Assembly: GCA_016292035.1 (NCBI GenBank)
Contig: JAEEZR010000026.1
Location: forward strand, 16,655-80,654
Direction: 5' to 3'
DNA: 64,000 nucleotides
Origin: Bacillales bacterium
GTDB taxonomy: Bacteria; Bacillota_I; Bacilli_A; RF39; UBA660
The notes beneath the pieces are model-generated. The model saw only the letters and a program-made list of their open reading frames with translations. It made no database searches and was not told where the DNA came from. Positions 1 to 64,000 of the stretch are shown piece after piece (positions within the stretch are counted from its first letter, which is position 1; the number at the start of each line of letters is the position of its first letter). The translations under genes and the position numbers were made by a program.

Positions 1-57
1 ACAAGTATAATTTGTGACTTAAGCGTTGATGGGAAAGCAAAGTGTTGGTTTGACTAA
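1..57 (+). CDS. 3' end of a gene truncated by the window edge (...CDLSVDGKAKCWFD*), probably same pilin-like operon
   Basis: Frame 1 is open from base 1 to TAA at 55-57. The next same-strand gene starts 17 nt downstream. Confidence 0.3.
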   Translation, partial: TSIICDLSVDGKAKCWFD

Positions 58-74
58 ATAGAAAGGAAAAAGAT

Positions 75-554
75 ATGAAAAAGGGATTTGTATTTATAGA
101 AACTATAACAGTTCTTATGGTGCTAGTAACAGTATTGTTATCAGTCTTTTTGTCATATCAAAATATAACATCTAATATAGATAAAAGAGAATACTACGAT
201 AATATAAGTGATATTTATAAAACTAATATAATAAGAAAAAGGATAAATCTAGAATCTTTAGATAAACCAGGAGTAAGCTATATATCTATGGACACATCTA
301 ATTGTGCAGAATACATGGATAGTAACTGTGCATCTTTACTTGAAGATTTAGATGTAGATAAAATATATATAAATTTAGAAAAAATAGGAAATGTAAGCGG
401 AGGAAATTTTCCTAACACTTTAAAGGATTACTTAAAAACTATAGAAACATCAAGAGGAAATGCAATGGGAAGAGATGAAGAATTGTTTAAAAGAATGATA
501 ATAGTTAATTATAAATATAGAGATCATAATTACTATGCATCACTGGATATATAG
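75..554 (+). CDS. prepilin-type N-terminal domain protein (minor pseudopilin-like)
   Basis: N-terminus MKKGFVFIETITVLMVLV matches the G/F...E prepilin cleavage-methylation motif followed by a hydrophobic helix. Confidence 0.55.
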   Translation: MKKGFVFIETITVLMVLVTVLLSVFLSYQNITSNIDKREYYDNISDIYKTNIIRKRINLESLDKPGVSYISMDTSNCAEYMDSNCASLLEDLDVDKIYINLEKIGNVSGGNFPNTLKDYLKTIETSRGNAMGRDEELFKRMIIVNYKYRDHNYYASLDI

Positions 555-563
555 GAGGCACTC

Positions 564-2090
564 ATGAAGAAGAAAAATGGATTTACATTAGTAGAAGTAA
601 GTGTAAGTGTAGCTCTCTTATCAGTAATAATAATATTTGTAATAAACTTTATTAGTTTAATAAGAAATAATGAGGATGGAGTAGCAGCAGATACAGCTCT
701 AGAGCTTGATAAGCAAATAATCTCTGCATCAATAAATGCTGATGTTGTAGACACAGGAAAAGTAGAAACTGTTACTTGCACAGAAAATTCTTGTGATATT
801 AATTTCCAAAACGGAGAGAAAAGAAATATAAAGATTGAAGAAAATGGTACAAAACTAATCTACACAAATAAAACAACAAATAAAATGATATTTACCAGAA
901 GAAGTGAAGAAAATAATCAATATGAATTAGAATTAGACAATAAAGCAGCACTATACATAATAAGAGTAAAACAATCAGATAAAAGAAGATATGATATAGA
1001 ATTAATACTTGAAAAGAAAAGCGCTAAATACCTAGTAAGTGAGATAAGAAAGAATAAAACTGTTTCAACTAGGACAGACTTCACTACAAATTTTGAAGAA
1101 GAAGCAGAAAACGTAATATATAAAACTAACAGAACAAGTGGGAGAAAAGATGTATATTATTATGCTGGAAATATAAATAACAACTGGGTAATATTTGGTG
1201 ATGATAATATGGGCAATTACTACTATTGGAGGATTATAAGGACTAATACTCCATATGAAGGTGGAGGAACAAGGCTTTTATTTTCAGGCTACGGAACGAG
1301 TGCAACAACAATTCCAAATAACACAAACAGTGCATTTATAGAAGAAACACCCGCGTTTAATTGTGGTGATATAAACGATTGTAGTGAATCTGGTAATTTT
1401 TTCAATACATCTAATGGAAGTGCAGAATTTGTAGGGTATATGTTTGATCAAGATGAACAACATGGAGCATATTATTCAAGCAATGCAAAAAAAATAATAG
1501 ATAATTGGTATAGAACAGGAGGCTTAATAGACTATGCCGATTATTTGGACCCAGAAGCATTCTTTTGTGGTGATAGAACTGTTGAATCATCTACAATATG
1601 GATGCCAAATTCGCAAGCACAAATTAAATATGGTCCATATATAAGATTAATTGATCACAAATACCCATCATACAGTTGTGGAGAAAGTATAACAGGAAAT
1701 TATTTAGAAAGTTATAAGGATAGTTATAATAAAGATATAGATTCATACTATGCAAAGCCATCAAGTGGTGGAATTTACCCGGTTTTAACTTATCCTATAG
1801 GTCTAATAACAGTTGACGAATTAGCATTCATGGGCGGCATATACAATGAAGACGGATGCTGGAATTGCTGGTATCAACATGAAGGATACGAAAACTGGTG
1901 GACTATGTCACCATCCAGCTTTACCGACGAAAACGCCAGAGTTTTCTTTGTAGAGGATGACTCATACATATATGAAACAAACGTTGATGATGAAATGATG
2001 CTAAGACCAGTAATATCTCTTAAGGCAAATGCTGAAGTGTCTAGTGGTAATGGAACTACTTCTAGCCCATACATAATTAAAACGAATTGA
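564..2090 (+). CDS. large (508 aa) prepilin-type N-terminal domain protein with globular C-terminal domain
   Basis: MKKKNGFTLVEVSVSVALLSVIII prepilin motif. C-terminus has a WWTMSPS...MLRPVISLK pattern recalling WW.RSP...RP..L repeat domains. RBS AGGAGG lies upstream. Confidence 0.55.
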   Translation: MKKKNGFTLVEVSVSVALLSVIIIFVINFISLIRNNEDGVAADTALELDKQIISASINADVVDTGKVETVTCTENSCDINFQNGEKRNIKIEENGTKLIYTNKTTNKMIFTRRSEENNQYELELDNKAALYIIRVKQSDKRRYDIELILEKKSAKYLVSEIRKNKTVSTRTDFTTNFEEEAENVIYKTNRTSGRKDVYYYAGNINNNWVIFGDDNMGNYYYWRIIRTNTPYEGGGTRLLFSGYGTSATTIPNNTNSAFIEETPAFNCGDINDCSESGNFFNTSNGSAEFVGYMFDQDEQHGAYYSSNAKKIIDNWYRTGGLIDYADYLDPEAFFCGDRTVESSTIWMPNSQAQIKYGPYIRLIDHKYPSYSCGESITGNYLESYKDSYNKDIDSYYAKPSSGGIYPVLTYPIGLITVDELAFMGGIYNEDGCWNCWYQHEGYENWWTMSPSSFTDENARVFFVEDDSYIYETNVDDEMMLRPVISLKANAEVSSGNGTTSSPYIIKTN

Positions 2091-2958
2091 TAAAGTAATA
2101 TATTAAACAAGATATTAAGGAAGAAATAATTCCAACAAATATCTTGTTTTTTATTATCTTACGTGAATCTATTTCTTTAATATCTAAGACAGACAACTGC
2201 TGCATTAAAACACTTAGTGAACCAAATCCCAAAATAAAGGACGAAAACGCCATTTTAAACAAAAGTGAAGCATTTATACTAGAAAGCTTATAAAAAGCAC
2301 TAGAAAGCTCTAAAAATCCGTTTAAAATAGCTAAAAATAATTGATTAATGTTTGTATAATGATAAATAATATCAATAAGAAGATTAAATAATGAAATTGA
2401 CCCAAAAATAATAATCATATTATTAAAATTATCAATAAGAGATTTCTTAAGTGCTAAGTTAAAACTTATAGTTTTATTACTAATATTTAAGAAAGGAAGA
2501 TTTTTATAATTTATAATATACATAATAATATTTGAAATAAATATTGAAAAATATAATAAAAAACCATAAAAATAACTATTAAAAACTACTTTTCCAATAA
2601 AATATATAACATATATAACATTAGGAAATGAACTAAATGATAAAAGACTTATTGCATCTACTTTATTAATAAGCTCTTTTCTATAAAGGTTACCAATAAC
2701 TAAAGCATTAGACGGAATCGGACATAATACGCTCATCACTAAAAGATTAAAGCTTCTTAGATGTACGTTCTTAAATATATTAAAATACCCATAATTTACA
2801 AGCATATCAGAAAGAACAATAAAAGGATAAATGTTAAATAGTATCGACCTATAAAATATATTAAACGAATTTACAACTGAATTTATGACAATTTTATTAT
2901 TAAAAATAAATATAAAAAGAAGTAAAGTAAATAATAAATAACTAAATATTCTTCTCAT
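2077..2958 (-). CDS. polytopic membrane protein, YlbJ-like (nucleoside-recognition/sporulation membrane protein family)
   Basis: Multi-TM and F/I/L-rich. It is adjacent and divergent to a ylbL-like gene, as in Bacillus. The family call is by eye only. Confidence 0.4.
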   Translation of the reverse strand: MRRIFSYLLFTLLLFIFIFNNKIVINSVVNSFNIFYRSILFNIYPFIVLSDMLVNYGYFNIFKNVHLRSFNLLVMSVLCPIPSNALVIGNLYRKELINKVDAISLLSFSSFPNVIYVIYFIGKVVFNSYFYGFLLYFSIFISNIIMYIINYKNLPFLNISNKTISFNLALKKSLIDNFNNMIIIFGSISLFNLLIDIIYHYTNINQLFLAILNGFLELSSAFYKLSSINASLLFKMAFSSFILGFGSLSVLMQQLSVLDIKEIDSRKIIKNKIFVGIISSLISCLIYYFINSF

Positions 2959-2974
2959 AATATCTTCTCCTATA

Positions 2975-2983
2975 TGCTATAAT
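2975..2983 (+). promoter_or_regulatory. extended -10 (TGcTATAAT) upstream of sepM/ylbL-like gene
   Basis: TGCTATAAT lies 17 nt upstream of the ATG at 3000. RBS GAGGT lies between them. Confidence 0.4.
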
Positions 2984-2999
2984 ATTACTGAGGTATGAA

Positions 3000-4010
3000 A
3001 TGTATAATAAAATAATAAGTGCAATCAAAGAAAATAAAAAGAATATATTAATTGACATAATAATAGTATTATTTTTATCTATAATAAGTCTATACCCATT
3101 AAACTACGAAGTTTATACTTGGGGCAAGGTAAAAAATATAGATAAGATAATATCAGTAGAAAATGAGTACTCATCTAAAGGATCAATAAATTTAACATAT
3201 GTAAGAGCCTATGAAGGAACTATTTTAACAACCATGCTATCAAAAATAATACCATCATGGGATTTAGTAAAAGCTTCTGATGTAAGGCTAGAAGGAGAAA
3301 CAATTATAGATGAGCTAGAAAGAGGAAAAATAGACCTTGAAACAGCAAACGAATATGCAGTTAAAAATGCCTTAGAAGAAGCCAACATAAAATATGAAGA
3401 AAAAGATAAAAAAATAGTAGTATATTATGTATTTAAAGAAGCAAACACAAATCTTGAAGTAGCTGATGAGCTTGAAAACATAAATGGCCAAAAGATAATG
3501 TCTAAAGAAGATATAACAGCTGTCCTTAAAAACGTTAATGTCGGTGATGAAGTAATAATCGAAGTAACAAATAATAAGAAGAAAAGCACTAAAACAGCCA
3601 AGATAATTGAAGAAAATGGTGAAAAAATAATAGGACTATATATAAAAGAAAAATTAAAAATAGAAAATGATAAAAATATAATATTTAAATTTAAAAAGAG
3701 TGAAAGTGGTTCATCAGCAGGACTAATGACGACATTATCTCTATATAATAAGTTAATAGAAGAAGACATAACAAAAGGAAAGAAAATAGCTGGAACTGGC
3801 ACTATTGACTATAATGGAAACATCGGACAAATCGCAGGAATTAAATATAAACTAAAAGGAGCAGTAAAATCAGGATGTGATGTATTCCTAGTTCCATCAG
3901 GAGAAAACTACGAAGAAGCAAGAAAGTTGATAGAAAATAATAAATATGATATTAAATTAATAGAAGTATCTACATTTAAAGAAGCAATAAGCAAACTAAA
4001 AAATATCTAG
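3000..4010 (+). CDS. SepM/YlbL-family PDZ + Lon-like serine protease
   Basis: N-terminal TM helix, PDZ-like VGDEVIIEV segment, Lon-type Ser motif GSSAGLMTTLSLYN and downstream Lys (GIKYKLKGA). Confidence 0.7.
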   Translation: MYNKIISAIKENKKNILIDIIIVLFLSIISLYPLNYEVYTWGKVKNIDKIISVENEYSSKGSINLTYVRAYEGTILTTMLSKIIPSWDLVKASDVRLEGETIIDELERGKIDLETANEYAVKNALEEANIKYEEKDKKIVVYYVFKEANTNLEVADELENINGQKIMSKEDITAVLKNVNVGDEVIIEVTNNKKKSTKTAKIIEENGEKIIGLYIKEKLKIENDKNIIFKFKKSESGSSAGLMTTLSLYNKLIEEDITKGKKIAGTGTIDYNGNIGQIAGIKYKLKGAVKSGCDVFLVPSGENYEEARKLIENNKYDIKLIEVSTFKEAISKLKNI

Positions 4011-4021
4011 TTTGCTTTTTT
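3990..4021 (+). terminator. rho-independent terminator
   Basis: AGCAAACTA / TAGTTTGCT 9-bp stem followed by TTTTT. Confidence 0.6.
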
Positions 4022-4031
4022 GTACTATATA

Positions 4032-4040
4032 TGGTATAAT
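4032..4040 (+). promoter_or_regulatory. extended -10 (TGgTATAAT)
   Basis: TGGTATAAT lies 24 nt upstream of the ATG at 4065. RBS AAGGGGGA lies between them. Confidence 0.4.
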
Positions 4041-4064
4041 TTTAACAGTTTAAGGGGGATAATT

Positions 4065-5180
4065 ATGTTTGAAACTGAATACGAAAAAAGAATAAGAGTA
4101 AAAAATAAGAAGATTAAAATAGTAAATTTAGCTGCATATACAGCAGCTGCAATTATGGCATTATCAGCAATAGGATTTGGTGGTTACGTAGGAATTAAAA
4201 CTAGTGTAGCAGATGATAAAAGTAGAATAAGTAAAATATCAAGGACATCGGTTGCTTATTTTCTAAGTGATAAATCTAAAGAAGAATTGAATAAAGAAAA
4301 AATGATAAACTATATAAATAAAGCAAATATAAAAGAAGACTGCAAAGAAGTTCTTAAGAATGATCCATTTATGGACTATTATTTTGAAAGATACGAAGAA
4401 AATGATGTAGATCCATTTATACCAAACTTTGCTCTTGAAAATTTAGAAATACTAGGATATGATAAAAACCATGTAAATTATGAAATATCAGAAGGCTTTG
4501 CAGAAAGTATGAAACCTGGCATAATATATTTAAAAGACTATAATAATCAAAATTTAACATATACTGAAAAACAAACATTAGCGCATGAATTCATGCATAC
4601 TCTTCAAAACTACAAAGTACGAGAAAACAGATCATTTATATGTGAAACAACTGCCGAACTTATATCAAAAGAATTCTTCTTCTGTGGTATAGTCGAGTCA
4701 TATAAAAGTGATGTAAAATATCTAAGAAAGATACTAGAACTAGTATCAAAAGAAGCAATATTTGACTTAACTTTTTTTGGAAACGAGCAAAGACTATATG
4801 AAGAATTAAAAGACTATATAAGCGCGGATATGTACGAAGAATTTCATAATTTATTACTTGGAAAGTGGGACTTTGAAGATAAGTATTCTCCTGAGAAAAA
4901 GAGACTGAACTATATAATATCTGTAATATTTGAAAATAAATATGGTTATCCAATGAGAGAAGACAAAATAATGAGACTAATCGAACTATCAGACGAAAGT
5001 GTAGACCTTGTAAGATACTATTTTAACAACAAAGAAGAAGACCATCAAGAATCAATATATATACTTCAAGAACTACCTAAAAATATAGAAGATAGAGAAT
5101 TAATTGAAACTGAAACAGGCGATTTAGATCCAATAGGTATGCATATTAAAAAAGATAATATATTAAAAAAAGAAATGTAG
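4065..5180 (+). CDS. membrane-anchored putative zinc metallopeptidase (HExxH ... AE gluzincin-like spacing)
   Basis: Start moved to the ATG at 4065 (RBS AAGGGGGA). TM helix IVNLAAYTAAAIMALSAIGFGGYVGI. Motif LAHEFMHTLQ with ETTAELI about 20 residues downstream. Confidence 0.45.
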   Translation: MFETEYEKRIRVKNKKIKIVNLAAYTAAAIMALSAIGFGGYVGIKTSVADDKSRISKISRTSVAYFLSDKSKEELNKEKMINYINKANIKEDCKEVLKNDPFMDYYFERYEENDVDPFIPNFALENLEILGYDKNHVNYEISEGFAESMKPGIIYLKDYNNQNLTYTEKQTLAHEFMHTLQNYKVRENRSFICETTAELISKEFFFCGIVESYKSDVKYLRKILELVSKEAIFDLTFFGNEQRLYEELKDYISADMYEEFHNLLLGKWDFEDKYSPEKKRLNYIISVIFENKYGYPMREDKIMRLIELSDESVDLVRYYFNNKEEDHQESIYILQELPKNIEDRELIETETGDLDPIGMHIKKDNILKKEM

Positions 5181-5199
5181 TATAAAACTACATTTTTTT
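5175..5199 (+). terminator. rho-independent terminator
   Basis: ATGTAGT-ATAAA-ACTACAT followed by a T-run. Confidence 0.6.
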
Positions 5200-5200
5200 A

Positions 5201-5209
5201 TGTTATAAT
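5201..5209 (+). promoter_or_regulatory. extended -10 (TGtTATAAT) upstream of nusB
   Basis: TGTTATAAT lies 19 nt before the ATG at 5229. RBS GAAGGTGA. Confidence 0.4.
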
Positions 5210-5228
5210 GTTAAAGAAGGTGATTTAA

Positions 5229-5639
5229 ATGAAAGTAACAAGAAGCGAATTAAGAGAAAGAATAATGACTTCTCTATATCAAATATATATCTATAGAAAA
5301 GACAAAATAAAATATAATGTAGAAGATGTAATTAAAGAAAATGATAAAGAAGGAAATGCATTTGTAAGAGATATTGTAAATGGAGTACTATCAGAAGAAG
5401 AAGTACTTAATAAAGTACTAAATAAATACATGATAGACTGGACAGTAGAAAGACTAGGAAACATAGACCAAGCAATATTCAGATTAAGTGCTTATGAGCT
5501 TTTATTTACAAACACACCTCATATAGTAAGTATAAATGAAGGTATAGAATTATCTAAAAAATTCTCAGATGAAAAAGTAACAAAAATGTTAAATGCAGTA
5601 CTAGATGAAATATTAGATAAAGAGGTATCTAATGAATAA
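5229..5639 (+). CDS. nusB: transcription antitermination factor NusB
   Basis: Size, a NusB-like C-terminal pattern (AIFRLSAYELLF...INEGIELSKKF) and position upstream of xseA as in Bacillus. Confidence 0.85.
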   Translation: MKVTRSELRERIMTSLYQIYIYRKDKIKYNVEDVIKENDKEGNAFVRDIVNGVLSEEEVLNKVLNKYMIDWTVERLGNIDQAIFRLSAYELLFTNTPHIVSINEGIELSKKFSDEKVTKMLNAVLDEILDKEVSNE

Positions 5640-6897
5640 TGATTTATATCTATCAGTAACAGATGTAAATGAATATATAAAAACAGTCCTTGAAAAAGAC
5701 TCTTTTTTATCATACATAAGTGTAAGAGGAGAAATAAGTAATCTAAAAGTACATACAAGAGGTCACTTATACTTCAGTATAAAAGATAATGAATCTAAAA
5801 TAAACGTAGTAATGTTTAACTACAAGAATTACAATTTAGACTTTGAACCTAAAGATGGAATGGAAGTTCTAATAAAAGGAAAAATAAGTGTATTTGTATC
5901 AGGTGGAAACTACCAGATAACAGCTGTATCTATGAAACAAGATGGAATAGGCCAGCTTTATGTATTATTTGAAAAATTAAAAAGGAAATTATCTGATGAA
6001 GGCTTATTTGATCAAGATAAAAAATTAAAACTACCAAGAATACCAAAAAAAGTAGGAGTCATAACTGCACCTACAGGTGCTGCAGTAAAAGATATTATAA
6101 GTACGATTAACAGAAGATTCCCGCTATGTGAAATAACTTTGTTTCCAAGTTTAGTACAGGGTGACGGAGCTAAAGAAAATATCTGCAGAATGCTTGAAAT
6201 GGCATACAATAGTGATGTAGAAGTAATAATCCTTGGAAGAGGTGGAGGATCAATTGAAGATTTATGGGCTTTTAATGAAGAGATTGTTGCAAGAACTATA
6301 GCTAAAAGAAACAAGCCTATAGTATCAGCAGTAGGACACGAAATAGATTACACTATAAGTGATTTTGTAAGTGATTTACGTGCACCAACTCCAACAGCTG
6401 CAGCTGAGCTAGTAGTACCGTCAAAAGATGAAATATTAAAGTATTTAAAAGATTATAAAGGAAGAATAATGAGTGTTTTAAATAGTAAATTGAACTCTCA
6501 TAAAGAAACAATAAGAAAAATAAAAGAAAAAGACATTATAACAAATCCATCAAACATGTTTAATAAGTATGAGCAAAAATTAGATGTACTAATTGATAAA
6601 CTAGGATACACTCTTCCATCTAGAATAGAAAAAGAAACTAAAAGATTTGAGAACTTAAAAGAAAAACTAGAAGCTTCTTCTAAAATATATTTAGAAAGAA
6701 AAAAGAACATTCTTGATAAATATAAACTAAAAATCGATTTATTAAATCCTGAAAATCTATTAGAAAAAGGCTATTCTATTACATTAATAGATGGAAAGAT
6801 ACTAAAAGATGCATCTAAAGTAAAACCAGGAGATAAAATAACTACTAGACTTAAAAATGCACAAATAATAGGTGAAGTTAAGGAGGTATTAAAATGA
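5632..6897 (+). CDS. xseA: exodeoxyribonuclease VII large subunit
   Basis: N-terminal OB-fold pattern (VRGEISNLKVHTRGHLYFSIKD), central GRGGGSIEDLWAFNEE and HEIDYTISDFV motifs. Confidence 0.9.
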   Translation: MNNDLYLSVTDVNEYIKTVLEKDSFLSYISVRGEISNLKVHTRGHLYFSIKDNESKINVVMFNYKNYNLDFEPKDGMEVLIKGKISVFVSGGNYQITAVSMKQDGIGQLYVLFEKLKRKLSDEGLFDQDKKLKLPRIPKKVGVITAPTGAAVKDIISTINRRFPLCEITLFPSLVQGDGAKENICRMLEMAYNSDVEVIILGRGGGSIEDLWAFNEEIVARTIAKRNKPIVSAVGHEIDYTISDFVSDLRAPTPTAAAELVVPSKDEILKYLKDYKGRIMSVLNSKLNSHKETIRKIKEKDIITNPSNMFNKYEQKLDVLIDKLGYTLPSRIEKETKRFENLKEKLEASSKIYLERKKNILDKYKLKIDLLNPENLLEKGYSITLIDGKILKDASKVKPGDKITTRLKNAQIIGEVKEVLK

Positions 6898-7112
6898 AAG
6901 AAAGAAACTTTGAAGAATCACTATTAAAACTAGAAGAAATAATAAGAGAATTAGAAAGTGGCGAAGTAGCGCTAGACGACATGGTAAAAAAATATGAAGA
7001 AGCTAATGAATTAGTTAAATTCTGCTCTGAAAAACTTGAAAAAGCTACCAAAACAGTAAATAAAATAGTAGAAGAAAATGGTAAAACAAAAGATTTTAAA
7101 GTAGAAGAATAA
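6894..7112 (+). CDS. xseB: exodeoxyribonuclease VII small subunit
   Basis: 72 aa with FEESLLKLEEIIRELESGEVALDD, translationally coupled to xseA. Confidence 0.8.
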   Translation: MKERNFEESLLKLEEIIRELESGEVALDDMVKKYEEANELVKFCSEKLEKATKTVNKIVEENGKTKDFKVEE

Positions 7113-7114
7113 CA

Positions 7115-7150
7115 AAAACTACCAATCAATAATTGGTAGTTTTATTTTTA
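7115..7150 (+). terminator. rho-independent terminator
   Basis: AAAACTACCAAT / ATTGGTAGTTTT 12-bp stem followed by ATTTTT. Confidence 0.7.
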
Positions 7151-7184
7151 ATAAAAAGTAAACAATATAAATGAGGCGATTTAT

Positions 7185-8153
7185 ATGAAAAAAGTACTAC
7201 TAAGTTTACTCCTTCTATTAATGCCACTAAATCTAGTTGCATATTCAAACAAAATTGCTCTTGGAGGAGAAACTATCGGTATAGAAATAGAAACAAAGGG
7301 ATTAATTGTAGTAGGTTTTTATAAAATAAATGGACAATACATGGCAAAAGACAATTTACAAATTGGAGATATAATAATAGAAATAAATGGTAAAGAAGTA
7401 AATAAAATTGAAGATATAACAAGAGTTTTAGAAAATACAAATACAAATGAGTTGAATTTATTAATAAATAGAAATAATAAAGAACATAAAACAACGTTAA
7501 AAATATTCAAAGAAGAAGGCATATATAAAACAGGAATATATGTAAAAGATACAGTTCTTGGAATTGGCACAATGACTTATATAGACCCAAAAACAAAAAT
7601 ATATGGATCACTTGGCCATCAAGTAGAAGCAGAGGAAAGCACAAGCGCCTTGAAAATAAATGAAGGAAATTTATTAAATGCCACAATAGAAACTATTGAA
7701 AAAAGTGAAAACGGAATAGTAGGAAATAAAAATGCAAGAGTAGAGTTATATAACCAAATAGGATCAATAAATAAAAATACAAATAAAGGTATATATGGAA
7801 TATATAACAATGACACTTCAAAAAGACAAGAATTAGAAATAATGGAATTTGATGATATTAAAAAAGGAAAAGCATTCATGTACACTCAAATAGATAATAA
7901 TGTAGAAAAATATGAAATAGAAATAACGTCTAAAAATAAAGATCTAATTAAAACTAACAAGTCAATTTCATTTAAAATAACGGATAAAAAGCTATTAGAA
8001 AGAGCAGGCGGTATAATAAGAGGAATGAGTGGAAGCCCAATTGTACAAGATAATAAAATAATAGGAGCAGTAACGCATGTAGTAGTAGATGATGTAGAAA
8101 AAGGATACGCAATATATATCAAAACAATGCTTGAAGAAGGAGAAAAAGATTGA
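7185..8153 (+). CDS. spoIVB: SpoIVB-type peptidase S55 (PDZ + serine protease)
   Basis: Signal/TM N-terminus, PDZ-like GDIIIEINGKEV, catalytic-Ser context RGMSGSPIVQDNKIIGAVTHV. Confidence 0.75.
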   Translation: MKKVLLSLLLLLMPLNLVAYSNKIALGGETIGIEIETKGLIVVGFYKINGQYMAKDNLQIGDIIIEINGKEVNKIEDITRVLENTNTNELNLLINRNNKEHKTTLKIFKEEGIYKTGIYVKDTVLGIGTMTYIDPKTKIYGSLGHQVEAEESTSALKINEGNLLNATIETIEKSENGIVGNKNARVELYNQIGSINKNTNKGIYGIYNNDTSKRQELEIMEFDDIKKGKAFMYTQIDNNVEKYEIEITSKNKDLIKTNKSISFKITDKKLLERAGGIIRGMSGSPIVQDNKIIGAVTHVVVDDVEKGYAIYIKTMLEEGEKD

Positions 8154-8201
8154 TAATAAAACTTATATATGATAATATATACATCCGAAAGAAGGAATAA
8201 A

Positions 8202-8513
8202 ATGAAAAAAATAGATAAGATATCAGCTTTCTTACAAGCATGGCAAATATACTTAGAACTTTGTAAAAAAGTAAATAATCTTAATGAAGAAGAAAAATTC
8301 TTTATTCAAAGTTCAATTAGTGAAGGAGTAATGTTATCAGCTGTATTTGATAAATATCCAACAGCAAGAAAGCATATTAAGAATGAAGATATAGAATACC
8401 TAATTTACTTAGGAAAATATCTAATGAAGATTTCAATGATAGATAGAAGTAATTTAGAAGCTTCTATATCATTAGAAAAAAATACACTTCATTTAGCATT
8501 AAGCGAAAGATAG
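8202..8513 (+). CDS. hypothetical protein
   Basis: ORF with start moved to the ATG at 8202 (RBS GAAGGAATAAA). No recognisable motif. Confidence 0.4.
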   Translation: MKKIDKISAFLQAWQIYLELCKKVNNLNEEEKFFIQSSISEGVMLSAVFDKYPTARKHIKNEDIEYLIYLGKYLMKISMIDRSNLEASISLEKNTLHLALSER

Positions 8514-8543
8514 ACCAAGAATAACACTTGGTCTTTATTTTAT
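8512..8543 (+). terminator. rho-independent terminator
   Basis: AGACCAAG / CTTGGTCT stem followed by TTATTTTAT. Confidence 0.6.
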
Positions 8544-8579
8544 GTTTCTCATATTATATAATGTATAAGAGGTAATAAA

Positions 8580-10700
8580 ATGAATGACAGAATAATTAAA
8601 TATTTAGAACAAGAAACTAATATAAGTGAAAAAAGAATTAAAAGCGCTCTAAAACTACTAAGTGAAGGGTGCACTATACCATTCATAGCAAGGTATAGAA
8701 AAGAAGTAACTGATAGTTTAAATGAAGAAGAAATAAAACTAATCAGCGATGAATATCAAAGAAATATAAAACTAGAAGAAAGAAAAGAAGCAATAATTGC
8801 TTTAATTGATGAAAAAGGACTTCTAACAGATGAATTAAAAAACGAGATAATGTCTAAAACAAAAATGGTAGAAGTAGAAGACTTGTATTTGCCATATAAA
8901 GAAAAGAAAAAAACTAAAGCATCAGAAGCAATTAAACTAGGACTAGAGCCACTTGCTAAAAAGATAATGTCTTTCCCAGTAAACGGCACTATTGAATCTT
9001 TAGCAAGCAATTATAATATGCCAGTAGAAAAAGCAGTGGAAAATGCAGGCTATATAATAAGTGAATGGATAAGTGACAATGCATATTATAGAAAATGGAT
9101 AAGATCATTTATATATAATAATAGTTTCATAAAAACTAAAAAGAAGAAAGATGCAGTAGACGAAAATAAAACTTATGAAATGTACTATGATTTCAGTGAG
9201 CAAACCAAATATTTAAAACATTATAGATGCCTAGCAATAAACCGAGCAGAAAGTGAAAAAGTAATAACTGTTAGTTTAGATTATGATGAAAAAGAAATAA
9301 TTAATTATTTAGAAGAAAAAGTAATTAGAAATAAAGAATCATTTGTAGTAGAAATCGTAAGAAATGCAATAAAAGACTCTCTAAAAAGATTAATTCTTCC
9401 ATCAATAGAAAGAGAAATAAGAGCTGAAATAAAAGAAAAAGCAGATGTAAAAGCCATAGAAACATTCTCTAAAAACTTATCATCACTACTACTTACTAGA
9501 CCTATCAAAGGAAGAGTTGTAATGGGCTTTGACCCAGCTTTTAGAACAGGATGTAAACTAGCCGTAGTAAGTGAAACAGGAGCACTTCTTGAGATATCTG
9601 TAATATACCCTAACGAACCAGTAAATGATAAAGTAGGAGCAGCAAAAGAGCTAAGAAGATTAATAGATAAGTACAATGTAAAACTAATATCCATTGGAAA
9701 CGGAACAGCATCAAGAGAAAGCGAAAGCTTCGTAAGTGAAGTAATAAAAGGATTAGATGTAAAATACATAATAACAAGTGAAGCAGGAGCATCAATCTAC
9801 TCAGCAAGTAAACTAGCAATCGAGGAATTCCCGGATTTAACAGTAGAAAAAAGAAGTGCTGTATCAATAGCAAGAAGAGTAGAAGACCCACTATCAGAAT
9901 TAGTTAAAATAGATGCAAAAAGTATAGGAGTAGGAGAATACCAATATGATGTTAACCAAAAAGATCTAGCAGAAGCGCTAGACTACACAGTAATGAGCTG
10001 CGTAAACGAAGTTGGTGTAAACGTAAATACTGCATCTAAAAGTATATTAAAATACATAAGTGGTTTAACTAAAAAAGCAGTAGATGAAATAATTTCATAC
10101 AAAGAAAAAAATAAATTTGAAAACAGAGAATCTCTAAAAAGTCTAAAAAGCATAACACCTAAAGTATATGAACAATGCATAGGATTTTTAAGAGTGCCAG
10201 AAAGCTCTAATCAGCTAGATAACACATCAGTCCACCCAGATAACTATAAAGATGCAATAGCTTTATTAAACTACTTAAAATTAGACATAAAAGATATACA
10301 AAGTAAAGAGTTTAAAGAAACACTAGAAAAAGCAAATAAGGAAGAAATAAGTAAAAATACAAATATAAATATATATTTAGTAGAAGATATAATAAAAGAA
10401 CTTAAATCTCCTGGACTAGACCCAAGAGATTATCTAGAAATGCCACTACTTAAAAGTGATATACTAAAGATAGAAGATCTTACTGTAGGAATGAAACTAG
10501 AAGGAACAGTAAGAAACGTTGCCTCTTTTGGTGCTTTCGTAGATATTGGACTAAAGAATGATGCGCTAATTCATATATCTAAAATGAGTAAAAACTTCGT
10601 AAAAGATGCATCAGAAATAGTAAATGTAGGAGACATAATTAAATGCACCGTAGATAAAATAGACTTAGAAAAGAAACAAGTATCTCTAAGCTTAATATAA
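8580..10700 (+). CDS. tex: Tex-like transcription accessory protein (YqgF + HhH + S1 domains)
   Basis: N-terminal IPFIARYRKE motif, YqgF-like GFDPAFRTGCKLAVV, C-terminal S1 domain (GMKLEGTVRNVASFGAFVDIG). Confidence 0.9.
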   Translation: MNDRIIKYLEQETNISEKRIKSALKLLSEGCTIPFIARYRKEVTDSLNEEEIKLISDEYQRNIKLEERKEAIIALIDEKGLLTDELKNEIMSKTKMVEVEDLYLPYKEKKKTKASEAIKLGLEPLAKKIMSFPVNGTIESLASNYNMPVEKAVENAGYIISEWISDNAYYRKWIRSFIYNNSFIKTKKKKDAVDENKTYEMYYDFSEQTKYLKHYRCLAINRAESEKVITVSLDYDEKEIINYLEEKVIRNKESFVVEIVRNAIKDSLKRLILPSIEREIRAEIKEKADVKAIETFSKNLSSLLLTRPIKGRVVMGFDPAFRTGCKLAVVSETGALLEISVIYPNEPVNDKVGAAKELRRLIDKYNVKLISIGNGTASRESESFVSEVIKGLDVKYIITSEAGASIYSASKLAIEEFPDLTVEKRSAVSIARRVEDPLSELVKIDAKSIGVGEYQYDVNQKDLAEALDYTVMSCVNEVGVNVNTASKSILKYISGLTKKAVDEIISYKEKNKFENRESLKSLKSITPKVYEQCIGFLRVPESSNQLDNTSVHPDNYKDAIALLNYLKLDIKDIQSKEFKETLEKANKEEISKNTNINIYLVEDIIKELKSPGLDPRDYLEMPLLKSDILKIEDLTVGMKLEGTVRNVASFGAFVDIGLKNDALIHISKMSKNFVKDASEIVNVGDIIKCTVDKIDLEKKQVSLSLI

Positions 10701-10701
10701 C

Positions 10702-10733
10702 AAAAAAAGGAAGATTTTATCTTCCTAATATTT
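10702..10733. terminator. bidirectional hairpin terminator (tex / small minus-strand ORF)
   Basis: AGGAAGAT-TTT-ATCTTCCT stem flanked by an A-run on one side and a T-rich run on the other. Confidence 0.6.
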
Positions 10734-10827
10734 GAAGTATTCCTCCTCCAACGAAGAAAAGTACTATTAAAATTAATGCTGCCCACACTAATACTCTAAG
10801 TATTAGTGTTTTTGTTTTCTTTTTCAT
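10717..10827 (-). CDS. unannotated 36-aa small membrane peptide (MKKKTKTLILRVLVWAALILIVLFFVGGGILQILGR)
   Basis: ATG at 10827 preceded by AGGTGA. Basic N-terminus plus one TM helix. Stop at 10717-10719 sits inside a hairpin + T-run terminator. Too short for the supplied ORF track. Confidence 0.4.
   Translation of the reverse strand: MKKKTKTLILRVLVWAALILIVLFFVGGGILQILGR
10785..10825 (+). terminator. plus-strand hairpin + T-run lying inside the small minus-strand ORF
   Basis: ACACTAATAC / GTATTAGTGT 10-bp stem followed by TTTTGTTTTCTTTTT. Confidence 0.5.
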
Positions 10828-10891
10828 AAATTCACCTATAGTAATTATAAACTATTTTTCATAATTTTTAAACTATAAAATATAATATAAC

Positions 10892-11458
10892 ATGAAAAAT
10901 ATAGTAAACAAAAAAGAAATAATCCCAGCATTAACATCAGCATTAATAGGAGTAATATTTGGACTAATATACATTTTTATAATATCAAAGGTAGACAAGA
11001 TAAATCTTACGGCAAATATAAGCTCATATATAAGTGATATCAAGATCAATAATATATTAAGTGAAATAACAAGAAACACTCTTAGCATAGCACTAATAAC
11101 AGTATTTTCAGTAGTAATTCCTTTATCCCCACTAGCTCTTCTAATTACTTTCTATAAAGGAATTAAAATAGGCTTTTTAGTATCCTCACTAATATACACT
11201 TATAGATTAAAATCAATAAAATACTTATTAATATTGCTTCCAAAAGAGATATTATTAATAGCCATAATGATTATTTACACAACAATATCACTTAAATTTA
11301 CTAATAACTTAATAATGCTAATAAAAAATAGAAAAAGTCTAGATATAAGACTATATTTCAAAAGAATATCATTATTATTTGTAATATTTTCTATAGCAGT
11401 ATCAACAGTAATATTAATAAGTACTTTAATAAGTACATTTTTAATCTCTAAAATATAG
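10892..11458 (+). CDS. SpoIIM/DUF95-like integral membrane protein
   Basis: 188 aa, 4-5 TM helices, NN...ITRNT...YKGIKIGF pattern reminiscent of SpoIIM. By-eye call. Confidence 0.4.
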   Translation: MKNIVNKKEIIPALTSALIGVIFGLIYIFIISKVDKINLTANISSYISDIKINNILSEITRNTLSIALITVFSVVIPLSPLALLITFYKGIKIGFLVSSLIYTYRLKSIKYLLILLPKEILLIAIMIIYTTISLKFTNNLIMLIKNRKSLDIRLYFKRISLLFVIFSIAVSTVILISTLISTFLISKI

Positions 11459-11508
11459 ACAAATAATATAAAAAATGTTATAATGTTTAGGCAAAAAGGA
11501 GGTATTCC

Positions 11509-12600
11509 ATGAAAGTAGTAGTAGGAATGAGTGGCGGCGTAGACTCAGCAGTATCTGCATATTTACTAGACAAAGAAGGATACGAAGTAATTGGCTTATT
11601 CATGAAAAATTGGGACTCAAATATAAACAACGATAAAGAGGGTATAACTGATGGAATATGTCCTCAAGAGCAAGACTATATAGACGCAAAAAAAGTGTGC
11701 GATCATATAGGAATACCATTATATAGAGTAGACTTTATAAAAGAATATTGGGATAGTGTGTTTTCATACTTTCTAGATGAATTAAAAAAAGGAAGAACAC
11801 CAAATCCAGATATAATGTGTAATAAATATATAAAATTTGATTTATTTAAAAAAGAAGCATATAAGCTAGGTGCTGAAAAGGTAGCAACTGGTCACTATGC
11901 AAGAATAGAAGGTAATAGACTATTAAGAGGAGTAGATTCAAACAAAGATCAAACTTACTTTTTATCTCAAGTTAAACCAGAAGAATTTAAAGATGTATTA
12001 TTCCCAGTAGGGCGCTTAACTAAAGAAGAAGTAAGAAAAATAGCTAAAGAAGCATCTCTTCCAGTAGCTGAAAAGAAAGATTCTACAGGAATATGTTTCA
12101 TTGGAGAAAGACACTATCAAGAATTTGTATCCAATTACTTAAAAGGTAAAGAAGGAGATATCGTAGATATTGATACAATGAAAGTAATTGGTAAACATAA
12201 AGGCTTAATGAATTATACAATAGGCCAAAGAAAAAATGTAGGAATATCTGGCTATCCAGATAGGCACTATGTATGTGGCAAGGACACTGAAAAGAATATA
12301 CTATATGTAGCCTTTGGTGATGATAATAAATACTTAGAAAGTGATGAAGCTCTAATTGAACAAATGAACTTCATAAGTAGCAAACATCCAACATTCGCAA
12401 GTTGTAAATTTAGATATAGAGCTAAAGATGTACAAGTACAAATAGAATATCTAGACGAAACAAATTTAATTGTAAAATATAATAGCGAAAAGGCTGTTAC
12501 ACCAGGTCAAGCTTGTGTTATCTATTTAGGAGAACAAGTAATAGGTGGAGGAATAATAAAAGAAGTTAGAAAAGGGGGCAAAAAGCTTTGGTATTTATAA
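11509..12600 (+). CDS. mnmA: tRNA 2-thiouridine(34) synthase MnmA
   Basis: PP-loop VVGMSGGVDSAV, NPDIMCN and DSTGICFIGE motifs. Confidence 0.9.
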   Translation: MKVVVGMSGGVDSAVSAYLLDKEGYEVIGLFMKNWDSNINNDKEGITDGICPQEQDYIDAKKVCDHIGIPLYRVDFIKEYWDSVFSYFLDELKKGRTPNPDIMCNKYIKFDLFKKEAYKLGAEKVATGHYARIEGNRLLRGVDSNKDQTYFLSQVKPEEFKDVLFPVGRLTKEEVRKIAKEASLPVAEKKDSTGICFIGERHYQEFVSNYLKGKEGDIVDIDTMKVIGKHKGLMNYTIGQRKNVGISGYPDRHYVCGKDTEKNILYVAFGDDNKYLESDEALIEQMNFISSKHPTFASCKFRYRAKDVQVQIEYLDETNLIVKYNSEKAVTPGQACVIYLGEQVIGGGIIKEVRKGGKKLWYL

Positions 12601-12639
12601 CTTATATATTATAAATAATAAGCTTATGAAAGGATAAAA

Positions 12640-13101
12640 ATGACACAAAAAATGAGGGAGTATAAACGAAACTCAGAAGAATTACTGTACTCCTGCACTT
12701 GCAAAGATAATTCAAAAATGTGCAAAGAAGTTAGAAAACTAATTGGCAGAAAGGACATATCAAAATTACAAGAAATAATTGAAAATGAGGACTTTGATCC
12801 AAATGAAAGATTTGATTCAGCATATGTAGCAGGGGAAAACTTTATTAATTATGCGATAAATAATTCATGTTATGAAGCAGCAAAAATAATGCTTAATAAA
12901 AGAACAATAAAACTTTCTAAAGATGATAAAGAAAGAATGTTACTCCAATTAATATCTCAAAGAAAATTCAAGCTATTATATCATTTAATTGAAACAATAG
13001 AAAACAAAAAAATAAACATAGTAAGATATATATTAGGAGTGGCAAAACAAGACTATGAAACAATAGTAGAGCCAACTAAAAGACTAAAAAGTAATGCTTA
13101 A
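12640..13101 (+). CDS. hypothetical protein
   Basis: 153-aa ORF with RBS AAAGGA. No motif recognised. Confidence 0.4.
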   Translation: MTQKMREYKRNSEELLYSCTCKDNSKMCKEVRKLIGRKDISKLQEIIENEDFDPNERFDSAYVAGENFINYAINNSCYEAAKIMLNKRTIKLSKDDKERMLLQLISQRKFKLLYHLIETIENKKINIVRYILGVAKQDYETIVEPTKRLKSNA

Positions 13102-13136
13102 TAGTATTGCTTTTTTAATTTACCTTTAATTTACAC

Positions 13137-13166
13137 TTGACATATCAATGTAAAGCATTGTAAAAT
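13137..13166 (+). promoter_or_regulatory. sigma-A-type promoter (TTGACA-18-TAAAAT)
   Basis: TTGACA at 13137-13142 and TAAAAT at 13161-13166, upstream of the 13199 gene. Confidence 0.5.
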
Positions 13167-13198
13167 GATATTGTAAGATAAGGGAGAGTGTAGTAGGG

Positions 13199-13996
13199 AT
13201 GGAAAATCTTAACAATTTATTACAGGAATTAGGAATATCTAAGGTAAAATTAGCAAAATATTTAGGAGTATCTAGACAAATGATATATAACTATCTAGAG
13301 CTAGAAAGCCTAAATAAATGGCCTAAGGAAAAGAAAATTCAACTATTTAAATTACTAGATATTGAAAATGGTGATGATGACACAATCAAAAACGTAAAAG
13401 TAAACGCTGAATATTTAGAAAATGTAGAAGCTAGATTAAATCAATCAATTAAGTCTTCATCAAGTCAAGATACTTATTTCAATCTAAAAGATTTACAGAA
13501 AGATGAACAAGTACTTGTAAATGATTTAATTAATTTAATAAAAGAAAAATTTACTGAAGAAAAAAATAAAGATACATACTATGAATTCTTATATTTATAT
13601 CATGCTTTGCAATCAATTGATAGTATACCTGAAATTAAATATATACTTGCATATTTATCAAAAACTACAGGATTTAGTGATCCTATGGAATTTAAGTTTG
13701 ATGAAACTGCACAGTTCATATTAGAAAGTATAGTATTTACTGCAATGAATCTATATAACAATGGTGGAGCACAAAAGAGTAAGCTAATATCAGCTCACGA
13801 AAGATTTGTAAAAGAGATAGAGAATAATAAAGAAGAAGTTCTATCTAGAACAGAAAAAATAACTATAGAAAAGATTCAAGCATTAAGAGAACTTGGATAT
13901 GACAAAATAACTACAGAAAATGCACAAGAAGTAATAGCTAAGATTGCTGAAATACAATCAAGAAAAGTTATTATGGGAGATAAGAAAGGGGAGTAA
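13199..13996 (+). CDS. XRE-type helix-turn-helix protein with long helical C-terminal domain
   Basis: N-terminus LLQELGISKVKLAKYLGVSRQMIYNYLE is a classic HTH. Confidence 0.5.
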   Translation: MENLNNLLQELGISKVKLAKYLGVSRQMIYNYLELESLNKWPKEKKIQLFKLLDIENGDDDTIKNVKVNAEYLENVEARLNQSIKSSSSQDTYFNLKDLQKDEQVLVNDLINLIKEKFTEEKNKDTYYEFLYLYHALQSIDSIPEIKYILAYLSKTTGFSDPMEFKFDETAQFILESIVFTAMNLYNNGGAQKSKLISAHERFVKEIENNKEEVLSRTEKITIEKIQALRELGYDKITTENAQEVIAKIAEIQSRKVIMGDKKGE

Positions 13997-14018
13997 TCAT
14001 AAAGATTACTTTTCTTTT
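13992..14018 (+). terminator. rho-independent terminator
   Basis: AGTAATC-ATAAA-GATTACT followed by TTTCTTTT. Confidence 0.55.
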
Positions 14019-14073
14019 AATTAATAGAACTTAACATAATATATATTATACGAAGTTGAAAGAATAGCAAAAA

Positions 14074-14820
14074 TTATAGTAGAATTAAGCTTAATATTGC
14101 AGTTAAACTACCTACTATAGCACCAATAATGCTATTCTTTTTATTATTATATATAATTATCTGAGGAATTAATTCATTAATAACTAATCCTATCATTAAT
14201 CCAGATACTATTAATAATACTATATTTAACATTAATTCATTTAAATATCCCCTAAATAGTGTATAAGCACAAATCGCTCCCAGAGGCTCTGAAATAGAAC
14301 ATATAAGGCAATATATCACCCCACTTCGTCTCACAGACTTTGCTTGTCCAAGAGATGAACTGATAATAATGCCTTCAGGTATATTATGCATTAAAATCGC
14401 TAGAGAAAGCCTTAAACCAGATCTTAAATCATTATATGAACTAATAAATGTAGCAATACCTTCTGGAAAGTTATGAATAGTTAAGCAAATTGCACTAATG
14501 ACCCCTACTCTATATAATCCATCATTTGAAAGTAGGGGGCTTATTTTCTCAAACAATCTAATTACAATATTACCTATAATTAAAGATATAATAATTAAAA
14601 CTGAACTAATTAATAGATTATATCTAATATAAAAGAAATAGCTAACCTGTGGTAATAATTCAAGTAGGGTAAGAAAAGAAATGCTAAAAGCACTAAATGA
14701 TAAAAATAAAGCACTAACCCCTTCCCTATCCTTAAAATCAATAAAAAGTATAAGAGATCCAATTAAAGTACCAAAACCAGCTATAGAAGATATAATAATT
14801 GAAACCAATGCATTACTCAT
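14074..14820 (-). CDS. zupT: ZIP-family zinc transporter ZupT
   Basis: Two HN(F/I)PEGI motifs (HNFPEGIATF, HNIPEGIII) in a multi-TM protein. Confidence 0.75.
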   Translation of the reverse strand: MSNALVSIIISSIAGFGTLIGSLILFIDFKDREGVSALFLSFSAFSISFLTLLELLPQVSYFFYIRYNLLISSVLIIISLIIGNIVIRLFEKISPLLSNDGLYRVGVISAICLTIHNFPEGIATFISSYNDLRSGLRLSLAILMHNIPEGIIISSSLGQAKSVRRSGVIYCLICSISEPLGAICAYTLFRGYLNELMLNIVLLIVSGLMIGLVINELIPQIIIYNNKKNSIIGAIVGSLTAILSLILL

Positions 14821-14913
14821 AATAAAGTATATTAAATGGTAAATATTGTATGCCTAAATGATGAATTATATATATAAATTAATACATAATAATTACAGAT
14901 AGGAGGTATTGTT

Positions 14914-15024
14914 ATGGAAAGAAGTAATAAAAGAGCTTCAAAAGCATCTAAAAACAGTTCAAGAAGCAATTGCAAAAGAAGTGCAAGAAGCACTAAAAAC
15001 AGTTCAAGAAATAGCAATAATTAA
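14914..15024 (+). CDS. unannotated 36-aa highly basic Ser/Asn/Lys/Arg-rich peptide (MERSNKRASKASKNSSRSNCKRSARSTKNSSRNSNN)
   Basis: AGGAGG at 14901-14906 lies 7 nt before the ATG. TAA at 15022-15024 is followed directly by a 9-bp hairpin + T-run. There is an in-frame 18-nt direct repeat 45 nt apart. Confidence 0.45.
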   Translation: MERSNKRASKASKNSSRSNCKRSARSTKNSSRNSNN

Positions 15025-15026
15025 AA

Positions 15027-15055
15027 AAGAAGAGAATATCTCTTCTTTTTATTTT
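15027..15055. terminator. bidirectional terminator (small ORF / deoB)
   Basis: AAGAAGAGA-ATA-TCTCTTCTT stem with A-run and T-run flanks. Confidence 0.65.
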
Positions 15056-16206
15056 AAATACTTTAGAAAACTTTCCCCTACTCCTAAATCATTATTAATA
15101 CCAAAGTTTTCAATAATAGTAGCGCCAATATTAGCAAAAGTTTTACCATTAGGAAGAGCGCCTCTATATTTAAATCCTTTTGAATAACATATTAAAGGCA
15201 CATTCTCTCTAGTATGATCAGTACCTTTATATGTAGGATCATTACCATGATCAGCAGTAAATATAACTAAATCATCATCCTTAAGTTGGCAGAAGAATGG
15301 ATATAGATTATGATCTAATTCTTCAATGCAATTCTTATATCCTATCTTATCTCTTCTATGACCATATAATGTATCAAAATCATTCAAATTAAGGAAACAT
15401 AGTCCTCTAAAATCACTTTTAGCAACATCTGTAAGCTTAATTAATCCATCTAGATTGTTCTTAGTCTTAAGAGCGCTAGTCATGTTTTTATCAGCAAATA
15501 TATCCTTAATCTTACCTAAAGCTATAACATCTAGTCCATTTTCATATAAAAGCTCCATATAATTTCTAGGAGGCTCCTGTGTGAAATCCTTTCTGCTAGC
15601 AGTTCTAGTATAATTAGGATACTCTCCCACAAACGGTCTAGCTATTACTCTAGCAATTTTATAAGTATCATTAAATATAAGCTTTGATACCTTTTCACAA
15701 ATATCATATAACTCATCTACCGGAATAACTTCTTCATGAGCAGCTATTTGAAGTACAGAGTCTTCACTAGTATAAACAATTATTGAACCAGTTTTAATAT
15801 GCTCTTGTCCTAATTCTTTAATAATTTCAGTACCAGAAGCAGCTTTATTACCAATTACAGTCCTTCCTGTAACACGCTGAATCTCACTAATTAAGACAAG
15901 AGGGAATCCATCGGGATAAGTCATAAAAGGTTTATCAAAAATGGTACCCATCATTTCATAGTGTCCATTTAATGTATCCTTAGCAAGATTAGAAGGCTCT
16001 AGTTTGCCATAATAGCCACATTTTGCCTCAACCTTATTATCTACTAGTGAGATAAGCCCTAACTTCTCAAATAAAGGTAAATTATAATTTTCACCTTCTA
16101 AAGCATGTTTAAGAGTATTAGAGCCTTTATCATCATACTTTTCTGCATCTTTAGCCTCTCCTACACCCAAACTGTCCATAACAATTAAAAATACTCTTTT
16201 AAACAC
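15049..16206 (-). CDS. deoB: phosphopentomutase
   Basis: N-terminal VFLIVMDSLGVGEA and C-terminal ADHGNDPTYKGTDHTRE motifs. Confidence 0.9.
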   Translation of the reverse strand: MFKRVFLIVMDSLGVGEAKDAEKYDDKGSNTLKHALEGENYNLPLFEKLGLISLVDNKVEAKCGYYGKLEPSNLAKDTLNGHYEMMGTIFDKPFMTYPDGFPLVLISEIQRVTGRTVIGNKAASGTEIIKELGQEHIKTGSIIVYTSEDSVLQIAAHEEVIPVDELYDICEKVSKLIFNDTYKIARVIARPFVGEYPNYTRTASRKDFTQEPPRNYMELLYENGLDVIALGKIKDIFADKNMTSALKTKNNLDGLIKLTDVAKSDFRGLCFLNLNDFDTLYGHRRDKIGYKNCIEELDHNLYPFFCQLKDDDLVIFTADHGNDPTYKGTDHTRENVPLICYSKGFKYRGALPNGKTFANIGATIIENFGINNDLGVGESFLKYLK

Positions 16207-16208
16207 AA

Positions 16209-17084
16209 TTAATCCTCCTTTTTAGCCCTTGGATGATATTCATCATAATTTCTTTTAAGAATATCATTAGCAACATAAGTATAAATATTAGTAGTAGATA
16301 TATTCTCATGCCCTAGCATTTCTTGAATACTTCTTAAATCAGCACCACCTTCAAGAAGATGAGTTGCAAATGAATGCCTTAGAGTATGAGGAGTTATATC
16401 CTTATTAATATTGCTTTTTTCTTTAATATCATTAAGAATAAATGAAAAGCCAAATCTACTAATAGCTTTACCATGATTATTCAAAAAAAGCTTATCACAA
16501 ACAGATCCTTTCTTAACTAAGAATGAACGATGTTCTTCTAAATACTTTTTTAAATAATACGATGCATATTCTCCAAGAGGAACTATTCTTTCTTTTTTCC
16601 CTTTACCATAAATTTTTAATACGCTGTTTTCAAAATCAACACTGCTATAATCTAAATTAACAAGCTCACTAACTCTAAGTCCACTAGAGTACATAAGCTC
16701 CATCATAGCCTTGTTTCTATAATCAAAATGAGTAACAAGTGGAATATTAAGCAGTTGATCTACTTCTTCAACAGTTAAATACTTAGGAAGCTTCTTATTA
16801 GTTTTTAAAGCACTAATATCTTCCATAGGATTAGCATTTATCTTACCTTCTTCTAAAAGATATAAATAAAAGCCATTAATAGAAGATAAATGTCTATTGA
16901 TACTTCTAGCGTCCATACTTTCATGTAAAAAACTTATATAATTAGATATATCACTAGAACTAACACTAAGTAAATCTTTTTTAATGTAGTTTAGAAAATT
17001 ATTTAAATCCAAAACATACGAAGAAATAGTATTTTCACTAAGCTTCTTTTCTGTTTTTAAAAATAAAATATAATCATCTACCAT
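16209..17084 (-). CDS. xerD: tyrosine recombinase XerD/XerC family (chromosome dimer resolution)
   Basis: HTLRHSFATHLLEGGADLRSIQEMLGHENISTTNIYTYV catalytic region. Adjacent to deoB, as ripX-drm is in Bacillus. Confidence 0.8.
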   Translation of the reverse strand: MVDDYILFLKTEKKLSENTISSYVLDLNNFLNYIKKDLLSVSSSDISNYISFLHESMDARSINRHLSSINGFYLYLLEEGKINANPMEDISALKTNKKLPKYLTVEEVDQLLNIPLVTHFDYRNKAMMELMYSSGLRVSELVNLDYSSVDFENSVLKIYGKGKKERIVPLGEYASYYLKKYLEEHRSFLVKKGSVCDKLFLNNHGKAISRFGFSFILNDIKEKSNINKDITPHTLRHSFATHLLEGGADLRSIQEMLGHENISTTNIYTYVANDILKRNYDEYHPRAKKED

Positions 17085-17170
17085 ATCCTATTACCCTACA
17101 CTATTATAGCAAAAAAATAAAAAAATAAATAGACAAAAACGCAAATAAAGACATTTGTTTGTTAAAAATA

Positions 17171-17199
17171 TTGATAAGCCCTACTCTTTTTGGTAAAAT
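17171..17199 (+). promoter_or_regulatory. sigma-A-type promoter (TTGATA-17-TAAAAT) for rarA
   Basis: Hexamers at 17171-17176 and 17194-17199. RBS AGGTG precedes the ATG at 17218. Confidence 0.5.
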
Positions 17200-17217
17200 T
17201 AAATTAGGTGAAATATA

Positions 17218-18414
17218 ATGGAAACATTGGCAGAAAAATTAAGACCTAAAACTATTAAAGAAGTAATAGGACAAAAACACTTAGTAGGAGAAAATAAAAT
17301 CTTTAATAATCTTATAAAGAACAATAAGATATTTAATATAATATTGCATGGTAAAAGTGGCATAGGTAAAACAACTATCGCCCTAGCACTAGTAAAAGAT
17401 TTAAAATGCCATTATAGACTATTAAATGCTACAATAAACTCAAAAAAAGACTTTGAAATAGTATTTGAAGAATCTAAAATGTATGATGATCTAGTATTAA
17501 TAGTAGATGAAATACATAGAATGAATAAAGATAAACAAGATTTGCTATTATCGTATATCGAAAGTGGTAAAATAACTCTAATAGGTTTAACTTCATCAAA
17601 TCCATATCACAGTGTTAACCCTGCCATAAGAAGTAGATGTCAGCTATTAGAATTAAAAGAACTATCTGAAGATGATATATATAATGCCCTTAAAAGAGTA
17701 AAAGAAGTCTATTCAGATATAAAAATTAAGGATGATGTATATAGATTCATAGCACACTTATCTGGCGGAGACTTAAGATATGCTTACAATCTAATAGAGT
17801 TCTGCTATAATTCATTTGGTAAAACATTTAAAATAGAAGATATACAAACAATAAACAATAAAGCAAACTACTTTTCAGATAAAAATGAAGATGGCTATTA
17901 CGACTTAATTAGTGCATTTCAAAAATCAATAAGAGGATCAGACGTAAACGCAGCAGTACATTACTTAGTAAGATTAATAGATACAGGAGAATTAGATATA
18001 CTATATAGAAGAATGCTAGTAATAGCCTACGAAGACATAGGACTAGCTAATCCATCCCTTCAAACTAAAGTGCTAACAGCAATTAGTTCTGCAGAAAGAT
18101 TGGGAATCCCAGAGCTATATAAGCCACTAACTCAAGTGGTAATAGAAATGGCTCTATCACCAAAAAGTAACACAGTCGAGCAAACATACACTGCTGCAAT
18201 AAATGATTTAAATAAAAATAATCCAGGAAGAGTTCCGGAACACATAAGAACAACTTCTCCAAACTACAAATACCCACATAACTACAAGAATCATTATGTT
18301 AAGCAACAGTATTTACCTGACAATATAAAAGAAAGTGTATACTATAGACCAGGAGATAACAAATACGAACAAGAACTATATATGTACAACCAAAAAATAA
18401 GAGATGAAAAATAA
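17218..18414 (+). CDS. rarA: replication-associated recombination protein A (MgsA/RarA AAA+ ATPase)
   Basis: Walker A GKSGIGKTT, Walker B LVLIVDEIHR, C-terminal MgsA pattern (SIRGSDVNAAVHYLVRL ... IGLANP). Confidence 0.85.
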   Translation: METLAEKLRPKTIKEVIGQKHLVGENKIFNNLIKNNKIFNIILHGKSGIGKTTIALALVKDLKCHYRLLNATINSKKDFEIVFEESKMYDDLVLIVDEIHRMNKDKQDLLLSYIESGKITLIGLTSSNPYHSVNPAIRSRCQLLELKELSEDDIYNALKRVKEVYSDIKIKDDVYRFIAHLSGGDLRYAYNLIEFCYNSFGKTFKIEDIQTINNKANYFSDKNEDGYYDLISAFQKSIRGSDVNAAVHYLVRLIDTGELDILYRRMLVIAYEDIGLANPSLQTKVLTAISSAERLGIPELYKPLTQVVIEMALSPKSNTVEQTYTAAINDLNKNNPGRVPEHIRTTSPNYKYPHNYKNHYVKQQYLPDNIKESVYYRPGDNKYEQELYMYNQKIRDEK

Positions 18415-18421
18415 TCATCTC

Positions 18422-19090
18422 TTATTTTATTATATTATTAATTATAAAACTAGTAATCATAAGTCCAGCAACACCTGGAACAAAACTACATGAACAAAGT
18501 TTATCAGATTTAACTGGCTGCTCACTAGATGTAACTACATTAACTTTATTTTGAGATTTCCTATCAATAAGTCCCCTCATCTTTTTAGCTAAAGGATCAT
18601 ACTCAGTCTTATTTAAAGTAGTTAAATATATCTTAGAAGGATCAAGCTTCTTTGCAGTGCCCATAGAACTTATAATAGTCTTATTAGATTCTAAAGCATT
18701 ATTTATAATAAGAGTTTTAGCTTTAACGTCGTCACAAGCATCAACTATAAAATCATACTCTTCAAAGTTAATTTGCTTTATACTCTCTTCATCTATTCTT
18801 AATTTTAAACCAACTAGATTAATATCATTATTAATATTTTTGTATCTTTTAATAGCTTCATCTACTTTATAACTACCAATATTATTTAGATTACTAATAA
18901 TTTGCCTATTAAGATTAGAAGAATCAATTATGTCATAATCAACTATAGTTATATTTTTAACACCACATCTAACAAGGGATTCAAGAGCATATCCTCCTAC
19001 CCCACCAATACCGACAATAAGTACTCTAATATTAGAAACAATATCTAGCTTTTCCTTGCCAATCAAAGATTCAAATCTATCTAAATTCAT
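18422..19090 (-). CDS. tcdA: ThiF/E1-like tRNA threonylcarbamoyladenosine dehydratase (TcdA/YrvM-like)
   Basis: VLIVGIGGVGGYALESLVRCGVKNITIVDYDIIDSSNLNRQ Rossmann motif. Adjacent to rarA, as yrvM-yrvN are in Bacillus. Confidence 0.75.
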   Translation of the reverse strand: MNLDRFESLIGKEKLDIVSNIRVLIVGIGGVGGYALESLVRCGVKNITIVDYDIIDSSNLNRQIISNLNNIGSYKVDEAIKRYKNINNDINLVGLKLRIDEESIKQINFEEYDFIVDACDDVKAKTLIINNALESNKTIISSMGTAKKLDPSKIYLTTLNKTEYDPLAKKMRGLIDRKSQNKVNVVTSSEQPVKSDKLCSCSFVPGVAGLMITSFIINNIIK

Positions 19091-19103
19091 AGAAATTCCT
19101 CCA

Positions 19104-19264
19104 AAATAAAACCAAGGCTCGTGTAAATAAAACTCGCTACAGCGAGGTGGTAGAACACAAAACGGAGTTTAGGATCCCTACAATAATCGTAGGTCTTCAA
19201 CACCCTCCATCTATTAGTTCCCCTAATTACTTATTTGTCGGTTTATTGAATCACTCACCTTGGT
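19104..19264 (-). ncRNA. ssrS: candidate 6S RNA (alternative: structured 5' leader of tcdA)
   Basis: This intergenic stretch looks GC-richer than its surroundings by eye. It has its own TGcTATAAT box. A long-range closing stem pairs CCAAGGUGAGUG with CACGAGCCUUGG and is followed by UUUUAUUUU. There is an apical hairpin CCUAC-GAUUAUU-GUAGG, a large internal bubble and a 3'-side hairpin CUCGC-UGUA-GCGAG. Its position upstream of tcdA/yrvM matches where I recall B. subtilis bsrA lies. Confidence 0.45.
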
Positions 19265-19270
19265 AAAATA

Positions 19271-19279
19271 ATTATAGCA
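19271..19279 (-). promoter_or_regulatory. extended -10 (TGcTATAAT) for the candidate 6S RNA
   Basis: The reverse complement of 19271-19279 reads TGCTATAAT. A TAGACT -35-like hexamer lies 17 nt upstream. Confidence 0.4.
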
Positions 19280-19296
19280 TTACAGTTTATAAAAGT

Positions 19297-19737
19297 CTAC
19301 TGTTTTTTTAACCTATGAGTTATATACCCATTATCAATAGCAAAATCATTAAACTCATCAACTATATTATCAAAACAGAACTCTTCATCATTTAAATACA
19401 TATAGTAAAACTTATTAGCTAAAAACAGATCTACATAGCTCATATCTACATCATACTCTCTAAATATATCATAAGACTTATTAATAAGATCAGGATTATA
19501 ATTATAAGCATATCTAAAAACGCCATTCTTCGTTAAATAATACTCAGTTTTACCATCAATATCACATTTCTCTACAAATCCATCTTCAACTAAACTTTTA
19601 AGCATAGAAAGTATTTCAGCACCATCCTGACTAAGAGCTATTTTTAACTTAGCAGCAGTTAAGCCTCTACCTATAAATAAACATTGAATAATTGAATTCT
19701 TCATTTTTTCAATATAATTAAGAAAATCTTTATTCAT
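19297..19737 (-). CDS. winged-helix-like small protein, translationally coupled to the ClpX-like ATPase
   Basis: GLTAAKLKIALSQDGAEILSMLKSLVEDGFVEK...YYLTKNG looks MarR/wHTH-like. Its RBS lies inside the last codons of the upstream gene. Confidence 0.45.
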   Translation of the reverse strand: MNKDFLNYIEKMKNSIIQCLFIGRGLTAAKLKIALSQDGAEILSMLKSLVEDGFVEKCDIDGKTEYYLTKNGVFRYAYNYNPDLINKSYDIFREYDVDMSYVDLFLANKFYYMYLNDEEFCFDNIVDEFNDFAIDNGYITHRLKKQ

Positions 19738-19738
19738 A

Positions 19739-21652
19739 TTATTCTCCTTTCTTAAAAACTAATTTATAACTAGAATTATTATCAATGATATCTTCTCCAA
19801 GCTCAATTCTATCTACATTTTCAACATTTTCAAAGTAATTTAAAAGCACATCACATAATACTTTATCTAATATTTGATTCATTTTTCTAGCGCCAAATAA
19901 ATTAGAAGTCATCTTACTAGCAAGATTTTCGTATAACTTGTCAGGAACAACAAACTCTACTCCCCTAGATTTAAACTCACTAATATATTGATTTATTAAA
20001 CTTTGTCTTCCATGTTTAAGAATATAAATATATTGATCAGTAGAAAGTTTCTTCATTTGAACTACTGGTCTAGTTCTACCAACAAACTCAGCAGGAACGC
20101 CAGCTTTAATAATTAAATCTTCATCGCTTAATAACTGATTATCATTATTACTCTCTTGATCTGAAAAACCTTTAATTACATGGCTCTTATCATTATATAA
20201 ATCAGAGAATGCACCTGCTAAAAATATAACTAAATGTCTAGTATCAAAAGCAACAGTTTTTCCATAAGGGCCAACATTTACATCTACAACGCCAGATTCC
20301 AAAACAGATAAAAGAGAATTTAAAACACCTTTTTTATTGACAGACTCAGATTGACCGCCAGCCTTTTTATCTATTTCATCTAAAAATAGTATAGATCTTT
20401 CTGCTTTTTCAACGTCTCCATTACAGTTATTAATTAATCTAAGAAAAATATCATTAATAGAGTTCCCAACGTATCCAGCCTCACTGAAGTCAGATATGTC
20501 GACTTTAGAATAAGGTAAATTAAATTGTCTTGAAATTGATTCAACTAAAGAAGTTTTACCACATCCACTAGGACCAAAAAGGAATATATTCTTCTTAAGT
20601 TTTGGATTATCAAAAAATATGTTAGAATAAACAGCAACAACGGCCTGCTTTACAGCTTCATCTTGAAATAAAACGTCTTTCTTAACTTCATCAATGATTT
20701 CATTAATTTTCTTAATATCTTTATTATCACTAGATTCAGAAACAGGTTTCTCATTAGCAATACTATCTAATAAGCTATAATACTCTTCTAGTGTGTCTGG
20801 ATTAGAGTAAAGAAGAGATTCTAAATAATTATTATTATCACTCACTGAAACATGATCAATTTGAGTATCAAAAGTAAGCTCATACTCGTCAACGTTCATG
20901 TTAACGAGACTTCTTCCTTCTTCCCCTTCTAGATAGAAAAATACGCTATTGTCATACACTTCATAAGCAGCTTTAAATACAGAGTTAACATCAACTTGAT
21001 ATTTAATGAAGAATAAGCTTTTTAAGTAAGATTCGCTCATATCAGCTAACTTATCAATACCATTCTTATTTAAGAAAGAAATAATATCCTCTTTAGGAAC
21101 TGATTGGAGATCTAACCATTCTCCTCTTACTAAAAAGTTATTTATAAGATCTTCTCCAATTATTAAATGAGTAAAAATAATTAAAGCTTCATCAGATAAA
21201 TCATAAAGAGAATTTAAGTTCACTTTCTTTAAAATACTTAAAAAGTCTTCGCTTGAATAACTATCAAAGTCTAGAATAGGAAGAATGTACATACCATTAG
21301 TTGCTAGTTCATCGTAAATCTCATCAGCATTTTTCCCTTCAAGAGAAATTGGAAAATCTTCTTTAATAGATTTCCTAATCCTTTTAGCACCAATAAATTT
21401 AAGATAGCTTCTATTTACTGCAGCAATTGCTAAATAAAGATCAGCATAGTTTTCTAATCCTATAAAGTAATCATCTACATCTGGAAAAGACACAGAAGCA
21501 TGTACGTATTCTCTACCAGTTTCACTATCAACAAACACCGCGTTATTATGAATAAGCTTACCATGAAGCAATCCATCAGCTTTAAATAATTCCCCTCTTT
21601 CACTTTCAATTTTTTTTAAGTGCAATGCAACATCTAAACTCTCAAAGTTCAT
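19739..21652 (-). CDS. ClpX-family AAA+ ATPase with a non-canonical ~330-aa N-terminal domain
   Basis: The C-terminal half aligns by eye to ClpX: GPSGCGKT, SEAGYVG pore loop, LFLDEIDK, GVPAEFVGRTRPVV and GARKMNQIL. No zinc-finger N-domain. KGF replaces the IGF loop. Confidence 0.65.
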   Translation of the reverse strand: MNFESLDVALHLKKIESERGELFKADGLLHGKLIHNNAVFVDSETGREYVHASVSFPDVDDYFIGLENYADLYLAIAAVNRSYLKFIGAKRIRKSIKEDFPISLEGKNADEIYDELATNGMYILPILDFDSYSSEDFLSILKKVNLNSLYDLSDEALIIFTHLIIGEDLINNFLVRGEWLDLQSVPKEDIISFLNKNGIDKLADMSESYLKSLFFIKYQVDVNSVFKAAYEVYDNSVFFYLEGEEGRSLVNMNVDEYELTFDTQIDHVSVSDNNNYLESLLYSNPDTLEEYYSLLDSIANEKPVSESSDNKDIKKINEIIDEVKKDVLFQDEAVKQAVVAVYSNIFFDNPKLKKNIFLFGPSGCGKTSLVESISRQFNLPYSKVDISDFSEAGYVGNSINDIFLRLINNCNGDVEKAERSILFLDEIDKKAGGQSESVNKKGVLNSLLSVLESGVVDVNVGPYGKTVAFDTRHLVIFLAGAFSDLYNDKSHVIKGFSDQESNNDNQLLSDEDLIIKAGVPAEFVGRTRPVVQMKKLSTDQYIYILKHGRQSLINQYISEFKSRGVEFVVPDKLYENLASKMTSNLFGARKMNQILDKVLCDVLLNYFENVENVDRIELGEDIIDNNSSYKLVFKKGE

Positions 21653-21674
21653 ATTAATCCCCCTATCTGAATAA

Positions 21675-22925
21675 TTATAAATTCATATCTAGATAATCAA
21701 TTAATTCACTAGATTTAACTTTTGTTTCTTCTTTAGTAGCATTATTCTTAACAGTAATATAACCGCCTTTAACTTCATCTTCTCCAATTATAAGAATATA
21801 ACTAGGATCAAGTTTATCTACTACTTTCCAAATATTCTTAAAGTTTTTGCCTGTATAATCAGTTTCACAAGAAAAACCGCTACCTCTTAAATCATCAATT
21901 ACTTGAAAAGCAAAACCGCTTTCATCCATATTAATAACGAAAACATCTAGTTTATCTTTAGGAATATAACTTTCAAGTTCCTTTAAAAGAATAAGTATTC
22001 TTTCAACTCCAAAAGCAAATCCAACACCAGGAGTACTAGGGCCATCAAGTAAAGATATTAAATTATCATATCTTCCACCAGCAGCAACAGTATTAGCTTT
22101 GCCAAGCTCTTCTATATTACTTACAATTTCAAATACTGTATCAGTGTAGTAATCAAGCCCTCTTACAAGAGTTTCCTCTTCAACATAAGGAATTCCAATT
22201 AAATCAAGAGCTTCCTTAACTTCATCAAAATATTTAATAGATTCTTCATTTAAATAGTCTTTAATCTTAGGAGCATTTTTAACAAAGTCTCTTTCACTGT
22301 CATACTTACAATCTAATATTCTAAGAGGATTTTTATCAAGTCTTTCTTTACAAATGTCACATAAATTATCATAATCATTTTTAAAGTAATCCTTGATAGC
22401 ATTACTGTAATTATTTCTACTCTCACTATCACCTATACTATTAATTTTTACTACTAAATCTGTTATACCAAGGCTAGATAATATATTATAAGCAAGAGAT
22501 ATAATTTCAGCATCAGCTTTTGGATTTCTAACACCAAAAACTTCAACTCCTGCTTGAGTAAATTCTCTTAATCTTCCATTTTGTGGTCTTTCATATCTAA
22601 AAGCACTACCAAAATAATAATATTTCTTAATTCCTTCTACATAAAGTTTATTCTCAATGTAGCTTCTAACAACACCAGCAGTAAACTCAGGTCTTAAAGT
22701 AATCTTTCTATCACCTTTATCTACAAAGTCATATGTTTCTTTATTAACTACATCAGTAGTTTCTCCCATTCCCCTATAAAAAAGTTCAGTAGCTTCAAAA
22801 GTTGGAACTTTAATATACTCATAATTATAAAGATTCATAAAAGAATCAATAGTATTCTCAATATATTTATAAATAATACCATCAGTACCATAAATGTCTA
22901 AAGTACCTTTTTGTTTTTGTAACAT
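21675..22925 (-). CDS. hisS: histidine--tRNA ligase
   Basis: Class II motifs (RLREFTQAGVEVFG, AAGGRYDNL, GVGFAFGVERI). Start moved to the ATG at 22925 (RBS AAGAGGTGA). Confidence 0.9.
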   Translation of the reverse strand: MLQKQKGTLDIYGTDGIIYKYIENTIDSFMNLYNYEYIKVPTFEATELFYRGMGETTDVVNKETYDFVDKGDRKITLRPEFTAGVVRSYIENKLYVEGIKKYYYFGSAFRYERPQNGRLREFTQAGVEVFGVRNPKADAEIISLAYNILSSLGITDLVVKINSIGDSESRNNYSNAIKDYFKNDYDNLCDICKERLDKNPLRILDCKYDSERDFVKNAPKIKDYLNEESIKYFDEVKEALDLIGIPYVEEETLVRGLDYYTDTVFEIVSNIEELGKANTVAAGGRYDNLISLLDGPSTPGVGFAFGVERILILLKELESYIPKDKLDVFVINMDESGFAFQVIDDLRGSGFSCETDYTGKNFKNIWKVVDKLDPSYILIIGEDEVKGGYITVKNNATKEETKVKSSELIDYLDMNL

Positions 22926-23058
22926 AATAATCACCTCTTTAATTATACAATAATAAAATGCAATAATCAATTTCTCATGTATGAAGTATTATACTAAAAT
23001 TAATAAAATAAAACAACAAACAAAGAATAATAACAGGCAAAATAACATAACAATTATT

Positions 23059-24357
23059 ATGATTAATAAACTTAAAAATAATAAATTTTTACTAGGAACA
23101 ATATTGCTTTTAACAGGAGGATTTCTTTCAAAACTTTTAGGCTTTATATTAAAAATAATAATAACTAGAAAAATAGGAACAGAAGGAATAGCAGTATATT
23201 CATTAGTAATGCCCACTTTTTCATTGTTTTCGACAATAGCAACCTTTTCTTTTCCAGTAGCAATAAGCAAAATAACTTCAACAAAAAGAGCTAAAAAAGT
23301 AGTGTTATCTATTATACCTGTTTCTTTACTTCTAAACTTACTATCAATATTAGTCATATTTATAATAAGTAAGCCTTTGTCTATAGCATTATTAAAAGAA
23401 CCAAGAACATATTACCCAATATTATCAATTGGATTTACTCTTCCATTTATTGGTCTTTCATCAATTATAAAAGGATACTACTGGGGCAAGCAAAGAATGG
23501 GTACTTATATATTATCTAATATAGTTGAACAAATAGTAAGAATAATAATTATTACTATATTAGTGCCTATATACATAAAGAAAAGCATAGAAAGTACATT
23601 ATCACTTATAGTGCTAGTAAATATTTTATCAGAAACATCAAGCATTATAGTAATGATGTTAGCTCTTCCAAAGCATATTAAAATTAAAAAAGAAGACTTA
23701 AAACCAGTTAAAGAAGAAATTAAAAATGTAATGAGTATTTCTTTTCCCTCTACAACAAGCAAAATAATAGGTTCAATAGTACACTTTATTGAACCCATAT
23801 TATTAACTAATATACTAACTTTAAAAGGATTTAATATAAGCTACATAATAAGAGAATATGGTGTAATTAATGGATACTCAGTATCATTATTACTTCTTCC
23901 TCAGTTTTTTACACAAAGTATATCTACCTCACTAGTCCCTGAAATATCCAAATACTATGAAATCAAAGATAAAAAAATGTGCACTAAAAGAATTAAACAA
24001 ATAGTAGCTCTTTCACTTACAATAGGATTAATATCAACAATAGTATTATTAATAAATCCAGCGTATTTTCTTAATTTAATATATAAAACAACAAAAGGAG
24101 TAAAATACATAAAAGCATTAGCGCCATTTTTTCTACTATATTTTATAGAAACCCCTCTATCAAATTGCCTTCAAGCTATGAATAAAAGTAAAGAAGCCTT
24201 TATTATAGTAACAGTGTCAAGCATTATAAAGCTATTCTTAATAGTATTCCTATCAATACTTAATAAAGGTATAAATTCGCTTATAATAAGTACTTCAGTA
24301 AGTATAGTATTCTCAACATATTTTTACTTAAGAGAGACTATAAAAGCACTTAAATAA
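23059..24357 (+). CDS. MOP-superfamily flippase (SpoVB/MurJ-like)
   Basis: About 12-14 TM helices with an N-terminus NKFLLGTILLLTGGFLSKLLGFILKIIITR typical of SpoVB. The upstream 26 codons of the track ORF look like translated AT-rich spacer, and the start is uncertain. Confidence 0.6.
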   Translation: MINKLKNNKFLLGTILLLTGGFLSKLLGFILKIIITRKIGTEGIAVYSLVMPTFSLFSTIATFSFPVAISKITSTKRAKKVVLSIIPVSLLLNLLSILVIFIISKPLSIALLKEPRTYYPILSIGFTLPFIGLSSIIKGYYWGKQRMGTYILSNIVEQIVRIIIITILVPIYIKKSIESTLSLIVLVNILSETSSIIVMMLALPKHIKIKKEDLKPVKEEIKNVMSISFPSTTSKIIGSIVHFIEPILLTNILTLKGFNISYIIREYGVINGYSVSLLLLPQFFTQSISTSLVPEISKYYEIKDKKMCTKRIKQIVALSLTIGLISTIVLLINPAYFLNLIYKTTKGVKYIKALAPFFLLYFIETPLSNCLQAMNKSKEAFIIVTVSSIIKLFLIVFLSILNKGINSLIISTSVSIVFSTYFYLRETIKALK

Positions 24358-24988
24358 TATCTTTCTTTAAAATAATATAAGTTTTATCATTTCTATAAAA
24401 ACAATAAAAAATATCTTCAACTTTATAATTATTACTGCTAATAATGTTATAAATCCACTTCTCATCTTTATTTAGACATTTTAAAGAATAGTGCTGCAGA
24501 GCACCATCTAATATCAAAGGATACGGAATGCTATCATTAATTTCATATTTAAAAATACTTAGTTTACCATTATTTTCTAAAGATGCATACTCTACTTCAT
24601 CAATGCTTTTAATGCCTTTCATCCTAAGCTCTAAAAGTAAATCATCAAGTGTGTAGCGTTGTTTAATCATTTCTTTATAATTAATAGATCCCCTATTAAT
24701 AATTAATGATGGTTTTCCTAAAACAAAGTTTCTAAATCTATTAGACTTTAAACTAATAAAAGCCATAGATATCTCTAAAACAGTAAGTAAAAGAATAGGC
24801 AAAACAGTATTAATTAAAGAATCATTATCATTTTCAATGCTAATTGCTATTAACTCAATTATCAGCAAACTAACAGCTAAATCCTGAATAGAAAGTTTAC
24901 CTATTTCTCTTTTTCCCATTATTCTATATATAAATAATATAAAAAAATAAAAGAATACAGTTTTAAAGATAATATTACATAAATGCAT
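24350..24988 (-). CDS. DUF421 (YetF-like) membrane protein
   Basis: N-terminal TM helices plus MGKREIGKLSIQDLAVSLLI motif. Confidence 0.6.
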   Translation of the reverse strand: MHLCNIIFKTVFFYFFILFIYRIMGKREIGKLSIQDLAVSLLIIELIAISIENDNDSLINTVLPILLLTVLEISMAFISLKSNRFRNFVLGKPSLIINRGSINYKEMIKQRYTLDDLLLELRMKGIKSIDEVEYASLENNGKLSIFKYEINDSIPYPLILDGALQHYSLKCLNKDEKWIYNIISSNNYKVEDIFYCFYRNDKTYIILKKDII

Positions 24989-25059
24989 ATAATCACCTAA
25001 TATATATTGTATTAGGTATTATTTTTCTATACATAAATATAATTAAATGAGGTGAAACT

Positions 25060-25392
25060 GTGACAAAAAACATAATGAAAATGTATCTATATACATTTAT
25101 ATATCTAATAATAATATCAGTGCTTAGCAAAGTAAGTTACTCTATAATAAGCATAATTAGCTATATATTCTTATTGATGATGTGCTTACTTAAAGGAATA
25201 AACTATTCAAGAAGTTCTAACAAACCAGGATATATAAGTGGACTTCTTCTTGGAACATTATTTGCTATAACTCTATTAGTAATATCAATAATTCTAACAA
25301 AGAATATATCACTAAAAAGTCTTATATACTATACCTCTCTTATACTTAGTAGCACTATCGGAGGTATAATAGGAGCAAACATCAGAAAATAA
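25060..25392 (+). CDS. small polytopic membrane protein
   Basis: GTG start after GAGGTGA. Three predicted TM helices. Confidence 0.35.
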   Translation: MTKNIMKMYLYTFIYLIIISVLSKVSYSIISIISYIFLLMMCLLKGINYSRSSNKPGYISGLLLGTLFAITLLVISIILTKNISLKSLIYYTSLILSSTIGGIIGANIRK

Positions 25393-25413
25393 AAAAACAT
25401 CTTATTAGATGTT

Positions 25414-26010
25414 TTAATTAGCTTCAGGGCAAGAGCCTACAAATCCATTAGCCTCTATATGAGCCTTAATAGTTCTATCTTCATCAGTTCCAGTAAGCAT
25501 AAAGCTTTGATCATCAGTATCACTATAAGAAATCCAAATTTTAAGATTATATGAATGAAGTGAAGATGAAGAAGATAGTTCGTGATTAGAAAATACTTTA
25601 ATAACTCCAGCATCATCTACATAAGTGATATTACTAGGATCAAAAGTACCATCTACAGTATTATTTCCTTCAGTTATTCTATACTTCAAATACTTATTTC
25701 TTAAATTAACACCAATCTTATCGATAACTAAAAATACATTATAACAGCCATTTAAAGTAGCATTATCGCCTCTTTCAATAGAAAAAGTATGACTATAAGC
25801 AAAATTGTTGGCCATATCATCATAAATTGGTTCTAAACTTGTAATGTTCATAGATGAATCTGAAACTCTTAAATCTAAATTACCAGACATAATAGCAGAA
25901 TTACTGTCTTCTCCTTTAATACCGCCAGTAAAAAATGCATATGATAAACTCATTAAAACCAACATAGCTATAATTGAAGAACCTACTATTACTATTAATT
26001 TTCTATTCAA
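25414..26010 (-). CDS. secreted protein with TasA/camelysin-type (SipW-type) signal peptide
   Basis: N-terminus ...LVLMSLSYAFFTGG then SGNLDLRV, resembling the AYFSD ... GTLDL pattern of the TasA/CalY family. Confidence 0.4.
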   Translation of the reverse strand: MNRKLIVIVGSSIIAMLVLMSLSYAFFTGGIKGEDSNSAIMSGNLDLRVSDSSMNITSLEPIYDDMANNFAYSHTFSIERGDNATLNGCYNVFLVIDKIGVNLRNKYLKYRITEGNNTVDGTFDPSNITYVDDAGVIKVFSNHELSSSSSLHSYNLKIWISYSDTDDQSFMLTGTDEDRTIKAHIEANGFVGSCPEAN

Positions 26011-26126
26011 TTAAATCACATCCCTTATTATCTACCTATAATTCTACCAAATTTTAAACAGTATGTAAAATAAAAGTAATATATTTATTTTTCCTTAATA
26101 ATTTAGTATAATTAAACCGAGGTATT

Positions 26127-26333
26127 ATGAAGAATATATTAATTAAAATGATTAATCTATATCAAAAGACACATATTTCCACACATAATTATTGCAAATA
26201 TTATCCAACATGCAGTGAATATACTAAACAAGCAATATTTAAGTATGGTTCTCTAAAAGGGCTATGGCTTGGTTTTAAAAGAGTTCTAAGATGTAACCCA
26301 TTTAGTAAAGGCGGAATAGATTTAGTACCTTAA
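26127..26333 (+). CDS. yidD: membrane protein insertion efficiency factor YidD
   Basis: CKYYPTCSEYTKQAI...GLWLGFKRVLRCNPF signature. Confidence 0.85.
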   Translation: MKNILIKMINLYQKTHISTHNYCKYYPTCSEYTKQAIFKYGSLKGLWLGFKRVLRCNPFSKGGIDLVP

Positions 26334-26343
26334 AGGAGAAAAG

Positions 26344-27201
26344 ATGAAAAAAGTATTAATAATATTACTATCAATTTTATTGATAAGCGGGTGTGAACTA
26401 GGTTCTTCTAAAAAAGAAGTAAAAGTTAATGCAACATATTACCCATTTGAATATGCGGTAAGCTATTTATACAAAGATATGTCCTCAATAAACAGTATAT
26501 ATCCTAGTGAAGCTAATACAGAAGAATATACTCTAACTAAAAAACAAAAAGAAAAATATAGTAATTCAGACATATTTGTTTACTCAGGGCTTACAAAAGA
26601 AGTAGATTACGCAGTAGATTTTCTAAATAGTAATTCAAATCTAAATATAATAGATGCTACAAGAGGTCTTACCTACTCTAAAGATATATCAGAGCTTTGG
26701 CTTAATCCTTCAAACTATTTAATGATAGCAAGAAATATTAAAAACACACTAAAAGATTATGAAAAAAATATATATAATGTAGAAAAGATTGAAAGCCTAT
26801 ATGAAGAATTAAAAATAAAGATTAGTGAACTTGACGTAGAATATACAATGATGGCTAAGAATGCTTCTAATAACAATCTTTTAATAGCAGATGATACATT
26901 ATTATTCTTAAGCAAATATAACATAAACGTACATACATTAAACACTAAAAACGAAAGTTATGCTAAAACAATAAATGATACAAGAAAATTAATATCTCAA
27001 GGTAAAATAAAATATGTATTTAAAATAATGGATAAAGCAATAGATGATGATACAAAAGCATTTATTGAAGAAAATAAGCTAGAAATAATAGAAATAGACC
27101 CAATGTACACATTAAGTGAAGAAGAAAGAAAGAATAATGATGATTTCTTTAGCATAATGAAAAAGAATATAGAAAAAATTAAAACTGAATTATTTAGATA
27201 A
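26344..27201 (+). CDS. lipoprotein, ZnuA/TroA-like solute-binding fold (divergent)
   Basis: Lipobox LLISGC. YPFEYAV and WLNPSNYLMIARNI resemble cluster-9 SBPs, but the His ligands are not obvious. Confidence 0.45.
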   Translation: MKKVLIILLSILLISGCELGSSKKEVKVNATYYPFEYAVSYLYKDMSSINSIYPSEANTEEYTLTKKQKEKYSNSDIFVYSGLTKEVDYAVDFLNSNSNLNIIDATRGLTYSKDISELWLNPSNYLMIARNIKNTLKDYEKNIYNVEKIESLYEELKIKISELDVEYTMMAKNASNNNLLIADDTLLFLSKYNINVHTLNTKNESYAKTINDTRKLISQGKIKYVFKIMDKAIDDDTKAFIEENKLEIIEIDPMYTLSEEERKNNDDFFSIMKKNIEKIKTELFR

Positions 27202-27211
27202 TTCAGTTTTT

Positions 27212-28192
27212 TTATTTATTTAAATACTCATATGTTTTATCAGTTACTTGTCTACCTCTTGCAGTTCGTTTAATAAAACCTTCTTGAAGTAAGAAAGGCT
27301 CAATAACATCTTCAATTGTAGTTACTTCTTCACCAATAGAAGCAGCAATGCTTTCTATGCCAACAGGTCCACCATTAAATCTTTCTATTAAACTTTCTAA
27401 GTATTCAATATCTGTATGATCAAGTCCATATTTGTCTACTTTAAGCCTATCTAATGAAGAATTTACAATATCTTTATCAATAGCAGCTAGCCCTTCAACT
27501 AATGCAAAGTCACTAACTCTTTTAAGAAGTCTATTAGCAATTCTAGGAGTCTTTCTGCTTCTAGAAGCTATAATCTTAGCTGCATCTTTATCAATGCTAA
27601 TATCTAGCACTCTAGCAGTTCTTTCAACTATCATAGTAAGTTCTTCATCAGTATAATAATTAAGCTTACAAGTAATACCAAATCTATCTCTTAAAGGACT
27701 AGATAAGTCCCCTGCTCTAGTTGTAGCACCTATTAAAGTAAAAGGAGGTAAATCTATATTAATAGAACGACTTTGTCCATCACTTCCAACAATTATATCA
27801 AGTTTAAAGTCTTCCATAGCACTATAAAGAATTTCTTCGACAAACTTAGGAATACGATGTATTTCATCAATAAATAGAACATCGTATGGCTCTAGTGTAG
27901 ATAAAAGTGCAGCCAAATCACCACTCTTTTCAATAGAAGGGCCACTTGCAGTTTTAATATTAACACCAAGTTCATTAGCAATAATATTAGCAAGAGTAGT
28001 TTTTCCAAGCCCTGGAGGACCATATAAAAGAACATGATCAAGATTTGTCTCTCTCATCTTAGCAGCTTTAGTAAAAACTTTAATGTTCTCTTTAACATCA
28101 CTTTGTCCTATATACTCATCAAAAGTAGTAGGCCTAATAGTTTTTTCAAAAGAATCAGCTTCGTTATAATTGCTATTTAAGTTTTCGTTCAT
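27212..28192 (-). CDS. ruvB: Holliday junction helicase RuvB
   Basis: [28 protein letters not shown], and the C-terminal winged helix are all canonical. Confidence 0.95.
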
Positions 28193-28224
28193 TTTATGCC
28201 TCCTTCATCAAAATAATAATTTAG

Positions 28225-28770
28225 TTATCTAACTAATAATTTAAGTGCTTCTTTAACTTGCTCTTCAATTGTTTCAGATTTTACTTCCTTAACAATTTTA
28301 GAAACATCGCTTTTCTTATAGCCTAAACTTTCAAGAACTTCCAAAAGTTCAGTATTAACTGCGCCGGTATCTTCCTTAGAAACAAGTTTACCCTTCAAAT
28401 CAAGAATAATTTGTCTAGCAAGTTTTTCACCAACCTTAGGAAATTTTTGTAAATATAAAATGTTCTCTCTATCAATAGCATCAACAATACCATTTACATT
28501 ACCGCCCGCCAAAATAGGAAGAGCAATTTTAGGCCCAAGGCCTTTAACATCTATAAGTTTTAAAAATAGTTCTCTTTCTTCCTTAGTTTTAAAACCATAT
28601 AAAGAATATTCTTCTTCCCTAACATGATTATATAAATATACTTTAGTTTTCTCTTCAATCTTAAAAACATAAGGATTAGGAGTAAACACCCTAAAACCAA
28701 TACCATTAGTAGAAATAATAATATGATCTTTTTCTGTCTCGCATATAATGCCTTCAATAAAATCTAGCAT
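28225..28770 (-). CDS. ruvA: Holliday junction DNA-binding protein RuvA
   Basis: MLDFIEGII N-terminus after AGGTGA, HhH motifs (VKGLGPKIAL, FPKVGEKLARQI). Upstream of ruvB. Confidence 0.85.
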   Translation of the reverse strand: MLDFIEGIICETEKDHIIISTNGIGFRVFTPNPYVFKIEEKTKVYLYNHVREEEYSLYGFKTKEERELFLKLIDVKGLGPKIALPILAGGNVNGIVDAIDRENILYLQKFPKVGEKLARQIILDLKGKLVSKEDTGAVNTELLEVLESLGYKKSDVSKIVKEVKSETIEEQVKEALKLLVR

Positions 28771-28821
28771 CTCTATCACCTACTTTAATTTTAATACATT
28801 CTCAAATATAAAACAAGTGTT

Positions 28822-29274
28822 TTATTTAAATAATTCATCACTATCTAAAATAATAGTAACAGGTCCGTCATTATATATACTTACTTTCATGTCTTCACCA
28901 AAAATACCAGTTTGAGTATTAATGCCAATTTCACTTAACTTTTTATTCATATAATCATATAATTTACTAGCCATCTGAGGAGAACCAGCATTAACAAATG
29001 AAGGCCTTCTTCCGTGAGAAACATCAGCATATAAAGTAAACTGACTAATATTCAAAATACTTCCCTTAACATCAAGTAAAGAATAGTTCATTTTTCCTTC
29101 TTCATCCTCAAATATTCTAAGATTAATTATTTTATCAATCATCTTATCTACTATAGTTTCATTATCATTATCACAAAAAGAAGAAAGCAAAACAAATCCG
29201 TGGTCAATCTCACCATTTATTTTGCCATTAATTGTAACAGAACTATTCTTACTTCTTTGAATAACTACTCTCAT
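28822..29274 (-). CDS. dtd: D-aminoacyl-tRNA deacylase
   Basis: MRVVIQRS...SQFTLYAD...GRRPSF...NDGPVTI signature. Confidence 0.85.
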   Translation of the reverse strand: MRVVIQRSKNSSVTINGKINGEIDHGFVLLSSFCDNDNETIVDKMIDKIINLRIFEDEEGKMNYSLLDVKGSILNISQFTLYADVSHGRRPSFVNAGSPQMASKLYDYMNKKLSEIGINTQTGIFGEDMKVSIYNDGPVTIILDSDELFK

Positions 29275-31412
29275 TATCTTTCCACCTTACTAATAAAGCT
29301 CAAAGAACTAATTTCAGTTATAAATCTTTCCAAAAATTCTTTATTCTTAACTTTGCAAACAAACTCATATATATCTTCATTTTTAACAGACCCTTTATTA
29401 TTAATAGAAGAAACAATAATATCATTCTTAGTAGCTATAGTAATAATATCAACCAAATGATCATTAGTAGAATCTATGTATACTTTAACAATAGTAGTAA
29501 ATCTTTCAGCCAAATCATTTGACCAAGAAACATCAATTAGTCTATCTGAAAGACCCTGAGTCATTTTGCAGTCTCTTCTATGTATTTTAACGCCATTTCC
29601 CTTAGTTACATACCCAACAATATCATCACCAGGTACAGGATTACAGCAACTAGCTAAGCTAGTTAAAATATCACTATAACCTGCAACTAAAACATTACCA
29701 CGATCTTTAGTTTTAATAATGTCTTTATTATCAAGAAGTTTATCAATAGTTTCATCTTTTCTAGGCTCATAAATATCAATAAGACGCTGAGCTATTTGAT
29801 TAGGAGTATACTTAAGTAAGTTAATTCCTATTAAAACATCATCAAAAGAATCAACCTTTAATTCTTTAATAAGTTTATCAGTAACATCATCTGATAATAA
29901 ATCACTTGGATTATAATGTTTTTTCTTTATTTCAGAAGAAATGATTTCTTTACCTGCTAATAAAGTCTTTTCTTTATCTTTTTTATAAAAATAACTTCTA
30001 ATTCTAGACTTAGCACCGTCAGTTTTAACAAATTTAAGCCAAGCCTTTGAAGGCCCTTTACCTTTTTGAACTTTTAGTTCTACTATATCTCCATCTTGAA
30101 GAGCATAATCAAGGCTAACAAGCTTACCATTTACTAACGCTCCAATAGCGTCGTCTCCTACTTGTGAGTGAATTTTATAAGCAAAATCAATCGGAGTAGC
30201 GTCTATTGGAAGCTCAATTATATCTCCTTTAGGAGTAAAAACATATATAAACTCTTTAGTTAAATGACTATTAAAATCTTTAAAGAAATCGCTGTTATCT
30301 TGAACATCATTAAGTTCAATAAGAGTTCTAAACTGTGCTAACTTTTCTTCAAGTTCATTAGTTTTAGAACCATCAGTATGTTCTTTATAGCTCCAGTGAG
30401 AAGCAACGCCATGCTCAGCAATTTCATCCATCTCATGAGTTCTAACTTGAATCTCATAAAGCCTTGAATCAACACCAAAAACAGTTGTATGTATGCTTTG
30501 GTACATATTATTTTTAGGATTAGCTATAAAGTCTTTAAATCTCTTAGGAATAGGTCTAAATTTAGAATGAATATATCCAATAACTAAATAGCATTCTTCT
30601 TTTTTATCAACTAATACTCTAAGACCAAGTAAATCATAAATTTGTTCCCACTTTTTACCTAACTTAAGCTTATTATAAATACCTCTAACGCTTTTAACTC
30701 TATAAGTTAATTCATAGTTAATCTCATGCTCATTAAGAATCTTTATAATTTCATCTCTCATCTTATATAAAGAATTTAATAATTCTTCTCTAGATGCATC
30801 TATCTTTTCTACAACAGCATTATATCCTTCAGGATCTGAAAGTCTAAGACAAATATCTTCCATTTCACTCTTCATCATCTTAATACCAAGTCTATGTGCT
30901 ATTGGAATATATATTTCCTCAGTTTCATTTACAAAATCAAGAACATCAATAATATGAAATTCACTAATATTTCTTAATATATCAAGTCTATCAGCTAATT
31001 TAATAAATAAACTAATAGGATTTTCACTTAAATTAACCACAATTCGTCTAGCCCTATCAGCATTATCTTCATTCTTAAAAGAATTTTTAAACTGATTAAG
31101 CTTAGAAATAGAAGTAAGAATAGATAAAGTATCAGCAGAAAAATCATTCTTAATACTCTCACTATCAATCAAATCATCTTTAATAGCTTCATGAATAAGA
31201 GCACACCCAATAGTAAGAGAATCCATTTTTATCTCAGATAATATAATAGCAACTCTAATAGGGTGAATAATCTTCTCCTCTTTAAAATCTAAAGAACTAT
31301 ACATAAGAACAAGTCTATTATAATATCTTCTAACTTCTTCTACGTTCTCATAAGACATATAGCTACTAATGTTTTCTATAAGCTTATTAAAATAATCTTC
31401 TTTACTCTTCAT
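29274..31412 (-). CDS. relA: long RelA/SpoT homologue ((p)ppGpp synthetase; hydrolase motifs look degenerate)
   Basis: Synthetase motifs are present (YDLLGLRVLV, RFKDFIANPKNNMYQSIHTTV, EIQVRT), along with TGS and ACT regions. See the finding on the HD domain. Confidence 0.9.
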   Translation of the reverse strand: MKSKEDYFNKLIENISSYMSYENVEEVRRYYNRLVLMYSSLDFKEEKIIHPIRVAIILSEIKMDSLTIGCALIHEAIKDDLIDSESIKNDFSADTLSILTSISKLNQFKNSFKNEDNADRARRIVVNLSENPISLFIKLADRLDILRNISEFHIIDVLDFVNETEEIYIPIAHRLGIKMMKSEMEDICLRLSDPEGYNAVVEKIDASREELLNSLYKMRDEIIKILNEHEINYELTYRVKSVRGIYNKLKLGKKWEQIYDLLGLRVLVDKKEECYLVIGYIHSKFRPIPKRFKDFIANPKNNMYQSIHTTVFGVDSRLYEIQVRTHEMDEIAEHGVASHWSYKEHTDGSKTNELEEKLAQFRTLIELNDVQDNSDFFKDFNSHLTKEFIYVFTPKGDIIELPIDATPIDFAYKIHSQVGDDAIGALVNGKLVSLDYALQDGDIVELKVQKGKGPSKAWLKFVKTDGAKSRIRSYFYKKDKEKTLLAGKEIISSEIKKKHYNPSDLLSDDVTDKLIKELKVDSFDDVLIGINLLKYTPNQIAQRLIDIYEPRKDETIDKLLDNKDIIKTKDRGNVLVAGYSDILTSLASCCNPVPGDDIVGYVTKGNGVKIHRRDCKMTQGLSDRLIDVSWSNDLAERFTTIVKVYIDSTNDHLVDIITIATKNDIIVSSINNKGSVKNEDIYEFVCKVKNKEFLERFITEISSLSFISKVER

Positions 31413-33610
31413 TATCCATTAATTCCTTTAATAATTTTTTCTTTAGGGCCATCTTCTTCTTCATCTTTTGGTTTACTATTATCTTTCCTACTTTCAAGGA
31501 ATATCCATATGTAAGGAGCTATAAATAGTGAACTAAATGTACCAGCAAGAAGGCCAATTAAAACTGTAATGTTAAATTCTTTGATACTAGAGATACCAAT
31601 ACATAAAAGAATAACAATAGCACTTAATGTAGTAACACTTGTTAAAATATTTCTCTTTAATGATAATCTAATACTCTCATTAACGACTTTACTTAATTCT
31701 TCTTTAGTATTCTTCTTATGATTTTTATAGTTCTCTCTAACTAAATCAAATACAACAATAGTATCATTAATAGAATAACCAATAATAGTTAAGATACCTG
31801 CCACAAATATAAAGTTTACTTCAATCCTAAAAATAGCAAAGATACCAAGTGTAACTAAACAGTCACTAATAATAGCTATAATAGATGAAATACCATAAGA
31901 AGAAGCAAATCTAATTCCTATATATACCAAAATAGCAACACTTGCAATAATTAAAGCCTTAATAGCATTCTTAGTTAAGTCTTTCTTAACAGTATTACTT
32001 ATAACAGATATATTACTCTTATAATTTATTTCACTAAAACTATTTCTTAAAGACTTCATTTCATTTTCATTTAAAACTTCATTAATCTTATAATAAGCTT
32101 CATTATTAGAAACTTTTTCTTTTTCAATAACACTATAATCACTTAAAACATCATCAATTTTAGTAATCTCAACATTATCTCCTACAACTGTAAGACTAGA
32201 TCCACCTCTAAAGTCGATACCTAATTCTAAGCCCTTAGTTAGTATTAAAACAGCTCCAGTAATACTTACAATAAGAACAAATAAAACATTAAATTTAGAT
32301 ACTTTTAAGTAATTTCTTTCCTTAGTGCTCTTAACTTTGCCAAGTAAAGAATTAATTTTATCATCAAACTTTTTAGATTCAACAATCTTATTCATAATAA
32401 ATCTACTAACTAATACGCAAGATATCATAGTAGCAAATATAGTTATAATAAGCATTGTAGCAAAACCTTTAACACTGCTTTCTCCAAAAACAAATAAAAC
32501 TACAGAAGCAATAAAAGTAGTTATATTAGCATCTAAAAGTGATACTAAACTACGCTTGTTACCCTCTTTATATGCTTTAATTAAAGATTTGCCAGAACTT
32601 ACTTCTTCTTTAATTTTCTCAAGAGTAATTATATTAGAATCAACAGCCATACCTATTCCAAGTATCAAAGCTGCAATACCAGTTAATGTAAGCACTCCAT
32701 CAATTAAATTAAATATAGTAAATACAAGAGTAATATAAAGAAGTAAACAAACACTGCTAACTACACCACTAAGTCTATAGAAAACAATTAAAATTAAAGA
32801 AATAAATACAAAAGTAATAACACCTGCTATTGCTATAAGCTTAAGTGTATCATTACCAAATGAAGCATCTACACTCTTAGTGCTTATTTCAGTTAATTTT
32901 GTTGGAAGAGAGCCACTATTTATTAAATCAGCAAGTTCTTGCGCCGCTTCAGCATCTGCTAAACCAGTAATAACAACGTTTCCACTAAATGCTTGTGGTA
33001 CACCAGGAGCACTAATACATTTAGGATTAGAAGAGCACTCAGACAAACTAGTAGCACTGTCAACTCCTTCTTCAAAATCAAGCCATATAAACATTCTGTT
33101 TTCTTCGCCAGTTTTTTCGCTTAAATCTTTAGTAACTCTATAAAAAGTATCATTATCTTTAATATCAATTGCTACAACATAACCCATGCTTTTATCATCA
33201 TAAGTTGGTTTAGCTTTACCACTAACTAATATCGAAGAATTCATAAGTTCTTCATTTTCATTATTTCTAAAAGTTAATACAGCAGGAGTACTAAGTCTAT
33301 CCCTAGCAGCTTCCTCATTAGTAACGCCAGGAAGTTTAACTCTAATTTTATCTCCCTCTAATATAATCTCAGGTTCAGACACGCCTAAAGTATCTATTCT
33401 ATTTTGAATAGATTTATATGTACTACTTAAGTCAGTGCTAGAAACACTACCCTTACCATCTAAATTACTAACTTGATATAAAACTTCAAAGCCACCTTTT
33501 AAATCAAGCCCAAAGCTAACATTTTTAATAAGTGGAACAATAAAAGCACCACTTATAATAGCTATTAAAATTAATACTATAATGCTAAATAACATCTTGT
33601 TTTTTTTCAT
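31412..33610 (-). CDS. secDF: fused protein-export membrane protein SecDF
   Basis: 732 aa with 12 TM helices, a large first periplasmic loop, and LGLDLKGG / LGIDFRGG motifs at the start of each half. Confidence 0.9.
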   Translation of the reverse strand: MKKNKMLFSIIVLILIAIISGAFIVPLIKNVSFGLDLKGGFEVLYQVSNLDGKGSVSSTDLSSTYKSIQNRIDTLGVSEPEIILEGDKIRVKLPGVTNEEAARDRLSTPAVLTFRNNENEELMNSSILVSGKAKPTYDDKSMGYVVAIDIKDNDTFYRVTKDLSEKTGEENRMFIWLDFEEGVDSATSLSECSSNPKCISAPGVPQAFSGNVVITGLADAEAAQELADLINSGSLPTKLTEISTKSVDASFGNDTLKLIAIAGVITFVFISLILIVFYRLSGVVSSVCLLLYITLVFTIFNLIDGVLTLTGIAALILGIGMAVDSNIITLEKIKEEVSSGKSLIKAYKEGNKRSLVSLLDANITTFIASVVLFVFGESSVKGFATMLIITIFATMISCVLVSRFIMNKIVESKKFDDKINSLLGKVKSTKERNYLKVSKFNVLFVLIVSITGAVLILTKGLELGIDFRGGSSLTVVGDNVEITKIDDVLSDYSVIEKEKVSNNEAYYKINEVLNENEMKSLRNSFSEINYKSNISVISNTVKKDLTKNAIKALIIASVAILVYIGIRFASSYGISSIIAIISDCLVTLGIFAIFRIEVNFIFVAGILTIIGYSINDTIVVFDLVRENYKNHKKNTKEELSKVVNESIRLSLKRNILTSVTTLSAIVILLCIGISSIKEFNITVLIGLLAGTFSSLFIAPYIWIFLESRKDNSKPKDEEEDGPKEKIIKGING

Positions 33611-33891
33611 AAAATATTACCGTCCTCTTTTTCTAATTCTCTATTTTGATCTCTAAGTAATCCATGAACATAAGCTTTTATATCTTCTTCTCTAACTTCC
33701 ATAATAGAGCTAACCATAGAAGCTAAATCTAAACTATCAGCTTTTTTCCATACATAAATACTAAGATAATTCCAAATATCTTCTTCTTTAATATAATCAA
33801 TTTTTCTTCTTCTAAATTCCATTATTTTAGAGTAAAGAGCAGGTCTTACTCTACTATAAAGTTCATCTAAGTTCTTAAATTGAATGTCCAT
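33607..33891 (-). CDS. ComN/YrzD-like post-transcriptional regulator
   Basis: 94 aa with EDIWNYLSIYVWKK pattern, directly upstream of and overlapping secDF, as yrzD does in Bacillus. Confidence 0.5.
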   Translation of the reverse strand: MDIQFKNLDELYSRVRPALYSKIMEFRRRKIDYIKEEDIWNYLSIYVWKKADSLDLASMVSSIMEVREEDIKAYVHGLLRDQNRELEKEDGNIL

Positions 33892-33929
33892 ATTATCACC
33901 ATTAAAAGTATATCATCTTTTTGACAACA

Positions 33930-33972
33930 ATAAAAGAAAAAATCATAATTTAACCATTATAAATTATGATTT
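33930..33972 (-). terminator. rho-independent terminator
   Basis: 13-bp stem AAATCATAATTTA / TAAATTATGATTT followed by a T-run on the minus strand. Confidence 0.65.
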
Positions 33973-34281
33973 TCTATTTAATTTACTATCCAAATCATCC
34001 TCATAAGATACTAGACGTTTAATAAATATATGTTTATTAAGAATATCATCGACTTGATATCCACGATTAATCATCTTTCTAAGAACATCAAGAATCTCTT
34101 TATTAAGTTCCTTAATCTTCTCACTATTAGAATCCCAAATAGACTCAAGTCTATCAAAATCAAAATCATTAGTATTATCTAATATATCACTATCTATGGT
34201 AACCTTCTTAGCATAGAATTCCCTTTTATCTATAAGAAGAGTTATCTTTCTTCTAAGTAAAGATTCTCTAATTCCAAACAT
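33964..34281 (-). CDS. hypothetical protein
   Basis: Start moved to the ATG at 34281 (RBS AGGAGGAATT). No motif recognised. Confidence 0.4.
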   Translation of the reverse strand: MFGIRESLLRRKITLLIDKREFYAKKVTIDSDILDNTNDFDFDRLESIWDSNSEKIKELNKEILDVLRKMINRGYQVDDILNKHIFIKRLVSYEDDLDSKLNRKS

Positions 34282-34327
34282 AATTCCTCCTAAAAGATTT
34301 ATAACACAAAAATTAAAAAAACTCAAC

Positions 34328-34356
34328 ACATAAAAAGGATCCTTTATTGGATCCTT
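34328..34356 (-). terminator. rho-independent terminator
   Basis: AAGGATCC / GGATCCTT stem followed by a T-run on the minus strand. Confidence 0.65.
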
Positions 34357-34362
34357 AATATT

Positions 34363-36660
34363 TTATCTACCCTTGGTTTTAGTACTAATCATTTCAACAG
34401 CGTTCATTCTGTAACGTCCACTATCATCAATAGTAATAGCACCTATACATAAATCATTAGACATTTCGTCAACGAATAAGTAGATACCTACAGTATTCTT
34501 AGCACATTTAGAATAATCAACACCAAAGTAGTTAGAAAGTTTCTTAATTGGTTTAGCTTCTTTACCAGTAGCTATATCAATGTTATAAGCTTTTAAACCT
34601 GTATTATCGATAACATACATAGAAAGTAAATCTAATTCTTCAATAACACTATATTCATAATATTGAACAGTTCCATTTTTAAACATATTATTAAGTTTAG
34701 TAGCGTAACTAGAATTAATATTAATAACAGGCTTATTACCAGAAGAATATACATAATCTTTAGAGTTATTTACTTTACCGCCTTCAACTTTATCAGCAGT
34801 TTTATCTTCTTTATTAGTGTCTTTAGAATTATCTTTCTTTTCTTCTTGTTTCTTTTGTTCTTCTTCTTGTTTTTTCTTTGCTGCCTCTTCTTCCTCTTGT
34901 TTTTTCTTAGCTTCTTCCTCTTCTTGTTTTTTCTTTTCTTCGGCTTTCTTTTTCTTCTTTTCTTCTTTTTTCTTTTTCTTTTCTTCTTGTTTTTTCTTTT
35001 GTTCTTCTTCTTGTTTTTTCTTTTCCTCTTCTTCTTTTCTTTGTTTTTCTAATTCTTCGATTCTCTTAATTTCTTTTTCAAGTTCTTTTTGTTCTTCTTC
35101 TTGTTTCTTTAATTCATCTTTATACTCTTGAGTATCTTCATAATTTACAATTTTAGCGCCAGTCTTAGAAGAGTAATTTTTCTTAATAGTATTTAAAATA
35201 TTTTTAACTTTTTCATTGTTTCTAATATTTAAACTATTTAAAGTATGAGATTCATAAGTTTCAGAAATATGCTCACTTGTAGTAGTCTTAGTAACTAAGT
35301 TCATTGATAAAACAAGTTCTCCGTGATAGTTTTCACCTTTTTTATAGAAGTATGAAACACTACTTTTTTCTTCAATTTCAAGATAATTAGTATAAGTTTT
35401 ACCGCCTTCCTTAGAAGAAGTAGTAGGATAATAACTAGATAATTGTTTAATTAATAAAGGCTCATTATATATAGAATCTTTGTATTTAGCTTTGTAGAAT
35501 TCATCCATTTTTTCTATAACATTAACTAATGCCTTATCTTGATTTTTCTTATCATAATTTGATTTAGAATAATCATCCATAGCAAGTAATAAGTCAGCTA
35601 TTTTAGCTTCATCATTAATTATTTTTTTAAGTCCTTTTTCTATTTTCTTAGTACTTCCAGTATAATTGTAGTTTCTTAAAGCTTCACTACCAATCATATT
35701 AATAAGTATCTTAACAAAAGTTGTGTCATATGCTTCTCTTGTATAAGCATCCTTAGAATATTCTCTTTTTAATATTTCGTTTAGAGGTTCATATAGTCCA
35801 GTATGATTATATTCTGGTTGATATACATGTCCTAGTTCATGCCATAGTGTATCAAGACCAAATTTAGTTTTACTAATAACGTCATCAATAGATGAAGCAT
35901 TATATATAGTTACTTCATATCCCTTAGATAAGAGTCCAGCAGCAAGTCCTTTAGGATCGGCACTGTTAACGTAATTAATTTTTAATTTCTTAAGTCTTCC
36001 AACAACAGTAGGCATATCAATAATATCTATATTATCTTCTAAAGCTCTAAAAGTCATAAGTGCAAAATCTTTTTCTTTTTTATTTAAATTAGAGTTTTCT
36101 TCTAAAGTTGACTTTAGTAAAGCTATTTTTTCGCTATCTGTTAGTTTACTGTAATCAGTATCATCTACTGAAGCAGTAACTGATTTAGAAGCAGCATTAA
36201 CACTTATAGTAGCGTTAGAAGGCACTAAGGCAGAAGCAAGCATTAAAACAAGAACTGTCTCTTTACCAGCCTTAACTAATCTTTTAATAAAAGTATTGTT
36301 ACTAGATGGTTCATTACCACCTTGATAAACAAACTCTTCCATATTATTATATTTGGCATTAAGATTTATAAAATCTTGAACGTTTAAAGTCTTTCCATCA
36401 GCATTCAAGAAAGTATGGAAGTTGTTTTCTCTATCATAAAAATGTTGGAACTCCTTACCATTATAATTAATATTAGATAGCTTTAAATGTTCTTTTACTT
36501 TTACTTTATCAAAAACCTTGTTAACCATGTCTTCTTCTTCTGCACTAAGATCAAAAGAAACAGCATTATTAACTTTTTTACAAGCAAAATACTTATTATC
36601 TTCCTTAAAAATAATAAAGTCTTCACCATTATATTTATATACTAAAACTATTTTTTTCAT
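34363..36660 (-). CDS. large single-pass membrane protein with HExxH (gluzincin-like) domain and a ~95-residue Glu/Lys-rich tract
   Basis: Start moved to the ATG at 36660 (RBS AGAGGGGGAAATTTG). TM helix VLVLMLASALVP. HELGH at 35827-35841 with LNEIL 21 residues later. E/K tract at 34834-35121. Confidence 0.5.
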   Translation of the reverse strand: MKKIVLVYKYNGEDFIIFKEDNKYFACKKVNNAVSFDLSAEEEDMVNKVFDKVKVKEHLKLSNINYNGKEFQHFYDRENNFHTFLNADGKTLNVQDFINLNAKYNNMEEFVYQGGNEPSSNNTFIKRLVKAGKETVLVLMLASALVPSNATISVNAASKSVTASVDDTDYSKLTDSEKIALLKSTLEENSNLNKKEKDFALMTFRALEDNIDIIDMPTVVGRLKKLKINYVNSADPKGLAAGLLSKGYEVTIYNASSIDDVISKTKFGLDTLWHELGHVYQPEYNHTGLYEPLNEILKREYSKDAYTREAYDTTFVKILINMIGSEALRNYNYTGSTKKIEKGLKKIINDEAKIADLLLAMDDYSKSNYDKKNQDKALVNVIEKMDEFYKAKYKDSIYNEPLLIKQLSSYYPTTSSKEGGKTYTNYLEIEEKSSVSYFYKKGENYHGELVLSMNLVTKTTTSEHISETYESHTLNSLNIRNNEKVKNILNTIKKNYSSKTGAKIVNYEDTQEYKDELKKQEEEQKELEKEIKRIEELEKQRKEEEEKKKQEEEQKKKQEEKKKKKEEKKKKKAEEKKKQEEEEAKKKQEEEEAAKKKQEEEQKKQEEKKDNSKDTNKEDKTADKVEGGKVNNSKDYVYSSGNKPVININSSYATKLNNMFKNGTVQYYEYSVIEELDLLSMYVIDNTGLKAYNIDIATGKEAKPIKKLSNYFGVDYSKCAKNTVGIYLFVDEMSNDLCIGAITIDDSGRYRMNAVEMISTKTKGR
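34834..35121 (-). repeat. coding low-complexity Glu/Lys repeat (KKQEEE-type)
   Basis: A purine-rich GAA/AAG/AAA codon run on the sense (minus) strand. It generates long spurious F/L/S-rich ORFs on the opposite strand. Confidence 0.8.
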
Positions 36661-36751
36661 CAAATTTCCCCCTCTTAGTAAGTAAATTATACCAAAATAA
36701 AATACAAAAGTCAACACTTTTGTACTTATTTAGGTACTTGGGAAATATAAC

Positions 36752-44169: not shown

Positions 44170-46221
44170 TTATGAACTACAAGTCTCAATTTTTAATGTG
44201 TTATTCTTAATCTTAAACATAATACTACCATCTTGATCTGTTCTATATATTTTAGAATTTTCTAGATTATTTAATACTTCTTTATTTGGATGACCATACT
44301 TGTTATTCTTTCCAACACTAATAACAGAATAATTAGGTTTTATTTTATCTATAAACTCAATACTTGAACTTGTCCTACTACCATGATGTCCTACTTTTAA
44401 TATATCTATATCTAGTAGATTATATTTACTCATTATTTCTTTTTCAGTAGTAACTCCAGCATCTCCCATAAACATAAATTTATAACCATCAAGTTCTGTA
44501 TAAATAACATTTGAGTTATCATTTTCATTATCATATTCTTTTGTCTGCAAGAAATAAAGTTTGTTATTATCTATATTTAGTTCTTTAATACATGAATAAT
44601 AATTAATCTTCTTTTTATTCAAAACTTTTATTAATTCTTGTTCTAAATCATTATAAGCTCCACAATTAAAGATTACTTTTTCTACCTTGTAGTTTTCGAC
44701 TAAATTAATGGCTTCTCCCATATGATCATAATCACCATGGCTAATTACCAAAAATCTAATAGAACTAATGCCATTCTTTCTTAAAAAAGGAATAGTTTTA
44801 TTAATAGCTATATTAGAATAATTGCTATTTATATTGCCACCAGTATCTATAAGAACAGCTCCCTTACCAGCTGGATACGAAATCAATATACTGTCTCCTT
44901 GAGATACGTCTAAATAAAAAACTTTATAAGAATAATCAAAATAAGGATACATCTTTAAACATAAAGCTAAACCAAATAAAAGAATAAGTAAGTATTTATT
45001 TCTATGCATAGCCAAATAAAGAATCACTAGATACAAAAGAATAAACCATGACGAAAAATGAGGATAATAAACTATTAAATTGCAAAGTGAAAATAACTTA
45101 TTAATTGATAGCAAAACATAAATAACTTTATCATAAATAAATAAAAGGAAAGGAAATAAAAAAGTAAGAAGACTAAGAGGAAAAACAATTAAACTAACAT
45201 AAGGCACCAAAAATATATTAAATATGATTGAAAGCAAGTTAACCTGTCCAAAATAATAAGCAGATAATAAAAAAGTAGTTGCAAATGAAAGAAATGAAAC
45301 AAATATAATGCTTTTAAAATAGCTAGAAGTTCTTTTAGTAAATCTAATTAGAAAGAAAACACTTATGAAAGAAAGTAAAAAAGCACTGTCAAAAAGACCA
45401 TAAGGAAAAATAAATAATGTAATAGAAAAACAGATAAGAAGCATATTGATATTACTTGTTTTTATATCAAAAAGTTCAAATAAAAAAGCTAATATAAAGA
45501 AAAGAACAGCTCTAAATAGAGAAATACTAGATGCATTAATTAAATAAAACATTAGTAAAATAATTGATACTATAAAATATCTTATAGTTTTACGAACATG
45601 AATCTTTCTTAGAAAAAAGAGTAAAAAGGCACTAAAGAAACTAACATGCATGCCAGAAAGAGCTAGCAAATGTGAAACACCATTATCTCTAAATAAATCT
45701 AAATCATCTTTAATCATTTTATTATTACCAAGTATGAAGGCATACATATATGGGTTATTTATTAAACTTGCTCTCTTATATAAATAGTTTTTTAATCTAT
45801 AAAAAAGACTATTACTTCTATTAATAGCAGTAATACTATTAATCTTAATACTAAAGTATACCATTCGAAGTGCTAAATACCTTTTATAATTAAATGCATT
45901 AAAAAAAGTATTAGAGCTTATTTTATCAATATCACCATTGATCTCAATATTGCTGCCATAACTTATATTTTTTTTAAGAAAATCATAATCATCTTTAAAA
46001 TAATAATAGGAGATAACCTTAAATGGGCAAGAAAGCTCCATAGTAAGCCTATCTCCATCAAAATTGTAACTATTTACCTTACAACTATAAGTATTTGACT
46101 TTATAATACTAGCGCTATAATTAAGCCTATAATTTGTTATAACTAATGAATAAATAACAGAAAATAAAATAATTAATATAATAAAAAGCTTAGACTGTAA
46201 TACTGTCTTTAATAGCTTCAT
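44170..46221 (-). CDS. comEC: DNA internalization competence protein ComEC/Rec2
   Basis: Polytopic competence domain plus C-terminal metallo-beta-lactamase domain (DVSQGDSILI, ISHGDYDHMGE, GHHGS, YGHPNKEVL). Confidence 0.9.
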   Translation of the reverse strand: MKLLKTVLQSKLFIILIILFSVIYSLVITNYRLNYSASIIKSNTYSCKVNSYNFDGDRLTMELSCPFKVISYYYFKDDYDFLKKNISYGSNIEINGDIDKISSNTFFNAFNYKRYLALRMVYFSIKINSITAINRSNSLFYRLKNYLYKRASLINNPYMYAFILGNNKMIKDDLDLFRDNGVSHLLALSGMHVSFFSAFLLFFLRKIHVRKTIRYFIVSIILLMFYLINASSISLFRAVLFFILAFLFELFDIKTSNINMLLICFSITLFIFPYGLFDSAFLLSFISVFFLIRFTKRTSSYFKSIIFVSFLSFATTFLLSAYYFGQVNLLSIIFNIFLVPYVSLIVFPLSLLTFLFPFLLFIYDKVIYVLLSINKLFSLCNLIVYYPHFSSWFILLYLVILYLAMHRNKYLLILLFGLALCLKMYPYFDYSYKVFYLDVSQGDSILISYPAGKGAVLIDTGGNINSNYSNIAINKTIPFLRKNGISSIRFLVISHGDYDHMGEAINLVENYKVEKVIFNCGAYNDLEQELIKVLNKKKINYYSCIKELNIDNNKLYFLQTKEYDNENDNSNVIYTELDGYKFMFMGDAGVTTEKEIMSKYNLLDIDILKVGHHGSRTSSSIEFIDKIKPNYSVISVGKNNKYGHPNKEVLNNLENSKIYRTDQDGSIMFKIKNNTLKIETCSS

Positions 46222-46909
46222 AAAGTTTTTCGCCTATGCCTTCGACGTTCATAATATCTTCTTTCCTCTTAAAAGGTCCATTATTCTCTCTATAATCAAT
46301 AATTTTTAGAGCTTTACTCTCACCTATTCCTTCTAAAGTAGATATTTGTTCTTTAGAAGCAGTATTAATATTCACAAATTTGTTCAAATTACTAGTGTCA
46401 TTAGAAATTGATGTTGTATTGCCAGTTATTTCGTCATTATCTAATGAAGCAATGTTATATAAAGAGCATACTCCATTATTAACTCTTTTATAATTGTCTT
46501 CACAAACAATAGGTATATCGTTCATAAGATAAAACTCTACTTCCTCTTTAGTATTAACTATAATAACGTTTTCATCAAATATTCTTTTAGCTAAATTAAG
46601 ATTAAGAACATATGCATTTTCAGATAATCCTCCAGCCTTATGTATAGCATCAATTACCCTATCTGATTCACTCATTTCGTATACTCCAGGAACTTTAACA
46701 GCGCCTTTAACATCTACTTTAATAGAAGCATCAGCTTTCTTATTAGAAGAAACTACTTCGATAGTCTTATCAGCGCTTTTAACAGATGAAGAGCTAAACT
46801 TTCTATTAATTAAAATAAAAGTAGTAAAAAGAGCCACTAATAAAAAAATAGACGCCATAGCAATAATTTGTTTCTTATATACAGAATAATAGTACATTAT
46901 CTTTTTCAT
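46190..46909 (-). CDS. comEA: competence DNA receptor ComEA
   Basis: N-terminal TM helix, SLBB-like VKGAVKVPGVYEM, C-terminal HhH pair (INTASKEQISTLEGIGESKALKII ... VEGIGEKLYEAI). Confidence 0.85.
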   Translation of the reverse strand: MKKIMYYYSVYKKQIIAMASIFLLVALFTTFILINRKFSSSSVKSADKTIEVVSSNKKADASIKVDVKGAVKVPGVYEMSESDRVIDAIHKAGGLSENAYVLNLNLAKRIFDENVIIVNTKEEVEFYLMNDIPIVCEDNYKRVNNGVCSLYNIASLDNDEITGNTTSISNDTSNLNKFVNINTASKEQISTLEGIGESKALKIIDYRENNGPFKRKEDIMNVEGIGEKLYEAIKDSITV

Positions 46910-47063
46910 ATTTCACCTCCTTCCATTTTTAAACTATCATAAATTATCAGGAGTGTCAAATACCTCAAATATTTAAAAATAGATATATATTTAGTACTTT
47001 ATATTGCACTTATTTAAAGGCAAATATAATAAAACTAATTACAATAATAAAAAATAGAAAAAG

Positions 47064-47092
47064 AAAAAAATGTAAAAAAATTACATTTTTTC
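47064..47092. terminator. bidirectional hairpin between comEA side and dnaE
   Basis: AAAAATGTAA-AAAAA-TTACATTTTT. Confidence 0.4.
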
Positions 47093-49978
47093 ATAAGAAA
47101 TTAAAGTAAGTTGATAATCACTAAATCTTCTTTCAACTTTAGCTTTAATAGTTAAAATATCGCCTTTCTTAGCATCAAAGTTTTTATAGTCACTAGGAAA
47201 AACAGTAAGAGATATAGATGAAGTTTCATCGCTTACATTCAAGAAAGCCATTTTTTCGCCTTTTTTAGTAGTGATTTCTCTTACGCTATCGATTAAAACA
47301 CTAAATTTCATTACTTTATTAAAGTATTTAGAAGCATCACAAACATAGATCATATCGCCACTAAAGTATTTACTAGCAGGATGATTTTTTGCATAGAAAC
47401 CAAATAATTTATACTCCTCAGAATCTAAGTATGCATAATCATACTCTTTTTCAGTATTAACTAGAGGCTCTTCAACATTCATTCCAAGTTTAAAGCATAG
47501 CTTAGCATATTCATTTATACTAGGAAGATTACTAATCATAGTCTTTCTATTTAATCCAAAATCGTCTAATGCGCCGCTCATAATAAGAGCTGACATAGTC
47601 CTATCATCAAAATGAGAGTTATACATTCTTTTAACAAAGTCAGAAAAAGAAGCAAATTTACCATTAGTTCTTTCTTTAATTATTGAAAGAGCATTATCTT
47701 TACTAATACCATTAATAATATTAAGTGGATAGTAAATAGTGTCTTTATCATTTATAAACTCATAAGAACTATAATTTACATTAACATACTTAAAAACTAT
47801 TCCATATTTCTTAGACTCATTAATTAAATTCTTTAATTTATCAGTTGAAGACATACTATCATTAAGAAGCTCACACATAAAATAAGAAGTAAAATGAGCT
47901 TTCAAATATGCCATTTGATAAGCAACTAAAGAATAAGCTACACTATGTGACTTATTGAATCCATAATTAGCAAACTTTAATACTAAATCATAAATCATAT
48001 TAGCAGTTTTATTATCAAGTCCATTATTACAAGCACCTTTAACAAATCTATCTCTGTTTTCTGCTATAACGTCTTCTTTCTTCTTAGACATAGCTCTTCT
48101 AATAATATCAGCTTCACTATAAGAAAAACCACCAATTCTTTTGAGAATATCTAATATTTGCTCTTGGTAAACAATAATTCCATTAGTGTTTCCAATAATA
48201 CTATCAAGTTCTTCACAAATAAAGGGTACTTTTTCCTTTCCTTCACGCCTTTTAATAAAAGATGGTATGTTGTCCTTAGGACCAGGTCTATAAAGAGCTA
48301 TAGCTAAAACTAAATCATCAAATGACTTAACTTTTAGACTTTTTAAAAAGCTCTTCATGCCTTGACTTTCAAACTGGAATATACCACTAGTATCGCCATT
48401 ATAAAAAATATCAAGAGTCTTTTTATCATTAAGAGGAATATTGCTCAAAACAACATCTTTTTTGTAGTCAGAGCTAATCTTTTTACATATATTTAAAATA
48501 ATAGATAAGTTTTTAATAGCAAGAAAATCTATTTTAATAAGTCCAACACGTTCCAAGTATTCCATGGTATATCCAGTAAGAGCAATGCCATTAGAATAGT
48601 ATATGGGTGCTCTATTACAGATTTTATCACTACTAATTACTACACCAGCAGCATGTATGCTAGTATGTCTTTTAATTCCTTCAATTTTACTGCATATTCT
48701 AAACAACTTTTTAAGATCATCATTTTCATTAATAAGACTCATAAAAGAACTATTAGTGTTTAAAGATTCATGAGTATCATCATCTTTAATAAGTGCACTT
48801 ATACTATCAATCTTACTAGTTGGAATAGATAAAACCTTTCCAATATCTCTAACAGCTTGTTTTATAGAAAGAGAACTAAAAGTGATAATATTAGCAACAT
48901 TACTTTCTCCATATTTACTTTTAACATATGAAACTACTTCATCTCTTCTTAAATATTCAATATCAACGTCTATATCAGGCATAGTAACCCTATCTTTATT
49001 TAAAAATCTTTCGAAAATAAGTCCATATTTAATAGGATCAATCTCAGTAATACCCAAAGAATAGCTTACTAGACTTCCAGCAGCGCTTCCCCTTCCAGGC
49101 CCAATTAATATACCATTCTTTTTAGCGTGCAATATAAAGTCATATACTATTAAGAAATAATCAGTAAAATTCATGCTTTTAATTACATCAAGTTCCATCT
49201 TAAGTCTATCACTATATATATCGCTTACTTTTCCACCAAGTCTCTTACTAATACCTTTTAGACAAAGCTTTTCAAGCAGTAAATCAGAATCAGATGAATA
49301 CTTTGGAAGAGAATAATCTATTTTAGGAAATTGAATATCAATATTATTAGAAAACAAAAAAGTATTCTTAGCATCAGCTTCATCTATATCATAATTCAAA
49401 TAACACTCGCTCTTAAAGCTATCATACTCGCCTATATTTTTACCCTCTCTAATAAGGGAAAGATAAGGAAGATATTCTAAGTCATTTTGATTAATACATC
49501 TGCTTTCCTTAATATAAACAATCTTATCACTAATAGATAAAGCCTTTTCTTTGTCTTCTCTATTACTATAAGATAAATATACCTGCTCATAAAGCATCTT
49601 ATAATTCAAATAGTTTTCATAATCATCAGTAACACAAATTAAATCATTATTTTTATCTTTAAAATCATCAATAGTAATATTACCAGAATTCCTTAAACTA
49701 ACTAAGTTAAGTAAATTAATATAACCTTTATAATTTTTTGCATATAAAATCATTTTAAAAGAATCAATTTCAAAAGACACTCCTACAATAGGCTTAATAT
49801 TATATTTTTTGCATTCATCAATCAATTCGAGTGTACCAAATAGGTTACAATCAGTAATACCTAAAGCACTTACATTATTAGAGCTTGCGAAAGAAACAAG
49901 ATCACCAATCTTAATTAAACTACCAAGCATCTCATAGTGAGTTTTGATATTCAAAGGAACGTAATTCATTTCTTTCAC
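47081..49978 (-). CDS. dnaE: DNA polymerase III alpha subunit, DnaE type
   Basis: N-terminal PHP domain (VPLNIKTHYEM), GPGRGSAAGSLVSYSLGITEIDPI, polymerase core motifs, C-terminal OB fold. Confidence 0.9.
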   Translation of the reverse strand: MKEMNYVPLNIKTHYEMLGSLIKIGDLVSFASSNNVSALGITDCNLFGTLELIDECKKYNIKPIVGVSFEIDSFKMILYAKNYKGYINLLNLVSLRNSGNITIDDFKDKNNDLICVTDDYENYLNYKMLYEQVYLSYSNREDKEKALSISDKIVYIKESRCINQNDLEYLPYLSLIREGKNIGEYDSFKSECYLNYDIDEADAKNTFLFSNNIDIQFPKIDYSLPKYSSDSDLLLEKLCLKGISKRLGGKVSDIYSDRLKMELDVIKSMNFTDYFLIVYDFILHAKKNGILIGPGRGSAAGSLVSYSLGITEIDPIKYGLIFERFLNKDRVTMPDIDVDIEYLRRDEVVSYVKSKYGESNVANIITFSSLSIKQAVRDIGKVLSIPTSKIDSISALIKDDDTHESLNTNSSFMSLINENDDLKKLFRICSKIEGIKRHTSIHAAGVVISSDKICNRAPIYYSNGIALTGYTMEYLERVGLIKIDFLAIKNLSIILNICKKISSDYKKDVVLSNIPLNDKKTLDIFYNGDTSGIFQFESQGMKSFLKSLKVKSFDDLVLAIALYRPGPKDNIPSFIKRREGKEKVPFICEELDSIIGNTNGIIVYQEQILDILKRIGGFSYSEADIIRRAMSKKKEDVIAENRDRFVKGACNNGLDNKTANMIYDLVLKFANYGFNKSHSVAYSLVAYQMAYLKAHFTSYFMCELLNDSMSSTDKLKNLINESKKYGIVFKYVNVNYSSYEFINDKDTIYYPLNIINGISKDNALSIIKERTNGKFASFSDFVKRMYNSHFDDRTMSALIMSGALDDFGLNRKTMISNLPSINEYAKLCFKLGMNVEEPLVNTEKEYDYAYLDSEEYKLFGFYAKNHPASKYFSGDMIYVCDASKYFNKVMKFSVLIDSVREITTKKGEKMAFLNVSDETSSISLTVFPSDYKNFDAKKGDILTIKAKVERRFSDYQLTLISYEKM

Positions 49979-50017
49979 CTTCTATTTTTAGAGTAGCATT
50001 TATCTATTTTTAAGTCA

Positions 50018-50042
50018 AGAAAAAAGAAGCATTAAGCTTCTT
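50018..50042 (-). terminator. rho-independent terminator
   Basis: AAGAAGC / GCTTCTT stem followed by a T-run on the minus strand. Confidence 0.55.
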
Positions 50043-50051
50043 TTAGATTTA

Positions 50052-50510
50052 CTAATTACAAGAACATGTAACGTTAGATCCGCTAGCAGTACAAGTTAGA
50101 GTTTTATTATCAGGTTCTCCAACTTCTTCTCTAGTAATGTTAAGTTTAGGATTACTATTGGCAACATAGCAGAAGTTTCCATCAGAAACACCGATTTGAG
50201 CTACGTTTCCTTCACCGTTAATGCTAACAAAGTATTTAACATTAGTAGACCCAACATCTAATTGTCCGCAAGAACTTATTCCAGTTGGACAAGTGCTAGC
50301 AAAAGTACTAGTTGCAGATCCAGATAAAGAACTAGAAATATATTGAGTATTAGCAGTTCTCCAAACAGTTTGTACTTGAGTAATGAATGCATCTTTTCTA
50401 CCATTTTGGAACATATTTAATACGTTTGGCATAATTAGAAGCATTAATATAGCTAAAATAGCGATTACTGCAAGTAACTCAACTAAAGTAAAACCTTTTT
50501 TGCTTTCCAT
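50052..50510 (-). CDS. type IV pilin / ComGC-like major pseudopilin (152 aa, 6 Cys)
   Basis: Start is the ATG at 50510 (RBS GGAGGAATAAAAGTT). MESKKGFTLVELLAVIAILAIL is a prepilin cleavage-methylation motif. Confidence 0.75.
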   Translation of the reverse strand: MESKKGFTLVELLAVIAILAILMLLIMPNVLNMFQNGRKDAFITQVQTVWRTANTQYISSSLSGSATSTFASTCPTGISSCGQLDVGSTNVKYFVSINGEGNVAQIGVSDGNFCYVANSNPKLNITREEVGEPDNKTLTCTASGSNVTCSCN

Positions 50511-50583
50511 AACTTTTATTCCTCCTTCTATCATATTACAAAGTTATTATAACAAAATTCTAACAAACTAGTCAATAAATATT

Positions 50584-50808
50584 TTAGTTTTCTTTAGATG
50601 TTTCAAAAAAAGCTTTTATGATATTAGCGCTAAACTGCATACGTTCTACTTTATCACTAAAAGAAAGAGAATATCTTTTTTTCATTTGCTTTACATAATC
50701 ATCAAAATTTCCTCTCCTATTAAAGTACTTTATATAATAACTATTCTCTCTAAGAAACCTAAGAAGATTCTTATCATTATATATTTTAATTCTAGTCTCA
50801 TATTTCAT
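50584..50808 (-). CDS. small protein, YlbE-like (by pattern and neighbourhood)
   Basis: 74 aa with LLRFLRENSYYIKYFNR...KVERM. Follows a YlbD-like gene. Weak by-eye call. Confidence 0.35.
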   Translation of the reverse strand: MKYETRIKIYNDKNLLRFLRENSYYIKYFNRRGNFDDYVKQMKKRYSLSFSDKVERMQFSANIIKAFFETSKEN

Positions 50809-51149
50809 TACTCATCAAACAGCCTTTCAATGCCATCATTGTTTCCACGCTTAAAAATGTCTTTCTTAGCTTCTTTATTAGTAACAATTTCTTCTAAGAA
50901 ACCAAGAGCTTTTTCTATATTAGAAACATTTTGATCAAGCTTATCCATATCTATCTTTTTTAAATAATCAACTACTTTTCTAGCTGAAAAACCAAAGCTA
51001 CTAACTAAGTTATCCCATACTTCACTACTCTCTCCATATATGTCATAAGTTTCATATAGCTTTTGATATGTACTTTTCCCATCAATAACTATTTTTGCAA
51101 TATCTTTCCTTTTTCTAAGGAATTCTTTAAAAGCCTCTCTTTTATCCAA
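50808..51149 (-). CDS. small protein, YlbD-like
   Basis: AFKEFLRK...STYQKLYETYDIYGESSEVW resembles the YlbD pattern FKEFV...WQ..YE.W.L.GE...W. A probable TTG start at 51149 follows AGGGGTGAT. Confidence 0.35.
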   Translation of the reverse strand: MDKREAFKEFLRKRKDIAKIVIDGKSTYQKLYETYDIYGESSEVWDNLVSSFGFSARKVVDYLKKIDMDKLDQNVSNIEKALGFLEEIVTNKEAKKDIFKRGNNDGIERLFDE

Positions 51150-51175
51150 ATGAATCACCCCTAATAATATATGTA

Positions 51176-51853
51176 TCAAATATTCATATTTTTACTTTCT
51201 TCATAAAAACTATAAAAAGAGTTACTTGAAATAATAATATGATCAACCATTTTAATGCCAATAATTTTACTTGCTTCGTATAATCTATTAGTAATATCTA
51301 TATCAATGCTAGAAGGCGTAACATCGCCACTTGGATGATTATGCATAACAACAAAGAAACTAGCACTTTCACTAATAGCATATTTAAATATTTCTCTAGG
51401 ATGAACATTAACGCTATCAACAGTACCAACAAACATTTTTTTCTTAGAAATATAATTCATTTTAGTATCAAATAAAATACAGTAAAAGTTTTCCTGTTTT
51501 TCATATAAAAAGTCATATTTAAAATAGTTATATATATCTACTGCATTAGAAAGTTTAATCTTTTCGTCAGTTTTATTAATTCTTCTAGAAATTTCAAATG
51601 CAGCTAAAAGCGACGAAGCTTTACTTTTCTTAATTCCTTTTTCTTTAATCAAAGAGTTATATGAACACATAGATAATTTGCCAATAGAGCCATATTTCTT
51701 AAGCAGATTATTAGATATTTCATTAACGCTATTATCTTTATCTCCTACTCTTAAAATAATAGAGAGTAATTCGCTATCGCTTAAGTAGCCAGGACCATTA
51801 TTAATAAGCTTTTCTCTAGGCTTTTCTTCATTTATTAAGTCTTTTAATTTCAT
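51176..51853 (-). CDS. radC: RadC-like JAB domain protein
   Basis: PREKL N-terminus, HhH region, HNHPSGD JAMM motif. Start is the ATG at 51853 (RBS GGAGGAAAAT). Confidence 0.85.
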   Translation of the reverse strand: MKLKDLINEEKPREKLINNGPGYLSDSELLSIILRVGDKDNSVNEISNNLLKKYGSIGKLSMCSYNSLIKEKGIKKSKASSLLAAFEISRRINKTDEKIKLSNAVDIYNYFKYDFLYEKQENFYCILFDTKMNYISKKKMFVGTVDSVNVHPREIFKYAISESASFFVVMHNHPSGDVTPSSIDIDITNRLYEASKIIGIKMVDHIIISSNSFYSFYEESKNMNI

Positions 51854-51928
51854 ATTTTCCTCCAAAACAAAAAGTAGCCCCTTAAGGCTACAGTTATTTA
51901 TTCCTAATAAAAATATACTAAACACTAG

Positions 51929-52369
51929 CTAATAAATCAACTCTAAATCATAATAATCTTTAATTACTTCAACTTCTTCTTTCAAAATAAGTTTCATTTT
52001 ATCAAAAGAATCACATTTTAAAATAGCTCTATCAAAGTCAGAAATCTTCATAGCAAAATCTTTATCACTTATAACAATAACTTTCTTAAAAGATGTATCA
52101 GTAGCGTCATAACTACTAACTACTTTACTATAAGCTTCATCGCTAAGAAGCAAAGCAAGATAAACTTTATACATACTATCATCTTTCATAACAAAAGAAT
52201 ATTTATAATTATGAGAAGCATTAATAGCGTTATCTAAATTATTATAAGCACCAACCTGAACCATATAACCTATAGTCTTATAATTGCTAAGAGCCTTATA
52301 CATCTTTAATATAGCAAAAGAAAATATAGAAGAAATAATAATGCTAAACAAAAAAACTTTCTTATTCAT
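51929..52369 (-). CDS. membrane-anchored SPOR-domain-like protein
   Basis: Start is the ATG at 52369 (RBS TTGGTGAT). TM helix followed by a YMVQVGAYNNLDNA SPOR-type motif. Confidence 0.45.
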   Translation of the reverse strand: MNKKVFLFSIIISSIFSFAILKMYKALSNYKTIGYMVQVGAYNNLDNAINASHNYKYSFVMKDDSMYKVYLALLLSDEAYSKVVSSYDATDTSFKKVIVISDKDFAMKISDFDRAILKCDSFDKMKLILKEEVEVIKDYYDLELIY

Positions 52370-52414
52370 AAAATCACCAAGAATATTATAAATAAGAAAG
52401 CACAAAAACAATGT

Positions 52415-52440
52415 CGAAAAAAGCACCCTAAATGGGTGCT
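52415..52440 (-). terminator. rho-independent terminator after rpmF
   Basis: AGCACCC / GGGTGCT stem followed by a T-run on the minus strand. Confidence 0.65.
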
Positions 52441-52446
52441 AAATAA

Positions 52447-52650
52447 TTAATTTTCTTCTTTTTTAATTACTTCTTTACCTTTGTATTGTCCGCATTTACT
52501 GCAAGCTCTATGAGGAGCAATAGCTGCGCCACAATTTTTGCAAGTTACTGTAGTAGGAGCATCTTTCTTAAGATGAGTTCTTCTAGCTCTTTTAGCAGTT
52601 TTACTAGTTCTTCTTGCAGGTACTGCAAATAATTGTAAATCAAATTTCAT
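52447..52650 (-). CDS. rpmF: 50S ribosomal protein L32 (zinc-ribbon form) with 9-residue N-terminal extension
   Basis: [18 protein letters not shown] and CKNCG...CSKCG motifs. ATG at 52650 overlaps the yceD stop (ATGA). GGAGGG RBS. No alternative start lies next to AVPARR. Confidence 0.9.
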
Positions 52651-53132
52651 TCTTTTCCCTCCATATCTAATAAGTTACTAAGTTCACTAAATGGTGAATT
52701 CTCTTGACTCTTATATTCGTCAACTAAGTTCCATCCGTCTCCCTCAGTAATAAAGGAAGCATCTTCCTTAATAACTCGAAGTGGAACCTCTAGTACAATA
52801 TTTTCCCATACAATGCTCCTTAAGTCAAGCATATTTTGAGTAATTAAAGGTAAATCTTCACTAGTTTCTTCAGAAATATTTTCAGATATAGTAATGTTTA
52901 AAGGGTAATCAACTTCCTCTAGGCTTCTAGCACAAAGAAGCACCATGTTACCTTTAATGTTTAAGTCTAATTTATAAGTAGTTTCCTCTATTCTTTCTAT
53001 CTTTCCAGAAGCATGAATGTTTTCTAGTCTTACTATATCAGTATCTTTAACATCATCACTTGAAAAACTAAAATCTTCATCAATATTTAAAGAACTTACT
53101 TGAGAAGATTTAAGAGCACTAATATCAAACAT
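52647..53132 (-). CDS. yceD: YceD/DUF177 family protein
   Basis: Acidic ~160-aa protein directly upstream of rpmF (conserved pairing) with a CARSLEEV pattern. Confidence 0.7.
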
Positions 53133-53223
53133 CTATACCACTCCTTTACAAGATGATTATAATACAAAACTATTTAAAAGTCTTCACTTTTTTGTTAAAA
53201 TAATGAGCGAAAGAAGGATTAAT

Positions 53224-54351
53224 ATGAATGTTATAGGAATAGTGTGCGAATATAACCCATTTCACAAAGGACATAAATACCAAATAGATGAAATAAAAAA
53301 AGAGTTTAAAGACTCAGTTATAGTAGTAGTAACTTCTACTTTGTATACACAGAGGGGTGAACTATCTCTTCTAACAAAAGAAGAAAAAACGAAAATAGCC
53401 CTTGAAAACAATGTAGACATAGTTATAGAGCTTCCTTTTGTATTTTCTAATCAATCAGCCGATACCTTTGCTTCTGCTTCTATAAGGCTTCTAAATGAGC
53501 TTAAAATAGATACTCTAGTATTTGGAAGTGAATCAAATGATTTAGAGAAATTAACAAAGGTAGCATCTATTCAAATAAATAACAAAGAATTTGACTTATT
53601 AGTAAAAGAATACATGGATAAAGGAAACAACTACCCTAGTAGTTTATCAAAAGCAGTAAAAGATTTAACAAGAATAGAAATAACTGAAAGTAATGATCTA
53701 TTAGCTATTTCGTATATAAAAGAAATACTTTCTAATAAATATAGCATTAATATTCATCCAATAAAAAGAACTAATAACTATAAAGGTAATAAAGAAACAG
53801 ACATAATAAGTGCATTTGATATAAGACAGAAACTATTAAACAATGAAGATGTAAATAAGTATATCCCATATAATAAAAATAGACTAAATACTCTAGACTA
53901 TAACTTGTTTTTTAATCTAATAAAATATTCTATCTTAGAAAAGAAAGATGAAATAAATAAAATACATCTAGTAGATGAAGGACTAGAAAACAAAATATAT
54001 AAAGCTGCTCTATCTTCAAATAATCTAAACGAATTAATTGATAGCATTAAATCTAAGAGATACACTTATAACAAAATAAACAGAATACTAATAAATATAT
54101 TTACAAACTTCACCAAAGAAGATGCTAAGAAATATAAAAAACTAGAATACATAAGAATACTAGGAATGACAACTATTGGTAAAAAGTATATAAACTCAAT
54201 AAAAAAAGAAACTACTCTTCCAATTATAACTAAATTCGAAAACTATCCATTACTAAACAAAGAGTTAGAAGTAACAAATCTATATAACTTAATATCAAAA
54301 ACAAAAATAGACGAAATAAACTATCACGTAATAATAAAAGAACTTGATTAA
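53224..54351 (+). CDS. tmcAL: tRNA(Met) cytidine acetate ligase (YlbM/TmcAL nucleotidyltransferase)
   Basis: GIVCEYNPFHKGHKYQI motif. Divergent from yceD-rpmF, as ylbM is in Bacillus. Start is the ATG at 53224. Confidence 0.75.
   Translation: MNVIGIVCEYNPFHKGHKYQIDEIKKEFKDSVIVVVTSTLYTQRGELSLLTKEEKTKIALENNVDIVIELPFVFSNQSADTFASASIRLLNELKIDTLVFGSESNDLEKLTKVASIQINNKEFDLLVKEYMDKGNNYPSSLSKAVKDLTRIEITESNDLLAISYIKEILSNKYSINIHPIKRTNNYKGNKETDIISAFDIRQKLLNNEDVNKYIPYNKNRLNTLDYNLFFNLIKYSILEKKDEINKIHLVDEGLENKIYKAALSSNNLNELIDSIKSKRYTYNKINRILINIFTNFTKEDAKKYKKLEYIRILGMTTIGKKYINSIKKETTLPIITKFENYPLLNKELEVTNLYNLISKTKIDEINYHVIIKELD

Positions 54352-64000: not shown

Follow-up and report, generated by a model that had tools for sequence, protein, structure and literature searches.

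A putative Prp-cleavable propeptide on ribosomal protein bL32 in a lineage of uncultured low-GC gut Bacilli

The window analysed here is the whole stretch of 64,000 nucleotides from a Bacillales bacterium. Its rpmF gene (52447..52650, minus strand) specifies a 67 amino acid precursor of ribosomal protein bL32 with an intact CxxC...CxxC zinc ribbon (open reading frame; PF01783, E=2.3e-21). Immediately upstream on the same strand lies yceD (DUF177/YlbN; 52647..53132, minus strand; PF02620 YceD, E=2.1e-14), whose TGA stop codon (52649..52647) overlaps the rpmF start as ATGA, indicating that translation of rpmF is coupled to that of yceD. A Shine-Dalgarno sequence, GGAGGG (52657..52662, minus strand), is located 6 nt 5' of the rpmF ATG, and the yceD-rpmF unit is closed by an intrinsic terminator-like hairpin (AGCACCC-ATTTA-GGGTGCT and a T-run; 52416..52440, minus strand) with a 7-pair stem containing five G-C pairs. 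No Rfam family reached its gathering score in window positions 1-64000; there were, by this measure, no tRNAs, riboswitches or ribosomal-protein leaders. Elsewhere in the window, genes for three proteins with prepilin N-terminal methylation motifs, together with ComEA-like and ComEC genes (564-2090, 50052-50534, 57029-57901 and 44170-46909), look like the scattered components of a competence pseudopilus and DNA-uptake machinery.

The original prediction placed the sole plausible start of rpmF at the ATG at 52650, with a GGAGGG ribosome-binding site (52662..52657) and an ATGA overlap with the yceD stop. Both signals are present in the sequence, and the choice of start is borne out, since an in-frame stop codon is found at 52677, nine codons 5' of this ATG, and no ATG, GTG or TTG occurs between that stop and the ATG, nor between the ATG and the alanine codon at which canonical L32 would begin. 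Eight codons (52627..52650, minus strand) thus specify a putative propeptide, MKFDLQLF, occupying positions P8 to P1, with a predicted Prp cut after Phe8. The following GCA codon (52624..52626, minus strand) encodes Ala9, the P1' residue and the predicted mature N-terminus (AVPARR...). Nine extra residues had been claimed; the number is eight, and the range 52624-52650 takes in the Ala codon.

The boundary of the extension is set by the Pfam model, by solved ribosome structures and by relatives. The Ribosomal_L32p model (PF01783) matches with 76.1 bits against a curated cut-off of 21.3, and its positions 1-56 align with residues 9-64, so that residues 1-8 fall outside the L32 family model. All 33 distinct L32 sequences from solved structures likewise align from query residue 9 (chain residues 1-5), Ala9 corresponding to Ala2 in the Firmicute bL32 chains (S. 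aureus, B. subtilis, Listeria, Enterococcus). The protein belongs to the bL32 family: it has its cysteines at CKNC and CSKC, and it matches S. aureus and B. subtilis bL32 with E about 1e-14. In a collection look-up its exact sequence was found elsewhere on one 1.4-kb metagenome contig only.

Maturation of pre-L27 by Prp occurs in Firmicutes, Fusobacteria, Synergistetes, some Tenericutes and Thermotogae. In the prototype, S. aureus L27 begins MLKLNLQFF↓ASKK (here and below the arrow marks the junction with the mature protein), and Prp, a cysteine protease of MEROPS family C108, is encoded between rplU and rpmA. The published cleavage motif is xx(D/N)(L/I)Q(F/L)F followed by A or S (PMC9405229). 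The 11-mer KLNLQFF↓ASKK suffices for cleavage by S. aureus Prp, with residues P1-P7 held in defined subsites and with Gln at P3 and Asn at P5 forming intrapeptide hydrogen bonds (PMC9261936); substrates in which the P3 Gln was changed to Ala or Glu were not cleaved by this enzyme (PMC9261936, there as unpublished data). The window leader, read from P7 to P1', is K-F-D-L-Q-L-F↓A, which conforms to the published motif. Accepted L27 leaders contain every one of these residues at the corresponding position (compared with PMC9405229): B. subtilis has Asp at P5, streptococci have Leu at P2 and Fusobacterium has Phe at P6 (PMC9405229). The proposed likeness of the extension to the Firmicute L27 propeptide therefore holds position by position.

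The specificity of this motif was investigated in two ways. A relaxed form, [LFIM][DNE][ILV][QT][LMFIY]F[AGS], was used to scan 1.22 Mb of clade DNA in six frames for open reading frames of at least 50 amino acids. It gave 68 matches: 67 at the N-termini of L32 or L27, and a single chance match internal to a reading frame of the window; the likeness of the leaders is thus more than would be expected by chance. The IMG/VR collection was then scanned with the DNA sequence that most often encodes L[DN]IQLF↓A, giving 40 matches on low-GC viral contigs, nearly all of them within about 12 residues of the protein start. PHROGs assignments of the tagged viral proteins were to head scaffolding (phrog_172, phrog_2303), major head (phrog_544) and tail-tube-like (phrog_45) families. 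The tag therefore moves between unrelated proteins, since it is carried by phage head proteins here as it is in phage 80alpha. The tagged viral loci are L240-L279 (for example L240 2314-2334, L268 8167-8187 and L250 748-768), and we found no mention of the tail-tube-like protein (phrog_45) as a class of Prp substrate.

The extension recurs widely among L32 orthologues, a comparison which the original prediction had suggested. Among 5.8 billion protein clusters, a search identified 190 relatives, and the best 120 (63-99% identity) were examined; about 108 of these 120 carry the leader and nine begin M↓AVP. The leaders take the forms MK[LF][DNE]LQ[LM]F↓AVP, M[LM]KL[DN]IQ[LM]F↓AVP and MKL[DN]I[TQ]LF↓GALP. 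At the level of genomes, a scan of one genome per GTDB species gave at least 587 relatives, and among the best 80 loci, which were examined, the leader is encoded in at least 54 and absent from about 25. The hosts of the leader are metagenome-assembled genomes of uncultured animal- and human-gut bacteria with 22-35% GC, labelled Bacilli, Tenericutes or Mycoplasmatota, among them Clostridium sp. CAG:524 and Candidatus Fimihabitans intestinipullorum (Mycoplasmatota incertae sedis at NCBI). In a library of 1.84 billion representatives, about 11 leaders were present among the best 150 of 3,044 L32 matches, all of this sequence type. Beyond these 150, other phyla that possess Prp may also have leaders on their L32.

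The consensus of the leader in relatives is K-L-[D/N]-[I/L]-Q-[L/M]-F↓A. Over 52 species the individual positions are occupied as follows: P7, K39; P6, L50/F2; P5, D30/N20/E2; P4, I46/L6; P3, Q46/T5/C1; P2, L33/M9/R4/T3/I2/E1; P1, F52; and P1', A45/G7. In the same 52 species the conserved residues are spelt with several synonymous codons (TTA/TTG/CTA/CTT, TTT/TTC, GAT/GAC, AAA/AAG), which indicates that selection acts on the leader peptide. A Shine-Dalgarno-like site is found a few nucleotides 5' of the leader ATG in all leader-bearing species except that of locus L007, and the AVP codons are never preceded by such a site in these species. Leaderless relatives have the same Shine-Dalgarno and upstream context directly 5' of ATG-GCA-GTT (read M↓AVPFRR), so the leader looks like an insertion of 21-30 nt just after the ATG.

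Several further observations were made on the L32 loci. Unusual residues occur at P2 in leaders ending ..IQRF (L007, L016, L022, L027), ..IQTF (L032, L034, L061) and ..LQEF (L039), and at P3 or P1' in those ending ..ICLF (L011) and ..ITLF↓G (L004, L006, L008-L010). Several of these L32 proteins share the core AVPFRRTSKTKKRMRRTHLKK with leaderless species, which suggests that the tag has recently been gained, has decayed or has been lost, or perhaps that Prp specificity is co-evolving. In the most abundant species with a leader-bearing L32 (P0151; 693 collection blocks; L228-L233, for example GCA_900769155.1 CAAGFM010000069.1), rpmF has no yceD before it and sits between a divergent Hydrolase_3 gene and a gene for inorganic pyrophosphatase; the leader is thus independent of coupling to yceD. 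Eleven L32 contigs (L014, L016, L018, L024, L034, L038, L041, L043, L049, L053 and L071) belong to assemblies titled Muribaculaceae, Phocaeicola vulgatus, Paratractidigestivibacter or Ignavibacteriales; ten have 26-30% GC and L071 has 42%, and they are likely to be mislabelled or to come from contaminated bins.

We then looked for the protease and for its known substrate. Searches with B. subtilis, S. aureus and clade queries found no rplU, prp or rpmA in the 64-kb window, and none within 10 kb of L32 in 80 related genomes. A scan of metagenomes with an AT-rich-codon pattern for the L27 N-terminal core led to contigs of 22-29% GC, several of them from metagenome assemblies whose WGS prefixes (JAEEG*) are sister to that holding the exact L32 of the window. 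These low-GC contigs carry rplU, a gene for a GH...DIVCA protein of roughly 100 amino acids, and rpmA. Their L27 starts M..M.LNIQLF↓A[SH]KKG and is distinguished by a GRDSAGRRLGAK signature, and a profile built from it retrieved 120 L27 clusters, 119 of which have a leader of 9-11 residues. In these 119 clusters the leader positions are P6 L116, P5 N115, P4 I111, P3 Q118, P2 L119, P1 F119 and P1' A119. A Peptidase_Prp (PF04327) gene lies between rplU and rpmA in every low-GC locus read. Both checks named in the original prediction, for a prp gene and for the same type of leader on L27, thus come out positively at the level of the lineage, the L27 leader ending LNIQLF↓A.

In a single genome, a relative of that in the window, the three genes can be placed together. 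The 512,117-bp contig CAMIXH010000001.1 (ERZ12289772 NODE_1) carries a leader-bearing L32, prp and a leader-bearing L27 about 15 kb apart. Its L32 (L006) reads MKLNITLF↓GALPFRRVSK, with Thr at P3 and Gly at P1', whereas its L27 (P0499, L206), encoded behind radC-rplU-prp, reads MIKMNLNIQLF↓ASKKG, with Gln at P3 and Ala at P1'. The Prp of this contig matches S. aureus Prp (4PEO/7KLD) with E=1e-7 and retains GHA...DIVCA, with its His, Asp and Cys. No shared contig was found for the most abundant L32 (P0151) and L27 (P0511), the L27 clusters P0478, P0549 and P0519 had no assembly match to the listed L32 genomes, and the L27 loci from the metagenome scan contained no L32 genes. A synthetic L27 N-terminal profile matched mostly fragmentary Clostridia-type L27; its candidates P0254, P0208 and P0252 were rejected as not of this lineage, their contigs having 36-50% GC.

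The L27 loci also provided some incidental observations. The 820-bp ENA contig of P0436 encodes a 148 amino acid L27 match scoring 246 bits, roughly one third above normal, and this L27 is probably tandem or fused through an assembly artefact. In the CAMIXH01 contig (L206 1546-3285), radC stands directly 5' of rplU-prp-rpmA, an order that resembles the radC...rplU neighbourhood of B. subtilis; in the window, radC (51176-51925) comes after rpmF and a SPOR-domain gene. The two ribosomal loci have been rearranged relative to each other in the lineage. Cys-rich and CotZ-like spore-coat genes adjoin rpmA in several "Mycoplasmatota-like" low-GC genomes (L089 5311-5748; L160 932-1393; 3' of rpmA in L218 and L225), SpoIVFB-like M50 peptidase genes are found 5' of rplU, and the window contains a YlbD_coat gene (50808-51179). 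These genes hint that the organisms may sporulate or keep remnants of sporulation genes.

Based upon the match between the leader and the tag that Prp removes from L27, we propose that this protease probably has L32 as a second ribosomal substrate, one not described before; both the cleavage itself and Prp as the enzyme responsible are inferred. To the complete explanation, in which a pre-bL32 propeptide is cut by Prp after Phe8 to expose a mature AVPARR end, we would assign a probability of about 70%. According to this scheme, rpmF would be translated from the ATG at 52650, in coupling with yceD, as a precursor bL32 whose 8-residue propeptide, MKFDLQLF, would be a copy of the recognition tag of Firmicute pre-L27. 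Prp, the gene for which would lie between rplU and rpmA in another part of the genome, would most likely bind residues P7-P1 and cut after Phe8, freeing a bL32 that begins AVPARR, the same end that leaderless orthologues would reach by removal of Met. During assembly bL32 enters the pre-50S particle together with uL22, and uL2 can dock only once bL32 is in place (PMC11723945). It may be speculated that, until Prp acts, the basic tail at the N-terminus of bL32 is kept off 23S rRNA by the leader. Such a removable hydrophobic cap could, again speculatively, delay or order the entry of bL32 and so place a second 50S step under the same protease.

One alternative is that the leader is a lineage-specific extension which is kept on mature bL32 as an extra hydrophobic segment, its likeness to the L27 leader being due to shared origin or convergence. 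At its N-terminus, the L32 of T. thermophilus and of D. radiodurans retains 3-4 additional residues (these chains align from residue 4-5), so that a short extension need not be incompatible with the ribosome, and leaders with Thr or Cys at P3, or with Arg, Thr or Glu at P2, look like poor sites by the rules of S. aureus Prp (PMC9261936). Against this, the conserved positions are exactly those that fill Prp subsites P7-P1, together with a small P1' residue, the motif is found elsewhere only on L27 and phage head proteins, which are the classes known to be processed by Prp, and the canonical N-terminus AVP.RR follows the motif unaltered. About a third of the close relatives, moreover, are leaderless and yet have an almost identical core, a pattern more in keeping with a removable tag than with a structural element. 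We consider retention of the leader unlikely.

Equally improbable in our estimation is that the leader is removed by some other protease, either an Rrp-like Ntn hydrolase or a dedicated enzyme. There is a precedent in S. pneumoniae TIGR4, in which an alternate protease, Rrp, processes pre-L27 (bioRxiv 10.64898/2026.08.10.744006), and the P3 Thr and P1' Gly of the CAMIXH01 L32, which differ from the Gln and Ala of the L27 site in the same genome, speak against the Prp reading to some extent. However, neither the window nor the 80 related loci have a protease gene linked to rpmF, while Prp adjoins rpmA in every lineage locus read and the L32 leader fits the Prp motif position by position. An artefactual extension, through a wrong start, a frameshift or an assembly error, was considered because the gene is short and its source uncultured, but no point was found in its favour and it is effectively excluded by the lack of an alternative start, the in-frame stop nine codons 5', the strong Shine-Dalgarno sequence at the right distance and the recurrence of the arrangement in over 50 independent assemblies, in which the codons give evidence that the peptide is under selection.

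Cleavage of pre-bL32 by Prp, the reading that we prefer, would be new in one respect: what is new is a ribosomal carrier, bL32, in a large uncultured lineage, the Prp-tag system itself being already known. The original prediction took the L32 propeptide to be undescribed, and this seems to be so, as a full-text literature search turned up no account of an L32 leader or of L32 being cleaved by Prp; a passing mention in Wall et al. 2015/2017 or in the cited PhD thesis is possible. Whether Prp has substrates beyond L27 and phage head proteins was called an open question by the discovering group in a 2025 preprint (PMC12324487), and a second tagged ribosomal protein in dozens of species makes that question directly testable.

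We incline, by a small margin only, to a broader interpretation, that Prp is a multi-substrate maturation protease which has to act on both bL27 and bL32 in a large and abundant uncultured lineage of low-GC gut Bacilli, and that the leader is a portable "process-me-before-assembly" tag which has been gained and lost repeatedly and which phages borrow for their head proteins. It is bL27 that reaches the peptidyl-transferase centre, and if this interpretation is true the function of the leader is specific neither to L27 nor to that centre. The tag on L32 weakens explanations of the leader that are tied to the position of L27 there and favours a general role in ordering assembly, perhaps as a general device that times, or controls the quality of, the entry of tail-bearing proteins into large assemblies. 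It also bears on Prp as a narrow-spectrum antibiotic target, since inhibition would affect two ribosomal proteins in these common gut commensals.

Among known systems the closest is the pre-L27/Prp pair. Both involve an N-terminal propeptide (8-11 residues) of the form [K]-L-[D/N]-[L/I]-Q-[F/L]-F followed by Ala, with the canonical mature end directly after it, and the Prp of the lineage, known here from relatives, keeps its His and Cys. From P7 to P1' the window L32 reads K-F-D-L-Q-L-F↓A, S. aureus L27 K-L-N-L-Q-F-F↓A and the L27 of the lineage x-L-N-I-Q-L-F↓A. The differences are that the carrier is bL32 rather than bL27, that cleavage here is predicted, that some L32 variants have Thr at P3 or Gly at P1', and that the L32 tag is limited to a subset of low-GC uncultured gut Bacilli/"Mycoplasmatota", being gained or lost among close relatives. 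The list of Prp substrates in a 2022 review comprises L27, the phage 80alpha proteins and, as a proposal, FlhB only (PMC9405229). In phage 80alpha, the capsid (gp47) and scaffolding (gp46) proteins are cleaved by host Prp and, like L32, are unrelated to L27 but have taken up the same N-terminal tag; they are viral structural proteins, whereas the carrier here is a second ribosomal protein of the host. FlhB (PMC9405229) resembles L32 in being an additional Prp substrate inferred bioinformatically from an L27-like N-terminal motif, but it is a flagellar export protein, whereas L32 is on the ribosome and its leader shows wide, position-specific conservation. Finally, the bL32 of Thermus and Deinococcus (MAKHP-VPKKK...) also has extra residues before the conserved [AV]P.[RK][RK] start; unlike the leader described here, these 3-4 residues are polar, lack an LQ.F motif and are seen in structures of the mature ribosome.
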